From the NCBI GenBank assembly GCA_963751345.1, contig CAVVUS010000008.1, forward strand, positions 8,720 through 72,719: a DNA stretch of 64,000 bases, given 5' to 3'. Positions 1 to 64,000 of the stretch are shown piece by piece. Below the pieces are notes generated by a model. The model did no database searches. It worked only from the letters and a program-made list of their open reading frames with translations, and was not told where the DNA came from. The stretch is from an uncultured Chloroflexia bacterium. GTDB lineage: Bacteria > Chloroflexota > Anaerolineae > B4-G1 > SLSP01. A program made the translations under genes and the position numbers. Position 1 is the stretch's first letter; each line of letters opens with the position of its first letter.

Positions 1-358
1 TGGCGGGATGATCCACCTCAAAGACATGCACGTCCCGGCTCAGCGCGTCGAACCGGTAGGCTCGCGCGTCGAACCCGGCGCCCAGGATGACGAGTTGGTC
101 GATGCCCTCGGCCAGCCGGGCCTCGAGCACGTCGTCGATGTAGCGGTCGCGTGTGACCAGGAAGCCCACAACCCCGGGGCCCTTTCGTTCGCTCCATCCC
201 AGCCTGTCGAAGACCCTGACGACGGCGTAGAGCCAACCCGGCACGAACTGCCGCGCGTAGGGATCGTAGAGCAGGCGCTCGCCCTCCGGTTTCTCGGACT
301 CCAGCGCCCGGATCGCAGCGATGCCAAGCGCGCTCAGGCTCGATTGACGTTTGCGCAT
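1..358 (-). CDS. Class I SAM-dependent methyltransferase, LCM/YktD family (partial, runs off window start)
   Basis: Not in the ORF track; manual translation from ATG at 358 gives MRKRQSSLSALGIAAIRALESEKPEGERLLYDPYA...TRDRYIDD...QLVILGAGFDARAYR...VFEVDHP, the LCM-family motifs. Confidence 0.85.
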   Translation of the reverse strand, partial: MRKRQSSLSALGIAAIRALESEKPEGERLLYDPYARQFVPGWLYAVVRVFDRLGWSERKGPGVVGFLVTRDRYIDDVLEARLAEGIDQLVILGAGFDARAYRFDALSRDVHVFEVDHPA

Positions 359-418
359 AGGGGATAGCCTTCAGCCAACAGCTGTCAGTTGACCGGTCCG
401 TATTCCTTGTCCTGGATT

Positions 419-1372
419 CTAGCCCCGCGTTGTTGCCTTCTTCCACCGCACGAAGTGCTGCTGCGCCACCGGGTTGAGCGAGACGTAGAAGCGGTTGGCG
501 GGGGACGGCTCCGGCGCGGAGGCGATGTATGCCCAGCGGGCGCCGCGTTCGTGCAGGCCGTTGAAGCAGGCGGTGACGACGGCTCTGGCCAGGCCGAGAC
601 GACGGTAGGCAGGATGGGTACCCACGGGCTCGACCTCCGCCAGCCCATTCACCCGGTTGATCGAACCGGTGGCAAAGGCCACGCGCTGCCCGTCCGGCGC
701 GACCACCACCAGGTCGAGCGCCGGGTCGTATGACCACATCTCCTGCATGACGGGCTCCGGCGTCAGGTCCGGGTCGCGGTCGGGATGGAAGACGAGCGAG
801 GTCAGCCGCGAGCGCGCCACCCGGTCGGGGTCGGCCACCGCATCGCGGATGGTGTAGTCCTCCGGGAGGGTGACCGTGCCGGACACCTGCAGGAGATCAT
901 AGGCGTGCATGGTCTCGGCCGCGCCTTCCGCGCGGTAGCCCAGATGGGTCAGCGCCGTCTCCCGGCCTGTGTCTCCCATCTCAGCATACGTGATCCACAT
1001 GCCGCCGGCAGAGGGCCAGTGTCCCTCGACCCAGGTGAGGATGTCCGGCTCGATCTCGCGGTGGTCGGGGTGGGTGATGACATGGAAGTCACGCCCGGAC
1101 CCCTCTACAATCGCCAGACCCACAAGGTTGCCCGCGTCGTCTCTCCACAGGTGGAGCTTGCGATTGAGCGCGGCGCGGTTGAACCAGTCGGGGGCGCTAT
1201 AGACGACCCAGCCCTCAAAGCGGTTGGCGGACCACGTGTTGACAGCCGGCGGCTCGCCCTCTGTCCGTGGTCGGTGAGTCTCGGCGAGCATGCGCCAGAC
1301 CTCGCGGAACTCACGATTCCGGTCGGTGACGAAAGCGTCGGTGATGTGCACCGGCCTGTCCCTACTTTCCAC
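419..1372 (-). CDS. GNAT family N-acetyltransferase
   Basis: C-terminal acetyl-CoA motif EPVGTHPAYRRLGLARA; GTG start at 1372 overlapping the upstream gene end is inferred. Confidence 0.8.
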   Translation of the reverse strand: MESRDRPVHITDAFVTDRNREFREVWRMLAETHRPRTEGEPPAVNTWSANRFEGWVVYSAPDWFNRAALNRKLHLWRDDAGNLVGLAIVEGSGRDFHVITHPDHREIEPDILTWVEGHWPSAGGMWITYAEMGDTGRETALTHLGYRAEGAAETMHAYDLLQVSGTVTLPEDYTIRDAVADPDRVARSRLTSLVFHPDRDPDLTPEPVMQEMWSYDPALDLVVVAPDGQRVAFATGSINRVNGLAEVEPVGTHPAYRRLGLARAVVTACFNGLHERGARWAYIASAPEPSPANRFYVSLNPVAQQHFVRWKKATTRG

Positions 1373-2267
1373 GCCGTACTGCGTGGTCCGATTTGGCCGC
1401 CGACCGTCGTGCGCCGGCAGCCCTTTGCCGGAGCACCACTGCCGCCACAATCACGGTCACCAAAGGTAGCACGGCGCCGAACTCTCCCGCGAAGTAGGCC
1501 GTCCGCCCCGTGTCTTCGGTCAGGCCGCCGAAGATGGTCTGCACGAAGAGGTTGTGGCTGGCGTGAAGCAGGGCGGCGGGCCAGAGGCTGTTGGAGTCGA
1601 GACGGAGCCAGGCGGCGATGACGCTGATGGCCAGCACAAGGATGAGGAACCATACCAGGCCGTACGCCAGTGGGGTGCCGTTGTTGTATCCCAGCAGGAT
1701 GCCCGGTACGTGCCAGACCGCCCAGATGGCGCCGCTGATCAGGGCCGTGTTGAGGAAGGTGGTGTGCTTGGCGAGCTCGGGCACGAGCAGGCCGCGCCAC
1801 CCGATCTCCTCACCAAGTGCGGAGACCAGGCTGCCGACGATGCCCACGGTCGCCATCACGATGAGATAGACAATCGCGAAGGTAGTAGGGTTATCGGGCG
1901 TCATGCCGGTCGTGGCTGCTGCCGCCGCGATGGCACCAGTCAACGATGGCTTGCCCCATCCTGCCAGCCAGATGATCGCGTAGGCGACTGCAGCATAGGC
2001 CAACGGGATGACATAGCCCGCCACAATGAAGCGTCCCTTGGGCAGGTGCCAGCCGAGCCCGGAGATGCGCTGCTCGAAGATGAGCTGTGTCGCCAGGGCT
2101 GCGGCGCCGGGACACCACATCAGCAGCAGCGTGTAGGCGCCGCCCGCGGCGTTGTAAGCCCCGGCGGCTGCCATCATGGCATAGACGATGCCGCTGAGCA
2201 CGGCAGTGATGACCACGAAGACGATGATCTTGGCATAACCTGATGTGTTGCTGGTTTTCATTTCCAT
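1362..2267 (-). CDS. CPBP (Abi/CAAX) family intramembrane glutamic endopeptidase
   Basis: Multi-TM; motifs EEIGWRG, WAVWH, HASHN; start trimmed to MEMKTS. Confidence 0.9.
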   Translation of the reverse strand: MEMKTSNTSGYAKIIVFVVITAVLSGIVYAMMAAAGAYNAAGGAYTLLLMWCPGAAALATQLIFEQRISGLGWHLPKGRFIVAGYVIPLAYAAVAYAIIWLAGWGKPSLTGAIAAAAATTGMTPDNPTTFAIVYLIVMATVGIVGSLVSALGEEIGWRGLLVPELAKHTTFLNTALISGAIWAVWHVPGILLGYNNGTPLAYGLVWFLILVLAISVIAAWLRLDSNSLWPAALLHASHNLFVQTIFGGLTEDTGRTAYFAGEFGAVLPLVTVIVAAVVLRQRAAGARRSAAKSDHAVRRGK

Positions 2268-2272
2268 ATCCC

Positions 2273-3052
2273 TCAACCGAACATCCAGTACCCGGCCACA
2301 GCCGAGATATCCATAAGGCCGTGGACGACCATGTAGTAGGGCAGCAGCGTGGGCCGCCACTTCAGCACTAACCCTACGAAAAGCGCGAAGGGTAGAAACA
2401 TTCCAAGGCGCCACACAATGAACCGCCAATCGAAGACCAAAGGCAGGGCGATATGCTGGGCGCCCAGGAAGAGGCTTGTCAGCAGGTAGGCAGCCCACGG
2501 TCGCTTCCAGATCACCTGGAGCCTCGGCATAGCGTAGCCGAAATACGTGGGCAGTTCGCTGAGCGCCTGGGCCAGCGGAAAGGTCAGCAGGAACAGGACC
2601 AGTACGGCCGTCGGCTGGGGGCGGTAGAGCAGGGTACCCCCCGCGGCACTGTTGCCAAAGAGCCACCGGCTGAGCAGCAGGTTAGGGAAGAACCCAATCG
2701 GCCCACCGATGAGCATCGTCCCCAGGGCCACCGGCAGGTCGCGCCGCCAGCGGCTCCAGTCCACATTGTAGAAGTCGCTGACCCGCAGTCCTTCGCGCCG
2801 CGCCAACCGCCGTAGGATGAGCAGGGTCGCCACGCTTCCCAGGAAAGCCGTGCCTGGCCACCAAGCCGCGGACGCCTCCCAGGGCGCCGCGTGTCCGACA
2901 AGGGCGTAGATCGCGGCGATGGCGAGTTGGATTGCCGCAAAGAGCAGCGTGCGTGCAAACACCATCGCAAGCGGCCATCCGCGCCCAATACGTCCGGCGG
3001 CCACGCGTCGTGGGATCGCCTCGAGGCTATTCGCCAACTTCGTCGCTGTCAT
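2273..3052 (-). CDS. Divergent CPBP-like membrane protein
   Basis: Multi-TM; degenerate motifs SELPTYFGY, FLGAQH, HGLMD. Confidence 0.7.
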   Translation of the reverse strand: MTATKLANSLEAIPRRVAAGRIGRGWPLAMVFARTLLFAAIQLAIAAIYALVGHAAPWEASAAWWPGTAFLGSVATLLILRRLARREGLRVSDFYNVDWSRWRRDLPVALGTMLIGGPIGFFPNLLLSRWLFGNSAAGGTLLYRPQPTAVLVLFLLTFPLAQALSELPTYFGYAMPRLQVIWKRPWAAYLLTSLFLGAQHIALPLVFDWRFIVWRLGMFLPFALFVGLVLKWRPTLLPYYMVVHGLMDISAVAGYWMFG

Positions 3053-3115
3053 CAGGTTCCTTCCTCAGGTGAGTCGCAAGTCCGGTCCGAGAGTGCGTGA
3101 TGGTGGGAGGCTTGG

Positions 3116-3991
3116 CTAAGGGGCTGCAGAGTCTGCCAGGCTCGCGATGCAGGTGGCCATAGCTTGGACACGCTCCTCAGGATAGGCGAGTCCGAGTCCC
3201 GCGGTGACCTCGGCGGCAAGGCGGCGCGCCAGATTGAGCAGGGCCAACAACCCGCGCCAACCAGCCTCGCGCTCGAGCGGGACGTACGTCGCCGCGAGTG
3301 CCTCGATCACCCACGGCTCGGCCCACTCGGCGATGAACTTGGCGTTATGCCACGTGTCGTGGCTCCAGCCGTGGAGCGTGCGGGCGTGCCACTCGATGAG
3401 GGGCAGGAGTTGTCCGCGGAGGCTGCACAGCGCGCCCTGCAGCGCGAAGAGATCACCGCGTGCGAGCTGGCGCGCGGCGTGATTCGCGCCGAACCAGAAC
3501 CCGTCAAGCCAGCCGTTGAGCGCGCCCTGGTCCGGAGGCCTCTGGGGGAGGAGAGGCATCGGTCCTGGGGCAGCCGGCAGAGCATTGTCCTTGTCGAGGA
3601 GGATGCGGATGCCGCGGCGCACTGTGTCGGGCACGTTTCCCGACGCCAGCATCTCGCGCGTGGCCGGCAGCATCGCTACGTCGTGGAGCACAAAGTCGAC
3701 CTGGAAGCCACCCTGAAACAACACCAGGCGCTCGATGTCGTTTGCCACGGTGCGGCCGGATAGCGCGATCCATACCGGCGCCATCTGTTCGATCCAGCCG
3801 GACGTGGTCTGGTAATGCGTCACGTCGGTGACGAAGACCACGATGTCCAGGTCTGACCACGGATCGGCGGGATGATCGACCCGCGCCTGCGAGCCCATGA
3901 CGAAGGCCGCGCGCACGTCGTCCTGGGCGGTCGCCCACGCGACGAAGCGGGCCTCGGCATCCTTCACAGAGTTCAGCGGTTCAGTCGGCAT
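3116..3991 (-). CDS. Aminoglycoside 6-adenylyltransferase (AadK/ANT(6))-like nucleotidyltransferase
   Basis: GSQAR...DPWSDLDIVVFV nucleotidyltransferase motif, RLVLF..G.QVDF, RILLDKD, ARGDL, TWHNAKFIAEW; GGAGGA RBS. Confidence 0.8.
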   Translation of the reverse strand: MPTEPLNSVKDAEARFVAWATAQDDVRAAFVMGSQARVDHPADPWSDLDIVVFVTDVTHYQTTSGWIEQMAPVWIALSGRTVANDIERLVLFQGGFQVDFVLHDVAMLPATREMLASGNVPDTVRRGIRILLDKDNALPAAPGPMPLLPQRPPDQGALNGWLDGFWFGANHAARQLARGDLFALQGALCSLRGQLLPLIEWHARTLHGWSHDTWHNAKFIAEWAEPWVIEALAATYVPLEREAGWRGLLALLNLARRLAAEVTAGLGLAYPEERVQAMATCIASLADSAAP

Positions 3992-4000
3992 CTCGTCCTC

Positions 4001-4929
4001 CTATCCTCCGGGTGTGATCGAGCCCGCTGCCATGAATGAGAAAATCAGGATATCCTGGATGACGTGGATGAACCACGCCCAGCCCAGGCCGCGCGTCTCG
4101 AGCATCGCCTTGCCGAGGATCCATCCCAGGAAACTCGACATGAGAACGCCGACGATGCCGTAGGGCACGCCGAAATAGTGGCCGATGCCAAAGAAGAGCG
4201 CGGCATTCCACAGCGCCTGCTGCGATCCGACGGCGGGCTCGAGCGTGGCGAGCATTGAGGCCCGGTAGGTCATCTCCTCGCTGAAGGCATTCATCACCGC
4301 GAAGAGCACGACCGCGGGCAGCATCGGCGCTGCGCGCACGAATGAGCCCCACGTCGGGCGCCCACCCACGATCAAGAAGACCAAGCAGGCCCAGCCCGAT
4401 GTAGATGCTGAACTGCCCACCGAACCGCGTCCACGGATCGGGTTTGGGAAAGCCCAGCAGAGGCACCGGTCGAATCGGTGCGTCCAACTTGCCCTTCGCA
4501 AGGAAAAAGCTCCTTCGCCGGTAGCCTAACGCAAGGAGGACGCCGATCATCATCAGCGTCACGATCAGGCGGCCCAGCTGTTCGCCCAGCATCGAGCGTG
4601 TGAAGGGTGCCCCCGCGCCCCCGAACCATCCCACCCACAGCGCAGATGAGGTGAGGCGCGAGACGAGCTGCTCTGCCAAGGACATAGCCAGGAGGACCAG
4701 GATGTAGGGCCGCAGAGGACGCAGCGCGGCCCAGACAAGCGTCGCTGCACTGAGCGCGATCAGCAGTCCTGCCTTGGCCCAGATCAGCCACGAGGGCCTC
4801 CCGGCGCCCAGTTCGTACAGCAGCGCATTGGGCAGGACGCTGACGCACAGCATCGTAGTCCAGGCCGTCGCGACGACGAAACTACGACTGCGATCGAGCT
4901 GCTCAGGTATGCGTTGTTGCGCTCAGCAT
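4001..4929 (-). CDS. CPBP family intramembrane protease (frameshifted near 4380 and near the start)
   Basis: Joins ORFs 3981..4853 and 4001..4501; motifs EEMTYR, FFGIGH, HVIQD; AAGGAAAG RBS before ATG 4929. Confidence 0.8.
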
Positions 4930-5034
4930 AGCTTTCCTTTCGATCTCAGGCAACCCATCTTCCGGGATGCTCCGATGTAAGCTGCAGGAGCAGGTGCGTG
5001 CTTTCAGCGTCACGGAAGGTTACAGACGCCGACG

Positions 5035-5827
5035 TCATTGCAGCTTCGCGATGAGGGCCGGTGTCCGGCCGCGCGGCACGAAGCCCATATGTTCCGCGAG
5101 GCTGCGCGAGGCGGCGTTGACGTGCCAGTTCGACCAGGCAGGCTGCAGCCCCAGCGCCAGAGCGTGGTCGACGAAGGCACAGGTGAGCCAGCGTTGCCAG
5201 TCCCCGGCGCCGGTAGGCTTCCTCGGTGTGAATGCTGATCTCGGCCTTGCCCGCGCCTACCAGGACGGTATGGCAGCGACTCACGGGCTCGCCGTCCTTC
5301 ATGGCCGCGAATCCGAAGCCACGGGCCAGGAAGGCGTCGAGGCTGCCCCAGAACTCGGGAAAGCCCTGGCCTTCGGCCAGCGCTCGATCGTAGGCCCGGA
5401 CCTCGATCCCCGTCGGAATCGTCTCGCGCCAGTTGCCGTGCGCCGCCAGGAACCGGTCGTGGTCAAAGACATACTCGTCGCGGGCCGCGTTGTGGCGCTC
5501 CAGGGCATCGGAAAACATCGTACCGACAGCATCGGCCCAGGCCTCCGACGTCGGAAAGACGAAAACGTAGCCGTGGTGGGGCACCAACTGCCCGCGGATG
5601 AGGTCCTCCATGGCCCGGATGGCGCCCGCATCACCGACAGCTCCCAGCGGGTAGAGGAACTCGCAGGCCAGCGAGACCAGGGCGGTCGCCGGTGCATCGC
5701 GATCGTCGACGAAGACGCGCCCGGCGTGGTTACCCTCCAGCAGGGCCGCGACGAAACTTCCGCCTACACCGCCGGTCTCGACCAGCGGGCGGATCCTGGC
5801 GACGTCGGACGCGGCAAGCTCGATCAT
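5035..5827 (-). CDS. GNAT family acetyltransferase, YdfB-like (frameshift near 5185)
   Basis: EISIHTEEAYRRRGLA motif; alternative frame continues TCAFVDHALALGLQPAWSNWHVNAASRSLAEHMGF to a stop at 5035. Confidence 0.8.
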
Positions 5828-5937
5828 CTGCATCTCCAGCAGAAGGTTCGCAGTCATCGATTCAGCGGCGGCGCCTGAGGAATGCGCCGGAACGACTGAA
5901 GTCGTTACCACGAACCTGTGTGTGCGCTGCTACGGGA

Positions 5938-6672
5938 CTACTTGGCCTGGACCAAGCCCTCGACGTAGCCGAGGTCGTGAGCGAGCCCGAGGCGCAGCTC
6001 GTCGTCTGTGATTCCGTCATACTCGCGGTGTTCGATCGAGAGCATGCGGTCGAAGCCCTGGCGCTTCAGCTCTTTGTAGACACCGGGCAGGTCGACCGTC
6101 CCGCCGCCCAGAGGCAGGCGCTGATCCGAGTCCTTGAAGTGGACGTGGTAGATGCGTCCCTCCAGCTTCTCGACCTGCTCCAGCGGATCGACGCCCGCCG
6201 CCGCAAAGTGCCCCGTATCCGGGTTGGCCCCGATGTACATGGAATGGCCTTTCAGCGCCTCGAGGATCGTGTCCGCGGCCTCGAAGACGTTGCCCCGGTG
6301 GTTCTCGATTGCATAGTAGAGCTTGTACTCCTCGCAGAGCTCGTCCAGATCCGGCAGCAAGGCCGGGTCGAGAACGCCCGTGATGATGGGCACCCCAAGG
6401 CCCTTGGCAAACTCGAAGACGTTGCGGAGATACGCGGCGTCCCGGTCCTTGGACAATCCACCGACGCAGTAGGCCGTCGGCGTGATGCCGTGGGCCAGGC
6501 AGAGCTTGCGGGCCTCGGCGGCGCCCTTCGCATCCACGGTGTGGAAGTCGCTCAGGCCGTCGGCGTGGCGGTAATCCAGCTCGGTGTTCTCAAAGCCGAT
6601 GCCACTCAGGAAGTCCATGGCGTCGGCGACGCCGTGGTGTCGCAGCAGGTATGAAATGACCCCGATTTCCAT
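5938..6672 (-). CDS. Sugar phosphate isomerase/epimerase (xylose-isomerase-like TIM barrel)
   Basis: Metal motifs AIENH, NPDTGH, HVHFKD, SIEH; AAGGAG RBS. Confidence 0.85.
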   Translation of the reverse strand: MEIGVISYLLRHHGVADAMDFLSGIGFENTELDYRHADGLSDFHTVDAKGAAEARKLCLAHGITPTAYCVGGLSKDRDAAYLRNVFEFAKGLGVPIITGVLDPALLPDLDELCEEYKLYYAIENHRGNVFEAADTILEALKGHSMYIGANPDTGHFAAAGVDPLEQVEKLEGRIYHVHFKDSDQRLPLGGGTVDLPGVYKELKRQGFDRMLSIEHREYDGITDDELRLGLAHDLGYVEGLVQAK

Positions 6673-6722
6673 CTGGTTGACTCCTTTTCGTTAGTGAGAG
6701 CGATGAACCTGACGAACGCTAC

Positions 6723-8201
6723 CTATGAGCCGTCATCGTAGTCGACGATCACGCCGTCGATGAGCAGCCTACCATACTCGCGAATCCGGGCGCCGCCAGC
6801 CGGCACAATGGCGATGACCCGAGCGCTGTCCGCGTCCAGATCGATGGGTACGCGGCCCCGGACCTCCTCGGCGACCATACTGGTGAAGCGTCAGATCGTA
6901 GAGGTCGACGGGCCGGTTCCCGACGTCGAGATGCACCGTGCGCGACGTTTCCCACGGGTTGCCGTAGAGGAAGGTCGGGTACGTCTTCTCCGCCAGGAAA
7001 TCGGAGCCGGCTACGTCGAGCTGCAGAATGAACGGATCGCCGGTGGGCTTTGACCAGAGCACCCCACAGGAGGACGTACCCGCCCCCGTAGATCGACTTG
7101 TGGCCCATGGCGTCGCCCGCGGCATAGGGGGCGTGTCCCTCGTACTCGGCGTAGAGCCGCTCGTACGCGACGGTGGAGACTCAGGTCGCCACGGCTTTCC
7201 GCAGCCGCGCAGAAGTCGGAGTAGAAGAGCCGCGCGTTCGCGGCTACGTGGAGAGCGTACTTGGCGATCTGCCGCGCGAACCGCACGTCATAGCGCGCAA
7301 TCGGGAGGATGTAGGGCAGCGGCATCAGGGACTCCATGCTGTAGGCCGACTCAGGTTCACTGTAGCGCCACCCGCGGAAGAGCCCGTTCACTTCCCGGTC
7401 GCCCCAGGTCCCCACGACCATGCCGGCTGCGGGGTCGAAGACGTAGGCCAGGGCGCGGCGAACGTCGACGTCGTATCCCCGGGCGTGCAGGCGCGCGGCG
7501 GCGACGGCTGCCATCGCCCCGGAGGGTACCTCATACCACGGGTTCCGCTCGAAGGCCAGGTAGTGCTGCAGCGCCCGCAGCGCTTCCTCCAGATAGCCGG
7601 GGTCCGCCCACGTCTCATACGCCAACAGCATCAGATAGCCGTAACCGCCCACCGCGTCTGGCTGTCGATAGATGTCCTTTCGGGTCCATGAGCGGCGGGC
7701 CGTGAAATCGTACCCCTGGGCGTCAAAGTCGTAGTCGATGCTTTGAGCCATCGTCCTTAGCGCGTCGACGCTCCGCCGCCACCGCTGCATCGCAGCCGCG
7801 TCGTGGCTCAGGGCACATCGCGTGATGTGCGCAGCCAGGGAGTTGGCGTACATCAGGTACCACATCTCGGTGCGGTCTTGTCCGGCGCCGTTCATATAGA
7901 CGCCGGTGGTTTCGTTGAAGTACCCGGAAAGTGACGGAAGCAGCGCGGTCACGTCGTCGCCAAGGATCTGCTTTCCCAGGGTGATGGGTCCATAGGAGAC
8001 CAGTTCGTGCTTGGCTTCCGGTCCCGTCTGACCCTCCAGGAAGGCAGTGAAAGCCTGGCGCCCGTGTTCGTCCGCGAAGGTGACGCCGTTGGCAGGGTCC
8101 ATCACGAAGCGGTCAAAGTCCCGAGCCATCCGGCCCCAATCGAGCGGTTGCTCTTGGGGGCGCGCGGGCACGTCCATAAGTCCGGCCAGATCAGTTTCCA
8201 T
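6723..8201 (-). CDS. Uncharacterised protein, possible (alpha/alpha)-barrel glycoside hydrolase-like (3 frameshifts)
   Basis: Aromatic- and acid-rich ORF 7011..8201 continues via GHKSIYGGGYVLLWGALV, PFILQLDV..DFL..YPTFLYGNPW and ARVIAIVPAG..RLLIDGVIVDY to a stop at 6723; fold assignment is inference. Confidence 0.55.
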
Positions 8202-8207
8202 GGTACC

Positions 8208-9050
8208 TCACTCGGCAGGGATCCGCCGCGCCGTCACGAACCAGTTGTGGGGAATGTTGGGCATGGTCGGCGGGATGACGGGCAGCGTCCATCGCCCGTG
8301 ATTGGCTTCCGGTGCGCCCGCCTGGCTCAGCGACGCGGCCCACCCGCGGTCCGCGAGGAAGGTCACCGGGTCGTCCATCGTTCCGAGCCACGGCGCGCCG
8401 GCCTTGGCCTGCATCTCGACCCATGGGCGCGTCAGCGGATGGGTCAGGGTGATGCCGTTCATGATATCGAACCCGAGCCAGCTTCCCGGTGCCGCAAGGC
8501 CACCGACCGTGTCGAGGATTTGCGTGACGGCGTTGTTGGGAAGGTAGAAGAGGAATCCCTCCAGCAACCAGCCCGAGGGCTCTGCAGGGTTGAAGCCCGC
8601 GCCAACGAGAGCGTCACCCCACGGCTCCGTAAGGTCGGCGGCGATGGCGTGCCGGGTACACGCAGGTGAGGCGCCCGCGGCCTCGAGTACGGCGGCCTTA
8701 TGCGCCAGGACGTCCGGCTGATCCAGCTCGAAGACCTCGGTGCCCTCCGGCCACGTGAGCCGGAATGCGCGGGTGTCCAAGCCGGCGGCCATGAGCACGA
8801 TCTGTTTGAGGGCGTACTCGCCAACGATGCGCATGAGAAAGTCATCAAAATACCGAGTCCTGAGCAGGATGGGCACGGAGCTTCCTTCGGGCCGTCCCGC
8901 TATCCAGGCTGCTCCCTCCTGCCCGGCGAGTGCCGCCGCCCACGGATCCGCAAAAAGCCGGTCCTCGCGCTCGTTCTCTCTCGCGCGCACCGCAGCAGTC
9001 CATCGTGCGGTGGATGCCAGCAAGCTCTCGGATGTAGTCAAATCCGCCAT
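8208..9050 (-). CDS. Class I SAM-dependent methyltransferase, LCM family
   Basis: TARWTAAVRARE, LFADPWA, RTRYFDD, QIVLMAAGLDTRAFRL, FELDQP, WLLEG. Confidence 0.9.
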   Translation of the reverse strand: MADLTTSESLLASTARWTAAVRARENEREDRLFADPWAAALAGQEGAAWIAGRPEGSSVPILLRTRYFDDFLMRIVGEYALKQIVLMAAGLDTRAFRLTWPEGTEVFELDQPDVLAHKAAVLEAAGASPACTRHAIAADLTEPWGDALVGAGFNPAEPSGWLLEGFLFYLPNNAVTQILDTVGGLAAPGSWLGFDIMNGITLTHPLTRPWVEMQAKAGAPWLGTMDDPVTFLADRGWAASLSQAGAPEANHGRWTLPVIPPTMPNIPHNWFVTARRIPAE

Positions 9051-9203
9051 CACCAGCCTCCCTGTCGTGGAGCATTCATCAGAGCTGATCGCCTCCTCCT
9101 GTCGCCGGGGGTACTGACGACCCGCCCCAAGCGAAGGGCGAAAGAAAGGGCGCCTTGTGTGGATATGCTAGTCCAGACCCCGGTCCCGTCAATTCGATTC
9201 GAC

Positions 9204-10374
9204 TCACAGGGGCTGCGTCCGGACGGCTACTTCGTGCGGCTGCGTCCTCGCTCCTTTGGCCCGCCCTTTCATCCCGAGCAGGAACCGGAACAGAGCGATG
9301 CGGCTCAAGGCCTCGTACACTGCAAACGTGGTCAACGTCGAGAGTGAGATGATGAGAAGGTACCTTCGCGGCGACGCCGACCGGGAGTCGGGTGATACCC
9401 CAGGTCACCAAGGTGACGACCGGCAGGTGCAGGATGTAGAAGGGGTAGGAGGCGGTGCCCAGGTAGCGGAGCGCGGCGTTCGAACGCGACAGGAGGCGCT
9501 GTCCCCAGCCGAGGATCGCGAGCGTCCAGACCCAGCGGTCGAGGTTGTAGACAGCGCCATAGCCGACGTCGTTGGGCGGCTGTCCGCTTCGCCACCGCAG
9601 AATCAGGAGCCAACGCACGGCTTCAACACAGAGCGCCAGCACCAGCATCGCCGGCGCATCGCGACGGATCGCGGCCTGGATGCGGGCATCGCTCATCAGG
9701 AGATAGCCGGTGGCAAAGACCAGAAGGTAGTAGATGGGATTCTGCGCGCCGAGGATGCCAAGCCAGTCGGCCAATGCCAGCGGAACGTAGAAGAGAAGCA
9801 CGGCGAACGGCAGGCTCAGGAAGTCGCCTGTCCGGGTCGCGACAGCCGCGCCTTTCGAGCTACGAAGCCACCTGAGCAGCGGCAGCGTCAGCACCGAGTA
9901 GACGAAGAGGAAGAGCACAAACCAGAGATGGGCGGGGGTGAACCCGCCGTGGACGCCGGAAAGGTCGCGGAAGTCCGTGAAGAAGCGCGCGTAGTGGTGC
10001 CAGAAGGTTGGGGGATTGGGCGTGCCCAGGTACCGGACGTAGGTCATTGCCGGAATCAGGACCGCGACGCCGAACAGGAACGGGACCAGGAGCCTCAGAA
10101 AGCGCTCCCGGACGTACTTGCCCGCAGTCCTGCGCTCGAGGGCGAGCCACGTTGACCCTCCGGCGATGGCAAAGAGCACCGGCATGTGCCACAGGTGGAC
10201 AAAGCCGGCAGCGTCATCCAGGAACGGGCTGTTGACGGTGTCTTTGTAGTAGACAACCGAGTTAGGATCCAGCACGAAGACCAGCGCCGCGTGAAAGGGC
10301 ACGAGCAACAGCACTGCCAGCACGCGGAGCCAGTCGAGATCATTGCGTCGTTCGGTTCGGGCGGGTGTCTGCAC
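9204..10374 (-). CDS. Acyltransferase family 3 (OpgC/MdoC-like) membrane protein (frameshift near 9360)
   Basis: RRNDLDWLR, WHMP, RFLRLLVP, HLWF, SYPFYILH; alternative frame ends YEALSR..LFRFLLGMK...stop 9204. Confidence 0.85.
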
Positions 10375-10381
10375 GGTACGC

Positions 10382-10771
10382 CTACATCCCGCGCATCGGC
10401 AGGTTGGCGCCGCAGTAGACGCAATCGGCCGACTGCGGGCCCGTCCACTTGACCTCGTCTCCGCGGATCGGGGCGCCGCACTTGGGGCACGAGGAGGGCA
10501 GGAGTTCCAGCCGGTGTTCGGGAGGCGGTGTGACCTGTGGCATCGCAGCGGCGACCACGGCTGCGGGCGATGCCGGCTCAGTCGATTCGAAGGCCTGGGG
10601 GGCTACCTGCATCAGGATGGCTTCGAGGATCAGGCTGGTCACGACCAGGATCAGTATCCCGGGCCATACCCAGTTGAGCCAGACCAAGATCAAGATACCC
10701 GCCAGCCAGATCGCAGCATGAAGCTTGCGCCACGGACCCACCAACTGCGGATCGCGCCTACGACTTCTCAT
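10382..10771 (-). CDS. Small membrane protein with C-terminal zinc ribbon
   Basis: Two hydrophobic helices then CPKCG...CVYCG; AGGAG RBS. Confidence 0.7.
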   Translation of the reverse strand: MRSRRRDPQLVGPWRKLHAAIWLAGILILVWLNWVWPGILILVVTSLILEAILMQVAPQAFESTEPASPAAVVAAAMPQVTPPPEHRLELLPSSCPKCGAPIRGDEVKWTGPQSADCVYCGANLPMRGM

Positions 10772-10870
10772 ATCAGGTCTCCTGTCATCACATGGTGAAA
10801 GCCAGATGGCCCCTTGGCCACGGCGTGCGTGAGCACCACGACCGATCCAGCGGTCAATAACCTGAAGGGA

Positions 10871-11722
10871 TCACAGCGACGGCCCAGTGGCTGCCCTCTG
10901 ATCCATATCGGAAGCAGCGGTCTGCGCTGCTCCGAGCCTCGGAAGGACGAACAGCGCCACGGCCCACTCGACGCCGACAAAGAGCGCAAAGGCGCCGACA
11001 TTGAGCGTTACCGGCAGCCACACGACGTTCACGATGTTGAACGTGACGTGAAACGCGACCGGCAGCAGCAGGCTTGCCCGGCTATGGTTGAAGAACCACG
11101 TGATGAAGACCGTCATGGGCAGCACCAGCAGGTAGTTCAGCACGAGATAACCGATGCCATACTGTGTGTAGGTGTCGAGCAACAGCCAGAACGGCAGATG
11201 CCAGGTAGCCCAGAGGATGCCCAGGATCGCGCTGGCCACGAGGGGATTGTGTCGCACCTGTAGGGCGGGGAGAGCCACACCCCGCCAACCGATTTCCTCT
11301 CCCAACGTCGCAAGCCCCAGGAAGATGACGTTGATCGCGAGCGCAACCGCATTCAGCGGCGCCGCAGGTTCGATCCGCGGCGTGCCACCCAGCAGGTTGT
11401 AGACGAGACCACTCAGGATGAGGAGACCGGGCTGGAGCAGCACGGCAGCAGCCCACCATCGCCACCCTACCCGCCAGATGCCCAGACGCCCGAGCAGATG
11501 TCGCACGCTCGCTCTTCCTCCCGAGAGCGCCGTCAGGACCAAGGCAGCGGTTGCGGGCATCAGCACGCCAAGGAGCCGGATACTGCCGCTTGCACCCTCG
11601 GAGACGCGGACCGGCCCGATGCCAAAGTGCGAGAGGTCGAGCGGGATCCATACCAGCCACGAGAGCACGTACGTGAGGATGAAAAACGTCGCGGCACGGA
11701 CGCCGGATCTAGTTTCGGCCAT
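10871..11722 (-). CDS. CPBP family intramembrane protease
   Basis: EEIGWRG, WATWHLP, FHVTFN motifs. Confidence 0.9.
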   Translation of the reverse strand: MAETRSGVRAATFFILTYVLSWLVWIPLDLSHFGIGPVRVSEGASGSIRLLGVLMPATAALVLTALSGGRASVRHLLGRLGIWRVGWRWWAAAVLLQPGLLILSGLVYNLLGGTPRIEPAAPLNAVALAINVIFLGLATLGEEIGWRGVALPALQVRHNPLVASAILGILWATWHLPFWLLLDTYTQYGIGYLVLNYLLVLPMTVFITWFFNHSRASLLLPVAFHVTFNIVNVVWLPVTLNVGAFALFVGVEWAVALFVLPRLGAAQTAASDMDQRAATGPSL

Positions 11723-11812
11723 GGGCGGTTCCTCTAGGATGCACCGACACTACGAATAGGCGGCCCAGGATGTGTCCGTGCGGGCGCATATGCCGTCTGC
11801 AGGATCGTGAGG

Positions 11813-12536
11813 TCACGACTTCGATCCGGCTGTTTCGCATGGGATAGCCTCCGATGAAGAGGGCACTGCGGATGGACCCGTAGTGCCGTTGGCACGAAGT
11901 GCACCGCGATTTCGTCCCACCCAACGCTGCACACCGGTCGCGATGAGTGGTGACGCCCACCAAACACCCAGCCCGGCCCAGGCGTTGAGCGCGCTGACGG
12001 GCATGGAGATGAGAAACAGGCAAGGCACGACGAGGGCCACGGCGGTTCGCGTTCTGATCCAGCCACTGTCGAGGTCAGCATCCACCAATCGGTGGCCTCG
12101 TGAGGCGTACCACCACATGGCGCTGATGGCGAAGCCTGTCGCCGCGACCGCGCCTCCATAGATCATCACGACCAGTGGCTGTATGCCGTACTGGCCGAGC
12201 AGGCCTGCGACAAAGGGCATCAGGGCGATGCAGAGCAGGAAGACCAGGTTGAGCGCAATCAGCGGGGCATCGCACCGCCGGATGACACTGAAATACCAGT
12301 GGTGCGACCGCCAGTAGATGCTCACGACGGCGAAGCTGATGAAGAAGCTCACCAGTCGCGGCGTGAGCTTCGCAAGCGCATTCGGGAGTTCGTCCGATGG
12401 AAACGTCGGGTATCTTGATGTCGATGACCAACAGCGTGATGGCGATGGCCATGACCGCATCGCTGAAGAAGACCAGGCGCTCCAGACTCAGCTCCTGATG
12501 CCCTTCCACCGCAGTGGGCCTCGCCTGCTGCCCCAT
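11813..12536 (-). CDS. TMEM175 (DUF1211) family potassium channel (frameshift near 12400)
   Basis: ERLVFFSDAVMAIAITLLV signature, YWRSHH, NLVFLLCIALMPF; ATG overlaps the upstream stop (TGATG). Confidence 0.85.
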
Positions 12537-13219
12537 CAGTTCCTGGAACCCAGACTGCTGATGTTGCCGCTGCCGGGCTGACTGACATTGACCTGGCCCG
12601 GGTCGCCGTAGTAGCGTATGTTGCCGCTGCCGGCAAGGGACGCGTTGATGCTGCTCGTGGCCCACACGGTGATCTCACCTGATCCCGGCAGCCGCACTGT
12701 AGCAGCCGTGGCCTGGAGGTCGCCGCACAGGATATTGCCGCTGCCGTTCATTCGGACATCCAGGCTGTCCACGGCACCCGTAACGGTGATGTTGCCCGAT
12801 CCCGGCATCCTGATGGTGAGGGATGGGCCTTGCACGCCGGCGGCGGTGATGTTACCCGAGCCATCCATCGTGATGCCGTCGAGCGTCCTCAGGGTGACCG
12901 TGTACCGGATACGATCGGTTGGCACGACGTCGGTCCCGAGCTTCGTCCGCAGCGTGAGCGTCCCACCCCGCACACTGGTGATCAGATAGGGGAGCAAGTT
13001 GTCGTCAGTTTCAATGACGACCGAGGGCTGATCGCCAATGACGACGGTGACGTCCCCCGATCCCTGCAGATTCACGCGCGCCGCGTTTCCGATGGATCGC
13101 GTCGTGCTGGAGATCTGGCCCGATCCCTCGATGCGCCCGCCCGGCAACAGCGCCGTGGGCATGCAGGCCAGCATCACGACCAGACACACCGCGCAGAGAA
13201 GCGTTCGCATGGGTTTCAT
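12536..13219 (-). CDS. DUF2807 (GIN/head-domain) putative lipoprotein
   Basis: Signal peptide with lipobox-like MLAC, ETDDNLLPY motif, repeated GSG(N/D/E)I units; AAGGAGG RBS. Confidence 0.85.
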   Translation of the reverse strand: MKPMRTLLCAVCLVVMLACMPTALLPGGRIEGSGQISSTTRSIGNAARVNLQGSGDVTVVIGDQPSVVIETDDNLLPYLITSVRGGTLTLRTKLGTDVVPTDRIRYTVTLRTLDGITMDGSGNITAAGVQGPSLTIRMPGSGNITVTGAVDSLDVRMNGSGNILCGDLQATAATVRLPGSGEITVWATSSINASLAGSGNIRYYGDPGQVNVSQPGSGNISSLGSRN

Positions 13220-13232
13220 GGGTCCTCCTTAC

Positions 13233-13643
13233 CTATGGCTTGCCGAGGATAGACTGAACCGCCGTCAGAAGCTCCTGCGTGGTGAACGGCTTGGTCAGAT
13301 AAGCATCTGCCTGTTCACAGGCCTGCAGCTCGACCTGGGGTGAGCCGAAGCCTGTGATGACGATGACGTGGGGTGGGTCGAGCTCCTCGCGCAAGAGCGT
13401 GAGCAGGGCCAGGCCGCTGATGCCGGGAAGCTGGACGTCGGTGATCACCAACGCAAACCGGCTGCCGGCGTGTAGCCGCAGGGCTTCCTCGCCTGACCGG
13501 CAGCTATCGACGTCATAACCGCAGAGCGACAGAGGCCAGACGAGGCCCTGGACCACGTGCTCGTCATCGTCGACAACCAGCACCCGAGGGGGTCGCTGCG
13601 TTCGCCCGACTCCCGTGTGCTCCATCGGCCTGGATACTCGCAT
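13233..13643 (-). CDS. Single-domain response regulator (receiver)
   Basis: VLVVDDD, ITDVQLPGISG, ITGFG, YLTKPF; start uncertain (13643 or 13625). Confidence 0.85.
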   Translation of the reverse strand: MRVSRPMEHTGVGRTQRPPRVLVVDDDEHVVQGLVWPLSLCGYDVDSCRSGEEALRLHAGSRFALVITDVQLPGISGLALLTLLREELDPPHVIVITGFGSPQVELQACEQADAYLTKPFTTQELLTAVQSILGKP

Positions 13644-13688
13644 CTCGCATCGCCAAGCTTCCTCCCATCGTGGAGCCGTACCATGCTC

Positions 13689-13733
13689 ACTATAGAGCAG
13701 GAAGCGCCGGCGAAGATCGCAGCTATATCGCAG
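13689..13733 (-). promoter_or_regulatory. Putative -10 (TATAGT) with 7-bp direct repeat at 11-bp pitch over the -35 region
   Basis: actata at 13689-13694; atcgcag at 13716-13722 and 13727-13733 (plus-strand reading). Confidence 0.4.
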
Positions 13734-13930
13734 GACAATTCGGGGCGGTGACCGGCGAACGGACGGGGCTTCGTGCAAGATCAAGAGACATCTCCGGGAG
13801 AGCTAGTCTCTTCCTGAGCATCTCTTCTGACCCTGCATTGGTGGGGCACGGAGACCCGGTTCTCCGCGTGTAGGTGCGGCTCGCCTCCGGGCCTGGGAGG
13901 CTCTGCCGGAGGTCGTGCCCCAGCGCCGTC

Positions 13931-14726
13931 CTACAAAGCGAGGTAGTAGCCACCGCCGCGGACGGTGCGGATCAGGGTGGGGGCGTCGGGGTCGAGCTCG
14001 ATCTTCCGGCGGAGGCGGTAAATGCAGGAGCGCACGGCGCTGACGGCAGCGGCTTCCTCGAGGTCGTAGTCCCAGGCTGACCGTGCAAGTGCGCGGCACG
14101 CCAGCACTTCTCCCCCGCGCTCGATCAGGGCGCGCAGCAGAGCCGTCTCGCCGTCGGTCAGCTCCGCGCTGCGCGGCTCCGGGCCGGCCACCGTCACGGT
14201 CCGCCGTTCGGAGTCGAGCGTCAGGCGCCCATAGCGGAGGGGAACACGGGCGTCGGTGGATCGTGCCGGCGCGGCGGGCGGCCCCGGGCGGGGCGCCCCG
14301 CAGCTCGTCGAAGGCGGCGCCGATTGCCGTCAAGGCACGCTGCCGGCGCTCCTCGGCGGCGTGCGCCTCGATGGCACGATCGACGACCGCACGCACGTCG
14401 TGGACGCTGGCCGGCTTGAGGAGATAGTCAACGGCCCCTGACTTGACGGCGGCGATGGCGCTCTCCAACGTGGCGTGTCCCGTCAGGATGACGATCGGGA
14501 GGTCCGGGTGCGACGCCCGTACGTGCCGCATCGTGGTCACGCCGTCCATCTCTGGCATCAGCATATCCAGGATGACCAGGTCGTACGGTCCGGCGGCGAG
14601 GCGCTCGAGCGCCTCGCGTCCTGAAGCCGCGCCATCGACGGCATAGCCGCTGAGCTGGAGGCTCAGCACCAGACCGTTGCGAACGTGTGCTTCGTCGTCG
14701 ACGACCAAGATCCGCGGGGCCTGCAT
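13931..14726 (-). CDS. OmpR/PhoB-type response regulator (frameshift near 14255)
   Basis: Receiver ILVVDDE...ILDMLMPEMDG...YLLKP; winged-helix C-terminus LT..E..LL...IYRLRRKIELDP..P.LIRTVRGGGY. Confidence 0.9.
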
Positions 14727-14733
14727 CGTCACG

Positions 14734-16353
14734 TCACGACCGATCCTTCGCCGCATCGAGGGCCGGGAGGCTGATCGTAAAGACCGCGCCCGGACCGCCG
14801 GTGCGATTCGCCGCCGTCAGCGTGCCGCCCTGCTGATCGACCAGACTCCGGCTGACCGCCAGCCCCAGCCCCGTCCCCTGGGGCTTGGTCGTAAAGAAGG
14901 GCTCGAAGAGCCGGCCGAGGATCTCGGTCGGGATCCCCGGCCCGCTGTCGGTGACGGTGATCTGCACGCGCTCGCCGGCCTGCTCGCCGGCGAGCTGCAC
15001 GCTGCCGCCCGGCCCGGCGGCCTCAATGGCGTTGAGCAGGAGGTTCAGGATGACCTGCATCACCTGGTCCGGCGCCACCGCGATCTCGAGGCCGGGAGGC
15101 ACGTTCACGCCGACCGTGACGCCGGCGCGCTGTAGTTGCTTGCGCACGAGGTCCAGCGTCTGTTCCACCAACTCGGCCACAGAAACCCGCCGGCGGGGCA
15201 CGGCGTTGGGCCGTGCGTAGTCGAGCACGCGCCGGACAATCCCCTTTAGCCGCCCCACCTCGTGGCGCACCACGCCGAGGAACTCCGTCTGTCGCTCCGG
15301 CGGGAGCGCGAAGTCCATCACCAATTCCAGGTGGCTCTGAATGGCCTGGAGCGGGTTGTTGATCTCGTGGGCGAGCGCGGCGGCCAGGCTCCCCAGGGCT
15401 GCGATCTTCTCGACCTCCGCCATACGCCGGCGTGTCTCCTGCATCCGCTGGTAGTGCGCCTGCTCAGCCTGGCGCAGGCGGGCGTTCTCCAGGGCAAGCG
15501 TCGCGTGGGCGGCGAAGAGCTCGGCGAGCCATACATCGTGTTCGGTGAACGGATTGTTGGTCACCCCGGCGATGCTCAGCACGCCCAGGATCTCGTCCTG
15601 GCGCTTGAGGGGCACACCGAGCATCGGGCGCAACGCCGCGGTCTCCGCAAATCGTGCCAGACGCCCCGGCCATTCGCTGTAGTTGTCGACGACGAGCGTC
15701 CGGCGCTCCCGGTAGACATGCCCGCCGACACCCTCGTCCAGTGCCACGTGTTGGCCCCGCAGGTGATCGAGGCCTTCCGTCGCCACCCGGATGACGAAGT
15801 CGTTGGTCGCCTCCTCGTAGAGAAAGACCACGCCCATCTCGGCATTCAGCAGCGTGCGCGCCTGATCGACGATCACGAAGAGCAGCGTCTCCAGATCCAT
15901 CGCCGTGTTGAGACGCAGCGAGATATCGTGCAGCGCCTCCAGCGCGACGGACCGCTGCCGCAGCGCGGTCTCAGCCTGAACTCGGGGCGTGATGTCGCGA
16001 TTGCTGACACGCCGTCCCAGCGCCGTGCCGCGCGCGTCCAAGATTGAGCGACAGACGTGGCTCATCCAGCGCACCTCACCCCCCCGGGTGACGATGCGGA
16101 AATCCATCCGACCCGGGCCCCTGCCGTTCCTCTCGGTGACGCAGTGGGCTGCGAACGCGGGCCGGTCATCGGGGTGGACGATCGCCCGAACAAGCGCCGG
16201 ATCGTCCTGAAATGCTGACGGTGGAAAGCCGGTGATCTCCTCGCACGATGGGGAGACATCCCGGAGCGTCCCATCAGGCGCGATCCAATACTCCCAGTCA
16301 AAGCTGGGAGTGGTTGCGTGCCGCAGACCCGAATCATCGAGCGCGTCGACCAT
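14734..16353 (-). CDS. Cytoplasmic PAS-GAF sensor histidine kinase
   Basis: PAS (VSPSCEEITG, VHPDDR, GEVRW), GAF (GVPL..QDEILGVL), H-box LAHEINNPL, N-box NLLLNA, DSGPG, GTGLGL; no TM helix. Confidence 0.92.
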   Translation of the reverse strand: MVDALDDSGLRHATTPSFDWEYWIAPDGTLRDVSPSCEEITGFPPSAFQDDPALVRAIVHPDDRPAFAAHCVTERNGRGPGRMDFRIVTRGGEVRWMSHVCRSILDARGTALGRRVSNRDITPRVQAETALRQRSVALEALHDISLRLNTAMDLETLLFVIVDQARTLLNAEMGVVFLYEEATNDFVIRVATEGLDHLRGQHVALDEGVGGHVYRERRTLVVDNYSEWPGRLARFAETAALRPMLGVPLKRQDEILGVLSIAGVTNNPFTEHDVWLAELFAAHATLALENARLRQAEQAHYQRMQETRRRMAEVEKIAALGSLAAALAHEINNPLQAIQSHLELVMDFALPPERQTEFLGVVRHEVGRLKGIVRRVLDYARPNAVPRRRVSVAELVEQTLDLVRKQLQRAGVTVGVNVPPGLEIAVAPDQVMQVILNLLLNAIEAAGPGGSVQLAGEQAGERVQITVTDSGPGIPTEILGRLFEPFFTTKPQGTGLGLAVSRSLVDQQGGTLTAANRTGGPGAVFTISLPALDAAKDRS

Positions 16354-16633
16354 AGTGGTAGCCCCCGGATTCTCAGCGCCGTGGCATCCCAGGCGCGCGC
16401 ATAGTGCGGCGGCTGCGGATCCGGCTCAAAGGATGTGTTAGGGGAAGAGGATCCTTTCGGAATGTGCTGCGCACATATTATCCAGAATCCCGTGTCCGTC
16501 AATGGATTCATAGCGAGGGGTGATGCAGCAAGGTGGGCCTTCCGTGCAGGTGCGCTGCCGCTCGGGTGCGTCGCAACGTCGTTATGCAAGGCGTAGCAAC
16601 GTGACTATACTTTCGGCATGAGGCGATAACCCT

Positions 16634-17737
16634 ATGACAAGTTCCTTGCCATCTCAACGATCCCTCGACCGCTACAATACCTACATGGGCCATGGCCCTC
16701 GTAAGGTCGTGCACTGGGAGCATTGGTCGAATCCCGACGCCGCCACGGCGATCACGGGCATCGACTTCTACGCCCATCCGCGTACGTGCATGCGGCGGCT
16801 CAACGCGATGTATCCGGCGCTGGGCCTGCCCGAGCCCGCCTCCGACGAACCACTGCCGCGTATCGCCGAGCAGGTGGGGCGTGACCGTTGGGGCCACGAG
16901 CTTCGCGAGGCCTGGCAGCAGGACCGCGCCCGCGAGCGTTTCCCATCGCGCGAGGCGATGCTGGCGTTCAGCCCGCTGGCGCAGGGCGACTTCACCGGTT
17001 GGGACGTGGTGGTGGACAGCGACGGCGGCGATTTCCGCAGTGTCGAGGTCATCTACGAGCGCTACCGGCAGCATTTCCCGACGTCGTGGGGCGACCGGGC
17101 GCCGGTGGGCAGCGACGCCAACGTCGGCTTCTACAACACGCTCTTCATGTGGCCGCTACTCGTCTTCGGCTACCAGAACTTCCTGGAGGCCTGCCTGGAG
17201 CCCGAGTTCGACCGCATCATGGACGAGTTCGCCGAGATCAACCGCCGCGTCTTCACGGCCTTCGCGCGGCTCCCGGTCAACTTCGTCATCTGCCACGACG
17301 ACATCGTCACCACGAAGGGCCCGATCTGTTCGCCGCGGTGGATGCGAACCCACATTTTCCCGAGGTACGAGGAGTTCTGGTCGATTCTGCGGGCTGCAGG
17401 CAAGCAGGTCATCTTCATGGTCGACGGCTGTGTCGACGCTTTCGTCGACGACGTGATGGCCTGCGGGGCGCGGGGCATCATCAGCGAGCCGTTTACCGAT
17501 TACAAGGCGATTGCACGACGCTATGACAATCCCTTCCTGGCGGGCGAGGGCGACTGCCGTGTCCTCATGCGCAACAACCCGGACGAGATCTCGGCGATGG
17601 TCGACCGGATGGTCGAGACGGCGCAGATGTCGGGCGGGTATATGATGTGTATCGGCAACCACATCCCGTTCAACGTGCCGCCCGAAGCGATCAAGTTGTA
17701 CTTGGATTTGGCGCACGAGCGCGCCCGGCGGCTGTAG
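16634..17737 (+). CDS. Uroporphyrinogen decarboxylase (URO-D)/MtaA-like TIM-barrel protein
   Basis: CHDDI..KGP.CSP...IFP, IFMVDG, GGYMMCIGNHIP.NVPPE. Confidence 0.8.
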   Translation: MTSSLPSQRSLDRYNTYMGHGPRKVVHWEHWSNPDAATAITGIDFYAHPRTCMRRLNAMYPALGLPEPASDEPLPRIAEQVGRDRWGHELREAWQQDRARERFPSREAMLAFSPLAQGDFTGWDVVVDSDGGDFRSVEVIYERYRQHFPTSWGDRAPVGSDANVGFYNTLFMWPLLVFGYQNFLEACLEPEFDRIMDEFAEINRRVFTAFARLPVNFVICHDDIVTTKGPICSPRWMRTHIFPRYEEFWSILRAAGKQVIFMVDGCVDAFVDDVMACGARGIISEPFTDYKAIARRYDNPFLAGEGDCRVLMRNNPDEISAMVDRMVETAQMSGGYMMCIGNHIPFNVPPEAIKLYLDLAHERARRL

Positions 17738-17908
17738 AGACGGGGCGGCGCCCCGTCTTCCGGGGGTGATGCGACACGCGGAAGACGACCCCCGGGTCGT
17801 CTCTACGACGGGGGAGATACGGCGGCGCCCCGTCTTCCGGGGGTGACGCGACACGCAGAAGACGACCCACCGGGTCGTCTCTACGACGGGGAAGTACGGC
17901 GGCGGCCC
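17734..17908. repeat. GTAG-type REP-like palindrome array, two-plus tandem units of ~77 bp
   Basis: GTAG-AGACGGGGCGGCGCCCCGTCT facing AGACGACCC(A/-)CCGGGTCGTCT-CTAC; ggcggcg unit starts at 17744, 17821 and 17898. Confidence 0.85.
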
Positions 17909-17952
17909 GCCTTGCGAAAGGGTACACTAAGCCAAGCTGAAAGGAGTGATCC

Positions 17953-19017
17953 ATGACTGCCTATCGCTATCCCGGCAACCCGATCATCACGCCCGAGGAC
18001 GTCCCGCCCTCGCGCCCTGACTTTCGCGTGCGCTGTGCCTTCAACGCCGGGGTCACCCGGCACGGGGGCGACGTGCTCTTGCTGCTGCGCGTGGCAGAGC
18101 AGGCGGCCTCGGACGATCCGGACATCGTGCGGGTGCCCTACATCGACGAAAACACGAACGCGCTCGTCATCCGCGACTTCCGGCGCGACGACCCCGACGC
18201 CGACTTCTCCGATTCGCGTTTTGTGCGGACGCCGGATCGGATCTACCTCTCGTCGATCTCACACCTGCGTGTGGCGACCAGCCACGATGGCCTGCACTTC
18301 GCGGTCGAGGAGACGCCGGCCCTTTTTCCGAGCAACGTCTACGAGATGTATGGTGTGGAGGATCCCCGAATCACGACGATCGGCGATACCTACTACGTCA
18401 ACTACAGCGCCATCTCCCCCCTGACGGGAGTGACGACGTGCCTGGCCACCACCCAGGATTTCAAGGGCTTCCGGCGCCACGGGGTGATCTTCACGCCTGA
18501 CAACAAGGACGTGGCGATCTTTCCCGAGCGTATCGGGGGCAAGTACTACGCGCTACACCGTCCCGCCGCGGCCGAGTACGACCTCAAAGACGTTTGGCTG
18601 GCTGAGTCGCCCGACCTCGTATGCTGGGGAAACCACCGCTCCCTGATGCAGACGCGCAGGGGCATGTGGGATGATGGGCGGATCGGGTGCAGCGCCGTGC
18701 CCTTCCTGATCGACGAGGGATGGCTGGAGATCTACCACGGCGCCAGCAAGGATGATCGGTACTGTCTCGGCGCCGCGCTGCTCGACCGTGACGAGCCGTG
18801 GAAAGTCCTGGCTCGCACGACGCAGCCCATCCTCCAGCCGGAGGCCGACTACGAGCTTCACGGCTTCTTCGGCAACGTCGTCTTCAACTGCGGCGTCCTC
18901 TGTGAGGAGGGCGTGCTGCGGCCCGGACGGATGGTCAAGATCTACTACGGTGCCGCCGATACCGTCATGGCTTATGCCGAGGTCCCGCTGGCGGATATCC
19001 TGAATGACCTCAGATAG
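17953..19017 (+). CDS. Glycoside hydrolase family 130 (mannoside phosphorylase-like)
   Basis: NPII, FNAG, LLLRV, GVEDPRIT, DNKD, ALHRP, EIYHG, GNVVF, IYYGAAD; AAGGAG RBS. Confidence 0.9.
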   Translation: MTAYRYPGNPIITPEDVPPSRPDFRVRCAFNAGVTRHGGDVLLLLRVAEQAASDDPDIVRVPYIDENTNALVIRDFRRDDPDADFSDSRFVRTPDRIYLSSISHLRVATSHDGLHFAVEETPALFPSNVYEMYGVEDPRITTIGDTYYVNYSAISPLTGVTTCLATTQDFKGFRRHGVIFTPDNKDVAIFPERIGGKYYALHRPAAAEYDLKDVWLAESPDLVCWGNHRSLMQTRRGMWDDGRIGCSAVPFLIDEGWLEIYHGASKDDRYCLGAALLDRDEPWKVLARTTQPILQPEADYELHGFFGNVVFNCGVLCEEGVLRPGRMVKIYYGAADTVMAYAEVPLADILNDLR

Positions 19018-19052
19018 GGTGGGGCGTGGGAAAAGGACAGGAGGTGGCACGG

Positions 19053-20479
19053 ATGGCAGGCAATCAGTACGGAACGGACGACGCTGGTCACCTATCCCGC
19101 GCCCGAGGGTACCCCGGCCTCGCGCGGACTTCAGGGTGCGCGTCAACGGCGAGCCCGTCTTCGTGCACACCGCGCGCGTCTCGGCGGTGCCGGCCAACCA
19201 GGTCTGGCCCGGCTACCAGCGCCCGCTGGACCAGACGGAGTTGGCGTCCTTCGCCTATTTCGACTTCGAGGGCACGGTCACCGTCGAGGTGACCGCCACC
19301 GCGGCGATCGACGACGTCGTGATCCGCCCGCTCTCCTACGGCCTCACGGCGCAGAGCGACGATCACACCCTCACCTTCGATCTGACCCGGCCCTGCCAGG
19401 TCGTCATCGAGGTGAACGGCCGGCATCACGCGCTCCACCTCTTCGCCAACCCGCCGGAGATCGGCATGCCCGATCCCGAGGATCCGAAGGTGCACTACTT
19501 CGGGCCGGGCGAGCATTTCCCCGGGAAGATCGTGCTGGGCGACAGCGAGACGGTCTACATCGACGGCGGCGCCATCGTCCACGGGGTGATCGTCGCGCAG
19601 GATGCGATCGACATCCGCATCCTGGGGCGGGGGATCCTCGACGCGAGCACCTTCGCGCGCGACGAGATGCCGCAGATGATCTCGCTGCTGGGCTGTCACC
19701 GCGTGCAGATCGAGGGCATCATCCTGCGCGATCCGCACGTCTGGACCGTCGTCCCGGCGCTCTGCAGCGGGGTGCACATCAGCAACATCAAGCTGATCGG
19801 GCTCTGGCGGTACAACTCGGACGGCATTGACCTGGTCAACAGCGAGAACGTGGTGATCGAGGACTGCTTCGTCCGCGCCTTTGACGACGCCATCGTCCTC
19901 AAGGGCTTCGAGACGTGGGGTGGGCGGCCCACGGAGGGCGCGCCACTGCAACACATCACCGTGCGCCGCTGCGTGCTCTGGAACGACTGGGGGCGCGCGC
20001 TGGAGTTGGGCGCCGAGACCCGGACCGAGGCGATCCGCGACGTCCTCTTCCAGGACTGTGACGTGATCCACTGGGTGCACCGGGCGATGGACATCCAGAA
20101 CGGCGACCGTGCCGACGTCTACGACGTGCGGTTCGAGGACATCCGCGTGGAGGAGGCGATCGTCGAGGGAGAGTTCCGCGACGACATCGAGGGCTACGTC
20201 TCCGATCCTGACCAGGTGGGGCTGCTCATCGAGCTGATCATCGCGCCCAACGACTATAGCAAGGACGCGGCCCGGGGTCGCATCCACGACATCACGTTCA
20301 GGAACGTCACCGCCGTGGGCGAGCGCTTCCCCCACTCGCATTTCATCGGTTACGACGCCGACCACGCCGTCGAGCGGATCGCGTTCGAGGGCCTGACGAT
20401 CCAGGGCGAGGCGATCTCCAACGCGGAGGAAGGGCGCATCGCGATGAACGATCACGTCAAGGATGTGACATTCGAGTAG
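19053..20479 (+). CDS. GH28-like right-handed beta-helix glycosidase (frameshifts in N-terminus)
   Basis: YFGPGEH, VYIDGGA, ILGRGILD, NSDGID, DDAIVLK; GGAGG RBS before ATG 19053. Confidence 0.8.
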
Positions 20480-20483
20480 CGGG

Positions 20484-21254
20484 ATGCACTTCCTGAATTG
20501 CATGACCTGCAACGCGCGCGTTCCGAGAAGCCTGCGCACGGGCGCCCTTTGTCTGCTGGTCGAGAGCGAGCAAGGTCTCGTGCTGGTGGACACCGGGCTG
20601 GGTCAGGACGACTACGTCCACCGGACGGCGATCCTGCGGGCGTTCCGCGTGGCCACGATCGTGCCGCTCGATCCCGACGAGGCTGCGGTTCGCCAGATCA
20701 CGCGGCTCGGCTACAGGTCTGAGGACGTCCGCCACATCGTCCTGACCCATATGCACTTCGATCACTGCGGTGGCCTGCCTGACTTCCCGCACGCCACCGT
20801 GCACGTGCACCGGCGCGAACTCGAGGCCTTTCTCGGGCGTCCGCGCACGTGGCTCGAACTCGCCTACGTGCGGCGCAAGCTCGCACACCGGCCCGAGGTC
20901 GTGACCTACGCGGCGCGCGGCGATCGGTGGTACGACTTCGACGCGATCCGCTTGCCTTTCGACCCCGAGATGTGGCTCGTGCCCCTCTTCGGCCACACGC
21001 GAGGTCACTGTGGCGTCGCCATCCGGACGGCGGAGGGGTGGCACTTCCACGCAGGGGACGCGGCCCCGCCGGGTCTCGATACGGGTGTGCCGGCCTGGGC
21101 GACCCGCCTCGTCCTTGGCCCGCACGTGGAGCGTCTTTGGGCCTTCGCCGCCGCTCACCCCGAGGTCACGCTCACCGCAGGGCATATGCGGCTGTCATTC
21201 TTCCGGGAGGGCGAGGCGGATTCGATGTATAATGATGGTGAGGTGCGGAAATGA
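20484..21254 (+). CDS. MBL-fold metallo-hydrolase (AHL-lactonase-like subgroup)
   Basis: LVDTG, THMHFDHCGG, GHTRGH, HAGDA, AGH. Confidence 0.85.
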   Translation: MHFLNCMTCNARVPRSLRTGALCLLVESEQGLVLVDTGLGQDDYVHRTAILRAFRVATIVPLDPDEAAVRQITRLGYRSEDVRHIVLTHMHFDHCGGLPDFPHATVHVHRRELEAFLGRPRTWLELAYVRRKLAHRPEVVTYAARGDRWYDFDAIRLPFDPEMWLVPLFGHTRGHCGVAIRTAEGWHFHAGDAAPPGLDTGVPAWATRLVLGPHVERLWAFAAAHPEVTLTAGHMRLSFFREGEADSMYNDGEVRK

Positions 21255-21297
21255 GGCCGAGGCACTTGCGCTAGTGCTGTTTCACCGGGAGGTCCTG

Positions 21298-21585
21298 ATG
21301 GCGGAGAAGACAATCGAGATACGATTATCCGAGCCACTGTCGCGGTATGGCCTGGATCAGGACGAGATCCAGCGTCGTGTTGCGGAATGGATCGTGCTTT
21401 CGCTGTTCACCGAGGATCGGATCTCTTCGGGTAAGGCCGCTCAGCTTCTCGGTATCTCTCGTGTGGAGTTCCTTGCCCTTCTGCGGGCACAGAGAATCGC
21501 CTACATTGACTACACGAGGGCGGAGCTCGAGGAAGAACTCGCCGCCGCAGAATCGCTGCAGCCAGCCGAACCCCATCCGCAATGA
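21298..21585 (+). CDS. UPF0175 family putative antitoxin
   Basis: LF...ISSGKAAQLLGISRVEFL...Y...EL.EE; GGAGG RBS before ATG 21298; ATGA overlap with the next gene. Confidence 0.85.
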   Translation: MAEKTIEIRLSEPLSRYGLDQDEIQRRVAEWIVLSLFTEDRISSGKAAQLLGISRVEFLALLRAQRIAYIDYTRAELEEELAAAESLQPAEPHPQ

Positions 21586-22067
21586 TTGTGGTCTCCAACA
21601 CGACGCCGCTGATCGGCCTGGCTGTGTTGGGGCGCTTTGACTACCTAAGGCGTCTCTTCGGCGAGATATACATTGCTCATGCTGTGTACGCCGAGGCCGT
21701 TATGGCGGGTCGCGAGGCTGGTGGCGCCAGACGCGAGGTCTCCGAGGCTGACTGGATTCATCGTGTGAGGGTCACGGATCGTCTGGCGGTAGAGGTCTTG
21801 CTGGACGAACTAGATCTAGGTGAGGCGGAGACCATCGTACTGGCCCGGGAACTCGACGTTGACTGGGTGCTGATGGATGAGAAGAAAGGACGCCGCAAGG
21901 TGTCTGAGATGGGGCTCAACAGAGTTGGCACGGTTGGACTGCTCTTGAGGGCGAAGCAGCTGGGATGGTTGCCGGCACTTCGCCCTGAACTGGAACGTCT
22001 TCGCACTGAAGGGTTCAGCCTGAGTCAGCGCGTGATGAACGCGGTCTTGGAGCAGGCCGGCGAGTAG
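21582..22067 (+). CDS. DUF3368 PIN-domain protein (putative toxin)
   Basis: MIVVSNTTPLI, LDLGEAETIVLA, LMDEKKGR, GTVGLL. Confidence 0.88.
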   Translation: MIVVSNTTPLIGLAVLGRFDYLRRLFGEIYIAHAVYAEAVMAGREAGGARREVSEADWIHRVRVTDRLAVEVLLDELDLGEAETIVLARELDVDWVLMDEKKGRRKVSEMGLNRVGTVGLLLRAKQLGWLPALRPELERLRTEGFSLSQRVMNAVLEQAGE

Positions 22068-22151
22068 GGTCGCGGACCGGAAGACATTATGGCAGGCTGG
22101 AGCCATACTAGCAGTTCTCCTGTCGACCGCTCTTCGAGGAAAGGATCCTCA

Positions 22152-23683
22152 ATGCCCCAACCTAATATCGTCTTCATCATGGCCGACCAACTCGCAGCAG
22201 CCATGCTCCACTGTTACGGCGGCACGGTCGACTCGACGCCGACTCTCGATCGCCTGGCTGCTGACGGCGTGCGTTTCGATCGTTGCTACGCAACGCACCC
22301 GGTCTGTGCGCCCAACCGCGCCACGATCCTGACCGGGCGCTCTTCGTGCATCCACGGCATCATCACCAACAACTATACGCTCTTGCCGGACAACACGACC
22401 TACGCCCAGGTGCTGCAGGCGCTTGGGTACCGGACCGGTGGCTTCGGCAAGTTTCACCAGACACCGATGCATACCCCTGTGCCCGAGAGCCTGACTTACC
22501 TGGGATTCGGTGAGTCTACCGTGACCGAGGACCCCAAGTGGCCGTGGCTCGACTGGGTCGCTCGCGAGCATCCCGAGCACTACGAAGCGGCGCTGGCGAT
22601 GTGCTGGGACTGGCCCAACCATCCCTCTGACCCTCGCATCGGTGACCGGGCCGAGGCGCGCCGCAAGCACCTTCAGAGCCTCGTTGACGCCGAGCCCTGG
22701 CCCCTGATGCACGCCTCGCCACTCCCGCCCGAGGTTCACGACACGACCTACATCACCGAGCTCGGGCTCGATTTCATGCAGCGCCACCTGGCTGAGCACG
22801 GCGACCAGCCCTTTTTCTGCCACATCTCGTACGTGGACCCGCACGACCCCTACGACCCGCCGGAGCCCTATGCGAGCATGTTCGACCCCGACGCTATGCC
22901 TGAGCCCCTACCCGCGGAGTGGCTGGACGGAGACTATCCCGACCTTGGCCCGGGGTCACCGCGAGTTTCCGGGCTTCCACGACGTCTACGACAAGCCCGA
23001 GGTGATGCGGCGCTTGCGCGCGCTCTACCACGGCTCGCTGCGCTATATGGACGATCAGATCGCGCGGGTCATCGCGTTCCTGCGGGAAAATGGCCTGTGG
23101 GAGAACACCATCCTGGTCTTCACCACCGACCACGGCGACATGCTGGGCGATCACGCGCTGATCACCAAGGGGGTCAAGCCCTACGACACCGGCATCCGCG
23201 TGCCGCTCATCGTGGCGGGTGCGGGAATCGCCACGGGCCGTGCCAACCGGCTGACGTGTACGCTTGACTTCTACCCGACCTTCTGCGACTGGGCCGACGT
23301 GCCCGACGCTGCGCGTCCACCGCTGGAGGGCCGCTCCTTCGCCCCGGTCGCCGCGGGGCAACCCGATCCCGCGCCGTGGCCCGAGGTGCTCGGTGAGCTA
23401 CGGTGGCGTTCAGACGGTTATCAGCGAGGACGGCTGGCGGCTCACACGTTTCCCCGAGGACGAGAAGGGCCAGCTCTTCAACCTGGTCGAGGATCCTGAG
23501 GAGCAGCACAATCGCTATGACGACCCGACCTACACGACGGTGCGGCAGCGGCTGCTCGAGCAGCTCGTAAGGGCGATGGGCCGTCCCGGCACGGTCCCTC
23601 ACTACCGAAACATGCCCGTGGTCGGCGGGGCCAAGCGCTTTCCGGTGGGTGGTCAGTTTCAGGGAGAGGTGCCGGTTTACTGA
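22152..23683 (+). CDS. Cys-type sulfatase (frameshifts near 22935 and 23390)
   Basis: PNIVFIMADQ, CAPNRA (CxPxR), GKFH, DPHDPY, TTDHGDMLG, RVPLI, LFNL.EDPEE. Confidence 0.9.
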
Positions 23684-23911
23684 TGAGTCCCATGGGGCAT
23701 CCCATCCCCGGCGGCATCCTGATTAGGCGAACTGGTACGGGCGAGCTCCGGGCGTCGCGATAGTGATTCATTTGAAGTATGACAACGGGAGTGCCTCGCC
23801 CTCACGATACGTCGTTATCCACGGGTGCGGAAGTCGTGCGCAACTTGCAGCCCTGCCCACCCACGGTACCCTATTCCTCATCACCTATCCCTAGTCCCGG
23901 AGGACACATCA

Positions 23912-25247
23912 ATGGTCAAGATCACCTTTATGGGCGCGGGCAGCACCGTCTTCGCCAAGAACGTGCTCGGCGACAGCATGCTGAGCGAGCCGCTGCGCGA
24001 CGCACAGATCGCGCTCTACGACATCGACGGCGACCGCCTGCGCGAGTCCAAGCTGATGCTGGACGCGATCAACCGCAACGTCAACGAAGGCCGCGCGGCG
24101 ATTACGACCTACCTCGGCATCCCGGAGCGCAAGGCGGCGCTCGACGGTGCGAACTACGTCGTCAACGCGATCCAGGTCGGCGGCTACGAGCCGTCTACCG
24201 TCATCGACTTCGAGGTGCCCAAGCGCTTCGGGCTGCGCCAGACCATCGGCGACACGCTGGGCATCGGCGGCATCTTCCGCGCGCTGCGCACGATCCCGGT
24301 CTGTCTGGACTTCGCGCACGATATGGAGGAGGTCTGCCCCGACGCCTGGTTCCTCAACTACGTCAACCCGATGGCGATGATCACCGGCGCGATGCTGCGC
24401 GGGTCGAGCATCAAGACGGTGGGCTTGTGTCACTCGGTCCAGGCCTGCGCTCAGCACCTACTCGGGCATCTCGATATGCTCGACGACGTCAAGGCACTGC
24501 AGTGGAGCATCGCCGGGATCAACCACCAGGGGTGGCTGCTGGAGATCACCGATGGCGGCAAGGATCTCTACCCGGAGATCAAACGTCGTGCGAAGATGCT
24601 CAACGACGCCGCGCTGAACGGCACGGGCGAGAAGCACTGGGACATGGTCCGTTTCGCGCTGATGGAGACCTTTGGCTACTACGTGACCGAGTCGTCGGAG
24701 CACAGCGCCGAGTACATGCCCTACTGGATCAAGAGCCAGTACCCGGAGCTGATCGAGCGGTACAATATCCCGCTCGACGAATACCCGCGGCGCTGCATCC
24801 GCCAGATCGCGGACTGGAAGGAGCGGAGCAAGGAGTTGGTCGAGAACCCCAGCCTGACCCACAGTCGCACGCACGAGTACGGGTCGTACATCATGGAGGC
24901 CATGGAGACCGATGTGCCCTTCCGGATCGGCGGCAACGTGATGAACACGGGGCTGATCCCCAACCTGCCGCAGAAGGCCGTGGTCGAGGTGCCGTGTATG
25001 GTGGACCGCAACGGCGTCCAGGGCTGCTACGTCGGCGACCTGCCCGAGCAGCTCGCGGCGCTCAACCGGACCAACATCAACGTGCAGCTCCTCACGATCG
25101 AGGCGGCTCTCACGCACAAGCGCGACACCGTCTACCACGCTGCGATGCTCGACCCGCACACCGAGCTCGGAGCTGACGCTCGACCAGATCCGCGCGCTCT
25201 GCGACGCGCTGATCGAGGCGCACGGGATGGAGGATCAGTTCACCTAG
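23912..25247 (+). CDS. melA: Family 4 glycoside hydrolase, alpha-galactosidase (frameshift near 25170)
   Basis: KITFMGAGS, QTIGDTLGIGG, NYVNP, GLCHSVQ, AGINH, ESSEH.AEY, IPLDEYPRRC; GGAGG RBS; alternative frame ends at TAG 25247. Confidence 0.88.
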
Positions 25248-25291
25248 TTCCAGATCACGGCAACTCCCCGGGAAAGCTCCTCAGTGTTCAC

Positions 25292-25376
25292 CGTTCCAGG
25301 GGGATCTTGCCCCGAGGTGCTGAGCGTGGTCCGCCGGCTGCACGTGGAGCCGGCGGATCACAGATCCGCCTGGAAC
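25292..25376. repeat. Palindromic repeat family B (GGCGGATC-nnn-GATCCGCC..GGAAC), copy 1
   Basis: ggcggatc-aca-gatccgcc-tggaac at 25352-25376 plus degenerate inverted partner gttccagggggatc at 25293; matches 44284-44316. Confidence 0.6.
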
Positions 25377-25521
25377 AGAGATGAGCGAGGATCTCTCCTG
25401 AGAGGCTGCCCTGATCCGGCACGAGTCCTCGATCGGCACCCTCTCATTGTCCTTTCCCTCCCTCTATTTTCCGCTATAATGATGTTATTAACCACCGTAC
25501 AACATCCGAAGGGAGTGGACG

Positions 25522-26462
25522 ATGGCGGACAATGCGGTCAGTGTGAGCGGCCTGCACAAGGACTACGGCGAGGTCCAGGCTGTGCAAGGCATCGATTTCA
25601 CCATCGAGCAGGGCGAGATCTTCTCGCTGCTTGGACCCAATGGGGCAGGGAAGACCACCACGATTCTGATGATCGCCGGGCTCCTATCGCCCACGGCGGG
25701 CGAGATCATGGTCGTGGGCCACTCGGTGCGCACCGCTCCGATGGAGGTCAAGGCTGCGCTTGGCGTGGTACCACAAGAGGTCGCCATCTACGACGATCTG
25801 ACGGCCCGCGAGAACCTGATGTTCTGGGGCAGGATGTATGGGATCCGCGGCGAAGAACTCCATCGCCGTGTGGAGAGCGTCCTCGATCTGGTCCAGCTCG
25901 CCGACCGGCAGAATCAGCGCACCGGCAAGTACTCCGGCGGGATGCGCAGACGCCTGAATATCGGGGTGGCGCTGCTGCACCGCCCCGCGTCATGATCCTG
26001 GATGAGCCTACCGTGGGCATCGACCCCCAAAGCCGACGGAATATCCTCGATGGGATCAAGGCCTTCAACGAAGACGGTATGACCGTCCTCTATACGACGC
26101 ACTATATGGAGGAGGCGCAGGAGCTTTCCGACCACATCGCTATCATGGACCACGGGCAGATCATCGCGCGGGGCACGCACCAGGAGCTGGTCGAGATGGT
26201 TGGTGAGCACGATCGCCTGACCCTGCGGGTTACCGAGGCGCAGCCGTCGCTGCTCGACGGCTGGCGCGAGGTCGAAGGGGTGAAGGGGCTCTCGATCGAG
26301 GACGGGACGGTGACGGCTCTGGTGGATGACAGCAACCTTGTTCTCCCCAGGCTCTTCGATCTGGCGCGGGATGCCGGGATTCGCATTCTATCCGTGGAGA
26401 TCGACGAGCCGAATCTGGAGACGGTCTTCCTGCACTTGACCGGTCGCGCGCTGCGGGATTAG
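25522..26462 (+). CDS. ABC-2 exporter ATP-binding protein (frameshift near 25985)
   Basis: Walker A GPNGAGKT, signature YSGGM, Walker B ILDEPT, YTTHYMEE, PNLETVFL; TATAAT at 25475-25480 upstream. Confidence 0.92.
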
Positions 26463-26471
26463 GGGGCGGTT

Positions 26472-27752
26472 ATGAAGAGCGACCTTCGTACCGCCGTCGA
26501 TATCGCCCTGCGCGATATGCTCCGCTCGGCGCGCAGCCTCTTCGCGGTGGTGTTCGCGTTCGTCGTCCCGCTGACCCTCGTCGGTATCATGTATCTCGTC
26601 CTCGGCGGTCTGTCCAGCGGGGACTCGACGCTTCCGCGCGTCAGGGTCGATGTGGTGAATCTCGATACCCAGACGGTGGGAAGCCTTCTCGTCGATCTAC
26701 TCCAGAGCCAAGACCTCGCCGACATCCTCGACACGACAGTGGTCGCCGACGAGGCCACTGCGCGGGCCGCGGTCGACGCGGGGCAGGCTGCGGTCGCCGT
26801 CATCTTGCCCGCGGATCTGTCGGTGGTGATGTCGGCAGCCGGCGGAGGCCACGCCGTTGTGCGCATCATCCAGGATCCGACGTTGACCATCGGTCCGGGC
26901 ATTGTACGGTCCATCGTCGGTCAGTTCCTCGATGGCTTCAGTGGAGCCCAGATCGCGGTGGAGATCCTGACCTCCAGCCTCCAGCGCGCCGGTGTCGCTC
27001 CCGGCCCGACTGTCATTCCGGCAGCCGTGAACGACTATGCGGCGTGGGCACAGGCCACCGGCACGGGTCTGCGCGACGGGCAGACTGCATTCGCGGCTGT
27101 TGAGCAGGTGATCGCGGCCGAGACGTCCGGTCCCCTCGGCGGGGCGCTCTCCGGTATGATGGCCGCGATGCTGGTGGTCTACGTCTTCTACACCGGGTCT
27201 GCCGCGGCGCAGTCGATTCTTAGAGAGGAAGGGGAGGGGACCCTGCAGCGCCTCTTCATGGCGCCGGTCACCGTCTCAACGGTGCTCGTGGGCAAAGTGC
27301 TCGGTTCTGTGTTGACCCTCGTCGCCCAGATCGTCGTGCTGCTGATCGTGTCTGGCCTGGTGTTCGGCATCGCGTGGGGTGCGCCACTGCCTATGTTGCT
27401 CGCGGCGCTGGGGCTGGTCGCGGTAGCTTCGACCTTTGGCATCTTCGTGATGTCGTTCGTGACCCATGAGAGTCAGGTGGGCGTGGTCTACGGCGCCGTG
27501 ATGACGATTACCGGACTCTTCGGCACCTATGCCTACTTCCTGCCGCTGCCGGATGCGTTCCGCCGCTATGCCTTGCTCGTGCCGCAGGGGTGGGCGATGC
27601 GTGCGTGGGCGCTCGTCGTCAACGGCGGTGGCGTCAACGGCGATCTGCTGCTCTCCGTGGGGGTATGTGTGGGATTGGCGGCGCTCTTTCTCGTGGTGGG
27701 GGCGGCGCGTTTTCGGCGCCGTTTCGCGCGCTTTGCCGGCGCGGCTGTGTAA
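26472..27752 (+). CDS. ABC-2 type transporter permease
   Basis: N-terminal TM, large external loop, E..GTLQRL..P....GK, five further TMs, PQGWA. Confidence 0.88.
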   Translation: MKSDLRTAVDIALRDMLRSARSLFAVVFAFVVPLTLVGIMYLVLGGLSSGDSTLPRVRVDVVNLDTQTVGSLLVDLLQSQDLADILDTTVVADEATARAAVDAGQAAVAVILPADLSVVMSAAGGGHAVVRIIQDPTLTIGPGIVRSIVGQFLDGFSGAQIAVEILTSSLQRAGVAPGPTVIPAAVNDYAAWAQATGTGLRDGQTAFAAVEQVIAAETSGPLGGALSGMMAAMLVVYVFYTGSAAAQSILREEGEGTLQRLFMAPVTVSTVLVGKVLGSVLTLVAQIVVLLIVSGLVFGIAWGAPLPMLLAALGLVAVASTFGIFVMSFVTHESQVGVVYGAVMTITGLFGTYAYFLPLPDAFRRYALLVPQGWAMRAWALVVNGGGVNGDLLLSVGVCVGLAALFLVVGAARFRRRFARFAGAAV

Positions 27753-27761
27753 GGGGGGGCG

Positions 27762-28985
27762 ATGAAGATTCTCGATATCGTGATCAAGGATCTCCGACAG
27801 ACGGTGACGACCTGGCAGACGCCCATCTTCCTGGTGATCATGCCCATTCTCTTCACAGTCTTCTTTGGTATCGCCTTCTCGGGTGCGGCGAACACCGATC
27901 CTAGAGCGGCTGTGGCTGTGGTGAATGCGGACACGGGACGTCTCAGCGACGCGCTGGTGGCGATGGTAGCGAACTCCACGATCGTGCGGCCCGTCGAAGT
28001 GGCGGACACCAGCATCACAGGCCTCAGGTCCGCTATCCTCAACGGTGACTTGGCGGGGGCGCTGGTGATTCCGGTGGGCTACACGGACGCGGTGTTGGCC
28101 AACAACGCAGAGGCGGATCTGCGAACTCGGATTCTGTATGATCCCGGCGAACAGGCCGGGCAGGCGGCCGGAAATGACATGCAGAAGGCGCTTCTACGTG
28201 TGCTCGGCGCTGCGGAGGCCGCCAGGATCGCGGCAGATGCGCCGGGTATGAGTTTCGCCGATAGCGCGAGCCGTACGGCCTTCCTGGAGGATGCCGCCTC
28301 GGCGGCCCTGAATGCGTGGAACGACCCGCCGGTCACCATCGCCGTGGAGCTCGGTGGACAGCCATCGCAGGAGGGCGGGCTCAGCAACGCTTACGCGCAG
28401 TCGTCCCCGGGGATGATGCTGCAGTTCGGCATCAGCGGCGTGATGAGCTCGGCCATCCTGTTGGTCTCCGAGCGCAAGAAGCGGACGCTTCAGCGGCTGC
28501 TCTCGACGGCGACACACCGCTCTGAGATCGTCGCGGGCAAGCTGCTCGCGGCCTTTGTCCTCATCTTCGGCCAGATGCTGCTTCTGACAGGTTTCGGCCA
28601 ACTCGTCTACGGCCTGCCCTACTACAGTCACCCGGTAGCCCTGCTGCTGCTCAACGGCGTCTTTGCCGCCACGGTTGCCTGCATGGGGCTGCTCGTTGGG
28701 GCCATTGCCAGGAACGAAGAGGTCGTCATCATCCTGACGCTGATCCCGACCTTTATTCTGGCGGCATTGGGCGGGGCCTGGGTTCCGCTTGAGATCATGC
28801 CGCAGGGCGTGCGCGCCTTCGCGAAGATCGTGACGCCGACGGCCTGGGCGATGGAGGCATACCAGGATCTGATCGTCCGGGGTCTGGGTCTGCATGCTGT
28901 GTCACCGGCGCTGGGCGTGATGGCCCTCTGGGCCGCGGGGTTCTTTGCCGTGGCCCTCTGGCGGCTCCGGTTTGTCGAAGGCTGA
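27762..28985 (+). CDS. ABC-2 type transporter permease
   Basis: KDL, ERKKRTLQRLL, LGGAWVP...MP, PTAWA motifs. Confidence 0.88.
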   Translation: MKILDIVIKDLRQTVTTWQTPIFLVIMPILFTVFFGIAFSGAANTDPRAAVAVVNADTGRLSDALVAMVANSTIVRPVEVADTSITGLRSAILNGDLAGALVIPVGYTDAVLANNAEADLRTRILYDPGEQAGQAAGNDMQKALLRVLGAAEAARIAADAPGMSFADSASRTAFLEDAASAALNAWNDPPVTIAVELGGQPSQEGGLSNAYAQSSPGMMLQFGISGVMSSAILLVSERKKRTLQRLLSTATHRSEIVAGKLLAAFVLIFGQMLLLTGFGQLVYGLPYYSHPVALLLLNGVFAATVACMGLLVGAIARNEEVVIILTLIPTFILAALGGAWVPLEIMPQGVRAFAKIVTPTAWAMEAYQDLIVRGLGLHAVSPALGVMALWAAGFFAVALWRLRFVEG

Positions 28986-28994
28986 GCCGGCAGC

Positions 28995-29690
28995 TCAGCC
29001 CTTTGGCGGGTCCGGCGAGCCATTGGAAGTGGCGAGGTGATATAGCGCTGCCGCTGTTTCCTCCGGCGTCTCGAACGAGTTATCGTAGAAGCAGGCCTTG
29101 ACGGCATCCGGCGCGCAGAGATAGTCTTGGTAGAACCGCAGCACCCAGTATTCGGGCGTCGTCTTGGGCCAGCAGTCGCGTGTCGCGTTGCGCTCCAGCA
29201 GGATGGACTCATCGGGCATCAGGACGACGACCTTGTGTGGGATTCCCCGTTCGCCCAGCCACGTCTCGTAGCGCCGGACAACCTCGGGCACGACCACGTG
29301 CGCAATCGCCACAGGCTTGCCGAGGCGCGCGATCCCTTCCGCCATCGTGAGGAGGTAGGAGTGGATCTCGTTGAAGTCGACGTGTCGGCCCTCCTCCGCT
29401 TTCCGGCTCTCCAGGACCCAGTCGCCGTCGATCTGGACGAACCCATATCGTTCTGCAAGCAGGTACGAGAGTGTCGTCTTGCCGCTGGCACAGGACCCGC
29501 TGATGACGAGCACCGGCGCGGGCGGTCGATCGGCTGTGCACGTCGCCGGGTCGAAGTGTGCCGTGGCGCCGCAGTCTGCACACCGGGGATCAAAGCGCTT
29601 CGAGCGAGCGTTGAAGAGCCCCTCGCGGTACCAGGTGATGCCGCGCGCGTCGAGGTCGCCGCATTGGGGACAGGTCCAGCCCGTTCGCAT
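28995..29690 (-). CDS. P-loop kinase (AAA_33-like) with N-terminal zinc ribbon
   Basis: CPQC...CADC then ISGSCASGKT, IDGD, lid-like ERNATR; GGAGG RBS before ATG 29690. Confidence 0.75.
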   Translation of the reverse strand: MRTGWTCPQCGDLDARGITWYREGLFNARSKRFDPRCADCGATAHFDPATCTADRPPAPVLVISGSCASGKTTLSYLLAERYGFVQIDGDWVLESRKAEEGRHVDFNEIHSYLLTMAEGIARLGKPVAIAHVVVPEVVRRYETWLGERGIPHKVVVLMPDESILLERNATRDCWPKTTPEYWVLRFYQDYLCAPDAVKACFYDNSFETPEETAAALYHLATSNGSPDPPKG

Positions 29691-29880
29691 CAAATCCGCC
29701 TCCGTCGTGGTTGGGATGCGGTGCGAGCATAGCCCGTCGTGACTGCGCGTCAAGTTCCGGGGACGCATCTCGGTGGCCTGTAGCGGCGGAAGCGCGTTGT
29801 CCGGCATGCCCTCGATTGGAGCCTGATCAGACAAGCCGTTAGCACTCGTATAGTGTCCACCAATTCGGGGGAACCTCTGT

Positions 29881-29909
29881 TTGCGCGTCCCGCCGATGCT
29901 GCGTATAGT
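29881..29909 (+). promoter_or_regulatory. Putative sigma70 promoter of the GH38 gene
   Basis: TTGCGC-17 nt-TATAGT. Confidence 0.5.
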
Positions 29910-29952
29910 TAGCCCGGCAACCAAGCGACGATTCACCCACGGAGGCGACCCG

Positions 29953-32490
29953 ATGAACATGCAACAGCTCCCCGGCACCTGATCCCCTTCGACGCCGGCT
30001 CGGCATTCCTGACGACGCGAAGCACGTTCTGGTCTTCACCGAGTCGAGCCATTGGGATCCCAACTGGTTGCAGACGTCGAAGGCCTACTTCGATCGCTTT
30101 GTGCGCACCAACCTCGACCAGGCGATCGCAGCGCTGCAGGCGGAGCCACGGCGTGTCTACGGCGTGGAGTGCATGTTCTTCCTGCGGATGTACTGGGAGC
30201 GCTTCCCGGAACGGCGCGACGCCGTCCGGGCGCTGGTCAACGCCGGGCGGCTGCGACTCACCGGAAGTGGGGTGACGACCGCCGACACGCTATTGCCCAG
30301 CGCAGAGGCGCTTCTGCGCGACTTTCTGATCGGGCAGGAGTGGCTCCGCGCGAACGGGATGGACCAGACCCCGACGCTGGCCTACTTCACCGACAGCTTT
30401 GGTGCCTCGCCTATGTTGCCGTCGCTGCTGCGAGCGTCAGGCTTCGACCGCACGACGATCACGCGCGTCGATGGGATGGCCTTCATCGGCAGTGACCTGG
30501 AATCGTCGAAGCGCTTCCCGCGGCCCGGGTCGAGTGCCGAGCGTCTGCTGGAGAAGGAGCGTTCCCTCGACTTCGTCTGGCGCGACGGCAATGGTGCCGA
30601 GGTGCTCTGTCACTGGAATGCCTTCACTTACGGACAGGGCGATATGCTCGCGTATCGTGGCCTGAGCCGCGTCTACCTCGTCCGGTTCGCCTTCCCGGCA
30701 CGATCCGACCGGCACGTTGCACGGCGTATCCGGCAGTATGTCGACGACCTTGCACCTCATAGCCGGACCCCGTATATGCTCTGCCCTATCGGCTTCGACT
30801 TTGTTGAGCCGATCCCTGATCTCGTCGAGCTTCTCGACCGGTACAACCGCAATCACTACGCAGACACCGGTGTGTGGGCGGTCAACGCCGGGCTGGACGA
30901 TTATATGGCGCTCATCGAGCCCTTCCGGGATGCGCTGCCCGTGGTGGCGCTCGACCCGAACCCGTACTGGACGGGGTTCTACGCCGCCAGGCCCGTCCTG
31001 AAGGCGCGATGCAGGAAGCTCGTGGATGACCTGGTGCTGGCGGAGCAGCTTTCGCTGGCGTCGGGTGACGTCATGGAGGCGCGCGGTGTATCGGAAGCGC
31101 TTGCGAGTGCGTGGTGGGCCGCGGTGACCTCCAACCACCACGACTTCATTACCGGCACCTCGCCCGACGAGGTCGTCGAGGAGGAGCAGCTCCCCTGGCT
31201 CGGCGAGGCGCAAGTCGAGGTGGATGCCGTGCTAGCGCGGCTTGGGGGCAGCGAGACGGCGCGGGCCGCCACTCGCGATGGCGATGCCATACGGGATGCC
31301 GGCGGGCCAGGTGCCGGGCACTCCGCCTCGGAAGGCGGAAAGTGCCAGGCACCGATGCTATCTGCGCGGAGCGGCACTCGTGGAGCCGGTGATCTGTCCT
31401 GGCGGATCGCGACCGGACGGCTCACCGTTGAGACCGCACACTACGTTGCCGAGCTGGACGAGACCGCCGGTGGGACCATCGTCAGCCTGCGCCTGCCCGG
31501 CATGGAGGCGTCACTCCTGGGTCCGGGCTCCAACGACCTCGTGACCTACCGTGATTCGGGTGGATTGTGGCGGATGGGGTATGAGTTCCGGGGTGGGACC
31601 TGGCGGGTGGCGTCGCGGGCCAGCGACACGCGGACCGAGTTGCAGGTGCGCGAGGATGCGTGGCGTCCTGGAGGTGACGTCGCTTGTGTCGCTCCGGCGG
31701 CGAGATGCTGATGCGCCGCGTGTGGTTCGACCCTGCTTCGCCCGTGATCCGCTGCCGAGCGGAGGGCATCGCCCCCGAGGGGCATACCGTGACCGTCCGA
31801 TTCGCCACCGGGTTGCCGGCCCAGGAGTTGGCGATGGATGCGCCGGGTGGTGTGGTCACGCGGCCTCTGACCAGGTATTACGAGCCGACCTTCTGGCCTC
31901 TGCAGCACTTCGTCCATCTCCGAGACCCTCAGTCCGGGCGCGGGCTGGCCCTGATGCAGCGACTGCCGGGCGCCGTCAGCGTCCAACCTGATGGCAGCGT
32001 CGAGTTGGTGGCATTCCGCAACGCACAACACGAGGTCGCCTACGGCCTGATTGGCCTGCCTGCCTGCCCGGCGCACGGCCACGAGCGGGAGCCGTATGGC
32101 TTTGACTATGCGCTCATCTTCACGGAGGCGGGCGACTGGCAGGCCAATGGCGTCGCCGAAGCGGTGCACGCTATGGTGAGCGGCGGGCCCTGGGACAGCG
32201 CCGATCGTCCGGTGCTGCGGCGCCTGGCCAGCAGTGTCGTCACGACCGACGCCGCGGGCGTGTGGGTGACGGCGGTGAAACCGGCGTCACGGGGTGAGGG
32301 TGTCATCGTTCGGCTCGCCAGCTCTGCGGTGCCCACTACGCCGGTGACCATCACAGCGCACACGCTGCCGGTCGTGCGGGCCTTCCTCTGCGACGCTCGC
32401 GAGCGCGACCTTGCGCCCCTCGAGGTCGTGGACGGCACGATCCGCGTGGAGATGCACGGCACCATCGCCACGCTGCGGCTACTGCCGTAG
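29953..32490 (+). CDS. Glycoside hydrolase family 38 (alpha-mannosidase)-like protein (frameshifts near 29985 and 31670)
   Basis: SHWDPNW (HxDxxW), FTDSFG, IGFDF, WTGFY, NHHDFITGTS, C-terminal AVKPA..G.GVIVRL; GGAGG RBS before ATG 29953. Confidence 0.85.
31310..31353. repeat. Palindromic repeat family C (GTGCCNGGCAC) inside the GH38 reading frame
   Basis: ggtgccgggcact-ccgcct-cgga-aggcgg-aa-agtgccaggcacc (12/13 outer stem, 6-bp inner stem). Confidence 0.7.
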
Positions 32491-32743
32491 CTTGCCCGGC
32501 ACCGGGGGCAATGCGGATAGCTGACGCGCACGCTCCACGCGTCATGGCTATCGTATTGGGACGTGCGAAAACCCTCCGGGAAGCCGCGAAGCGCGTTGCG
32601 ATGTAGGACCGCTTGCGACCCCGGGAAGGACTGCCGCTGAAGGGCCCTATGCAGCTTCGCGGAAGGTCAAGTGCGATCGCTCTGCTTTGCGCGTGCTTGC
32701 ATTGCCCGCCGAACCGGGTAAAGTCGAACGTAGGGAGGCGTCC

Positions 32744-33278
32744 ATGCAGATCCACGAGCCGGCGATTGAGATGCACCCTCTCGGTAGAGATGCCTGACGA
32801 GCTGAGGTTTCTGGTAGACGCGGCGCCCGAGGCCGAGTGGGAGGTCTGGTGCGAGGATACCTTCGACCTCACAGAGCCCCGTCGCGTGGAGACTGCCGGG
32901 CAAGGACTGGCCGCAGGGCTCGCCGAACTCTGGGAGCGTCATCTCTTCGAGACCGTGCAGCCCGAGGGCGCCAAAGGCTTCTCGCGCTTCAACCTCTGGT
33001 GGAAGCAGGCTGCTAGGTCCATCGAGGTTGTGGGCGATTGGGGCGGGATGATCAAGCTCCGCTGGTGGGTCTTCGGAGCGCGGCGATGGGCCGTCAAGGG
33101 AGGGCTCCTGGGCGCCGAAAGCCGCGCTCTGCTGATGAACCTCGGTGCGGTGCATAGCTGTCTGTCCGTGGTCGATCAGACGAGCGAGGCGATCCTCGAC
33201 GAGGTCGTCGCATCGGCCAGCCTGGTCGAGCTCGAGGACCGTCTGTCGGAGCTCGCGAGCCGCGCCCTCGACGCGTAG
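32744..33278 (+). CDS. Hypothetical Trp-rich protein (probable frameshift near 32776)
   Basis: GGGAGG RBS before ATG 32744; removing one C joins MQIHEPAIEMH to LSVEMPDELRF...; coding-like codon use; no family recognised. Confidence 0.6.
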
Positions 33279-33287
33279 CGCTCTCTC

Positions 33288-33328
33288 CGGTGCCCGGCAG
33301 TTGGCCGCCGGCCAACTGCCGGGCACCG
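33288..33328. terminator. Perfect 19-bp hairpin between convergent genes (family C-related palindrome)
   Basis: cggtgcccggcagttggcc-gcc-ggccaactgccgggcaccg; no U-tract. Confidence 0.6.
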
Positions 33329-33342
33329 ACCGTGATGGGCAG

Positions 33343-36300
33343 CTAGGGTTCGATCGTGAACAGCGCCCCGTCGCTGCGTCCCCAGACCTCCGGGAAGTAC
33401 ATCTCGCTCGCCACGGCCGGGATGACCTGATAGGAGCCCGGAACTGCAGCCCGCAGGTAGTAGCGGATCTCGTAGGTGCCTGCCGCCAGGCGGGTGGCAT
33501 AGAAGACCGCGCGCTCGTCACGTAACTCCTGGTGGTCGAAGGTCGGCCACCACCAGCCCTCACGATCCGATGTGAAGCTCGGCGCGGCTTCGCCGGGCGA
33601 CGTGTTGAGCGTCGGGTCGACAGGTTCCATCCCCGCGGGGTAGAAGTCCTCCACCATAAGGTAGTAGCGCATCCGCGGGATCACCAGCGTCAGGCGTACC
33701 TCGACGAGGTCGCCCGGGCGGACATGGGTCACCGGCGTGCACGCGTCAGGCGCGTCGCCACTCGCAGCGAAGGTCGGCACACAGTAGGCGCGCTCCACGG
33801 TCACGCCGCGGGCCTCTGCCTGCAGCGACGCCGCCGGGCGGTAGATCGAGAGATCGGCCGTGTAGTAGAGAGTCCCGCTTCCCTCGCTGCGTGAGATCTC
33901 CAGCGCATTGGGCCACGCCGAGGAGAGTTCCGTCAGTGGAATCACGTGCTCGACCGTCTGCGTGAGGTTATCCGCCGAGACGGTGCCCTGGTCGAGGGGT
34001 TCGGTGTTGAGGGCCACGCCCCAGTCGTAGCTCCCCTGGAGCTCGCCGGTGGCGCGCGCGGTGTCCATCAGCGCCATCACGGCCCACGCCGTCTCCTGCG
34101 TGGTCTCCCAGTGATCGTCCTTGCGGGCGACCATGAGCCAGCGCGCGGCCTGGGGCACGAGAGGATCGTCAGGGGCGAGGCGCGCGAGCGCGTCCAGCAC
34201 CACCGAGGTCGCGCGGGTCCACGTGACCCACAGATCCGCCGCCGCACTCTCCCAGTGTGCACCCGAAGCCGTAATGCCGGCATCGGTGCGCAGGCTGTCG
34301 AGGAGCGTCGTGAGCCGCGGGTCCTCGGGGTTGTTCAGCCCGATCGCCAGCGCCAGGTAGGCGCGTCCGGTGACCTCAAGGGTCTCGCGGGCATCGTAGA
34401 GGGCCGCATCGGCGCCATTGGGCCACACACGCCCGGACTCAGCCAGGACGTAGAGCGCGAATGCCTGTGGCAGCTGCGCCTCGGACGGCGTACGCGCCTC
34501 GGACGGCGTAGCGCCTCAGACTGCAGTCCGCGCGAGAGGCTGCCCGAGAGGTAGTCGAGGGCGGCGTTGAGGGGCTGCTGGTCGACCGCGAAGCCGGCCC
34601 GCTGGGCCTGCAGCAGACCCAGGGCAGCATAGGCGCTGGTCTGGAACTCGCTCGATGTATTACCCCACCATCCCCAGCCGCCATCGGCGTTCTGGCGATC
34701 GTAGAGCTCGGTCAGGGTCTCGGTCACAAGCGTGCGAAGCTGGGCTTCGAGCCCGGCGTCGTGCCGGCCCAGCTCCTGGAGCGCCCGGTAGGTCACGACG
34801 TTGGGCAGGAAGCGGCTGACGAGCTGCTCCGTACACTGATAGGGAAAGCTCTCCAGGTAATCGAGGCTATCCACCACGCCCGCAGCCAGTGTCGGCGCCA
34901 GGCGCACCGTCAAGGTGCTGGCGGGGCCTGCATCCGCCGGGACGGTGATGACCTCCACACGCGACCCGCCTTCGGTCAGTGTGCCAGACGTCGCGACCCT
35001 ATCGGGCGTCTCGTAGCGGTAGATGGGCAGGGCCCGGTCACCTTCGCGCCCCACGCTCGGGCGGGCGGCGTCGCGGTAGCCGCTGCCTGCTGCGGAGAAG
35101 GTCAGGAGCGCAGCATCCAGGCCGGTCTCGGGCACACTGACACGCCAACTGACCCGCGCGCGGCCTTGCGCGGGGATGGAGACCTGCTGCACGGCATCGC
35201 CGGCAAGGTCCAGATCGGTCTCCAGCGCCACCTGTACGTCCAGCGCCGCGGACGTGTTATTGTTGACCACGGCGGCAACGTCGGCGCTGTCTCCGGCGAT
35301 GAAGAAGCGCGGGGTCACAGGGCGCACCAGCAGCGGCTTGGTCACGACGAGCTCCGCCGTGGTCGCACCGACCTGCGTCGCCTCGGTCACGGCGCGGGCG
35401 TCCACGACCCAGGTGGTGAGCGAGTCGGGCAGATCCACCGTCACGGTCGTCTCACCGTTCGGCCCCGTCTTGAGATGGGCTTTCCAGAGCGCCGTGTCGG
35501 GGAAGTCCTGCCGGACATCGGGCGCGAAGATGGCGCCATCACCGCCGCCACCTCCGATGCCGCCGATCATCCGCTCCATTGCCTCCTGTTCGGCGCGCTT
35601 CTGGAGCGCCTCCAGATCTGATGTGAGGCGGTTCTGCAGGACCAGCAGGCCATCACCGGTCGCGATACCCAGCGGTCGCCGGGCGTAGAAGGCCTCGAGG
35701 AGCGTCGGAGCGTTGTCGTCAGCCAGAGCCAACACGGCCTTGTCCACGACGGCCAGTGCCACCTCGGCGTCGACGGGTTGGCCAGCGGCGTCGAGCGCGC
35801 GGACGGTGACCTGCGCCGGATCGCCCGGAGCATAGGTGCAGCGCCCGCCGGCGTCACGCTCCTCCGCGGCGCACACCGGCGTCACGGTGACGTCCAGGGT
35901 CTGCCGCACGGGCTCGACCGTCAGCTCGACCATGCCCAGCCGCACGTCAGGTGTAGCCTGGTCCGCGTCCACGCCTTTGACGACGGCAAAGTTGACCACG
36001 ATGTTAGGAACATGGGCCTCTGTGATGGGTACGTCGATGACGGGATTCGCCTCGCGCACCGTGAGATGCTTGACCTCCAGGATGGTGCCCCGCTCGATGG
36101 TCATCAGGACCTCGAATGGCCCACTGAAGGGTGTCGATAGCAGGATATGGGCGACGTCGCCAGGGCGGTAGCTCTCTGCATCGGCGACGGGCTCGACCTT
36201 ACCCTCGCCCAACTGCCAGGCTGCGGTCTGCGGGCCGCCGACCCACAGATAGGTCTCGCTGCGCGCCGTGTTCCCGTTGGCATCGGTCGACTCGACCTGC

Positions 36301-39300
36301 ACCACGTACGAACCACTGGTCGGTGGCGTGAACGTGAGGGTGGCTGTGCCCGTACCGTCAGTCGTGACGTTGAGCGTGTCGACGACGGTATCCTTGTGGG
36401 TCCACGTCCCCGATGCGAAGGGCTTGGTGGGCGAGACATAGGTCCACGTCCGCCGCGCCAGGGTGGCGCGCACGTGCTGGTCAGCCACCGGCTGCTCGTC
36501 CCAGTCCAGGGCCAGCAGGTCGACGAGGGCGGGCTTGCCCGCGGTAGAGACCCACGATTGGGGCTTGAGCCCGAGATAGAAACGGCTCGTGTGCACGGTG
36601 AGGCTGCCGCTCTGGGTCACAGGGAAGCCCGTGTCGTCGGTGACCGTGGCCTCCACCTCCCAGCGCTGGGGGCCGACCGTATCCTGGTCTGACAGCGGCG
36701 CGAGATCGAGCGGCAACGTCATGACGAGGCGGCCCTCTGCGTCCGTAACGCCGTCTCCCTCTGCAACGACCTCCGGCTCGCGCCAGGGCTCCCAGGACAT
36801 CGTGTTGGCACCCCACTGCCACCAGCCGGAGACGTCGGGACTGAAGCTGTAGGGGCCGGCGCGAACCGTCCAGTGCACCGGTGCCTTGCTCACGCCGCCA
36901 CCGCTGTAATAGCTCGCCTGGATGGCCACATGGGCCATCTCGCCATCGAGTTGGTCCGCCTGCTCGGGTACCACGGTGACCTCGAACTCGGGCTTACGGT
37001 AGGCGGCGACCGCGATCTGGATGCCGGCGATCTCCGGCGTTCCCTCACCGGTGCGCAGCGAAAGGCTGTAGGAGCCCAACTGCGCATCGGCCGGCAGGTC
37101 GAAGGCCCCATCGAAGGTGCCTGCGTCAGAGACGACGGCCTCGACGGTGTCGGTCCCATTGTCGCTCCACGACGTCAGCGCGACCTGGACCCCCATGCCC
37201 GGTTCGGGAAGGCTGTACCGGCCGTCATCGTCGTTGCGCAGGATGCCCCGGAAGTAGACGGTCTGTCCGGGCCGGTAGATGGGCCGGTCGGTCTGCAGAT
37301 AGCCGCGATAGGCCGGAGGCTGGCTGTAGTCGTAGGTCACGCCAAAAGCCCAGGGGGCGACGTCGTAGTTCCAGTCGCTGCGGGCGATCCCGAAACCCGC
37401 CTGCCCCGGCTCGCCGGCGACGGCGGTGTAGGCCTCCCAGCGATCGCTCTGTGTGGGGATGGCGAGCCGGGCGATGCCGTCCGCATCACTGAGGCCGCGG
37501 CCAAGGAGGGTGCCGCTCGTTGAGAGTACCCGCACGGAGGCACCGGCGACCGGCTCTGCCGTGCGCAAGTCGGTCACCCAGACCAGGGCCTCGTCGGGCC
37601 CAACCTTGAGCAGAACGTGCAGGTCGACCACGGCGACGCGCAGTCGCTCGGCCTGGCTGTTGGTCGAACCCGGCGTGCGCCACATCACGCCGTAGAAGCC
37701 GGTGGGCAGCGCCTCGCCGTTCGCCAGTTGGACCGGGACGGCGGCTGTCCTGTTGAGCTGCCCGTCCGGGCTCACGGCGACCTGCCGGCTCGATTGGAGC
37801 GACCAGTTGCCCTGGTATCCAAGGAAGTCACGCTCCTGCAGCGTGCCCACGTCCAGCGTAAGCTGCTGCACGTTGACCGCGGTGAAGTAGACCTCGGCGG
37901 GCGAGGCGCCGTCGAGCGTGAGCGTGTCATAGCGAGCCACCGGGGCGAAGATCGGCGGCGCGTTGTCGACGGTGAAGCAGGCCTGCGCCTCGCCGGTAAG
38001 CGTGTTGCCGTAGCGATCCGCCAGGCCCGGCAGCACGGTGACACAGTAGCGTACGCCGGCCTTCTTATCCCAGCTGACCCAAGCGCCCGGCTGGTCGCTG
38101 TAGGCGTCCCAGTAGACGTTGGCGTCAACGGTTCCCGCCCCTTCCTCGGTGACCCTCACCTTGTCCGTCGTCGTCGCAGGATCGAGGAGACCCTCCAACT
38201 TGATCTGGACGCTCTCGTAGTAGGCAAGGCGCCCTGTCTTGGCGTCTGAGCCGGGGGAGATCTGCGCCACCCGCAGTGCCGGCACCGTGGTGAAGTCGGA
38301 CTGCCGGCCTGCGGCGAGAACGCCGCCGTCAAGAGAGCGTGCTGTGGTGTCGATCTCGACTTCATAGGTCGTCTCCGGCGTCAGGAGCGTCGTGGGCGTG
38401 AAGACGAGCGTGGCCCCGGCGTCCTCCCAGCCGAAGCCGCCCGTGATCGGGCCATCGGGTACGCTCGACATCGAGAACGCGGCTTCGGTGGCTTCGGGGG
38501 CCATCGGCGTGTTGAAGGTCACCCGGACGGCGCCCTCCAGCGGGCACATTCTCGCGTGCCGTTGAAGGGCGAGACGTGCTGGACGCGCGGCTCGCTCGTG
38601 GAGAAGCTGATGCTGACCGGCGCCTCCAGTGCCGCCCCGCCGGCGGCCGAGACAGTCGTCGACAGGGCGACGGTATAGTGCGTGCCGGCACTCCAGGCAG
38701 GCGTCGGGTCAAAGCGATAGACGCTGCTGTTGACCCACATTCCCTGTCCCGAGACCGGTGGTGTGATCTCCAGAGGCAGCGGCGCGCACGAACCGCCGGA
38801 CGTGGCGGCCTGTCCCGTGCAGTTCACGGGCACGACGGGGTAGTTGAAGGCCAGCAGCAAGGGGGTGTCACCGCGGAGGTCAACGGCGCCGGCGGAGGGG
38901 GTCGTGTGAGTCACCTCCAGCGGACCGACGGTGCTGAACGCGAAGGCCATCTCGCCGGTTAGCGACGTGCCGCCGGTGCTCTGCGCGTCCTGGCCGAGTG
39001 CCACCCGGTAACGCGTCGCCGAGGCCAGGACCTTGGGCTGGAAGGTGACCGTCTCGTCATCGTGCCAGGTGAAAGTTCCGGTCACAGCAGGCGTAACGGT
39101 GAGCGCCCGCTCCACACTCGCGCGATCCATCGGCTGGGTGAAGCGCAGCAGAATGCCCGCCTGCAGCGTCACCTCCTCGCCGTTACCGGGCATCGCGGTG
39201 ACGACGGCAGGCGGAAGCCCGGCGACGTACGGCGGCTCGGTGGGCACCGGCGTGGGTACGGGCGGTGTCACCGTATCTGGTACTTGCGTCTCCAATACGG

Positions 39301-39714
39301 CCGTGCCGCCAACCTGGGTCGTGGGCGTTCCAGCCGCCGGCACGCCTCCGGACGTCGGCTCCGCCGGCAGCGGATGGGCCGGCATGCCTGTGGGGAGCGA
39401 CCGGACGATAAGTGCAACGGCCAGCAGGAGAGCCACAGCGCCCCCGGCCCACGCGAACCATAGCCTGCGGGGTGGGGCGGCTCGTTGAGGGATGCCGGCT
39501 CATGCGTGCGTGCCGCAACCGGACGGCGAGACGCTCGACAAAGGAAGGGGATGGATGGATGCGCCCTGCACTGCGCCGTAACGCCTCCTCGACCTCCGCT
39601 GTGGGGTCTGACCCTGCCTGCAGGCCGTCGCCGATTTCTGCGTCTTCGCCCCTCTTGGGGCTCTTGTCCTTTTCCGAACCCCGGCTCTTCTCCGGGCTAG
39701 TCAGCTGTCTTCAT
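33343..39714 (-). CDS. Membrane-anchored alpha-2-macroglobulin with Ig-like (Big_5) repeats and N-terminal cytoplasmic domain, ~2,100 aa (frameshifts near 39700, 39470, 38550, 34511)
   Basis: TM LWFAWAGGAVALLLAVALIV; Big_5-like P...F..PM repeats; MG2 TDRPIYRPGQTV; YRKPEFEV; VRQDFPDTALW; LPDSLTTW; thioester YQCTEQ; QNADGGWGWW; C-terminal EMYFPEVWGRS. Confidence 0.9.
34476..34517. repeat. 18-bp tandem repeat in the A2M gene (encodes SEARTP), one copy 17 bp
   Basis: gcgcctcggacggcgtac / gcgcctcggacggcgta / gcgcctc. Confidence 0.85.
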
Positions 39715-40324
39715 CGACACACCTCTTCCTCAAGTCGGCTATTGCGCGTGAGACCAACATCTTCACTGCGGCGACGCTGCGCCCCATAGCGCGCGCCACG
39801 TCGTTCAGGGCCAGATCTCCCCAGTACCGAAGCTGCACCGCTTCACGCCGGTCGTCGCTCAGTTGTTGGAGCATCCGCTCTACACAGCTCAGCACATCTC
39901 TGTGCCCGGCCAGGGCCTCCGGCCCGGGTCCGGTGCCTGCCTGTGTGGGCGCTACATCGTCCCAGGAGACCGTCGGACGGGCATATGCCGCGCGGTGGAA
40001 GTCCATACACTTGTGCCGCGCGATGCCGAACAGCCATCCCAGAAACGCGCTCCTCCGCCGGTACCGGGGCAGGGCCTCAAGCGCAGCCAAGAATGTCTGC
40101 GTTGTGAGGTCCTCTGCATCGTCCGCCGTGTTCGTGCGGGCGTAGCAGTACCGGTAGACCGCCGTGACGTGGCGCCGGTAGAGCGTCTCGAAAGCCACGT
40201 GGTCGTTGACAGCCAGCTCGGCCAGCCGGTCGTCGTCGAGCTCAGCATACGTGCTCGCCGATCCCGTGGACGGCTCGTCCATAGGCCATGATGCAGACTC
40301 GGGTGCAGAAGCAGATTCCGGCAC
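39701..40324 (-). CDS. ECF (group IV sigma-70) RNA polymerase sigma factor
   Basis: Region 2 AFETLYRRH..VYRY...DAEDLT..TFL...WLFGIAR; region 4 L..RREAVQLRYW.DL...VA..MG.S..AVK...RA; GTG 40324 with GAGAGG RBS (alternative ATG 40282). Confidence 0.92.
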   Translation of the reverse strand: MPESASAPESASWPMDEPSTGSASTYAELDDDRLAELAVNDHVAFETLYRRHVTAVYRYCYARTNTADDAEDLTTQTFLAALEALPRYRRRSAFLGWLFGIARHKCMDFHRAAYARPTVSWDDVAPTQAGTGPGPEALAGHRDVLSCVERMLQQLSDDRREAVQLRYWGDLALNDVARAMGRSVAAVKMLVSRAIADLRKRCVDEDS

Positions 40325-40375
40325 AGGTATCCTCTCAGCGCTGAGGGCCCTTCGTGAATGACGTTCACCCTGAAT

Positions 40376-40401
40376 GTCGTGGTTTGGGGAAGAAGGTAAC
40401 A
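40376..40401 (-). promoter_or_regulatory. Candidate ECF autoregulatory promoter
   Basis: Minus strand TGTTACC-15 nt-CGAC about 50 bp upstream of the sigma start; resembles general ECF -35/-10 geometry. Confidence 0.4.
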
Positions 40402-40531
40402 GGCAATCTACCAGGGACCGCGGGATTCGCAAGGCCAACGCCTTGCCCTGAGGCGAGCAAGATCCGCCGCATGCAGCAGGTTTGGTGTACAATGACGCCG
40501 GGTCAACGAACATATATCATCTGGAGTCTGA

Positions 40532-41749
40532 ATGGACAAAACGAAGCGCTCGCTCGGCCTGATCTTTTCGATCATGCTGTTGGACGTGATCGGGATGACG
40601 ATCATGTCGCCTGTCGCCCCTTACATCGTGAAGGAGTACAGCGACAAGGCGCTGATGGTCACGATGATCACCGTGGTCTACGCGGGCGCCCAGTTTGTGG
40701 GCGCACCCATCCTGGGCAAGCTTGGCGACCGGTACGGGCGTCGTCCTGTGCTGCTGATCAGCGTCTTCGGTGCCGCCGTTGGCTACATGATCTTCGGCCT
40801 GGGGCAGGCGCTCTGGGTGTTGCTCCTGGCGCGGATGGTCAGCGGCATCACCGGCGGCAACATGGCGACGGCCTCTGCCTACATCGCCGACGTGTCGAAG
40901 CCGAACGAGCGCGTCAAGAACTTCACCCTGATCGGGCTGGCGTGGTCAATCGGCCTCATCCTTGGCCCCGCTTTGGGCGCGTTCTCCGGCGAGATGAGCC
41001 TCCGCGCACCAGCCTTCATCGCGGCGGTCCTTTCCCTCACGAACGTGGCGCTGGGCTTCTTCCTGCTGCCTGAGTCGCTGCCGAAGGAACGCCGCCGGGC
41101 AGCGCCCATCCGCTTGGGCGATCTCAACCCGATCGGGGCCATCAGTGGGATGGCGCGCAAGCCGGGGCTCGGATGGCTGCTGTTGGTGCAGGGCCTCTTC
41201 AACCTCGCGTGGAACGGCTCCACGAACACGGAGTCACTCTTCCTGATCGACAAGTTTGGCGCGCAGCCCTGGCAGATCGGGTTGCTGATGGCGCTCTATG
41301 GTGGCGCGATCGGTGCATCCCAGGCGACGCTGGTGTCCCGCTGGACGCCGCGCTTTGGCGAGCGACGGGTGGCCTCTATCTCTCTTCTGTTGGTTGCATT
41401 CAGCGGCTTGGCGGTCTTTGCCGCGCCCGTACTATGGCTTGTCTTCGTGGTGGCGGTGCTGAGCCGCGGCGCTGTGGCTTTCGTTTTCCCGGCACTCACG
41501 ACACTCGCCGTGGGCCGCGTCTCCCGTGGCGAGCAGGGCGAGCTCATGGGCGTGACCACGGCCATCGGGAGCTTGACCGGCGTCCTGGGGCCGCTGCTGG
41601 CAGGCGTGTCCTACGATCGGATCATGCCCGGCTCGCCCTATTGGCTTGCCGCGGTCGTCCTGGTGGCGGCGGCTTTGCTGCTCAGCCGGTATCCCTATTC
41701 CTCCGTTGCCGTGGAGACGTTGCCTGTGAGCGCCTCGAGTGCGGACTGA
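40532..41749 (+). CDS. MFS drug:H+ antiporter, TetA/DHA1-like
   Basis: 12 TM; motif A GKLGDRYGRRPVL, ARMVSGITGG, AYIADVS, GP.LG, LPESL. Confidence 0.9.
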   Translation: MDKTKRSLGLIFSIMLLDVIGMTIMSPVAPYIVKEYSDKALMVTMITVVYAGAQFVGAPILGKLGDRYGRRPVLLISVFGAAVGYMIFGLGQALWVLLLARMVSGITGGNMATASAYIADVSKPNERVKNFTLIGLAWSIGLILGPALGAFSGEMSLRAPAFIAAVLSLTNVALGFFLLPESLPKERRRAAPIRLGDLNPIGAISGMARKPGLGWLLLVQGLFNLAWNGSTNTESLFLIDKFGAQPWQIGLLMALYGGAIGASQATLVSRWTPRFGERRVASISLLLVAFSGLAVFAAPVLWLVFVVAVLSRGAVAFVFPALTTLAVGRVSRGEQGELMGVTTAIGSLTGVLGPLLAGVSYDRIMPGSPYWLAAVVLVAAALLLSRYPYSSVAVETLPVSASSAD

Positions 41750-41769
41750 TCGCGGACGAGGGTGCGCCG

Positions 41770-42318
41770 ATGACGTTCGAGACCGAGCGGCTGATCCTTC
41801 GTAGGTTTGCGCTCAAAGACTGGCGGGACCTGAAGGCCTACGTGCTCCTGGAGGAGGTCACCCGGTATGACTACGAGTATCCCAGCTCTGATGAGGAGCT
41901 CCGGTCCGTGGTCGAGACGTTCGCGACCGAAAGGGGGTACTGGGCGGTCTGCCTGAAGGAGAGCGGCAAGCTGATCGGGCACGTTGTCTGTATGCGGAAA
42001 CACCCAGCCGACCTGCGCACGTGGGAGCTGGGCTACATGTTCAACCCGGCGTTTCACGGTATGGGATACGCGACGGAGGCGTGTCGCCGTGTGCTGGACC
42101 ACGTCTTCACCGACCTTGGCGCGCATCGGGTAGAGGCAGGTTGCGATCCGCGCAACATCCCTTCGTGGCGGCTGCTGGAGCGGTTGGGCATGCGGCGTGA
42201 GGCGCATCGTCTGAAGGCGGTGTTCCTGCGTCGGACGCCGAAGGGCGATCCGATCTGGTGGGACAGCTATGAGTATGCAATCCTGGAAGAGGAGTGGACG
42301 GCGCAACATCGCGGCTGA
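41770..42318 (+). CDS. GNAT acetyltransferase, RimJ/RimL family
   Basis: ETERLILR, ELGY, HGMGYATEA, N.PS.RLLERLGM.RE, YAILEEEW. Confidence 0.9.
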   Translation: MTFETERLILRRFALKDWRDLKAYVLLEEVTRYDYEYPSSDEELRSVVETFATERGYWAVCLKESGKLIGHVVCMRKHPADLRTWELGYMFNPAFHGMGYATEACRRVLDHVFTDLGAHRVEAGCDPRNIPSWRLLERLGMRREAHRLKAVFLRRTPKGDPIWWDSYEYAILEEEWTAQHRG

Positions 42319-42334
42319 GTCACAGGGAGGCGAG

Positions 42335-43069
42335 ATGCCGGATCTCTTGGGAAAGGTCGCCATCGTCACCGGAGCAGGACGTGGTATTGGCCGGGCCATC
42401 GCGCTCGGATTCGCAGGGGCGGGGGCTGCCGTCTGCTGCGCGGCCCGGACGGAGGCGGAGGTCGAGGCGACCGCATCATCCATCGTCCAGGCGGGAGGCC
42501 GGGCACTGGCCTGCGTGACCGACGTCACGTCGGAGGCCGACGTCGAGGCGATGGTCGGCCTGACCGTCGAAGCGTTCGGCGGTCTCGACGTCCTCGTCAT
42601 CAACGCCGGGATCTCCCCCGATCCGGCCACCGTCGAGGGGAGCGACGTCGACGTCTGGCGCGCGACCCTCGATACCAACCTCACCGGCGCCTATCTCTGT
42701 GCGCGAGCAGCCATCCCGTATCTGCGAGCCCGCGGTGCGGGCAAGATCATCACGATCGGATCGGGGCTAGGACATCATGGCCAGCCTGCCGCCTCCGCGT
42801 ATGCTTGCTCGAAGGCAGGGCTGTGGATGCTCACGCGGGTCTTGGCGCAGGAACTGGCGGGCGACAACATCAGCGTCAACGAACTCATTCCCGGCCCTGT
42901 GGAAACCTCACTGTCGACGCTCGATCCGCAGCACAGCGTCGCCGCGCTTCATGCCAGCGAGTGGCGAAAGCTGCCGGAGGACGTCGTGCCGCTCGCGCTT
43001 TTCTTGGCCACCCAGCCTGATCGCGGCCCGACTGCGCAGAGCTTCAGCCTGATGCGGCGGGATACGTGA
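42335..43069 (+). CDS. SDR family oxidoreductase
   Basis: TGAGRGIG, INAG, YACSK (YxxxK); GGAGG RBS. Confidence 0.9.
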   Translation: MPDLLGKVAIVTGAGRGIGRAIALGFAGAGAAVCCAARTEAEVEATASSIVQAGGRALACVTDVTSEADVEAMVGLTVEAFGGLDVLVINAGISPDPATVEGSDVDVWRATLDTNLTGAYLCARAAIPYLRARGAGKIITIGSGLGHHGQPAASAYACSKAGLWMLTRVLAQELAGDNISVNELIPGPVETSLSTLDPQHSVAALHASEWRKLPEDVVPLALFLATQPDRGPTAQSFSLMRRDT

Positions 43070-43090
43070 CGTGGCTCCGGAGATAGGTCG

Positions 43091-44117
43091 ATGATTCCTG
43101 TGCCGGCGCCGGTGTTATCGGAGCTTGCGGCTGCGTTTGGCACGCAGGCCGAGCTTCTCTCACTTCGGGGGTGGGCAGCCAGAGGGTGACGGCGTCATCT
43201 ATGCCTACCCTTATGAGGATGGGCGCCGCCTGCTCAAGATCATGGCCATGCCTGACGGCGATCAACGCATCGGTCGCCTCTGCCTGGACGAACGCTTACG
43301 CTTCGTGCGTTTCCTGGGTGAGAACGGCGCCCGCATCGTGCACCCACACTTTACGCCCCGCGGGAGCCTCTACGAGACGGTCGAAGCCGAGGATCACCTC
43401 TGGGTCGCCTATACGATGGACATCGTCGCCGGCAAGGGTCCGGCGCAGGACGCCTGGGACCCGGCGTTCTTCCGCGCCTGGGGACGGACTATCGGCCAAC
43501 TGCACCGCCTCGCCCAGCAGTACCCGTCCTGGCAGAGCGCGACCGATCCCGAGACCAGTGCTCCTTTCCTCACGTGGAAGGAGGAATGGGCGAGCTTTCG
43601 CGACTGGTGCCGGGACGACGACGTAAGGGACGCGTGGGTCGGGCTCAAAACGCAACTTGACGCGCTGCCCGTCACCCGAGACGCCTTTGGCTTCATTCAC
43701 AACGATCCCCACATCTGGAACCTGCGGGCTGATGGCGACCGCATCACGCTGCTGGACTTCGACGTGGCGAACCACCACTGGTTCATGACCGACATCGGCA
43801 TCGTGCTTCAGAGCGTGCTGATCTTCATTACCGGCGGCTTCCACGGTCCGCTGCACGATCGGGATCGGCTGCTGGCGTTCCTCGCGTACTTTGTCGAGGG
43901 CTACGAGCGCGAGAACGAGCTTGCTGCTGAGTGGTGGAACCGGCTGGACCTCTTCATCGCTTACCGGCGGATCCTGCTCTACATCGTCACGGAGGGCGAA
44001 TCGCCTACTCGCTCAGGGCTCCGTGCTTCTTGGAAGCGGATGATTCTCGCCAACGCTGATGTCGCCGGTCCTGCCTGGTATCAGGAGATGCAGGGCACGC
44101 TATCTGAGGAACGCTGA
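43091..44117 (+). CDS. APH/homoserine-kinase-type phosphotransferase (frameshift near 43155)
   Basis: G.TIGQLH, Brenner motif IHNDPHIWN, LLDFD, TDIG; ATG 43091 in another frame gives MIPVPAPVLSELAAAFG. Confidence 0.85.
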
Positions 44118-44283
44118 TCTCCGCGAGAGTCCCCGGAACTCCGGTATCGTGGGGCCCAGCACCTGAGCACGTATCGTCAGCGTCCGCACAATGTGAAACC
44201 CATCGCAGACGCATCTGTGCGGTTTGTCTACGGTGTGGCCTAGCGCGAAGTCAGTAGAGCCGTTCGGGAAAGGATTCCAACTT

Positions 44284-44316
44284 CGTTCCCGGCGGATCGC
44301 AGATCCGCCCGGAACG
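44284..44316. repeat. Palindromic repeat family B, copy 2 (between convergent genes)
   Basis: cgttcccggcggatc-gca-gatccgcccggaacg, 14/15 stem. Confidence 0.65.
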
Positions 44317-44360
44317 TATGCCTTGGGAACCGGTTACCGAAAAGCCGCTCTGCAACTGCA

Positions 44361-44765
44361 CTAGTCTGCAGCGGCTATAGAGATGTGTGCTTGGGCAATG
44401 AGCCAGGCGTCCCCACGCTTCTGCAACACGAAGGTAGCCCTCGCCAGCACGTCCCTCCTGTGACCTTCTCTCCTCAGATGGAATGCGGCATTCGCCGCGC
44501 CCCAGGCGACAGACCCTGCGGCAGAGATGGACATCCAGTCGTAGGAAATGCTCATAGCATCGGTATGTGACCAGTCTTTTCTGGCCTGTGCCTCGATCTC
44601 CGCCGGCCCGACGCGCTCCTCTTCGGCATCGGTACCGATGAGCACAACATCCGCGTCAGGCGAGAATATGGACTTCAAAGCTGACATGTCTTGTGCAGCG
44701 TAGGCGTCGCTCATCTTCTTCGCCATCTCTTTGACGGCGACCACGGTTGCAGCGTCCGCTTTCAT
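44361..44765 (-). CDS. SnoaL-like/NTF2 family protein, paralog 1
   Basis: MKADAAT...DADVVLIGT...R.T.VL.KRGDAWLIAQAHIS. Confidence 0.85.
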   Translation of the reverse strand: MKADAATVVAVKEMAKKMSDAYAAQDMSALKSIFSPDADVVLIGTDAEEERVGPAEIEAQARKDWSHTDAMSISYDWMSISAAGSVAWGAANAAFHLRREGHRRDVLARATFVLQKRGDAWLIAQAHISIAAAD

Positions 44766-44932
44766 TGTCGGATCCCCTCTCTTATCCTGCATCGTACCGT
44801 TATCGGTGCGATAGACATCGATATGCGCACTGCGGCGAGCCACCGCACACCTGCGCCAGGAGATGGGGGCAGACTTGATCCCGGCGCGGCCTGCGAGACG
44901 TAGAGGAAGGTTTGAGGGGTTATGAAGAGGCG

Positions 44933-44976
44933 CGTCTTCGAGACGCCCGTCCCGCAGGGCGCCCGCCTCGAAGACG
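44933..44976 (-). terminator. Hairpin between the SnoaL paralogs
   Basis: cgtcttcgagacg ... cgcctcgaagacg inverted repeat, 30 bp downstream of stop 45008. Confidence 0.4.
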
Positions 44977-45007
44977 GAGGTGCCATGTGCTCGGTGGTTT
45001 TCGCAAC

Positions 45008-45439
45008 TCAGCTCGGGAAGGATTCACCCTCGACCTGGTTGGGAGCAGCGAACGAGAAGTGAGACTGGACGATAAGCCACTTGTCCCCGCGCTTCTCCAA
45101 CACGGCTGTCCCTCTCCCCGGCAGTGCCATCTCCTGTCCTCCGGCCTTCATGTGGAAGGTCGCGTCTGCCGCTACCCAGGCGACCGGCCCGGCGGAGGAG
45201 ATGGACATCCATTCGTAAGAAAGGCCCGTCTCGTCTGCCTGTGACCAGTCCCGCTTGGCCTGCTCCTCAATCTGCGCCAGCCCAATGCGCTTTTCGTCCG
45301 CGCCCGTTCCGAACATAACCACATCGGCGTCAGGCGCTATTCGCGACCGCAGGAGTGCCAAGTCCTGCTTAGCGTAGGCCTCCGTGAAGTCATTCATGGC
45401 CGCCATCACACCTTCTCGTGTTGCCGCATCTGCCTTCAT
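45008..45439 (-). CDS. SnoaL-like/NTF2 family protein, paralog 2
   Basis: MKADAAT...DADVVMFGT...RGTAVLEKRGDKWLIVQSHFS; AAGGAG RBS. Confidence 0.88.
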   Translation of the reverse strand: MKADAATREGVMAAMNDFTEAYAKQDLALLRSRIAPDADVVMFGTGADEKRIGLAQIEEQAKRDWSQADETGLSYEWMSISSAGPVAWVAADATFHMKAGGQEMALPGRGTAVLEKRGDKWLIVQSHFSFAAPNQVEGESFPS

Positions 45440-45508
45440 GGTTGCTTCTCCTTTCATCATGGCGATGGGTTGTACTTGGTCATCAACCAATTTGAACCAT
45501 ACTTATAT

Positions 45509-45538
45509 ATTATAATACGCACATCTTCCAAAAGTCAA
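45509..45538 (-). promoter_or_regulatory. Near-consensus sigma70 promoter for the SnoaL genes
   Basis: Minus strand TTGACT-18 nt-TATAAT in an AT-rich patch. Confidence 0.7.
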
Positions 45539-45546
45539 TGGGAAGA

Positions 45547-45575
45547 TTGCGGGTAGTCTCTGTCGCCTGTATGAT
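45547..45575 (+). promoter_or_regulatory. Divergent sigma70 promoter for deoD
   Basis: TTGCGG-17 nt-TATGAT. Confidence 0.55.
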
Positions 45576-45641
45576 AGAGTGAGTCCAGTCACGGCAAGTG
45601 TCTGCGTCGCTGGCACGGCCACTGCCGAAGGGAGGTGTTCT

Positions 45642-46339
45642 ATGAGTATCCATATCGGTGCTGAGTCGGGCAGATTGCCCCGACGATCTTCTGCCCGGTG
45701 ATCCATCTGCGGGCCAAGTTCTTTGCGGAGACCTTCCTCGAGGATGTGGTGTGCTTCAACCGGGTCCGCAATATGCTTGGGTTCACGGGGCGCTACGGCG
45801 ACAAACACGTCTCGGTGATGGGGACGGGCATGGGCATTCCGACGCTCTCGATCTACGTTAACGAGCTCATCCGCGACTATGGCGTCACCACGCTCATCCG
45901 CGTCGGCACCTGCGGCGCGGTGCAGCCGGAGCTGGCACTGGGCGACATCGTCCTGGCGATGTCCGCCTCGACCGATTCGGCCGTCAATAAGCTGAGGTTT
46001 GGCGGCAGTGACTACGCGCCGACCGCCAGTTTTGACCTCCTTCTCAAGGCCTACGAGGTCGCGAGGGACCGCGGGATCGACGCGAGAGTTGGACCGATCT
46101 TCTCCAGTGACTCGTTCTATGGCGATGATCCCGATTGGTGGAAGGTCTGGGCCGGGTACGGGATTCTGGCGGTGGAGATGGAGAGCGCGGGCCTTTACAC
46201 GCTTGCGGCCAAGTTTGGTGCCCGGGCGCTGTCCGTGCTCACGGTCAGCGACAACATCGTGACCGGTGAGGCGGCGAGTTCGGAGGATCGTGAGCGTGCC
46301 TACCCGCGGATGGCGGAGATCGCGTTGGCGATCTCGTAG
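45642..46339 (+). CDS. deoD: Purine nucleoside phosphorylase, DeoD type (several indels at 45670-45710)
   Basis: MSIHIGA..G.IA.T..LPGDP.RAK across frames; [42 protein letters not shown]. Confidence 0.92.
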
Positions 46340-46509
46340 AGAACGGCCGGTGGCCCGTCTTCGGACGCAACGCCGTCGTCGACCGCCGCACACCCGTATC
46401 GGAGAAGACGCCGCCTCCGCGGGTACATTGCCGCGCAGAAGACGACCCGCCGGGTCGTCTCTACAACACCGCACATCTGCCGTCGTAGAGACGGGGTGGC
46501 CAGCCCTAC
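46336..46509. repeat. GTAG-type REP-like cluster, copy 2
   Basis: gtagagaacggccggtggcccgtcttc at 46336; agaagacgacccgccgggtcgtctctac at ~46437-46464; gtagagacggggtggccagccctac at 46485-46509. Confidence 0.8.
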
Positions 46510-46592
46510 GAAGGTCATCCATGCCTGTTCGCTTGCCCGGACGCAGCGGGTGCCTATCATGCCTGTCAAACATCTCACAGGCGGGAGGCGGC

Positions 46593-47720
46593 GTGGCACC
46601 AACGAACGACGAAACCAGGCAGGACAATCAACTCTTCGAGTGGCAGCTCTCCGACGAGGATAATGCCGCTCGCCATGCGGACTATCATTTCGACGAGGCG
46701 CGTTACTGGGGCGGGTTTTCCCGCGATCCTGTCAGCGTCGCGGCTGACAGGCTGCCCTCCTGGGCGATCGGGCCGTTCACCCGGCATTCCGGCAACCCGG
46801 TGTTGGCGCCGTCGCCGGACGGCTGGGACGTCGGGCGGTTTGGGGGTGGGGTGCACAACGGGGCGATCATCCGCCGGGACGGGGTCTTCCACTACGTCTA
46901 TCGCGGCGAGATGCCTTGGCCGCCCACCGGCAGCGGGAGGATCGACTACATCTGTGACATCGGCCTCGCCGTCAGCGACGATGGCGTGCACTTCACGAAG
47001 GACGCGGAGCACAGCCCGCTCTTCCGCACGGGCGACGACGTTCGCTACAGCTTCGAGGACGTCTCCATCGCCGAGTGGGAGGGTACCTATTATCTCTTCT
47101 GCAACCGCTGGGATTGGACGGACCACGACAATCCCGGCCACAATGGCACCTATTTGGCGGTGTCGACCGATCTGCAGCATTGGGAGAAAGTCGGTCTCGT
47201 CTTCCCACGTGCGGAAGCTATCCACCGCAACGGCGTGATCCTCCAGACGCCGGAGAACCGTGCCGTGCAGGTCGACGGGCAGTTCGTTATGTATCTCAAC
47301 GAGCACCTGATCGCGATTTCGGACGACATGGTTCACTGGACGTCCCACCGGATCGCGCCGGAGCACGCCTGGCCGGGCGGCGAGGGCTGTTTCGCGCTCG
47401 CCGATCACGATCCGGCGCGTCCCGACGACCTGGTGCTCTTCACCGGCGGGCACCACACGGGGCATTTCTACGCGATCGGCGAGGTGTTGCTCTCCAAGGC
47501 AGATCCCGAACGCCCGCTGGCCTGGCTGCCGCGCCCGGTGCTGGCGGCGGATCCGACCGTCCCCTGGGAGGACGGGCGATCGGCCGAGCCGCCGCACACA
47601 CCGGTCTCCGGCTTCCGCGACACCATCTTCTTCAACGGGCTGACGCGGCACGATGGGCGATGGTGGCTCTATTACGGCGGCAGCGAGGTCTATACCTGTC
47701 TGGCGCAGGCGCCGGCGTAG
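46593..47720 (+). CDS. Five-bladed beta-propeller glycosidase (GH130/GH43/GH32 superfamily)
   Basis: GNPVLAP, HNG, YVYRG, IGLAVSDDG.HF, FEDV, STDL.HW, IFFNG, LYYGGSE; GTG start after GGGAGG. Confidence 0.8.
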   Translation: MAPTNDETRQDNQLFEWQLSDEDNAARHADYHFDEARYWGGFSRDPVSVAADRLPSWAIGPFTRHSGNPVLAPSPDGWDVGRFGGGVHNGAIIRRDGVFHYVYRGEMPWPPTGSGRIDYICDIGLAVSDDGVHFTKDAEHSPLFRTGDDVRYSFEDVSIAEWEGTYYLFCNRWDWTDHDNPGHNGTYLAVSTDLQHWEKVGLVFPRAEAIHRNGVILQTPENRAVQVDGQFVMYLNEHLIAISDDMVHWTSHRIAPEHAWPGGEGCFALADHDPARPDDLVLFTGGHHTGHFYAIGEVLLSKADPERPLAWLPRPVLAADPTVPWEDGRSAEPPHTPVSGFRDTIFFNGLTRHDGRWWLYYGGSEVYTCLAQAPA

Positions 47721-47907
47721 CCGGGCTAGTCGCCGGCTCCTTGGTCTGTCCCGCGGCGCCGCAGCGGTCCGCCGGGAGGATGGCACGCCGCGGGCAGTCG
47801 AAGGAATCGAGCACAGCTTCGAGGCAACAGATCGAGGCGAGCCGCCGCCACATTGCCCTCCCGTTGCCGCTCGCGTATACTCACGTCACGAAACGCAGGA
47901 GGTGCTC

Positions 47908-48846
47908 TTGGCCGCATCCATTTCTGACGGCGTCTGGCCCACGATGGTCACGCCGTTCACGGCTGACGACAAGATCGACTTCGACGCCCTGGCAGCCCAG
48001 GTCGAGTGGTATCTTGCCCGCGGCGTCGACGGGCTCTTTGCCGTCTGCCAGTCAAGCGAGATGTTCTACCTGTCGCTCGACGAGCGCGTCGCGCTGGCGC
48101 GGGCGGTCGTCGAGCGGGTGGCGGGCAGGGTCGAGGTGATCGCCTCGGGCCACATCTCGGACGACTCTGGCCGACCAGGCCGACGAGGTTCGGCGCATCG
48201 CGGATACCGGCGTGAGCGCCGTGGTGCTGGTCACCAACCGCTTCGCCGCCCAGGATGAGCCGGATGACGTCTGGCGGCGCAACCTCGAAGCAGTTCCTGG
48301 GGATGATCCCCGACTCGATTCCCCTGGGCTTCTACGAGTGTCCGCATCCCTACAAGCGGGTGCTTGACCCGGAGACGATGGCCTGGTGCGCGTCGACCGG
48401 GCGCTTTATCTTTCTGAAGGACACCTGCTGTGACCTGGCCCAGATCCGGGCCAAGCTGGCGGTCGGCGGGCGAGTATCAAGCTCTACAACGCCAACGCCG
48501 CGACGCTGCTCGGATCGCTGCGGTCTGGCCGCGGGTGCGGCGGGGCCGCTGGGTATAGCGGCGTGATGGGCAACTTCCATCCCGCAGCTCTACGCCTGGC
48601 TCTGCCGCAACTGGCAGGCCGACCCGGCGGGGGCCGAGCGGCTGCAGGCCTTTCTCGGCGTCAGCTCGGCGCTGGAAGCGCGGGCGTATCCCGTCTGCGC
48701 CAAGTATTACCTGCAGCTAGAAGGGCGTGCCGATCGCGCTGCACACGCGTGCGCGTCCGGCATCCGACCTGATCGACGCCTTCCGCCGCGAGATGGCGCA
48801 GCTTCGCGCGATGACGGCGGAGTACGAGGCGGCGTATCCGTTGTAG
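47908..48846 (+). CDS. DapA/NanA-family class I aldolase (multiple frameshifts)
   Basis: GVWPTMVTPF, GVDGLFAVCQSSEMFYLSLDER, FYECPHPYKR, FLKDT; TTG start after AGGAGG; stop TAG 48846. Confidence 0.85.
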
Positions 48847-48903
48847 TCGACGTGGCATCGCTGCGCCCTGTGGATGGGCCAGCAACGCGAACAGGAGACC
48901 GCA

Positions 48904-49808
48904 ATGAGACCTTATACCGAAGCTGATTTTCTCAGGATCCGCGATTTCCTCGTGGCGACGTATGGCCACTTCCAGCGCTCCTACAACTGGACGATCGAGC
49001 GTTGGAACTTCTCCGTCTCGGTGGCGCGGACGATGCACGCGATCTCGATGGATACCTGGGCGTCGCAGATCGGGATCTGGGAGGAGGACGGCGAGATCGT
49101 GGGCGTGGTCAATGCCGAGGGCGAGGACGCCGGCGAGGCGTTCCTCCAGTTGGCCCACGAGCACCTGCCCGAGGCCCTGCTGCAGGAGATGCTCACGTTC
49201 TGCGAGGCGCGAATGGGCAAGGTGGAGGTGACAAGCGCACGATCACAGCTTTTCGTGCCGAGTGGAGACGTAGCGGCTGGAGACGATGGCGGAGGGCCGG
49301 GGCTTCGCCAGGCAGGCGTGGGTCGACCACGATGGCGTGCTGGAGGTGACCGGCGAGTTCCCCGTCGAGCTGCCGGAAGGCTATACGCTCGCCGACGGCA
49401 CGAGCGTGACGCCTGAGGAGAAAGGCGCTGCCCACGCCAAGGCGTTTGGCTACGCCGGTGACCCCGTCTATCCGCCGCGGGCGGTGGAGGGATTCCGCCG
49501 GATGACAGAGACGCCCGACTACCGCGCGGATCTGGATATGCACGTCCGCGCGCCCGACGGCGAGATCGCGGCCTTTGCGACGATGTGGTACGACGCGCGG
49601 AACCGGATCGGGATCCTGGAGCCGGTGGGGACGGTGCCTGCCCATCGCAAGTTGGGGTTGGGCCGCGCGGCCATCTATCACCTCGTCAATCTTGTGCGCG
49701 AGCGAGGGCGCCAGGCGGATCCACGTCGGGTCGGACCAGGCGTTCTACCAGCGGCTGGGATTCGTCGTCACGGACAAGTACTCCGTCTGGCACAAGGAGA
49801 TCACATGA
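48904..49808 (+). CDS. GNAT family N-acetyltransferase (frameshifts near 49275 and 49715)
   Basis: NWTIERW, EPVGTVPAHRKLGLGRA, FYQRLGF; AGGAG RBS. Confidence 0.8.
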
Positions 49809-51094
49809 CGATCCGGCCTCTGGCCGACGACTATGTGACGGTCTGTGAGTCGCCTGATCCGGAGCGGGTCTTCTGCTACAGCCCCGGCCTGGCCCGTCTG
49901 CCGGGCGGGCGTCTGGTGGCGACGACCGACTGGGGCGGCCCGGGCGTCGCCGATCTGCCCGGGCCCAAGGGCGCGGTCCCCGAGGGGAGTGGTGCCTGGC
50001 AGGGGCGCATCTACACGTCGGACAACCACGGACAGACCTGGACCTTTCGCGCCTATTACCCCTTCATGCACGCACGGCCCTTCGTCGCGGGCGAAGCCCT
50101 CTATATCTTGGGCCACGCGCGCGATCTCACGATCGTCCGCTCTGACGATGGGGGCGAGACGTGGTCCGAGCCCTCCCGGCTGACCGAAGGCCAATACTGG
50201 CACCAGGCGCCGTGCAACGTCCACACTACCAACGGCTGTGTCTATCTCGTGATGGAGCGCCGGGTCACCCGGGACATCACCACGTGGTACGTAGGAGAGA
50301 TGGCGCCGGTGCTGATGCGTGGGCCGCTGGATGCCGATCTCACCAAGCGGGAGGCGTGGACCTTCGCCTCTGAACTCTCGTTCCGCGATGCGATGCCCGA
50401 CGCGGAGACCGAACCGGCCATCGACTATTTTGGCGTGCCCTTCTGGGACTGCCCCTATCCCGCGGGCAGCAACGTGGCGCCGGGGCGTAACTGCGCCCCC
50501 ATCGGCTGGCTGGAGACGAACGTCGTCCGGTTCGTCGACCCCGACCATCTGTGGACCGACCCCACGGGCAGGACGTTCCACCTCTGGATGCGCGCGCACA
50601 CGGGCGGCACGGGCTATGCCTGCGTCGCCAAGGTGGTCGAGCAGGGCGAGGTGCCCGGGACCGGCCCGATGACGACGATGCTGGAGACGGTGCCGTCGGG
50701 CAAGAGGGCACTCTACGTCCCGTGCCCCGGCGGGCAGATGAAGTTCCACGTGCTATACGACGAGCCCACGCGGCTCTATTGGCTGCTCAGCACCCAAGCC
50801 ACCGACAGCATGACGCGGCCCGAGCGGCTGCCCGAGGACCGATTCGGCCTGCCCAACAACGAGCGGCGCCGGCTGCAGCTTCACTTCTCAAGGAACATGA
50901 TCGACTGGTGTTTCGCCGGGCTGGTTGCCGTGGGCCCGGTGGAACGAGCCTCACGCCACTACGCGAGCATGGTCATCGACGGTGATGACCTGCACGTGCT
51001 GAGCCGCTCCGGCGACGAGCGTGCTCACAGCGCCCACGACGGCAACCTGATCACGTTCCATACCATGCAGGGGTTCAGGGACCTGGTGTACTGA
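49805..51094 (+). CDS. BNR/Asp-box (sialidase-like) beta-propeller protein
   Basis: Asp-boxes YTSDNHGQTW and RSDDGGETW; YSPGL; AAGGAG RBS and ATGA overlap; the fusion with the GNAT in the ORF track is an artefact. Confidence 0.8.
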   Translation: MTIRPLADDYVTVCESPDPERVFCYSPGLARLPGGRLVATTDWGGPGVADLPGPKGAVPEGSGAWQGRIYTSDNHGQTWTFRAYYPFMHARPFVAGEALYILGHARDLTIVRSDDGGETWSEPSRLTEGQYWHQAPCNVHTTNGCVYLVMERRVTRDITTWYVGEMAPVLMRGPLDADLTKREAWTFASELSFRDAMPDAETEPAIDYFGVPFWDCPYPAGSNVAPGRNCAPIGWLETNVVRFVDPDHLWTDPTGRTFHLWMRAHTGGTGYACVAKVVEQGEVPGTGPMTTMLETVPSGKRALYVPCPGGQMKFHVLYDEPTRLYWLLSTQATDSMTRPERLPEDRFGLPNNERRRLQLHFSRNMIDWCFAGLVAVGPVERASRHYASMVIDGDDLHVLSRSGDERAHSAHDGNLITFHTMQGFRDLVY

Positions 51095-51156
51095 GAGAAG
51101 TGAGCGAGGGAAGGAATGCGCCGGTGGCTATCCCGTACTACCTACAGGAGACAATA

Positions 51157-52644
51157 ATGCCAGGAGACCCAACATCATCCTCGTGCTGTCGGACGAGCAT
51201 CGTGGTCAGGCAATGGCGCATGCCGGCGATCCCAACGTTCGGACGCCGGCGATGGATCGCCTTGCGGAGGAGGGGGTGAGCTTCAACCGGGCGTACGCGA
51301 ACTGCCCGATCTGCACGCCCTCGCGGGGCACCATCTTCTCCGGGCGCCACGCGCACGCAGGCCCCGTGTCCGGGTTCTTCGATGTCTACACGGCGACGGC
51401 ACCCAGCCTCGCCACCGAGCTGCGTGCGGCCGGGTATCACACGGCCTATTTCGGCAAGTGGCACTGCGGCATCGTGCGCGACCAGTTGCCGCCGAGCATC
51501 CGCAACTGGGAGGGCGAGCCGCTGCGCGGTTCCCGCCATCGGACGCCCGAACAGCACCGCGCCGGCTTTGAGGACTGGCTTGGCTTCGAGAGCCTCAACA
51601 CGCATTTCCAGGTCTCCGCCTACCGCAACGACGCCCTGGAGCCGGAGTGGTTTGATGGCTACGAGACGGACGTGCTCACCGATGAGGCGCTACGCTATCT
51701 TGAGACCTACGATCTTGAGCAGCCGCTTTTCCTCGTTCTGAGCGTGACGCCGCCCCACTTTCCGCTCATTGTCCCGGAGCGCTGGCGGCGACACGATCCC
51801 GGGGAGCTTGTCGTAAGGCCCAACTTCGTGGATCCTCTGGATCCCGACGGTGGGTGGGATCGCAAGCCGCCGGTCCACTCGCCGCCCTCGATGCGAGAGG
51901 CATTGGCTACCTACTATGCGATGGTCGAGAACCTCGACTGGAACCTCGGCCGGCTGGTCGATCAGCTGCAGGCCGACCCGCGTCTCGCCGGCGAGAAGAC
52001 GGTGCTCGTCTACACGGCCGATCACGGCGAGTTCATGGGCAGCCACGGCCTCTTCCAGCGCAAGGAGCTGCCGCACGAGGAGTCGGTGCGGGTGCCGCTC
52101 ATCTTCCACGCGCCGGGACGGATCGTTCCCCAGGGGCTGCGGCACGATGGCCTGCCGGGCCTGGTCGATCTGGCTCCGACCCTGCTCGGTCTGGCAGGAC
52201 GCCCGACGCCTGTGTGGATGCAGGGGCAGGACTGTTCGAAGGCGGTGGCAACCGGAGACGGGGCCCTACCCGAGGTCCAACTACTGGAGATGCACAACAA
52301 CCCACGCTGGAATCTGGACTTCCTCGATTGGCGCGGCTTCGTCACCGAGCGCTACAAGTACGCCTTCTACGAGACCGGTCGCGAGATGGTCTTCGACCTG
52401 GTCGAGGATCCGTACGAAATGCGCGACCTATCCGGAGAGCGCCCCGACCTGTGCTCGGAGCTGCGAACGCGGTCTACTGGATCTGCTGCGTGACACTCGC
52501 GAGCCCTTCTTCGATGTCGTCATCGAGCACGGCGTGCCCTGTGTACCCTCGCGCAACGTAGCAGCGGTCGACTACGATGTCGTAGGGGCGGTAGAGAGAA
52601 TGATACTCGATGCTGGGTCGCGTGGATGGGGATGCACTTCATGA
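51157..52644 (+). CDS. Cys-type sulfatase (frameshifts near start and near 52470)
   Basis: PNII.VLSDEHR, CTPSRG, GKWH, PPHFP, ADHGE, RVPLI, FDL.EDPYE. Confidence 0.88.
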
Positions 52645-53516
52645 TGCTGAACTACGTGCCCGTGACCGATCTGATTGACAAGCGCTATTCCTGCCGCTCT
52701 TACGACGCCACGCCGATCGCCGCGGAGACACGACAGCGGCTGATCGACTGCTCGACCAACGGAATGCCGGTCCCTTCGGAACGGAAGTGAGGGCCGGTCT
52801 GCTGGCGGCGACCGGTGAGGATCAGCAAGCCCTGAAGGGACTGGGCACGTATGGGTTCATTGCCGGTGCGACGGGTTACCTCGTGGGAGCAGTGCCGGTC
52901 GTCGCACCCGATGGCCTGGAGGACTTCGGCTATCGTGATGGAGCGCGCAGTTCTCTTCGCCACGTCGCTGGGCCTCGGCACCGTGTGGCTCGGCGGGCAC
53001 CTTCACCAAGAGCAGATTCGCGGCAGCGATTCGACCTGCGCGACGATGAGATCCTTCCCGCGGCGATCGCCACCGGCTACATCGCGGCCCGACCCCGCGG
53101 GCTGGACGCCCTGATCCGGCGCAGCGCGAAGGCCAACCAACGGCTGCCGTGGGAGAAGCTCTTCTTCGACGGCGCCCTTGGCGCCCCCCTGTCGCGGGAT
53201 GCCGTGAGCGACGACGACGCGATCGTACTGGAGATGGTGCGAAAGGGGCCATCAGCCTCGAATAAGCAGCCCTGGCGCATCCTGTGGGACGGCGAGCGTT
53301 GGCACCTCTACCTGCAGCGCACGCGCGGCTACGGCGCGCGCAACGGGCTGGTGAGTGTCGCCGACATGCAGCGGATCGACATGGGCATCGCGATGTGCCA
53401 CTTCGCGCTGACGTCTGAGGACGTTGGCGCTGCCCGGCCGCTGGGTGCGAGACGATCCCGCAATCGCCGTCCCTGACAGCCTCACGTCCTACGTGGCGAG
53501 CTGGGTGCCGGTGTAG
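52641..53516 (+). CDS. Nitroreductase family protein (multiple frameshifts)
   Basis: LIDKRYSCRSY, LGTYGFI.GA, SLGLGTVWLGG, GPSASNKQPWR, IDMGIAMCHF. Confidence 0.85.
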
Positions 53517-53551
53517 GCCGGGTCGCCAGGCACGGCAGTGGCCGTTTGGTT

Positions 53552-53981
53552 CTAGTCCGCTGTCGACCCCAGTAGCGCCAACACGCCATCCGTGAAGGCG
53601 ATCAGGTCGTCAAGGCCGGACGCAATGACAGCCTCGACAATCGCGAGGTCGAGTTCCTCATATTGGTGGACAGCCACGTTGCGGAAGCCGACCATGCTGA
53701 TCAGACGCTTTGCCGGAGGCCGCGGTCGATGACGCCGCGGTCGCCAAGCAGGCGAAGCTTTCTGCACTCGATGTCGGGATACCCAAGCGCCGGGCCTTGA
53801 TCACGTAGTTTGCCAGATCGATGGTCTGTTCGCAGTCCGCGAGTCACGTTGAGGATCGCCGCATCTTGTCGTGTGTAGTCCGTCGCAAAGCCGCCCCGGA
53901 CTTCCGGTGTTCCTCACGCGCGCGCTGAACACAGCGCTGGATGCTCTGAATCTTCTCGACGACGACATCGGGTACCGGCAT
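53552..53981 (-). CDS. hepT: HEPN (DUF86) ribonuclease toxin, type VII TA (multiple frameshifts)
   Basis: Across frames MPVPDVVVEKIQSIQRCVQR...QDAAILN...CEQTIDLA...MVGFRNVAVHQY (Rx4HxY). Confidence 0.85.
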
Positions 53982-53991
53982 CTGGTCGTCT

Positions 53992-54414
53992 TCATACGGG
54001 ATACGCCCTCCCCGTCTCGTGGAACTGCTCTAGAATCTCGCGCCGCTCTTCGTTGAGCTTTATGTAGAAGGACAACGTCAGCATCTCGAACTCGTCCGCG
54101 GCGTGGAGGTCCGCGCAGTAGATACGCCGGTCGGCAGCGACCACCTCTTTCTGCAGCACCGTCGAGACCCGCCGCACGTTGACCAGGTCGACGTCGCGCC
54201 GGAGCAACGACTGCAGATCGAATCGCAGGGCACTCATTGCGAGACTACCCGTGGCCTTGGCGACCGCAGGGGGCAGCAGCACGGCAATGTCGACATCGCT
54301 CGTAGGCCACTCGTCCTCGGTGCCGTAGGAGCCAAAGAGGTAGATCGCCTGCACCTCAGGATAGGCAGCGGTGATTGCCTCAATCAGTGCATCGGCTGGG
54401 ATTTCGTCTGTCAT
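53992..54414 (-). CDS. mntA: Minimal nucleotidyltransferase antitoxin
   Basis: IYLFGSYGTEDEWPTSDVDIAV (GSx10DxD), RDVDLV, Y.KLNEERREIL; directly upstream of the HEPN gene. Confidence 0.88.
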   Translation of the reverse strand: MTDEIPADALIEAITAAYPEVQAIYLFGSYGTEDEWPTSDVDIAVLLPPAVAKATGSLAMSALRFDLQSLLRRDVDLVNVRRVSTVLQKEVVAADRRIYCADLHAADEFEMLTLSFYIKLNEERREILEQFHETGRAYPV

Positions 54415-54598
54415 GTCTGCATTATACGCCGGTCACCGAACTCGACCAAGGAGGTCGCGAGAGCCGCCCGAGGCATACAGCGGTTGGCGCACGTCGGTCG
54501 TGCACCCCTCACTTGCCACGTCGCAGGGGTGCCTCGATAATGGTGCTTGTGTGCTCGCACGTCGGCCTATTGGGCCGGCGCCCACAGAGGAGTTGCCT

Positions 54599-55741
54599 AT
54601 GCCCGACACGATGACACCTCGCCAGCGGATGCTCGCAGCGATTCGCAACGAGATACCCGACCGGGTGCCGGTGGCGCCCGATATCTCCAACATGGTGCCC
54701 ACGCGGCTCACGGGCCGGGGGTACTTCGCCGTCTATATCCACGAGGATCCGCCACTCTGGCAGGCCTACATCGACGCCGTCAAGTACTACGGCATCGACG
54801 GGTGGTTCACCTACGGCGGCGTGGATCTGACCACGGAAGGCGTGTCCTCGACCGAGCGCTGGATCTCCGACACCGACGAGATGAAGGTGAAGGAGGTCAC
54901 CATTCGCACGCCCGCCGGGGATCTGGTCCAGCAGATCGCCTACTCCTCACGCCAGCCCCCCTTCCTGCTTCAGAAGCCCATCCGAGATATCGACCGGGAC
55001 TGGCCCCGGTTCAAGTACCTGCTCGGGCCGATCGTCGCCGCCAACTACAGCTTGATTGAGGCACAGCGGGCAGCGCTGGGCGACCTTGGCGTGTTGGGTG
55101 GGTCGGTGCCCACACCGGGCTTCCACATCTGGAGCGAGTGGTTTGAGGGCGGGGTGCAGACACTGAGCTATCTGATGGTGGACCGACCGGCGTTGCTCGA
55201 CGAAATTGCCGAGCTGCACCACGACCGGTTGATGCGCGAGCTCGACTATGCGCTGGAGGCAGGGTACGACTACCTGCTCACCGGCGGATCGGGATCGGTC
55301 ACGCTGGCCTCGCCAAAGCTGTGGCGCCGCCACGCGCTGCCGACGCTCAAAGCGCTCTGCGACCGCTGTCGCGACGCCGGGCTGCCGACGATGATTCACT
55401 CCTGCGGGAAGGAGCGCTTCATGGTCGACGTCTGCGCGCACGAGACCTCGCTCAACTGCATCAACCCGTTGGAGATCCCGCCGATGGGCGACGTCACACT
55501 GGCGGAGGCCAAGGCCATCGTGCAAGGGACCCAACTCTCGCTGATGGGCAACCTTCATACCACCGATGTGATGCTGCGCGGCACGGCGGAAGACGTGCGG
55601 GCGGCGTCGCGCCAGGCCATCGACGATGCGAGCGCGGGTGGCGGCTTCATCCTGTCGACCGGCGACCAGTGCGGCTGGGCCACGCCCGACGAGAACATCC
55701 GCGCGATGGTCGAGGTGGCGGAGACCTACGGGCGGTATTGA
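54599..55741 (+). CDS. URO-D/MtaA-like protein
   Basis: MTPRQRML....PDRVPV, IHSCG, NPLE.PP.GD, LMGNL, GGGFILSTGDQC...TP.ENI; GAGGAG RBS. Confidence 0.88.
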   Translation: MPDTMTPRQRMLAAIRNEIPDRVPVAPDISNMVPTRLTGRGYFAVYIHEDPPLWQAYIDAVKYYGIDGWFTYGGVDLTTEGVSSTERWISDTDEMKVKEVTIRTPAGDLVQQIAYSSRQPPFLLQKPIRDIDRDWPRFKYLLGPIVAANYSLIEAQRAALGDLGVLGGSVPTPGFHIWSEWFEGGVQTLSYLMVDRPALLDEIAELHHDRLMRELDYALEAGYDYLLTGGSGSVTLASPKLWRRHALPTLKALCDRCRDAGLPTMIHSCGKERFMVDVCAHETSLNCINPLEIPPMGDVTLAEAKAIVQGTQLSLMGNLHTTDVMLRGTAEDVRAASRQAIDDASAGGGFILSTGDQCGWATPDENIRAMVEVAETYGRY

Positions 55742-55966
55742 GCGACCCTTTCCTCCGGCGGGGCGTAGTCTTGGGTTGTCTCGACGATAGGAGATGGCGG
55801 ATCCGGATCTCGAGCCGGACTTCGCCGAGGGAGTGCAGGCGCTGCTGACGGCCCATCCTGGGCGTAGCCCAAGGATCTGCCCGCAGGTGCACCGGTACAA
55901 CCACGACGTGGCGTCAAGCATCTGTGCACCACCAGCCGTCGCCAGAGCGGGCGAGACGTCTATGGG

Positions 55967-56134
55967 CATGAAGCTAAGGACAAGCGGCACAGTGCCGGGG
56001 ATCTTTCTGAAGTCCCCGGCACTTGAAAGCAAGTTAACGGCGGCCGTGGGTGCCTTCGTTTCAGGTGCCGGGGACCTCGCGCCGCCGACGGCGCCAAGGC
56101 TCCCCGGCACCGTCTCGGCGGCCTTAGCTTGATG
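55967..56134. repeat. Composite palindromic element: 13-bp terminal inverted repeat enclosing two GTGCCGGGGA/TCCCCGGCAC hairpins
   Basis: catgaagctaagg (55967-55979) and ccttagcttgatg (56122-56134); stems 55991-56023 and 56064-56111. Confidence 0.7.
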
Positions 56135-56321
56135 CACATGGGCGAGCCGCCCGCGGTCCACAGAGGGCCTTCGTCGATCAGGTGGCATCGGCTATCCGTG
56201 GACGGTCATCGTCAGGTGTCCTGCCCCTGTCCTGATACACAGCCGGAGGGGGAGCGCAGGTTGTGCATCGCACTCTCACGGAGTACCATGGGCGAATCCT
56301 CATACGACCAAGGATGGTTCT

Positions 56322-57846
56322 ATGCGCGCACGCGTCAAGATAGATCTTGAGCGGAAGCTGGGCCTCATCGACCGCAACATCTACGGGCAGTTCATGTGCC
56401 GGCGGCCCGGCGTGTCCGAGGGTGGACTCTACGCCCCGGAGAGCCCCAAGGCCGATGTCCACGGGCTCCGATCCGATGTGGTCGCGGCAATCCGCGAGCT
56501 GCGTCCACCGCTGATCCGCTGGCCCGGCGGCTGCACCGGGACGAGCTATCACTGGATGGACGGCGTCGGACCGGTGACGCAGCGCCCCACGGCTATCGAT
56601 CTGCATTTCGGATGGGCGGCGCATTACGGCTTTGGTACCGACGAGTTTGTCGATTTCTGCCGTCGCATCGGCGCGGAGCCGCACTTGAACCTGGCGATGG
56701 GCACCGGCACGCTGGAGGAAGCCGCGGCCTGGCTGGAGTATTGCAACGGGACGCTCGATACCACCTATGCCAATCTGCGTCGCCGCTACGGTCACGAGGC
56801 GCCGCACAACGTGAAGTATCTGGCAGCTTGGCAATGAGAACTACGGTCCCTGGGAGATCGGCTACACGACGGCTGAGGCCTACGGGGCGGAGGCGCGCGA
56901 GTGGGCCAAGGTGATGCGAAGGTTGGATCCCTCGATCTCGATCATCGCCGTGGGGGGGCACGACGAGGTCGGCGGCGAATGGGCGCGCAAGGTGGTGCCC
57001 GAAGTCGGTCCCTACGCGGACTACATTGCCCTTCACACGTACTGGAGCGCCGAGCCGGGCCGCGATCCCTGGGCCACAATCTTGAGCGGGCCGGCTCGTG
57101 CGGAGCTGGCGATCGAGGATCTCAGCGCCGCGATCCAGTGGGCGCGCCGCCGAGACCGGCGCTGTCGCGACCTGAAGATCGCGATTACCGAGTGGAACGC
57201 GACGCCGGTGGGCGGGATGATGGCCAATCACCCGGAGATGAACCCCTTCGGTCCAACTTACCACCTGCGTGACGCGCTGGCGGTGGCCAGCTTCCTCAAC
57301 ATTATGCAGCGCCACTGCCGTGAAGTCACGCTCGCGAACATCGCGCAGACGATCAACGTCGTGGGGCTGATCATGGTGGTCGGCGAGGAGGTGTGGCGCG
57401 AGCCGGTCTATTGGCCGCTGTGGATGCAGACGCGCTACAGCGGGCCCGTCGCGCTCGACGCGCTGGTGGAGAGCGAGACCTTCGACGAGCCGCCGCTGCC
57501 CGGCAGGCGTCCGGGACCCTTCGAGGTCGAGCGCCGGACACTGGAGGGCATCCCCTACCTGGATTGCTCGGCGACGGTCGACCCGGAGCAGGGCAAGCTC
57601 TATCTCTCGCTGGTCAACCGTCATCGCGATCAGCCCATCGTCGTGCACGTGGATCTGCCCGAGGTGCCGGTGGGATCTGAAGGGACCGTGCACCTGTTGA
57701 CCCACGACGACCCCATGGCGATGAACGGGCCTTCCGCTCCCGACAACGTGAGGCCGACGGTCTATCAGGAGAGCGGGTTCGGCGCCGCGTTCGATTGGGA
57801 GCTGCCGGCGCACGCCTATGCAATCCTGGAATTGGGGCTGAGATGA
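56322..57846 (+). CDS. GH51 alpha-L-arabinofuranosidase-like (frameshift near 56820)
   Basis: IYGQF, IRWPGGC, Y.W.DGVGP, FGTDEF, W.LGNE (after frame repair), ITEWN, ANIAQTINV. Confidence 0.9.
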
Positions 57847-57899
57847 TGACGTCAGCTCACCATTTCGGCGCGCCGGCGTTTGACTGAGGGTTGTCTGCG

Positions 57900-59003
57900 A
57901 TGCCCCGCTCGCTTTCCCGCCGCGAACGCGTCCTCCGTACGATGGCCTGCCAGGAGACCGACCGCGTGCCGGTCTACGACCTGCTCTACTGCGACGGCGC
58001 CATCGAGCACTTCGGCGGCGGGAGGATCCCGCCGCGGGTGGACACGCCTGAGAACCGTGAGGCCGCCAAACGTCTGACCGGGCGGGCGGTCAATGCCATG
58101 CTCGACATGACGCGCTCCTGGGGCTTCGGCCCACTGGTCGACCGCGACACAACCGAGGAGTATGGCTTCGGGATCCACGAGGCCGCGTGGGAGAAGACGG
58201 CGTGGGTAACCCACCGGCCCTTCGATGACGTGCCCGGCGCCCGGCGTTACCTCGAGTGGCTGATCGTCCGGACCGCTGCCGAGACCAGGGAGATCGAGGC
58301 CAATCCACAGGCCTACGGCGAGCGTTTCCGCCACGAGTTCCTGGCGAACACCGTGCCCTATACCGGCGATACGATCCATCTGCTGGTCCAACACGGCACC
58401 GGCCTCGACGAGATCCTCTACCACCTGGGTTTCACGCTGCTCTCCTACATGATGGCCGACGATCCCGGCATCCTCTCCGAGGCGCTGGAGACGATCACGA
58501 CCAACCACGTCGCCATCTGCCACGCCATCGCCGACCCGGAGCTCTCCCCGGTGGTGTTGACCTATTGCGACGTGGCCTACAAGGGACACCTGCTCTACTC
58601 GCCACGTTTTCTGCGGCGCGAGATCTTCCCGCGGGTGAAGCGGATGAACGACGCGTGGCACGAGCACGGAATCAAGTGCCTCTATCACAGCGACGGCTAT
58701 CTGATGGACGTATTGGACGACCTCGTCGCCATCGAGATCGACGGGCTGAACCCCATCGAGACGGTGGCAGGGATGAGCCTGAAGGACGTGCGGGAGAGGT
58801 ATCCGAAGCTCTTTCTCGCGGGTGGGATCGACATGAGCCAGTTGCTGTCCAACGGCACACCCGACGAGGTGCGCGAGGTGTGCCGCCAGGCGATCCGCGA
58901 TGCCTATCCGGGATACTTCATCGGCTCTACGACGGAGGCCGACAATAGCTGCAAGACCGAGAACCTCGTCGCGATGTACGAAGTGGCAATGGAAGGCGTG
59001 TAA
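57900..59003 (+). CDS. URO-D/MtaA-like protein
   Basis: SRRERVL....ETDRVPV, CDVAYK..LLYSP.FLR..IFP, YHSDG, DGLNPIE, LAGGID. Confidence 0.88.
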   Translation: MPRSLSRRERVLRTMACQETDRVPVYDLLYCDGAIEHFGGGRIPPRVDTPENREAAKRLTGRAVNAMLDMTRSWGFGPLVDRDTTEEYGFGIHEAAWEKTAWVTHRPFDDVPGARRYLEWLIVRTAAETREIEANPQAYGERFRHEFLANTVPYTGDTIHLLVQHGTGLDEILYHLGFTLLSYMMADDPGILSEALETITTNHVAICHAIADPELSPVVLTYCDVAYKGHLLYSPRFLRREIFPRVKRMNDAWHEHGIKCLYHSDGYLMDVLDDLVAIEIDGLNPIETVAGMSLKDVRERYPKLFLAGGIDMSQLLSNGTPDEVREVCRQAIRDAYPGYFIGSTTEADNSCKTENLVAMYEVAMEGV

Positions 59004-59014
59004 GGAGGCGAGCA

Positions 59015-61423
59015 ATGGCGTGGTGGACATCGTTGGTTGGGGAGATCGCGCGGGTGGGCCTCACGTGGCTGAGCCGCAGGCGGCTGCCGCGGGTCGATGG
59101 TGCGCTGCACGTTGCCGGGCCGGAAGGCGCCGTCGAGGTGCTGCGCGACCGGTGGGGTGTGCCGCACATCTACGCTGAGAGCGAGCACGATCTCTACTTC
59201 GCCCAGGGCTTTGTCCACGCGCAGGATCGCCTGTGGCAGATGGATCTCAACCGGCGGCTCGTGGCGGGCCGGCTCGCCGAGGTGCTGGGGTCTGACGCGC
59301 TGCCGCTGGATCGCTGGATACGCACGCTCCGGATGCGATGGGTCGCGGAGCGTGAGGCTGAGGCGCTACCCGCGCCTATGCGAGAGCTTGCTCGAAGCGT
59401 ACGCCGCGGGCGTGAATGCCTGCGCGGCCCAGGGGCGCCTGCCCGTCGAGTTCGCGCTTCTCGGCTATCGGCCCGAGCCCTGGGAGCCGGCGGACACCCT
59501 TTCGTGGGGCAAGATGATGTCGTGGAGTCTCTCGGTCAACTGGGAGGCGGAGCTGTTGCGGCAGCGTCTCGTCGACCGGCTCGGGCCCGAGCGGGCAGCC
59601 GAGCTGGAGCCCGATTTCCTGGGCCGCTGCCCGACGATCATCCCACCGGACTCGGGCGCCGCCGAGGCGGTCAACGCTGCCGCAGCGAGTGCGCTTAGCC
59701 GCGCTGAGGCAGCACGGACCTTTACCGGGCCGTCGGCACTGGACGGGGTGGGGAGTGACAACTGGGTGGTCTGCGGGCTGCGCGATCGGAGACCGGCGCG
59801 CCGCTGCTCGCCAACGACATGCACCTGGGCCTGGACCTGCCTGCCATCTGGTATGAGAACCACCTGGTGTCGCGGCGACCTCAATCTCACGGGAATCACA
59901 TTCCCGGGCGTGCCGGGTGTGGTCAGCGGGCACAACGGGCACGTCGCCTGGGGCTTTACCAATGGCTTCGCCGATGTGCAGGATCTCTACATCGAGCACC
60001 TGCGCCATACGGACGATGGTCGGGTCGAGGCCGAGTTCCGGGGTGCCTGGGAGGAGGCACAGGTCTTCCACGAGGAGTTTCGGGTGAAGGGCGCCGAGCC
60101 GGTGACGGAGGACGTCATCGTGACGCGGCACGGGCCGATCATCAACAGCCTGGTCGGCGACTTCGGGGGTGAGGCGCCGCTGGCGCTGCGCTGGACCTCG
60201 CTGGAGCCCGATCAGCTGCATGGTGGCGCTCCACGCGATGAACCACGCGGTCGACTGCGCCTCGTTCCGGGACGCGCTGCGGCTCTGGTCTGCGCCGATC
60301 CAGAATATGGTCTACGCCGACACCCAGGGCGCCATCGCCTACAGCCTCCCGGGCAGGATACCCATTCGCGCGAAGGGGGATGGGAGGCTGCCGGTCCCCG
60401 GGTGGAGCGGCGACTACGAGTGGACCGGATACATCCCCTTCGACGAGCTACCGCATATGCTCAATCCGTCGAAGGGCTACATCGCCACGGCGAACAACCG
60501 GATTGTCGACGACGCTTACCCGCACTTCCTTGGCTACGACTACTGCGTCGGCGACCGCGCCCAGCGGATCGTTGAGCTCCTCGAGGACCGCGAGCGGATC
60601 GATAGGGACTACATCCAGCGAATGCAGAGCGACCTGGTGGCGCCCCACGCACGCAAGATGGCCGGCTTCCTTGCGTCGCTGCCGGTCGAGGACGCCGACC
60701 TCGAAGCCATGGTGATGCTGATGCGCGAGTGGGACGGCACGCTTCGCACCGACAGCGCCGCCGGTGCGGTCTACGAGGCCTTCGTGCGCGAGATGATCCG
60801 CCTGCTGCTGGAACCCAAGGTGGGCGATCTGGCGGTTCGCGTCGCGGGCCAGGGCCCGACACCGCGTTTGATGGGCGGCACGATGTTTGGCGAGCGGAGC
60901 TGGGAGTGGCTGGAGGTCATCCTCGAGGAGCCGGAGGGCTACTGGTTTGATCTGGGCAGCGGCGAGACCCGCGACGATTGCGTCCGGCTGGCGCTGCGTC
61001 GCGCGGGCGACCGGCTGCGGCAGGAGCTTGGCCCCGATATGAAGGGATGGGCGTGGGGCAAGCTCCACACGCTCACCCTGCGGCACATCCTGAGCCGTGC
61101 GTCAGCCCCTCGATCGTGTCTTCAACCTCGGCCCGATCCCGCTGCCGGGCGATCAGAATACGCTCTGGGCCACCGGCGGCGCCCGCGAGGACGTGCGCGG
61201 GCAGACCATCGTGGGCCCTGTCTACCGGATGATCGTCGACCTGGGCGACGTGCGCAACTCGGTGAGCGTGCTGCTGCCGGGGCAGTCGGGTCGCGTCGGG
61301 AGCGCGCACTACGACGACCAGATCGACGACTGGTTCGGAGGCGGCTACCACCCGATGCTGTATGCCCGCGAGGACGTCGAGGCCGCGGCTGAGCACCGCC
61401 TGCGGCTGGCGCCCGGGACGTAG
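59015..61423 (+). CDS. Penicillin acylase family Ntn-hydrolase (S45; several frameshifts)
   Basis: RDRWGVPHIYA, AQGFVHAQDRLWQMD, GSDNWVV, LLANDMHL, GHNGHVAWGFT, TRHGP, QNMVYAD, ATANN, PGQSG...HYDDQ; AAGGAGG RBS. Confidence 0.9.
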
Positions 61424-61593
61424 CGTTGCCGGTGCCTGGCGCTGCGGTGCGTCGCAAGCCGGATGACCTGGTACGACTGCCGCCCGACGGGCCGTGGCGC
61501 CCCTTCGGCAGCCTGGTCACGGAGCCGGGACAGTGCGCGTGGTATGCGGAGGCACGCTTGACCCACCTGCATGCGCATCCAGCGAATCTGTAT

Positions 61594-62453
61594 CTAGACC
61601 GAGAAAATCAGCGGGTTGCGCCCGCTGATCATCGCTTCAGTCCGTTCGGCGAGTAAAGCATTCAGTTCGGGATGTGTGAGAATGTAGAGCCGCTCGTCGC
61701 GGATCGCGTCGAACGTACAGTCGGCAATGGTCTCAGGAGACAGCATTCCTCCATAATCCTTGTAGCGTTCGGCGACCTCGGACCAGATGGTCTCAAGCGC
61801 TTGTTGCTTCATCGGCCCGGCGGCCTCCCTATTGTGGTAAACAGGCGGCTGGTTACGCTCTGCATCATAGATGCGCGTCCTGACGTGGGATGGACAGAGC
61901 ACCGAGACTTTGAGTTTGGCGTCGCGTTCCGCTAATTCGCGGTAGAGCGTCTCTGTGAGCGCCACCACGCCGTGCTTGGTGACGTTATAGATCCCCTATT
62001 GGGCGGTGCGATCAACCCGGCGATCGAGGCCGTGTTGACGATGTGACACGCGACGTCTTGGGCCAACATCAACGGCACAAAAGTGCGCACCCCATGGATC
62101 GTACCCCACAGGTTGACGTTGATGATCCACTCCCAGTCGACCAGACTATATTCCCACAGCAGGCCGCCCTTGATCACGCCGGCGTTGTTGAAAAGCAGGT
62201 GAACGGCCCCGAACCTGTCCAGCGTCTTGTGGGCCAGGGCTTCCACCTCATTTGCCCTGGAAACATCGGTCTTGACGGCAAGGACATCTGGTCCGCCACC
62301 ACCGAGCTCGCGTTCGGCGTCAGCCAGGGCTGACGCCTCGATGTCTGCCAGGACAACTTTCATCCCCTCGCGCACGCAACGCGCGGCCAGTGCACGCCCG
62401 ATGCCGCTTGCTGCGCCGGTGACAACTGCGACCTTGTCCTGCAAGTCTTTCAC
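61594..62453 (-). CDS. SDR family oxidoreductase (frameshift near 61995)
   Basis: TGAASGIG, NNAGV, NTASIAG, YNVTKHGVV after frame repair, VSVLCP. Confidence 0.88.
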
Positions 62454-62581
62454 AGCTCGGCCCTTCATGATTCGCAAATGACCTGTCTCGATGGACTGGT
62501 ATGTGGGTGCGTTTGTGGTGCGGCTCTGTCGAGACCAGGTACCACGGGCACAGACCTACGTGCTTGATCGCGCCAGCCCAG

Positions 62582-62626
62582 GACGTCAGGTAGACGGCGC
62601 TGTTGGGCCGAGTGCTACCTGACGTC
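62582..62626 (-). terminator. 12-bp perfect hairpin downstream of the NTF2 gene
   Basis: gacgtcaggtag ... ctacctgacgtc. Confidence 0.4.
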
Positions 62627-62687
62627 TCTGTTGGACAGACTGGCAAAGCAGTTACGGCATCGTTTTCGACCGCCCTGGACGATGCGC

Positions 62688-63031
62688 CTACTTGGGAGCG
62701 ATCGTGAACCAGACCGTCTGCAGCCGGATCTGGTCATCGTGGATAACAAAAGTGTCTACCCCGTAAGGGACGGTCGCCACGTCGGACACGCCGGTCCAGG
62801 TGAGGAGGACGAAATCCCCTGCACCCTATGTCCCGTGGGCGAAATCCTGCTATTGGGCATCGCCGATAGCGCGTTGACAAAGTACGTCTGGATCGCATCC
62901 TTGCCGGCGTGAGCGCCCTCCATCGTCATCAGAACGGCGTCGTCGGCATAGTCTGCGATAAATGCAGGGAAGTCGCCATTCGTAAGAGCATCCATATGGT
63001 GTTGGTAGATCTGTTCGGTTGAGCGTGCCAT
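62688..63031 (-). CDS. SnoaL-like/NTF2 family protein (frameshift near 62820)
   Basis: ADYADDAVL, GKDAI; alternative frame GDFVLLTW...GVDTFVIHDDQIRLQT to stop 62688; AAGGAGG RBS. Confidence 0.8.
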
Positions 63032-63146
63032 TTCGTCATCCTCCTTGTACCTAATAGTTGTAGCGCCTTACAGGGTACCTATTGCCGAGGCCGTGTCCCG
63101 GAAAGACACAACCTGCTCTGCGTCCGAACCAGGATGGCTCACACAC

Positions 63147-63991
63147 TTAGTTCCCGTCACCTCCTTTATTGTGTCCCTTGTCGAGTCCCATCACTCTGTC
63201 AGCAAAGTTCAGCAGAACCATCGCCGCGACGTCAAACTGTTGCGCCATCGTGAAATGATCTGCATTTGGAATCACAGCCAATTCCGCCTTGTCTACCATC
63301 CGGTACATTTCCAGCAACTGTTCCGGGGGACACAACCCATCCCGGTCGCCGCACCAGAAAAGCACCGGATCGGTGATTTTGGCAAAGTCAGCCTGGGTGT
63401 GCACCGGCGGATCCCACCAGCCCTGGGATGCCTGGACGAGCAAGGTTTTCCAGTACCCCGGTTCATGTGGAAGGCATCGTGCTTCTCTTGCAGGGAGCGA
63501 ACCACCTCGGGATGCTGCCGGATCACACGCTCAGTATCCACAATCCCCGATCCCTCAAAGCCAAAAACCCCCTGCCTCATCTGGTGCCACTCATCGGTGA
63601 TGGCGTCGAAAACCCCCCCGACCATATATCCCTGGACCAGGCCGGGATACATCATTGCCATATGCAAGGCCGTTTGCCCACCGTTACTGTACCCCACCAC
63701 CAGAGGTCTTTGCAGCCCCAAAGCCTCGATGAATCGGGCTATATCTTCCGCCAACAAAGAGAAGCTGAATAGTCCTGAAGGGTTGTCGGTCCGGCCATGA
63801 GCGCGGCAATCTGGCGTGATGACCTGGTAATGCATCGAAAATGAGGGGATAACTGGCGCCCACATCCGGCAGGTGTCCAGTCCACCGACTAGCAAGATGA
63901 CAGGTGTTCCAGCGCCATAGGTCTCGTAATACATACGCAGGCCGTTGACCTGAATAAACGTTCCTTGATCACTTGACAGAGATTGGTTCAT
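63147..63991 (-). CDS. Alpha/beta fold hydrolase (frameshift near 63450)
   Basis: NGLRMYYE, PDCRAHGRT, nucleophile GYSNGG, GDRD, PNADH. Confidence 0.88.
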
Positions 63992-64000
63992 TGATGTACC

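What the first reader, a model, noticed from the sequence alone, without database searches (positions are those of the whole stretch)
33343..40324. ECF sigma factor coupled to an alpha-2-macroglobulin with an anti-sigma-like N-terminus: a possible protease-trap signalling system
Seen: the sigma stop (39701) overlaps an ATG at 39714 with a GAGG RBS. Repairing four single-base indels gives one ~2,100-aa protein. It begins with ~80 hydrophilic aa containing EVEEALRRSAGRIHPSPSFVERLAVRLR, then one TM helix, a Pro/Thr linker, 3-4 Big_5-like Ig domains and a full A2M with Gly-rich bait (GGIGGGGGDG) and intact thioester CTEQ. No pbpC flanks it. Established: bacterial A2Ms are usually signal-peptide/lipoprotein exported and co-encoded with PBP1C, and the gene coupled just downstream of an ECF sigma is typically a single-pass anti-sigma with a small cytoplasmic N-domain. 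Inference: this A2M occupies the anti-sigma slot and topology, so bait cleavage or protease capture outside the cell might release the sigma factor. I do not know of a described ECF/A2M fusion, but I cannot search.
Basis: partly seen in the sequence, partly recalled or inferred. Interest (0 to 1): 0.78.

Follow-up and report, generated by a model that had tools for sequence, protein, structure and literature searches.

The report
A2M protease trap in anti-sigma slot
A large bacterial protease trap (alpha-2-macroglobulin) has swapped its usual lipid anchor for a short tail inside the cell plus one membrane helix. It is always encoded directly behind its own ECF sigma factor, so it probably doubles as the sensor that switches on its own production.

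Summary
On the minus strand an ECF sigma gene (39701-40282) overlaps the start (ATG 39714) of an alpha-2-macroglobulin (A2M) gene of about 2,120 codons. That gene is broken at four places by five single-base indels. These look like assembly errors. All four A2M paralogs of this genome are broken. Two 98%-identical-type proteins and a short-read contig read through three of the four places. Same-genus orthologs are intact (2,080 aa).

The sigma-coupled A2Ms form one clade (19 rows, support 100/99) within one Anaerolineae family. Of 27 other A2M paralogs examined, 26 start as lipoproteins, and none of the 20 tested by HMM has a sigma gene.

The cytoplasmic module is about 35 residues (two helices) followed by a TM helix. 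It has no Pfam or PDB match and is rare (17 hits among 1.84 billion representatives). In 29 of 30 loci it follows an orthologous sigma, including loci where the ectodomain is not A2M.

A conserved TGTTAC-N16-CGAC promoter precedes the sigma in 27 of 29 loci and is the only strong match in this genome.

Best reading: a new anti-sigma/A2M fusion in a self-inducing operon. Protease attack as the trigger is inferred. Sigma binding could not be co-folded. I found no description in the papers searched.

The parts
40372..40403 (-). Conserved ECF-type promoter: -35 TGTTAC (40401-40396), 16-nt spacer, -10 CGAC (40379-40376). It lies about 90 nt upstream of the sigma start.
   Evidence: The dyad is present in 27 of 29 sigma-upstream regions, against a maximum of 3-4 in shuffles. 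It is the only PWM hit of at least 18 bits (40.8 bits) in the 5.4-Mb assembly. Sequence read.
39701..40282 (-). ECF sigma factor gene, 193 aa from ATG 40282. The longer ORF from ATG 40513 would contain the promoter, so it is unlikely. The stop as assembled is TGA 39703-39701; it would move to TAG 39699-39697 if the extra base near 39705 is removed.
   Evidence: Pfam Sigma70_r2 and r4_2. TIGR02937 at 73.1 bits against a cut-off of 42.9. Identity of 52-65% to the sigmas of five orthologous loci. Matches to solved ECF sigma structures.
39712..39725 (-). GAGG ribosome-binding site (39725-39722) and ATG (39714-39712) of the A2M/anti-sigma gene, overlapping the end of the sigma ORF.
   Evidence: The same GAGGA-AGAGGTGT...ATG context occurs in five orthologs.
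39501..39605 (-). Conserved cytoplasmic two-helix module (PTAEVEEALRRSAGRIHPSPSFVERLAVRLRHARM), preceded by about 35 charged, poorly conserved residues (39606-39711).
   Evidence: Eight invariant positions among 6 orthologs. Consensus ALr..aa.i.P.P.Fv.RLa..Lr over 30 loci. AlphaFold2 on the ortholog gives helices 13-27 and 34-49 at mean pLDDT 67.7. No Pfam or PDB match.
39404..39460 (-). Single transmembrane helix (WFAWAGGAVALLLAVALIV). Arg-rich on the N side, and carrying a conserved W-x-G-A-A-x-A stretch.
   Evidence: Kyte-Doolittle mean 2.28. In 8 of 8 orthologs the N-flank net charge is +2 to +6 and the C-flank is -3 to 0. Conservation shown.
39215..39403 (-). Pro/Thr/Ala-rich linker between the TM helix and the first Ig-like domain.
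   Evidence: Translations; alignment.
38286..39214 (-). Three Big_5 (bacterial Ig-like) matches.
   Evidence: Pfam: two stretches in piece 38519-39499 and one in piece 34335-38708.
33388..37625 (-). A2M core: bMG3 37332-37625, MG2 37017-37307, bMG6 36261-36566, bait-region domain 35724-36185, A2M 35223-35495, TED 34542-34874, bMG10 33388-33807.
   Evidence: Pfam matches all above their gathering scores. Coordinates converted.
35535..35564 (-). Gly-rich stretch GGIGGGGGDG at the end of the bait region, just before DVRQDFPDTALW.
   Evidence: A similar GG(I/M)GGGG stretch occurs in 4 of 8 orthologs where my pattern found it.
34824..34835 (-). Thioester motif CTEQ.
   Evidence: CxEQ is present in 8 of 8 sigma-coupled orthologs read. 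One further relative (P0007) has Ser in place of Cys.
34476..34510 (-). A 17+18-nt tandem repeat coding TPSEAR-type hexapeptides, inserted in the TED region relative to the ortholog. It contains frame break 4.
   Evidence: Without these 35 nt the frame runs on (GLQSEA|QLPQAF). The unit recurs at 33 places in the genome.
38541..38553 (-). Frame break 3: two extra bases (38541 and 38553).
   Evidence: A short-read contig of run X1 (378 nt, 38500-38879) lacks both bases. P0003 and P0020 read GTENVPLEGAVRV across the break.
39474..39499 (-). Frame break 2: one extra base, between the module and the TM helix.
   Evidence: P0003 and P0020 read MSRTPQRAAPPRRLWFAWAGG across the break.
39700..39711 (-). 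Frame break 1: one extra base just after the ATG. As assembled the frame reads MKTAD-stop.
   Evidence: P0003 reads MKTATSPEKSRGSEK across the break.
33343..33345 (-). Stop codon TAG of the A2M gene.

Best explanation
This is a two-gene, self-regulated ECF sigma/anti-sigma module in which the anti-sigma factor is a full-length, thioester-type alpha-2-macroglobulin.

**Shown**
- The gene order and the start/stop overlap.
- Intact orthologs in related genomes.
- A single origin of the sigma-coupled A2M clade.
- Replacement of the lipoprotein signal by a conserved two-helix tail plus a conserved TM helix.
- Re-use of the same sigma and tail with other ectodomains.
- A conserved promoter in front of the sigma.

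**Inferred**
- The tail holds the sigma at the membrane, with the A2M outside the cell (N-in/C-out).
- Foreign proteases attack the ectodomain, at the bait and/or the Pro/Thr tether.
- The remaining stub is cleared by a site-2 protease.
- The freed sigma transcribes its own operon from TGTTAC-N16-CGAC and so replaces the single-use trap.

**Odds.** About 0.7 that the tail is an anti-sigma domain, and about 0.4 that protease attack is the trigger.
For: **1. Coupling.** In 29 of 30 loci holding the module, an orthologous ECF sigma (E 1e-69 to 1e-109) lies directly upstream on the same strand. The thirtieth locus starts at a contig end. In 28 of the 29 the candidate start overlaps the sigma ORF end, and one has a 19-nt gap. 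Flanking genes differ between genomes.

**2. Intactness.** The orthologs are 2,049-2,154 aa with the full A2M domain set (7 of 7; TED_complement in 6 of 7), and the G010 ortholog is 2,080 aa.

**3. N-terminal swap.** 26 of 27 other A2M paralog loci begin with a lipobox-type signal peptide. By HMM, 0 of 20 have a sigma or the module. The sigma-coupled A2Ms are one side of a branch at UFBoot 100 / SH-aLRT 99 with the N-terminal columns excluded.

**4. Modularity.** In a sister family the same sigma and tail precede a LysM+Peptidase_M23 protein and five proteins with no Pfam family above cut-off.

**5. Kin outside the order.** Weaker matches to the module elsewhere in the class also follow an ECF sigma in 10 of 16 loci.

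**6. Conservation where an anchor needs none.** The tail has eight invariant residues on two predicted amphipathic helices, and the TM helix has a conserved W-x-G-A-A-x-A stretch.

**7. Topology.** Positive-inside charge in 8 of 8 proteins.

**8. Promoter.** The dyad is present in 27 of 29 upstream regions. The two misses have at most 157 and 63 nt of upstream DNA before the contig end. It gives the only hit of at least 18 bits in this genome. No sigma-70-type promoter or terminator was found on the minus strand between the two genes.

**9. Machinery.** M50 site-2 protease homologs are present.

**10. Precedent.** RsiV is an anti-sigma factor that binds the hostile enzyme lysozyme and is then removed by regulated intramembrane proteolysis (passages of PMC9044953).
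Against: - Binding of the tail to the sigma was not tested.
- The tail has only two helices and a modest model confidence (pLDDT 67.7). It has no similarity to any Pfam anti-sigma family or solved chain.
- The same sigma and tail serve non-A2M ectodomains. The signal may therefore be something common to all of them, such as envelope damage, rather than protease capture.
- From general knowledge of A2Ms and of site-2 proteases: bait cleavage alone leaves a large N-terminal fragment on the membrane. That is not a typical site-2 substrate, so further trimming must be assumed.
- One relative (P0007) has Ser instead of the thioester Cys.
- In five relatives the exact promoter pattern also occurs 0-2 further times per genome (reversed-pattern control 0-4). 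These sites lie upstream of two other ECF-like sigma genes, DUF333 and DUF3160 lipoproteins, a 495-aa membrane protein and a 95-aa ORF. The regulon is therefore not always limited to the operon.
- In this assembly the gene is broken, and break 4 is unresolved.
Confidence: 0.55

Rival explanations
1. The tail is an anti-sigma domain, but the trigger is not protease capture by the A2M. A general envelope or cell-wall signal, or constitutive turnover, frees the sigma. The A2M part is mainly the output, a membrane-tethered defence protein made under stress.
For: The same sigma, tail, TM helix and promoter occur with LysM+M23 and with unknown ectodomains in a sister family. The extra promoter-like sites in relatives precede lipoprotein genes. 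The long Pro/Thr linker makes conformational signalling from the bait to the membrane unlikely (inference).
Against: Known anti-sigma ectodomains are generally the sensing part. That rule is general knowledge; RsiV is the case read here (PMC9044953 passages). The A2M fusion has been kept as one clade across at least 8 genera with the thioester motif intact in 8 of 8 read. In this genome the only strong promoter match drives the A2M itself.
Confidence: 0.2
2. The tail and helix are only a membrane anchor that replaced the lipobox. The sigma is a dedicated activator of the A2M gene and is controlled in some other way.
For: No anti-sigma family matches the tail. Bacterial A2Ms are known to be membrane-associated (PMC5764988 passages). 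Co-transcription alone would explain the adjacency.
Against: An anchor does not need eight invariant cytoplasmic residues or a conserved TM sequence. The module was not found in this genome's other proteins at HMM E below 0.1. In relatives it is always next to the orthologous sigma, even with unrelated ectodomains. No other candidate regulator is conserved at the loci.
Confidence: 0.15
3. In this particular genome the A2M gene is a pseudogene, so the sigma is orphaned.
For: There are five frame-disrupting indels as assembled. The one at 34476-34510 sits in an inserted repeat, and no read or protein resolves it.
Against: All four A2M paralogs of this assembly carry breaks, 11 in about 24 kb. 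The neighbouring GH38 gene is split as well. Two 98%-identical-type proteins from other assemblies are broken at different places and read through breaks 1-3. A short-read contig lacks the two extra bases of break 3. Every piece keeps 54-63% identity to the ortholog with no internal stop. Other arrays of the same repeat also show 17-nt units that break frames, which suggests a systematic one-base loss.
Confidence: 0.07

Closest known systems
RsiV / sigma-V (Bacillus subtilis, Clostridioides difficile)
   Same: A single-pass anti-sigma factor encoded beside its ECF sigma. Its ectodomain directly recognises a hostile extracellular enzyme and is then removed by regulated intramembrane proteolysis, which induces resistance (passages of PMC9044953).
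   Different: RsiV binds lysozyme and is small. Here the ectodomain is a roughly 2,000-residue protease trap with bait and thioester, the cytoplasmic domain is unrelated and much shorter, and the predicted output in this genome is the sensor itself. No experiment exists for the present system.
Type I bacterial alpha-2-macroglobulins (Salmonella Sa-A2M, E. coli ECAM)
   Same: MG domains, bait-region domain, CXEQ thioester, TED and a C-terminal MG10 domain. Membrane-proximal location outside the cytoplasm.
   Different: Type I A2Ms are described as encoded with PBP1c (PMC5764988 passages). That ECAM is a lipoprotein is my recollection. Here there is a cytoplasmic tail plus TM helix instead of a lipobox, an ECF sigma instead of pbpC as partner, and three extra Big_5 domains. 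The extra domains are shared with the lipoprotein paralogs of this order.
[quoted passage not shown]
   Same: A very short cytoplasmic anti-sigma domain of two alpha-helices followed by a TM helix. In CnrY one helix binds sigma-4 and the other sigma-2 (passage of PMC7406223). The sigma profile here matches CnrH among other ECF structures.
   Different: No sequence similarity was detected, since the PDB profile search found nothing. CnrY has no large ectodomain (recalled). Binding mode not tested here.
RsgI-type anti-sigma factors with large sensor ectodomains
   Same: A modular design: a conserved sigma-binding N-terminus, one TM helix and interchangeable extracellular sensor domains. Activation is by proteolysis (listing and abstract of PMC10556640 and PMC9732909).
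   Different: A different N-terminal family (RsgI_N, recalled), a different sigma group (SigI), and carbohydrate or cell-wall sensing rather than a protease trap.

Membership tests
ECF (group 4) sigma-70 factors | Sigma-2 and sigma-4 domains only, about 190 aa | tested here: met
   Pfam Sigma70_r2 (E 3e-15) and r4_2 (2e-11), no other region. TIGR02937 at 73.1 bits against a cut-off of 42.9; no equivalog or subfamily model reaches its cut-off.
Type I (thioester) bacterial alpha-2-macroglobulin | MG domains, bait-region domain, TED and C-terminal MG10 | tested here: met
   bMG3, MG2, bMG6, A2M_BRD, A2M, TED_complement and bMG10 all above gathering score.
Type I (thioester) bacterial alpha-2-macroglobulin | CXEQ thioester motif | tested here: met
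   CTEQ at 34824-34835. CxEQ in 8 of 8 orthologs read.
Type I (thioester) bacterial alpha-2-macroglobulin | Export by signal peptide/lipobox | tested here: not met
   No lipobox. Instead there is an 80-90-residue hydrophilic tail and one TM helix with positive-inside charge. 26 of 27 paralog loci do have a lipobox.
Type I (thioester) bacterial alpha-2-macroglobulin | Operon with pbpC (PBP1c) | tested here: not met
   No Transgly match on contig C8. The neighbours are GH38 and MFS genes.
Type I (thioester) bacterial alpha-2-macroglobulin | Traps proteases after bait cleavage | not testable with these tools
   Needs biochemistry.
Membrane-bound anti-sigma factor (generic) | Gene directly downstream of, and co-transcribed with, its ECF sigma | tested here: met
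   The start overlaps the sigma stop. The same holds in 28 of 29 related loci. No terminator or sigma-70-type promoter lies between the genes.
Membrane-bound anti-sigma factor (generic) | Single-pass topology, N-terminus in the cytoplasm | tested here: met
   One hydrophobic stretch. N-flank net charge +2 to +6 and C-flank -3 to 0 in 8 of 8. This is a rule-of-thumb calculation, not a dedicated predictor.
Membrane-bound anti-sigma factor (generic) | The cytoplasmic domain binds the sigma-2 and sigma-4 domains | not tested
Class I anti-sigma domain (ASDI, zf-HC2/RsrA-like) | Four-helix domain of about 100 aa (101 +/- 33; PMC7406223), often with HxxxCxxC | tested here: not met
   No Pfam match at E up to 1. 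Only two helices are predicted before the TM helix. There is no His/Cys motif.
Class II anti-sigma domain (CnrY-like) | Two short helices (under 50 aa) that wrap the sigma | tested here: inconclusive
   Two helices are predicted (13-27 and 34-49) at pLDDT 67.7. No sequence match to any solved chain. Wrapping not tested.

The most novel reading that the evidence does not exclude
This is a consumption-coupled, self-replenishing protease trap. The membrane-tethered A2M is at once bait, inhibitor and sensor. Its cleavage or capture by an enemy protease is the first step of regulated proteolysis that frees the ECF sigma, and in this genome the sigma's only strong promoter match is its own operon. 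It would be the first anti-sigma factor whose signal is attack by the very enzymes it inhibits. It would also be a natural transcriptional read-out of bacterial A2M activity.
Probability: 0.35. Interest if true: 0.85.

Novelty: new variant of a known kind. Interest (0 to 1): 0.72.

Why it matters
**The open question.** The physiological role of bacterial A2Ms is still argued from gene neighbourhood, namely pbpC and the mag operon (PMC5764988 passages).

**What this locus adds.** Here a clade of A2Ms is wired to a transcription factor. That gives a direct, testable hypothesis: protease attack leads to sigma release, which leads to more A2M. It also gives a ready reporter, the conserved promoter, for asking which proteases these traps see.

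**What it adds to anti-sigma factors.**
- A new and very large sensor domain for their repertoire.
- A short two-helix cytoplasmic module with no family in Pfam, re-used with at least three kinds of ectodomain in Anaerolineae.

**For annotation.** These genes are named only 'Ig-like domain-containing protein' or 'alpha-2-macroglobulin' by their sources. In indel-prone assemblies they are split into fragments.

Tried and rejected
- **Co-fold of sigma with the tail (alignments A3 and A4).** There is no result either way.
- **Sequencing runs.** No RNA holder was listed, and no run held more than 0.18 of the sampled words. Laying four runs gave patchy short contigs. They resolve break 3 only. Breaks 1 and 2 are not covered. 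At break 4 many unrelated contigs pile up on the repeat.
- **Word-based protein searches.** With the ortholog's first 88 residues among 155-2,000-aa proteins: no hit. With residues 1-90 among 1,144-3,640-aa proteins: only the query itself. Both are insensitive at 45% identity.
- **Module HMM against the six-frame ORFs of this genome.** Only its own locus at E below 0.1. A later search found one weak second locus on C24.
- **Pfam at E up to 1 and a PDB profile search for the tail.** Nothing. The best PDB hits are His-tag artefacts.
- **Twin-arginine signal peptide.** Considered because of PRRL before the helix. Rejected because RR is not conserved among orthologs (for example RTRWP, SRLPR, KWRMP, GMKIP) and the conserved part lies further upstream.
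- **Atlas search with the non-A2M ectodomain.** Only unnamed Chloroflexota clusters.
- **Literature.** 'anti-sigma factor' + 'alpha-2-macroglobulin' + 'ECF': 0 papers. 'anti-sigma' + 'macroglobulin': 6 papers, none on this by title and abstract. 'bacterial alpha-2-macroglobulin' + 'sigma factor': 0. 'anti-sigma factor', 'thioester', 'A2M' (at least two of three): none of the 15 listed holds the first term.
- **ECF re-classification paper PMC7826278.** No occurrence of macroglobulin, A2M or Chloroflexi in its main text. None of macroglobulin, A2M or Big_5 in the one supplementary file held, which was cut when stored, so a group description there could have been missed.


Full report
**What is in the window**

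On the minus strand the longest sigma-frame ORF runs 40513-39701. It has Pfam Sigma70_r2 and r4_2 and passes the ECF superfamily model TIGR02937 (73.1 bits, cut-off 42.9). It reaches no equivalog or subfamily cut-off. Comparison with five orthologs puts the likely start at ATG 40282, giving 193 aa.

The sigma's TGA (39703-39701) is overlapped by an ATG at 39714-39712, which lies 7 nt behind GAGG. Downstream, four reading-frame pieces carry, in order:
- a charged tail with EVEEALRRSAGRIHPSPSFVERLAVRLR;
- one hydrophobic helix and a Pro/Thr linker;
- three Big_5 matches;
- bMG3, MG2, bMG6, the bait-region domain, A2M, TED and bMG10.

GGIGGGGGDG is at 35535-35564 and CTEQ at 34824-34835. The stop is TAG 33345-33343.

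**Are the frame breaks real?**

A tblastn of the intact same-genus ortholog (G010, 2,080 aa) covers its residues 11-2080 contiguously at 54-63% identity over all pieces. The evidence that the breaks are assembly errors is as follows.
- **Other paralogs.** The genome has four A2M paralogs (contigs C8, C30, C27, C48) and all are broken. The other three show 1, 1 and 4 frame changes with adjoining query coordinates.
- **Neighbouring gene.** The GH38 gene next door is also split.
- **P0003.** This 1,330-aa protein from another assembly is 98% identical over 910 residues. It reads through breaks 1-3 (MKTATSPEKS......RMSRTPQRAAPPRRLWF......GTENVPLEGAVRV...) but has its own frameshift further on.
- **P0020.** This 1,414-aa member of the same 90% cluster reads through breaks 2 and 3 and shifts at yet another place.
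- **Short reads.** A 378-nt contig of run X1 lacks one base at 38541 and one at 38553. Break 3 is therefore two extra bases, which makes five indels rather than four.

Break 4 is different. It sits in a 17+18-nt tandem repeat (34476-34510) that codes TPSEAR-type hexapeptides. The G010 ortholog lacks this repeat, and without these 35 nt the frame is continuous. The unit recurs at 33 places in the genome with at most one mismatch. It occurs in arrays of period 18 (in frame) or 17 (frame-breaking), which suggests a systematic one-base loss. No read or protein resolves this break. I estimate a true ORF of about 2,122 codons, and I give the pseudogene reading 0.07.

**What the relatives show**

Big_5-A2M proteins of about 2,000-2,100 aa are common in this order: 39 of 41 genomes match, with several paralogs each. 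Sources name them 'Ig-like domain-containing protein [Anaerolineae bacterium]' or 'alpha-2-macroglobulin'. They fall into two kinds.

*Lipoprotein paralogs.*
- Seven loci (L008-L012, L015, L016) begin with lipobox-type signal peptides, read by eye. No sigma-like ORF was listed upstream, although L008 and L009 hold only 501 and 324 nt of upstream DNA.
- Twenty further paralog loci were tested. 0 of 20 have a sigma by HMM, and 0 of 20 have the tail module. 19 have a lipobox (15 by pattern, 4 by eye). For one, L074, my script picked a wrong ORF.

*Sigma-coupled orthologs.* The closest relatives (G010, G020, G012, G003, G021) start with the same tail and helix, and their ATG overlaps the stop of an orthologous sigma.

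A profile of the tail plus helix (alignment A2) gave these counts.

| Search | Result |
|---|---|
| Genomes of the order | 39 of 145 match (family f1 27/70, f2 10/48, f3 1/26) |
| Even sample of the class | 17 of 401 match; none outside the order has a frame of about 2,000 aa |
| 1.84 billion cluster representatives | 17 proteins at E up to 0.001 |

Of the 30 best loci, 29 have the orthologous sigma directly upstream on the same strand; the thirtieth begins at a contig end. In 28 of the 29 the first in-frame Met overlaps the sigma ORF end. That count includes L031, where that Met is probably too far upstream. One locus has a 19-nt gap.

Seven full-length f1 proteins, fetched, all show the A2M domain set and a CxEQ motif. 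G010 has CxEQ as well. One relative, P0007, has Ser for the thioester Cys.

**One origin**

A careful tree used 45 rows: 18 sigma-coupled loci plus the window piece, and 26 lipoprotein loci. N-terminal columns dropped out because they are filled in fewer than half of the rows. The sigma-coupled proteins lie on one side of a branch with UFBoot 100 / SH-aLRT 99.

Rows left out:
- L019 and L035 (masked stretches; L035 was a long-branch outlier in the quick tree);
- L022 and L033 (truncated);
- L034 (fragment at a contig start);
- L036 (the window itself, represented by its own piece);
- L074 (wrong ORF);
- the non-A2M loci.

**Modularity**

In family f2 the same tail, helix, sigma and promoter precede other ectodomains. 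One protein of 1,616 aa has LysM and Peptidase_M23. Five proteins of 607-941 aa have no Pfam family above cut-off. In a sigma tree the 23 A2M-linked sigmas form one group (SH-aLRT 90) and the 6 others form another (SH-aLRT 84), which follows the two taxonomic families.

Weaker matches to the module elsewhere in the class also follow an ECF sigma in 10 of 16 loci. One of these is a second locus in this genome, on C24. A conserved cytoplasmic part with exchangeable outside parts, always beside one sigma lineage, is what one expects of an anti-sigma domain.

**The module itself**

Over 30 loci the consensus is ALr..aa.i.P.P.Fv.RLa..Lr, followed by a basic stretch and a helix with W-x-G-A-A-x-A. 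AlphaFold2 on the G010 sequence with 6 rows gives helices 13-27 and 34-49 and the TM helix 61-84, at mean pLDDT 67.7. Charges obey the positive-inside rule in 8 of 8 proteins.

No Pfam family matches at E up to 1, and no solved chain matches. It therefore fails the test for a class I anti-sigma domain, which has four helices and 101 +/- 33 aa. It resembles the two-helix class II factor CnrY in outline only (passages of PMC7406223).

**Promoter**

A dyad enumeration over the 29 sigma-upstream regions found TGTTAC-N16-CGAC in 27, against a maximum of 3-4 in ten shuffles. The aligned consensus is cCTGTTACctTTTt...caCGACaTA. The two misses have almost no upstream DNA before a contig end.

In the window the site is at 40403-40372, inside the long-ORF extension, which argues for the start at 40282. 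A weight matrix from the other 26 sites scores it at 40.8 bits, and nothing else in the 5.4-Mb assembly (93% complete) reaches 18 bits.

In five relatives the exact pattern occurs 1-3 times per genome (reversed-pattern control 0-4) and always includes the own promoter. The extra sites precede two other ECF-like sigma genes, a DUF333 lipoprotein, a DUF3160 lipoprotein, a 495-aa membrane protein and a 95-aa ORF. So the operon is very probably autoregulated. In this genome it may be the sigma's only target, but that does not hold for all relatives.

**Mechanism**

Shown: the architecture, its conservation, the topology signals and the promoter. M50 site-2 protease homologs are present.

Inferred:
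- The tail sequesters the sigma.
- Proteolytic attack on the exposed ectodomain (bait and/or tether) starts its removal.
- A site-2 protease clears the stub.
- The sigma then re-induces the operon and so replaces a trap that can be used only once.

The closest precedent in logic is RsiV, which binds lysozyme and is then degraded by signal peptidase and RasP (PMC9044953 passages).

Weak points:
- Binding is untested, because the co-fold job never ran.
- Bait cleavage alone would leave a large membrane-bound fragment.
- The shared sigma and tail with non-A2M ectodomains may mean a more general signal.

**Comparison and novelty**

By domains and thioester the protein is a type I bacterial A2M, but it lacks both the lipobox and the pbpC partner that go with that type (PMC5764988 passages). 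A lipoprotein paralog on C30 does lie about 3.3 kb from a Transgly-containing gene.

The sigma is an ordinary ECF sigma of no named subfamily.

I found no paper describing an A2M fused to an anti-sigma module or coupled to an ECF sigma (searches; PMC7826278 main text and one truncated supplement).

I rate it a new variant of a known kind: an ECF sigma/anti-sigma pair with a new sensor domain and an unclassified short cytoplasmic domain.

Noticed in passing
window 34476-34510; G000 C10:40480-40660, C11:400290-400400, C11:428790-428960, C33:61560-61700, C19:3540-3650: A 17/18-nt unit recurs at 33 places in the genome with at most one mismatch, mostly in short tandem arrays inside ORFs, where it codes xPSEAx hexapeptide repeats. 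One two-unit array is inserted in the TED region of this A2M relative to its ortholog. Units of 17 nt break the frame. Metagenome contigs with unrelated flanks pile up on it (depth about 29 against about 3).
   Followed up: partly
window 30068-32490 (+); G000 contigs C27, C30, C48: The assembly is rich in single-base indels. The GH38 alpha-mannosidase next to the A2M is split into two overlapping ORFs, and all four A2M paralogs carry frame breaks. Public gene calls for this contig hold only fragments, for example a 305-aa piece, P0021.
   Followed up: partly
L055 (G054:C246), L057-L061 (G044, G069, G027, G025, G068): In a sister family the same sigma, tail, TM helix and promoter are joined to other ectodomains. 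One has LysM plus Peptidase_M23 (1,616 aa). Five, of 607-941 aa, have no Pfam family; two of them show a weak DUF5818 hit below cut-off.
   Followed up: partly
G000:C24:16800-17015 (L096): A second short, tail-like single-pass protein sits directly behind another ECF sigma in the same genome (module HMM E 1.4e-4). Similar pairs are seen across the class, so two-helix anti-sigma-like tails may be common in Anaerolineae.
   Followed up: partly
G000:C30:3347-9377 and C30:12713-13231: A lipoprotein A2M paralog lies about 3.3 kb downstream, on the same strand, of a gene with a transglycosylase (Transgly) domain. This may be the classical A2M-PBP1c pairing.
   Followed up: no
P0007 (2,099 aa, metagenome protein): A full-length sigma-type A2M relative has Ser instead of Cys in the thioester motif (E-S-T-E-Q), so the thioester is not kept in every member.
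   Followed up: no
L100 (G114:C1), L101 (G010:C16), L102 (G020:C82), L104 (G114:C37), L105 (G010:C22): Further exact matches to the TGTTAC-N16-CGACRT promoter pattern in relatives lie upstream of a DUF333 lipoprotein, a DUF3160 lipoprotein, a 495-aa membrane protein and two other ECF-like sigma genes. These are possible extra regulon members or cross-talk.
   Followed up: partly
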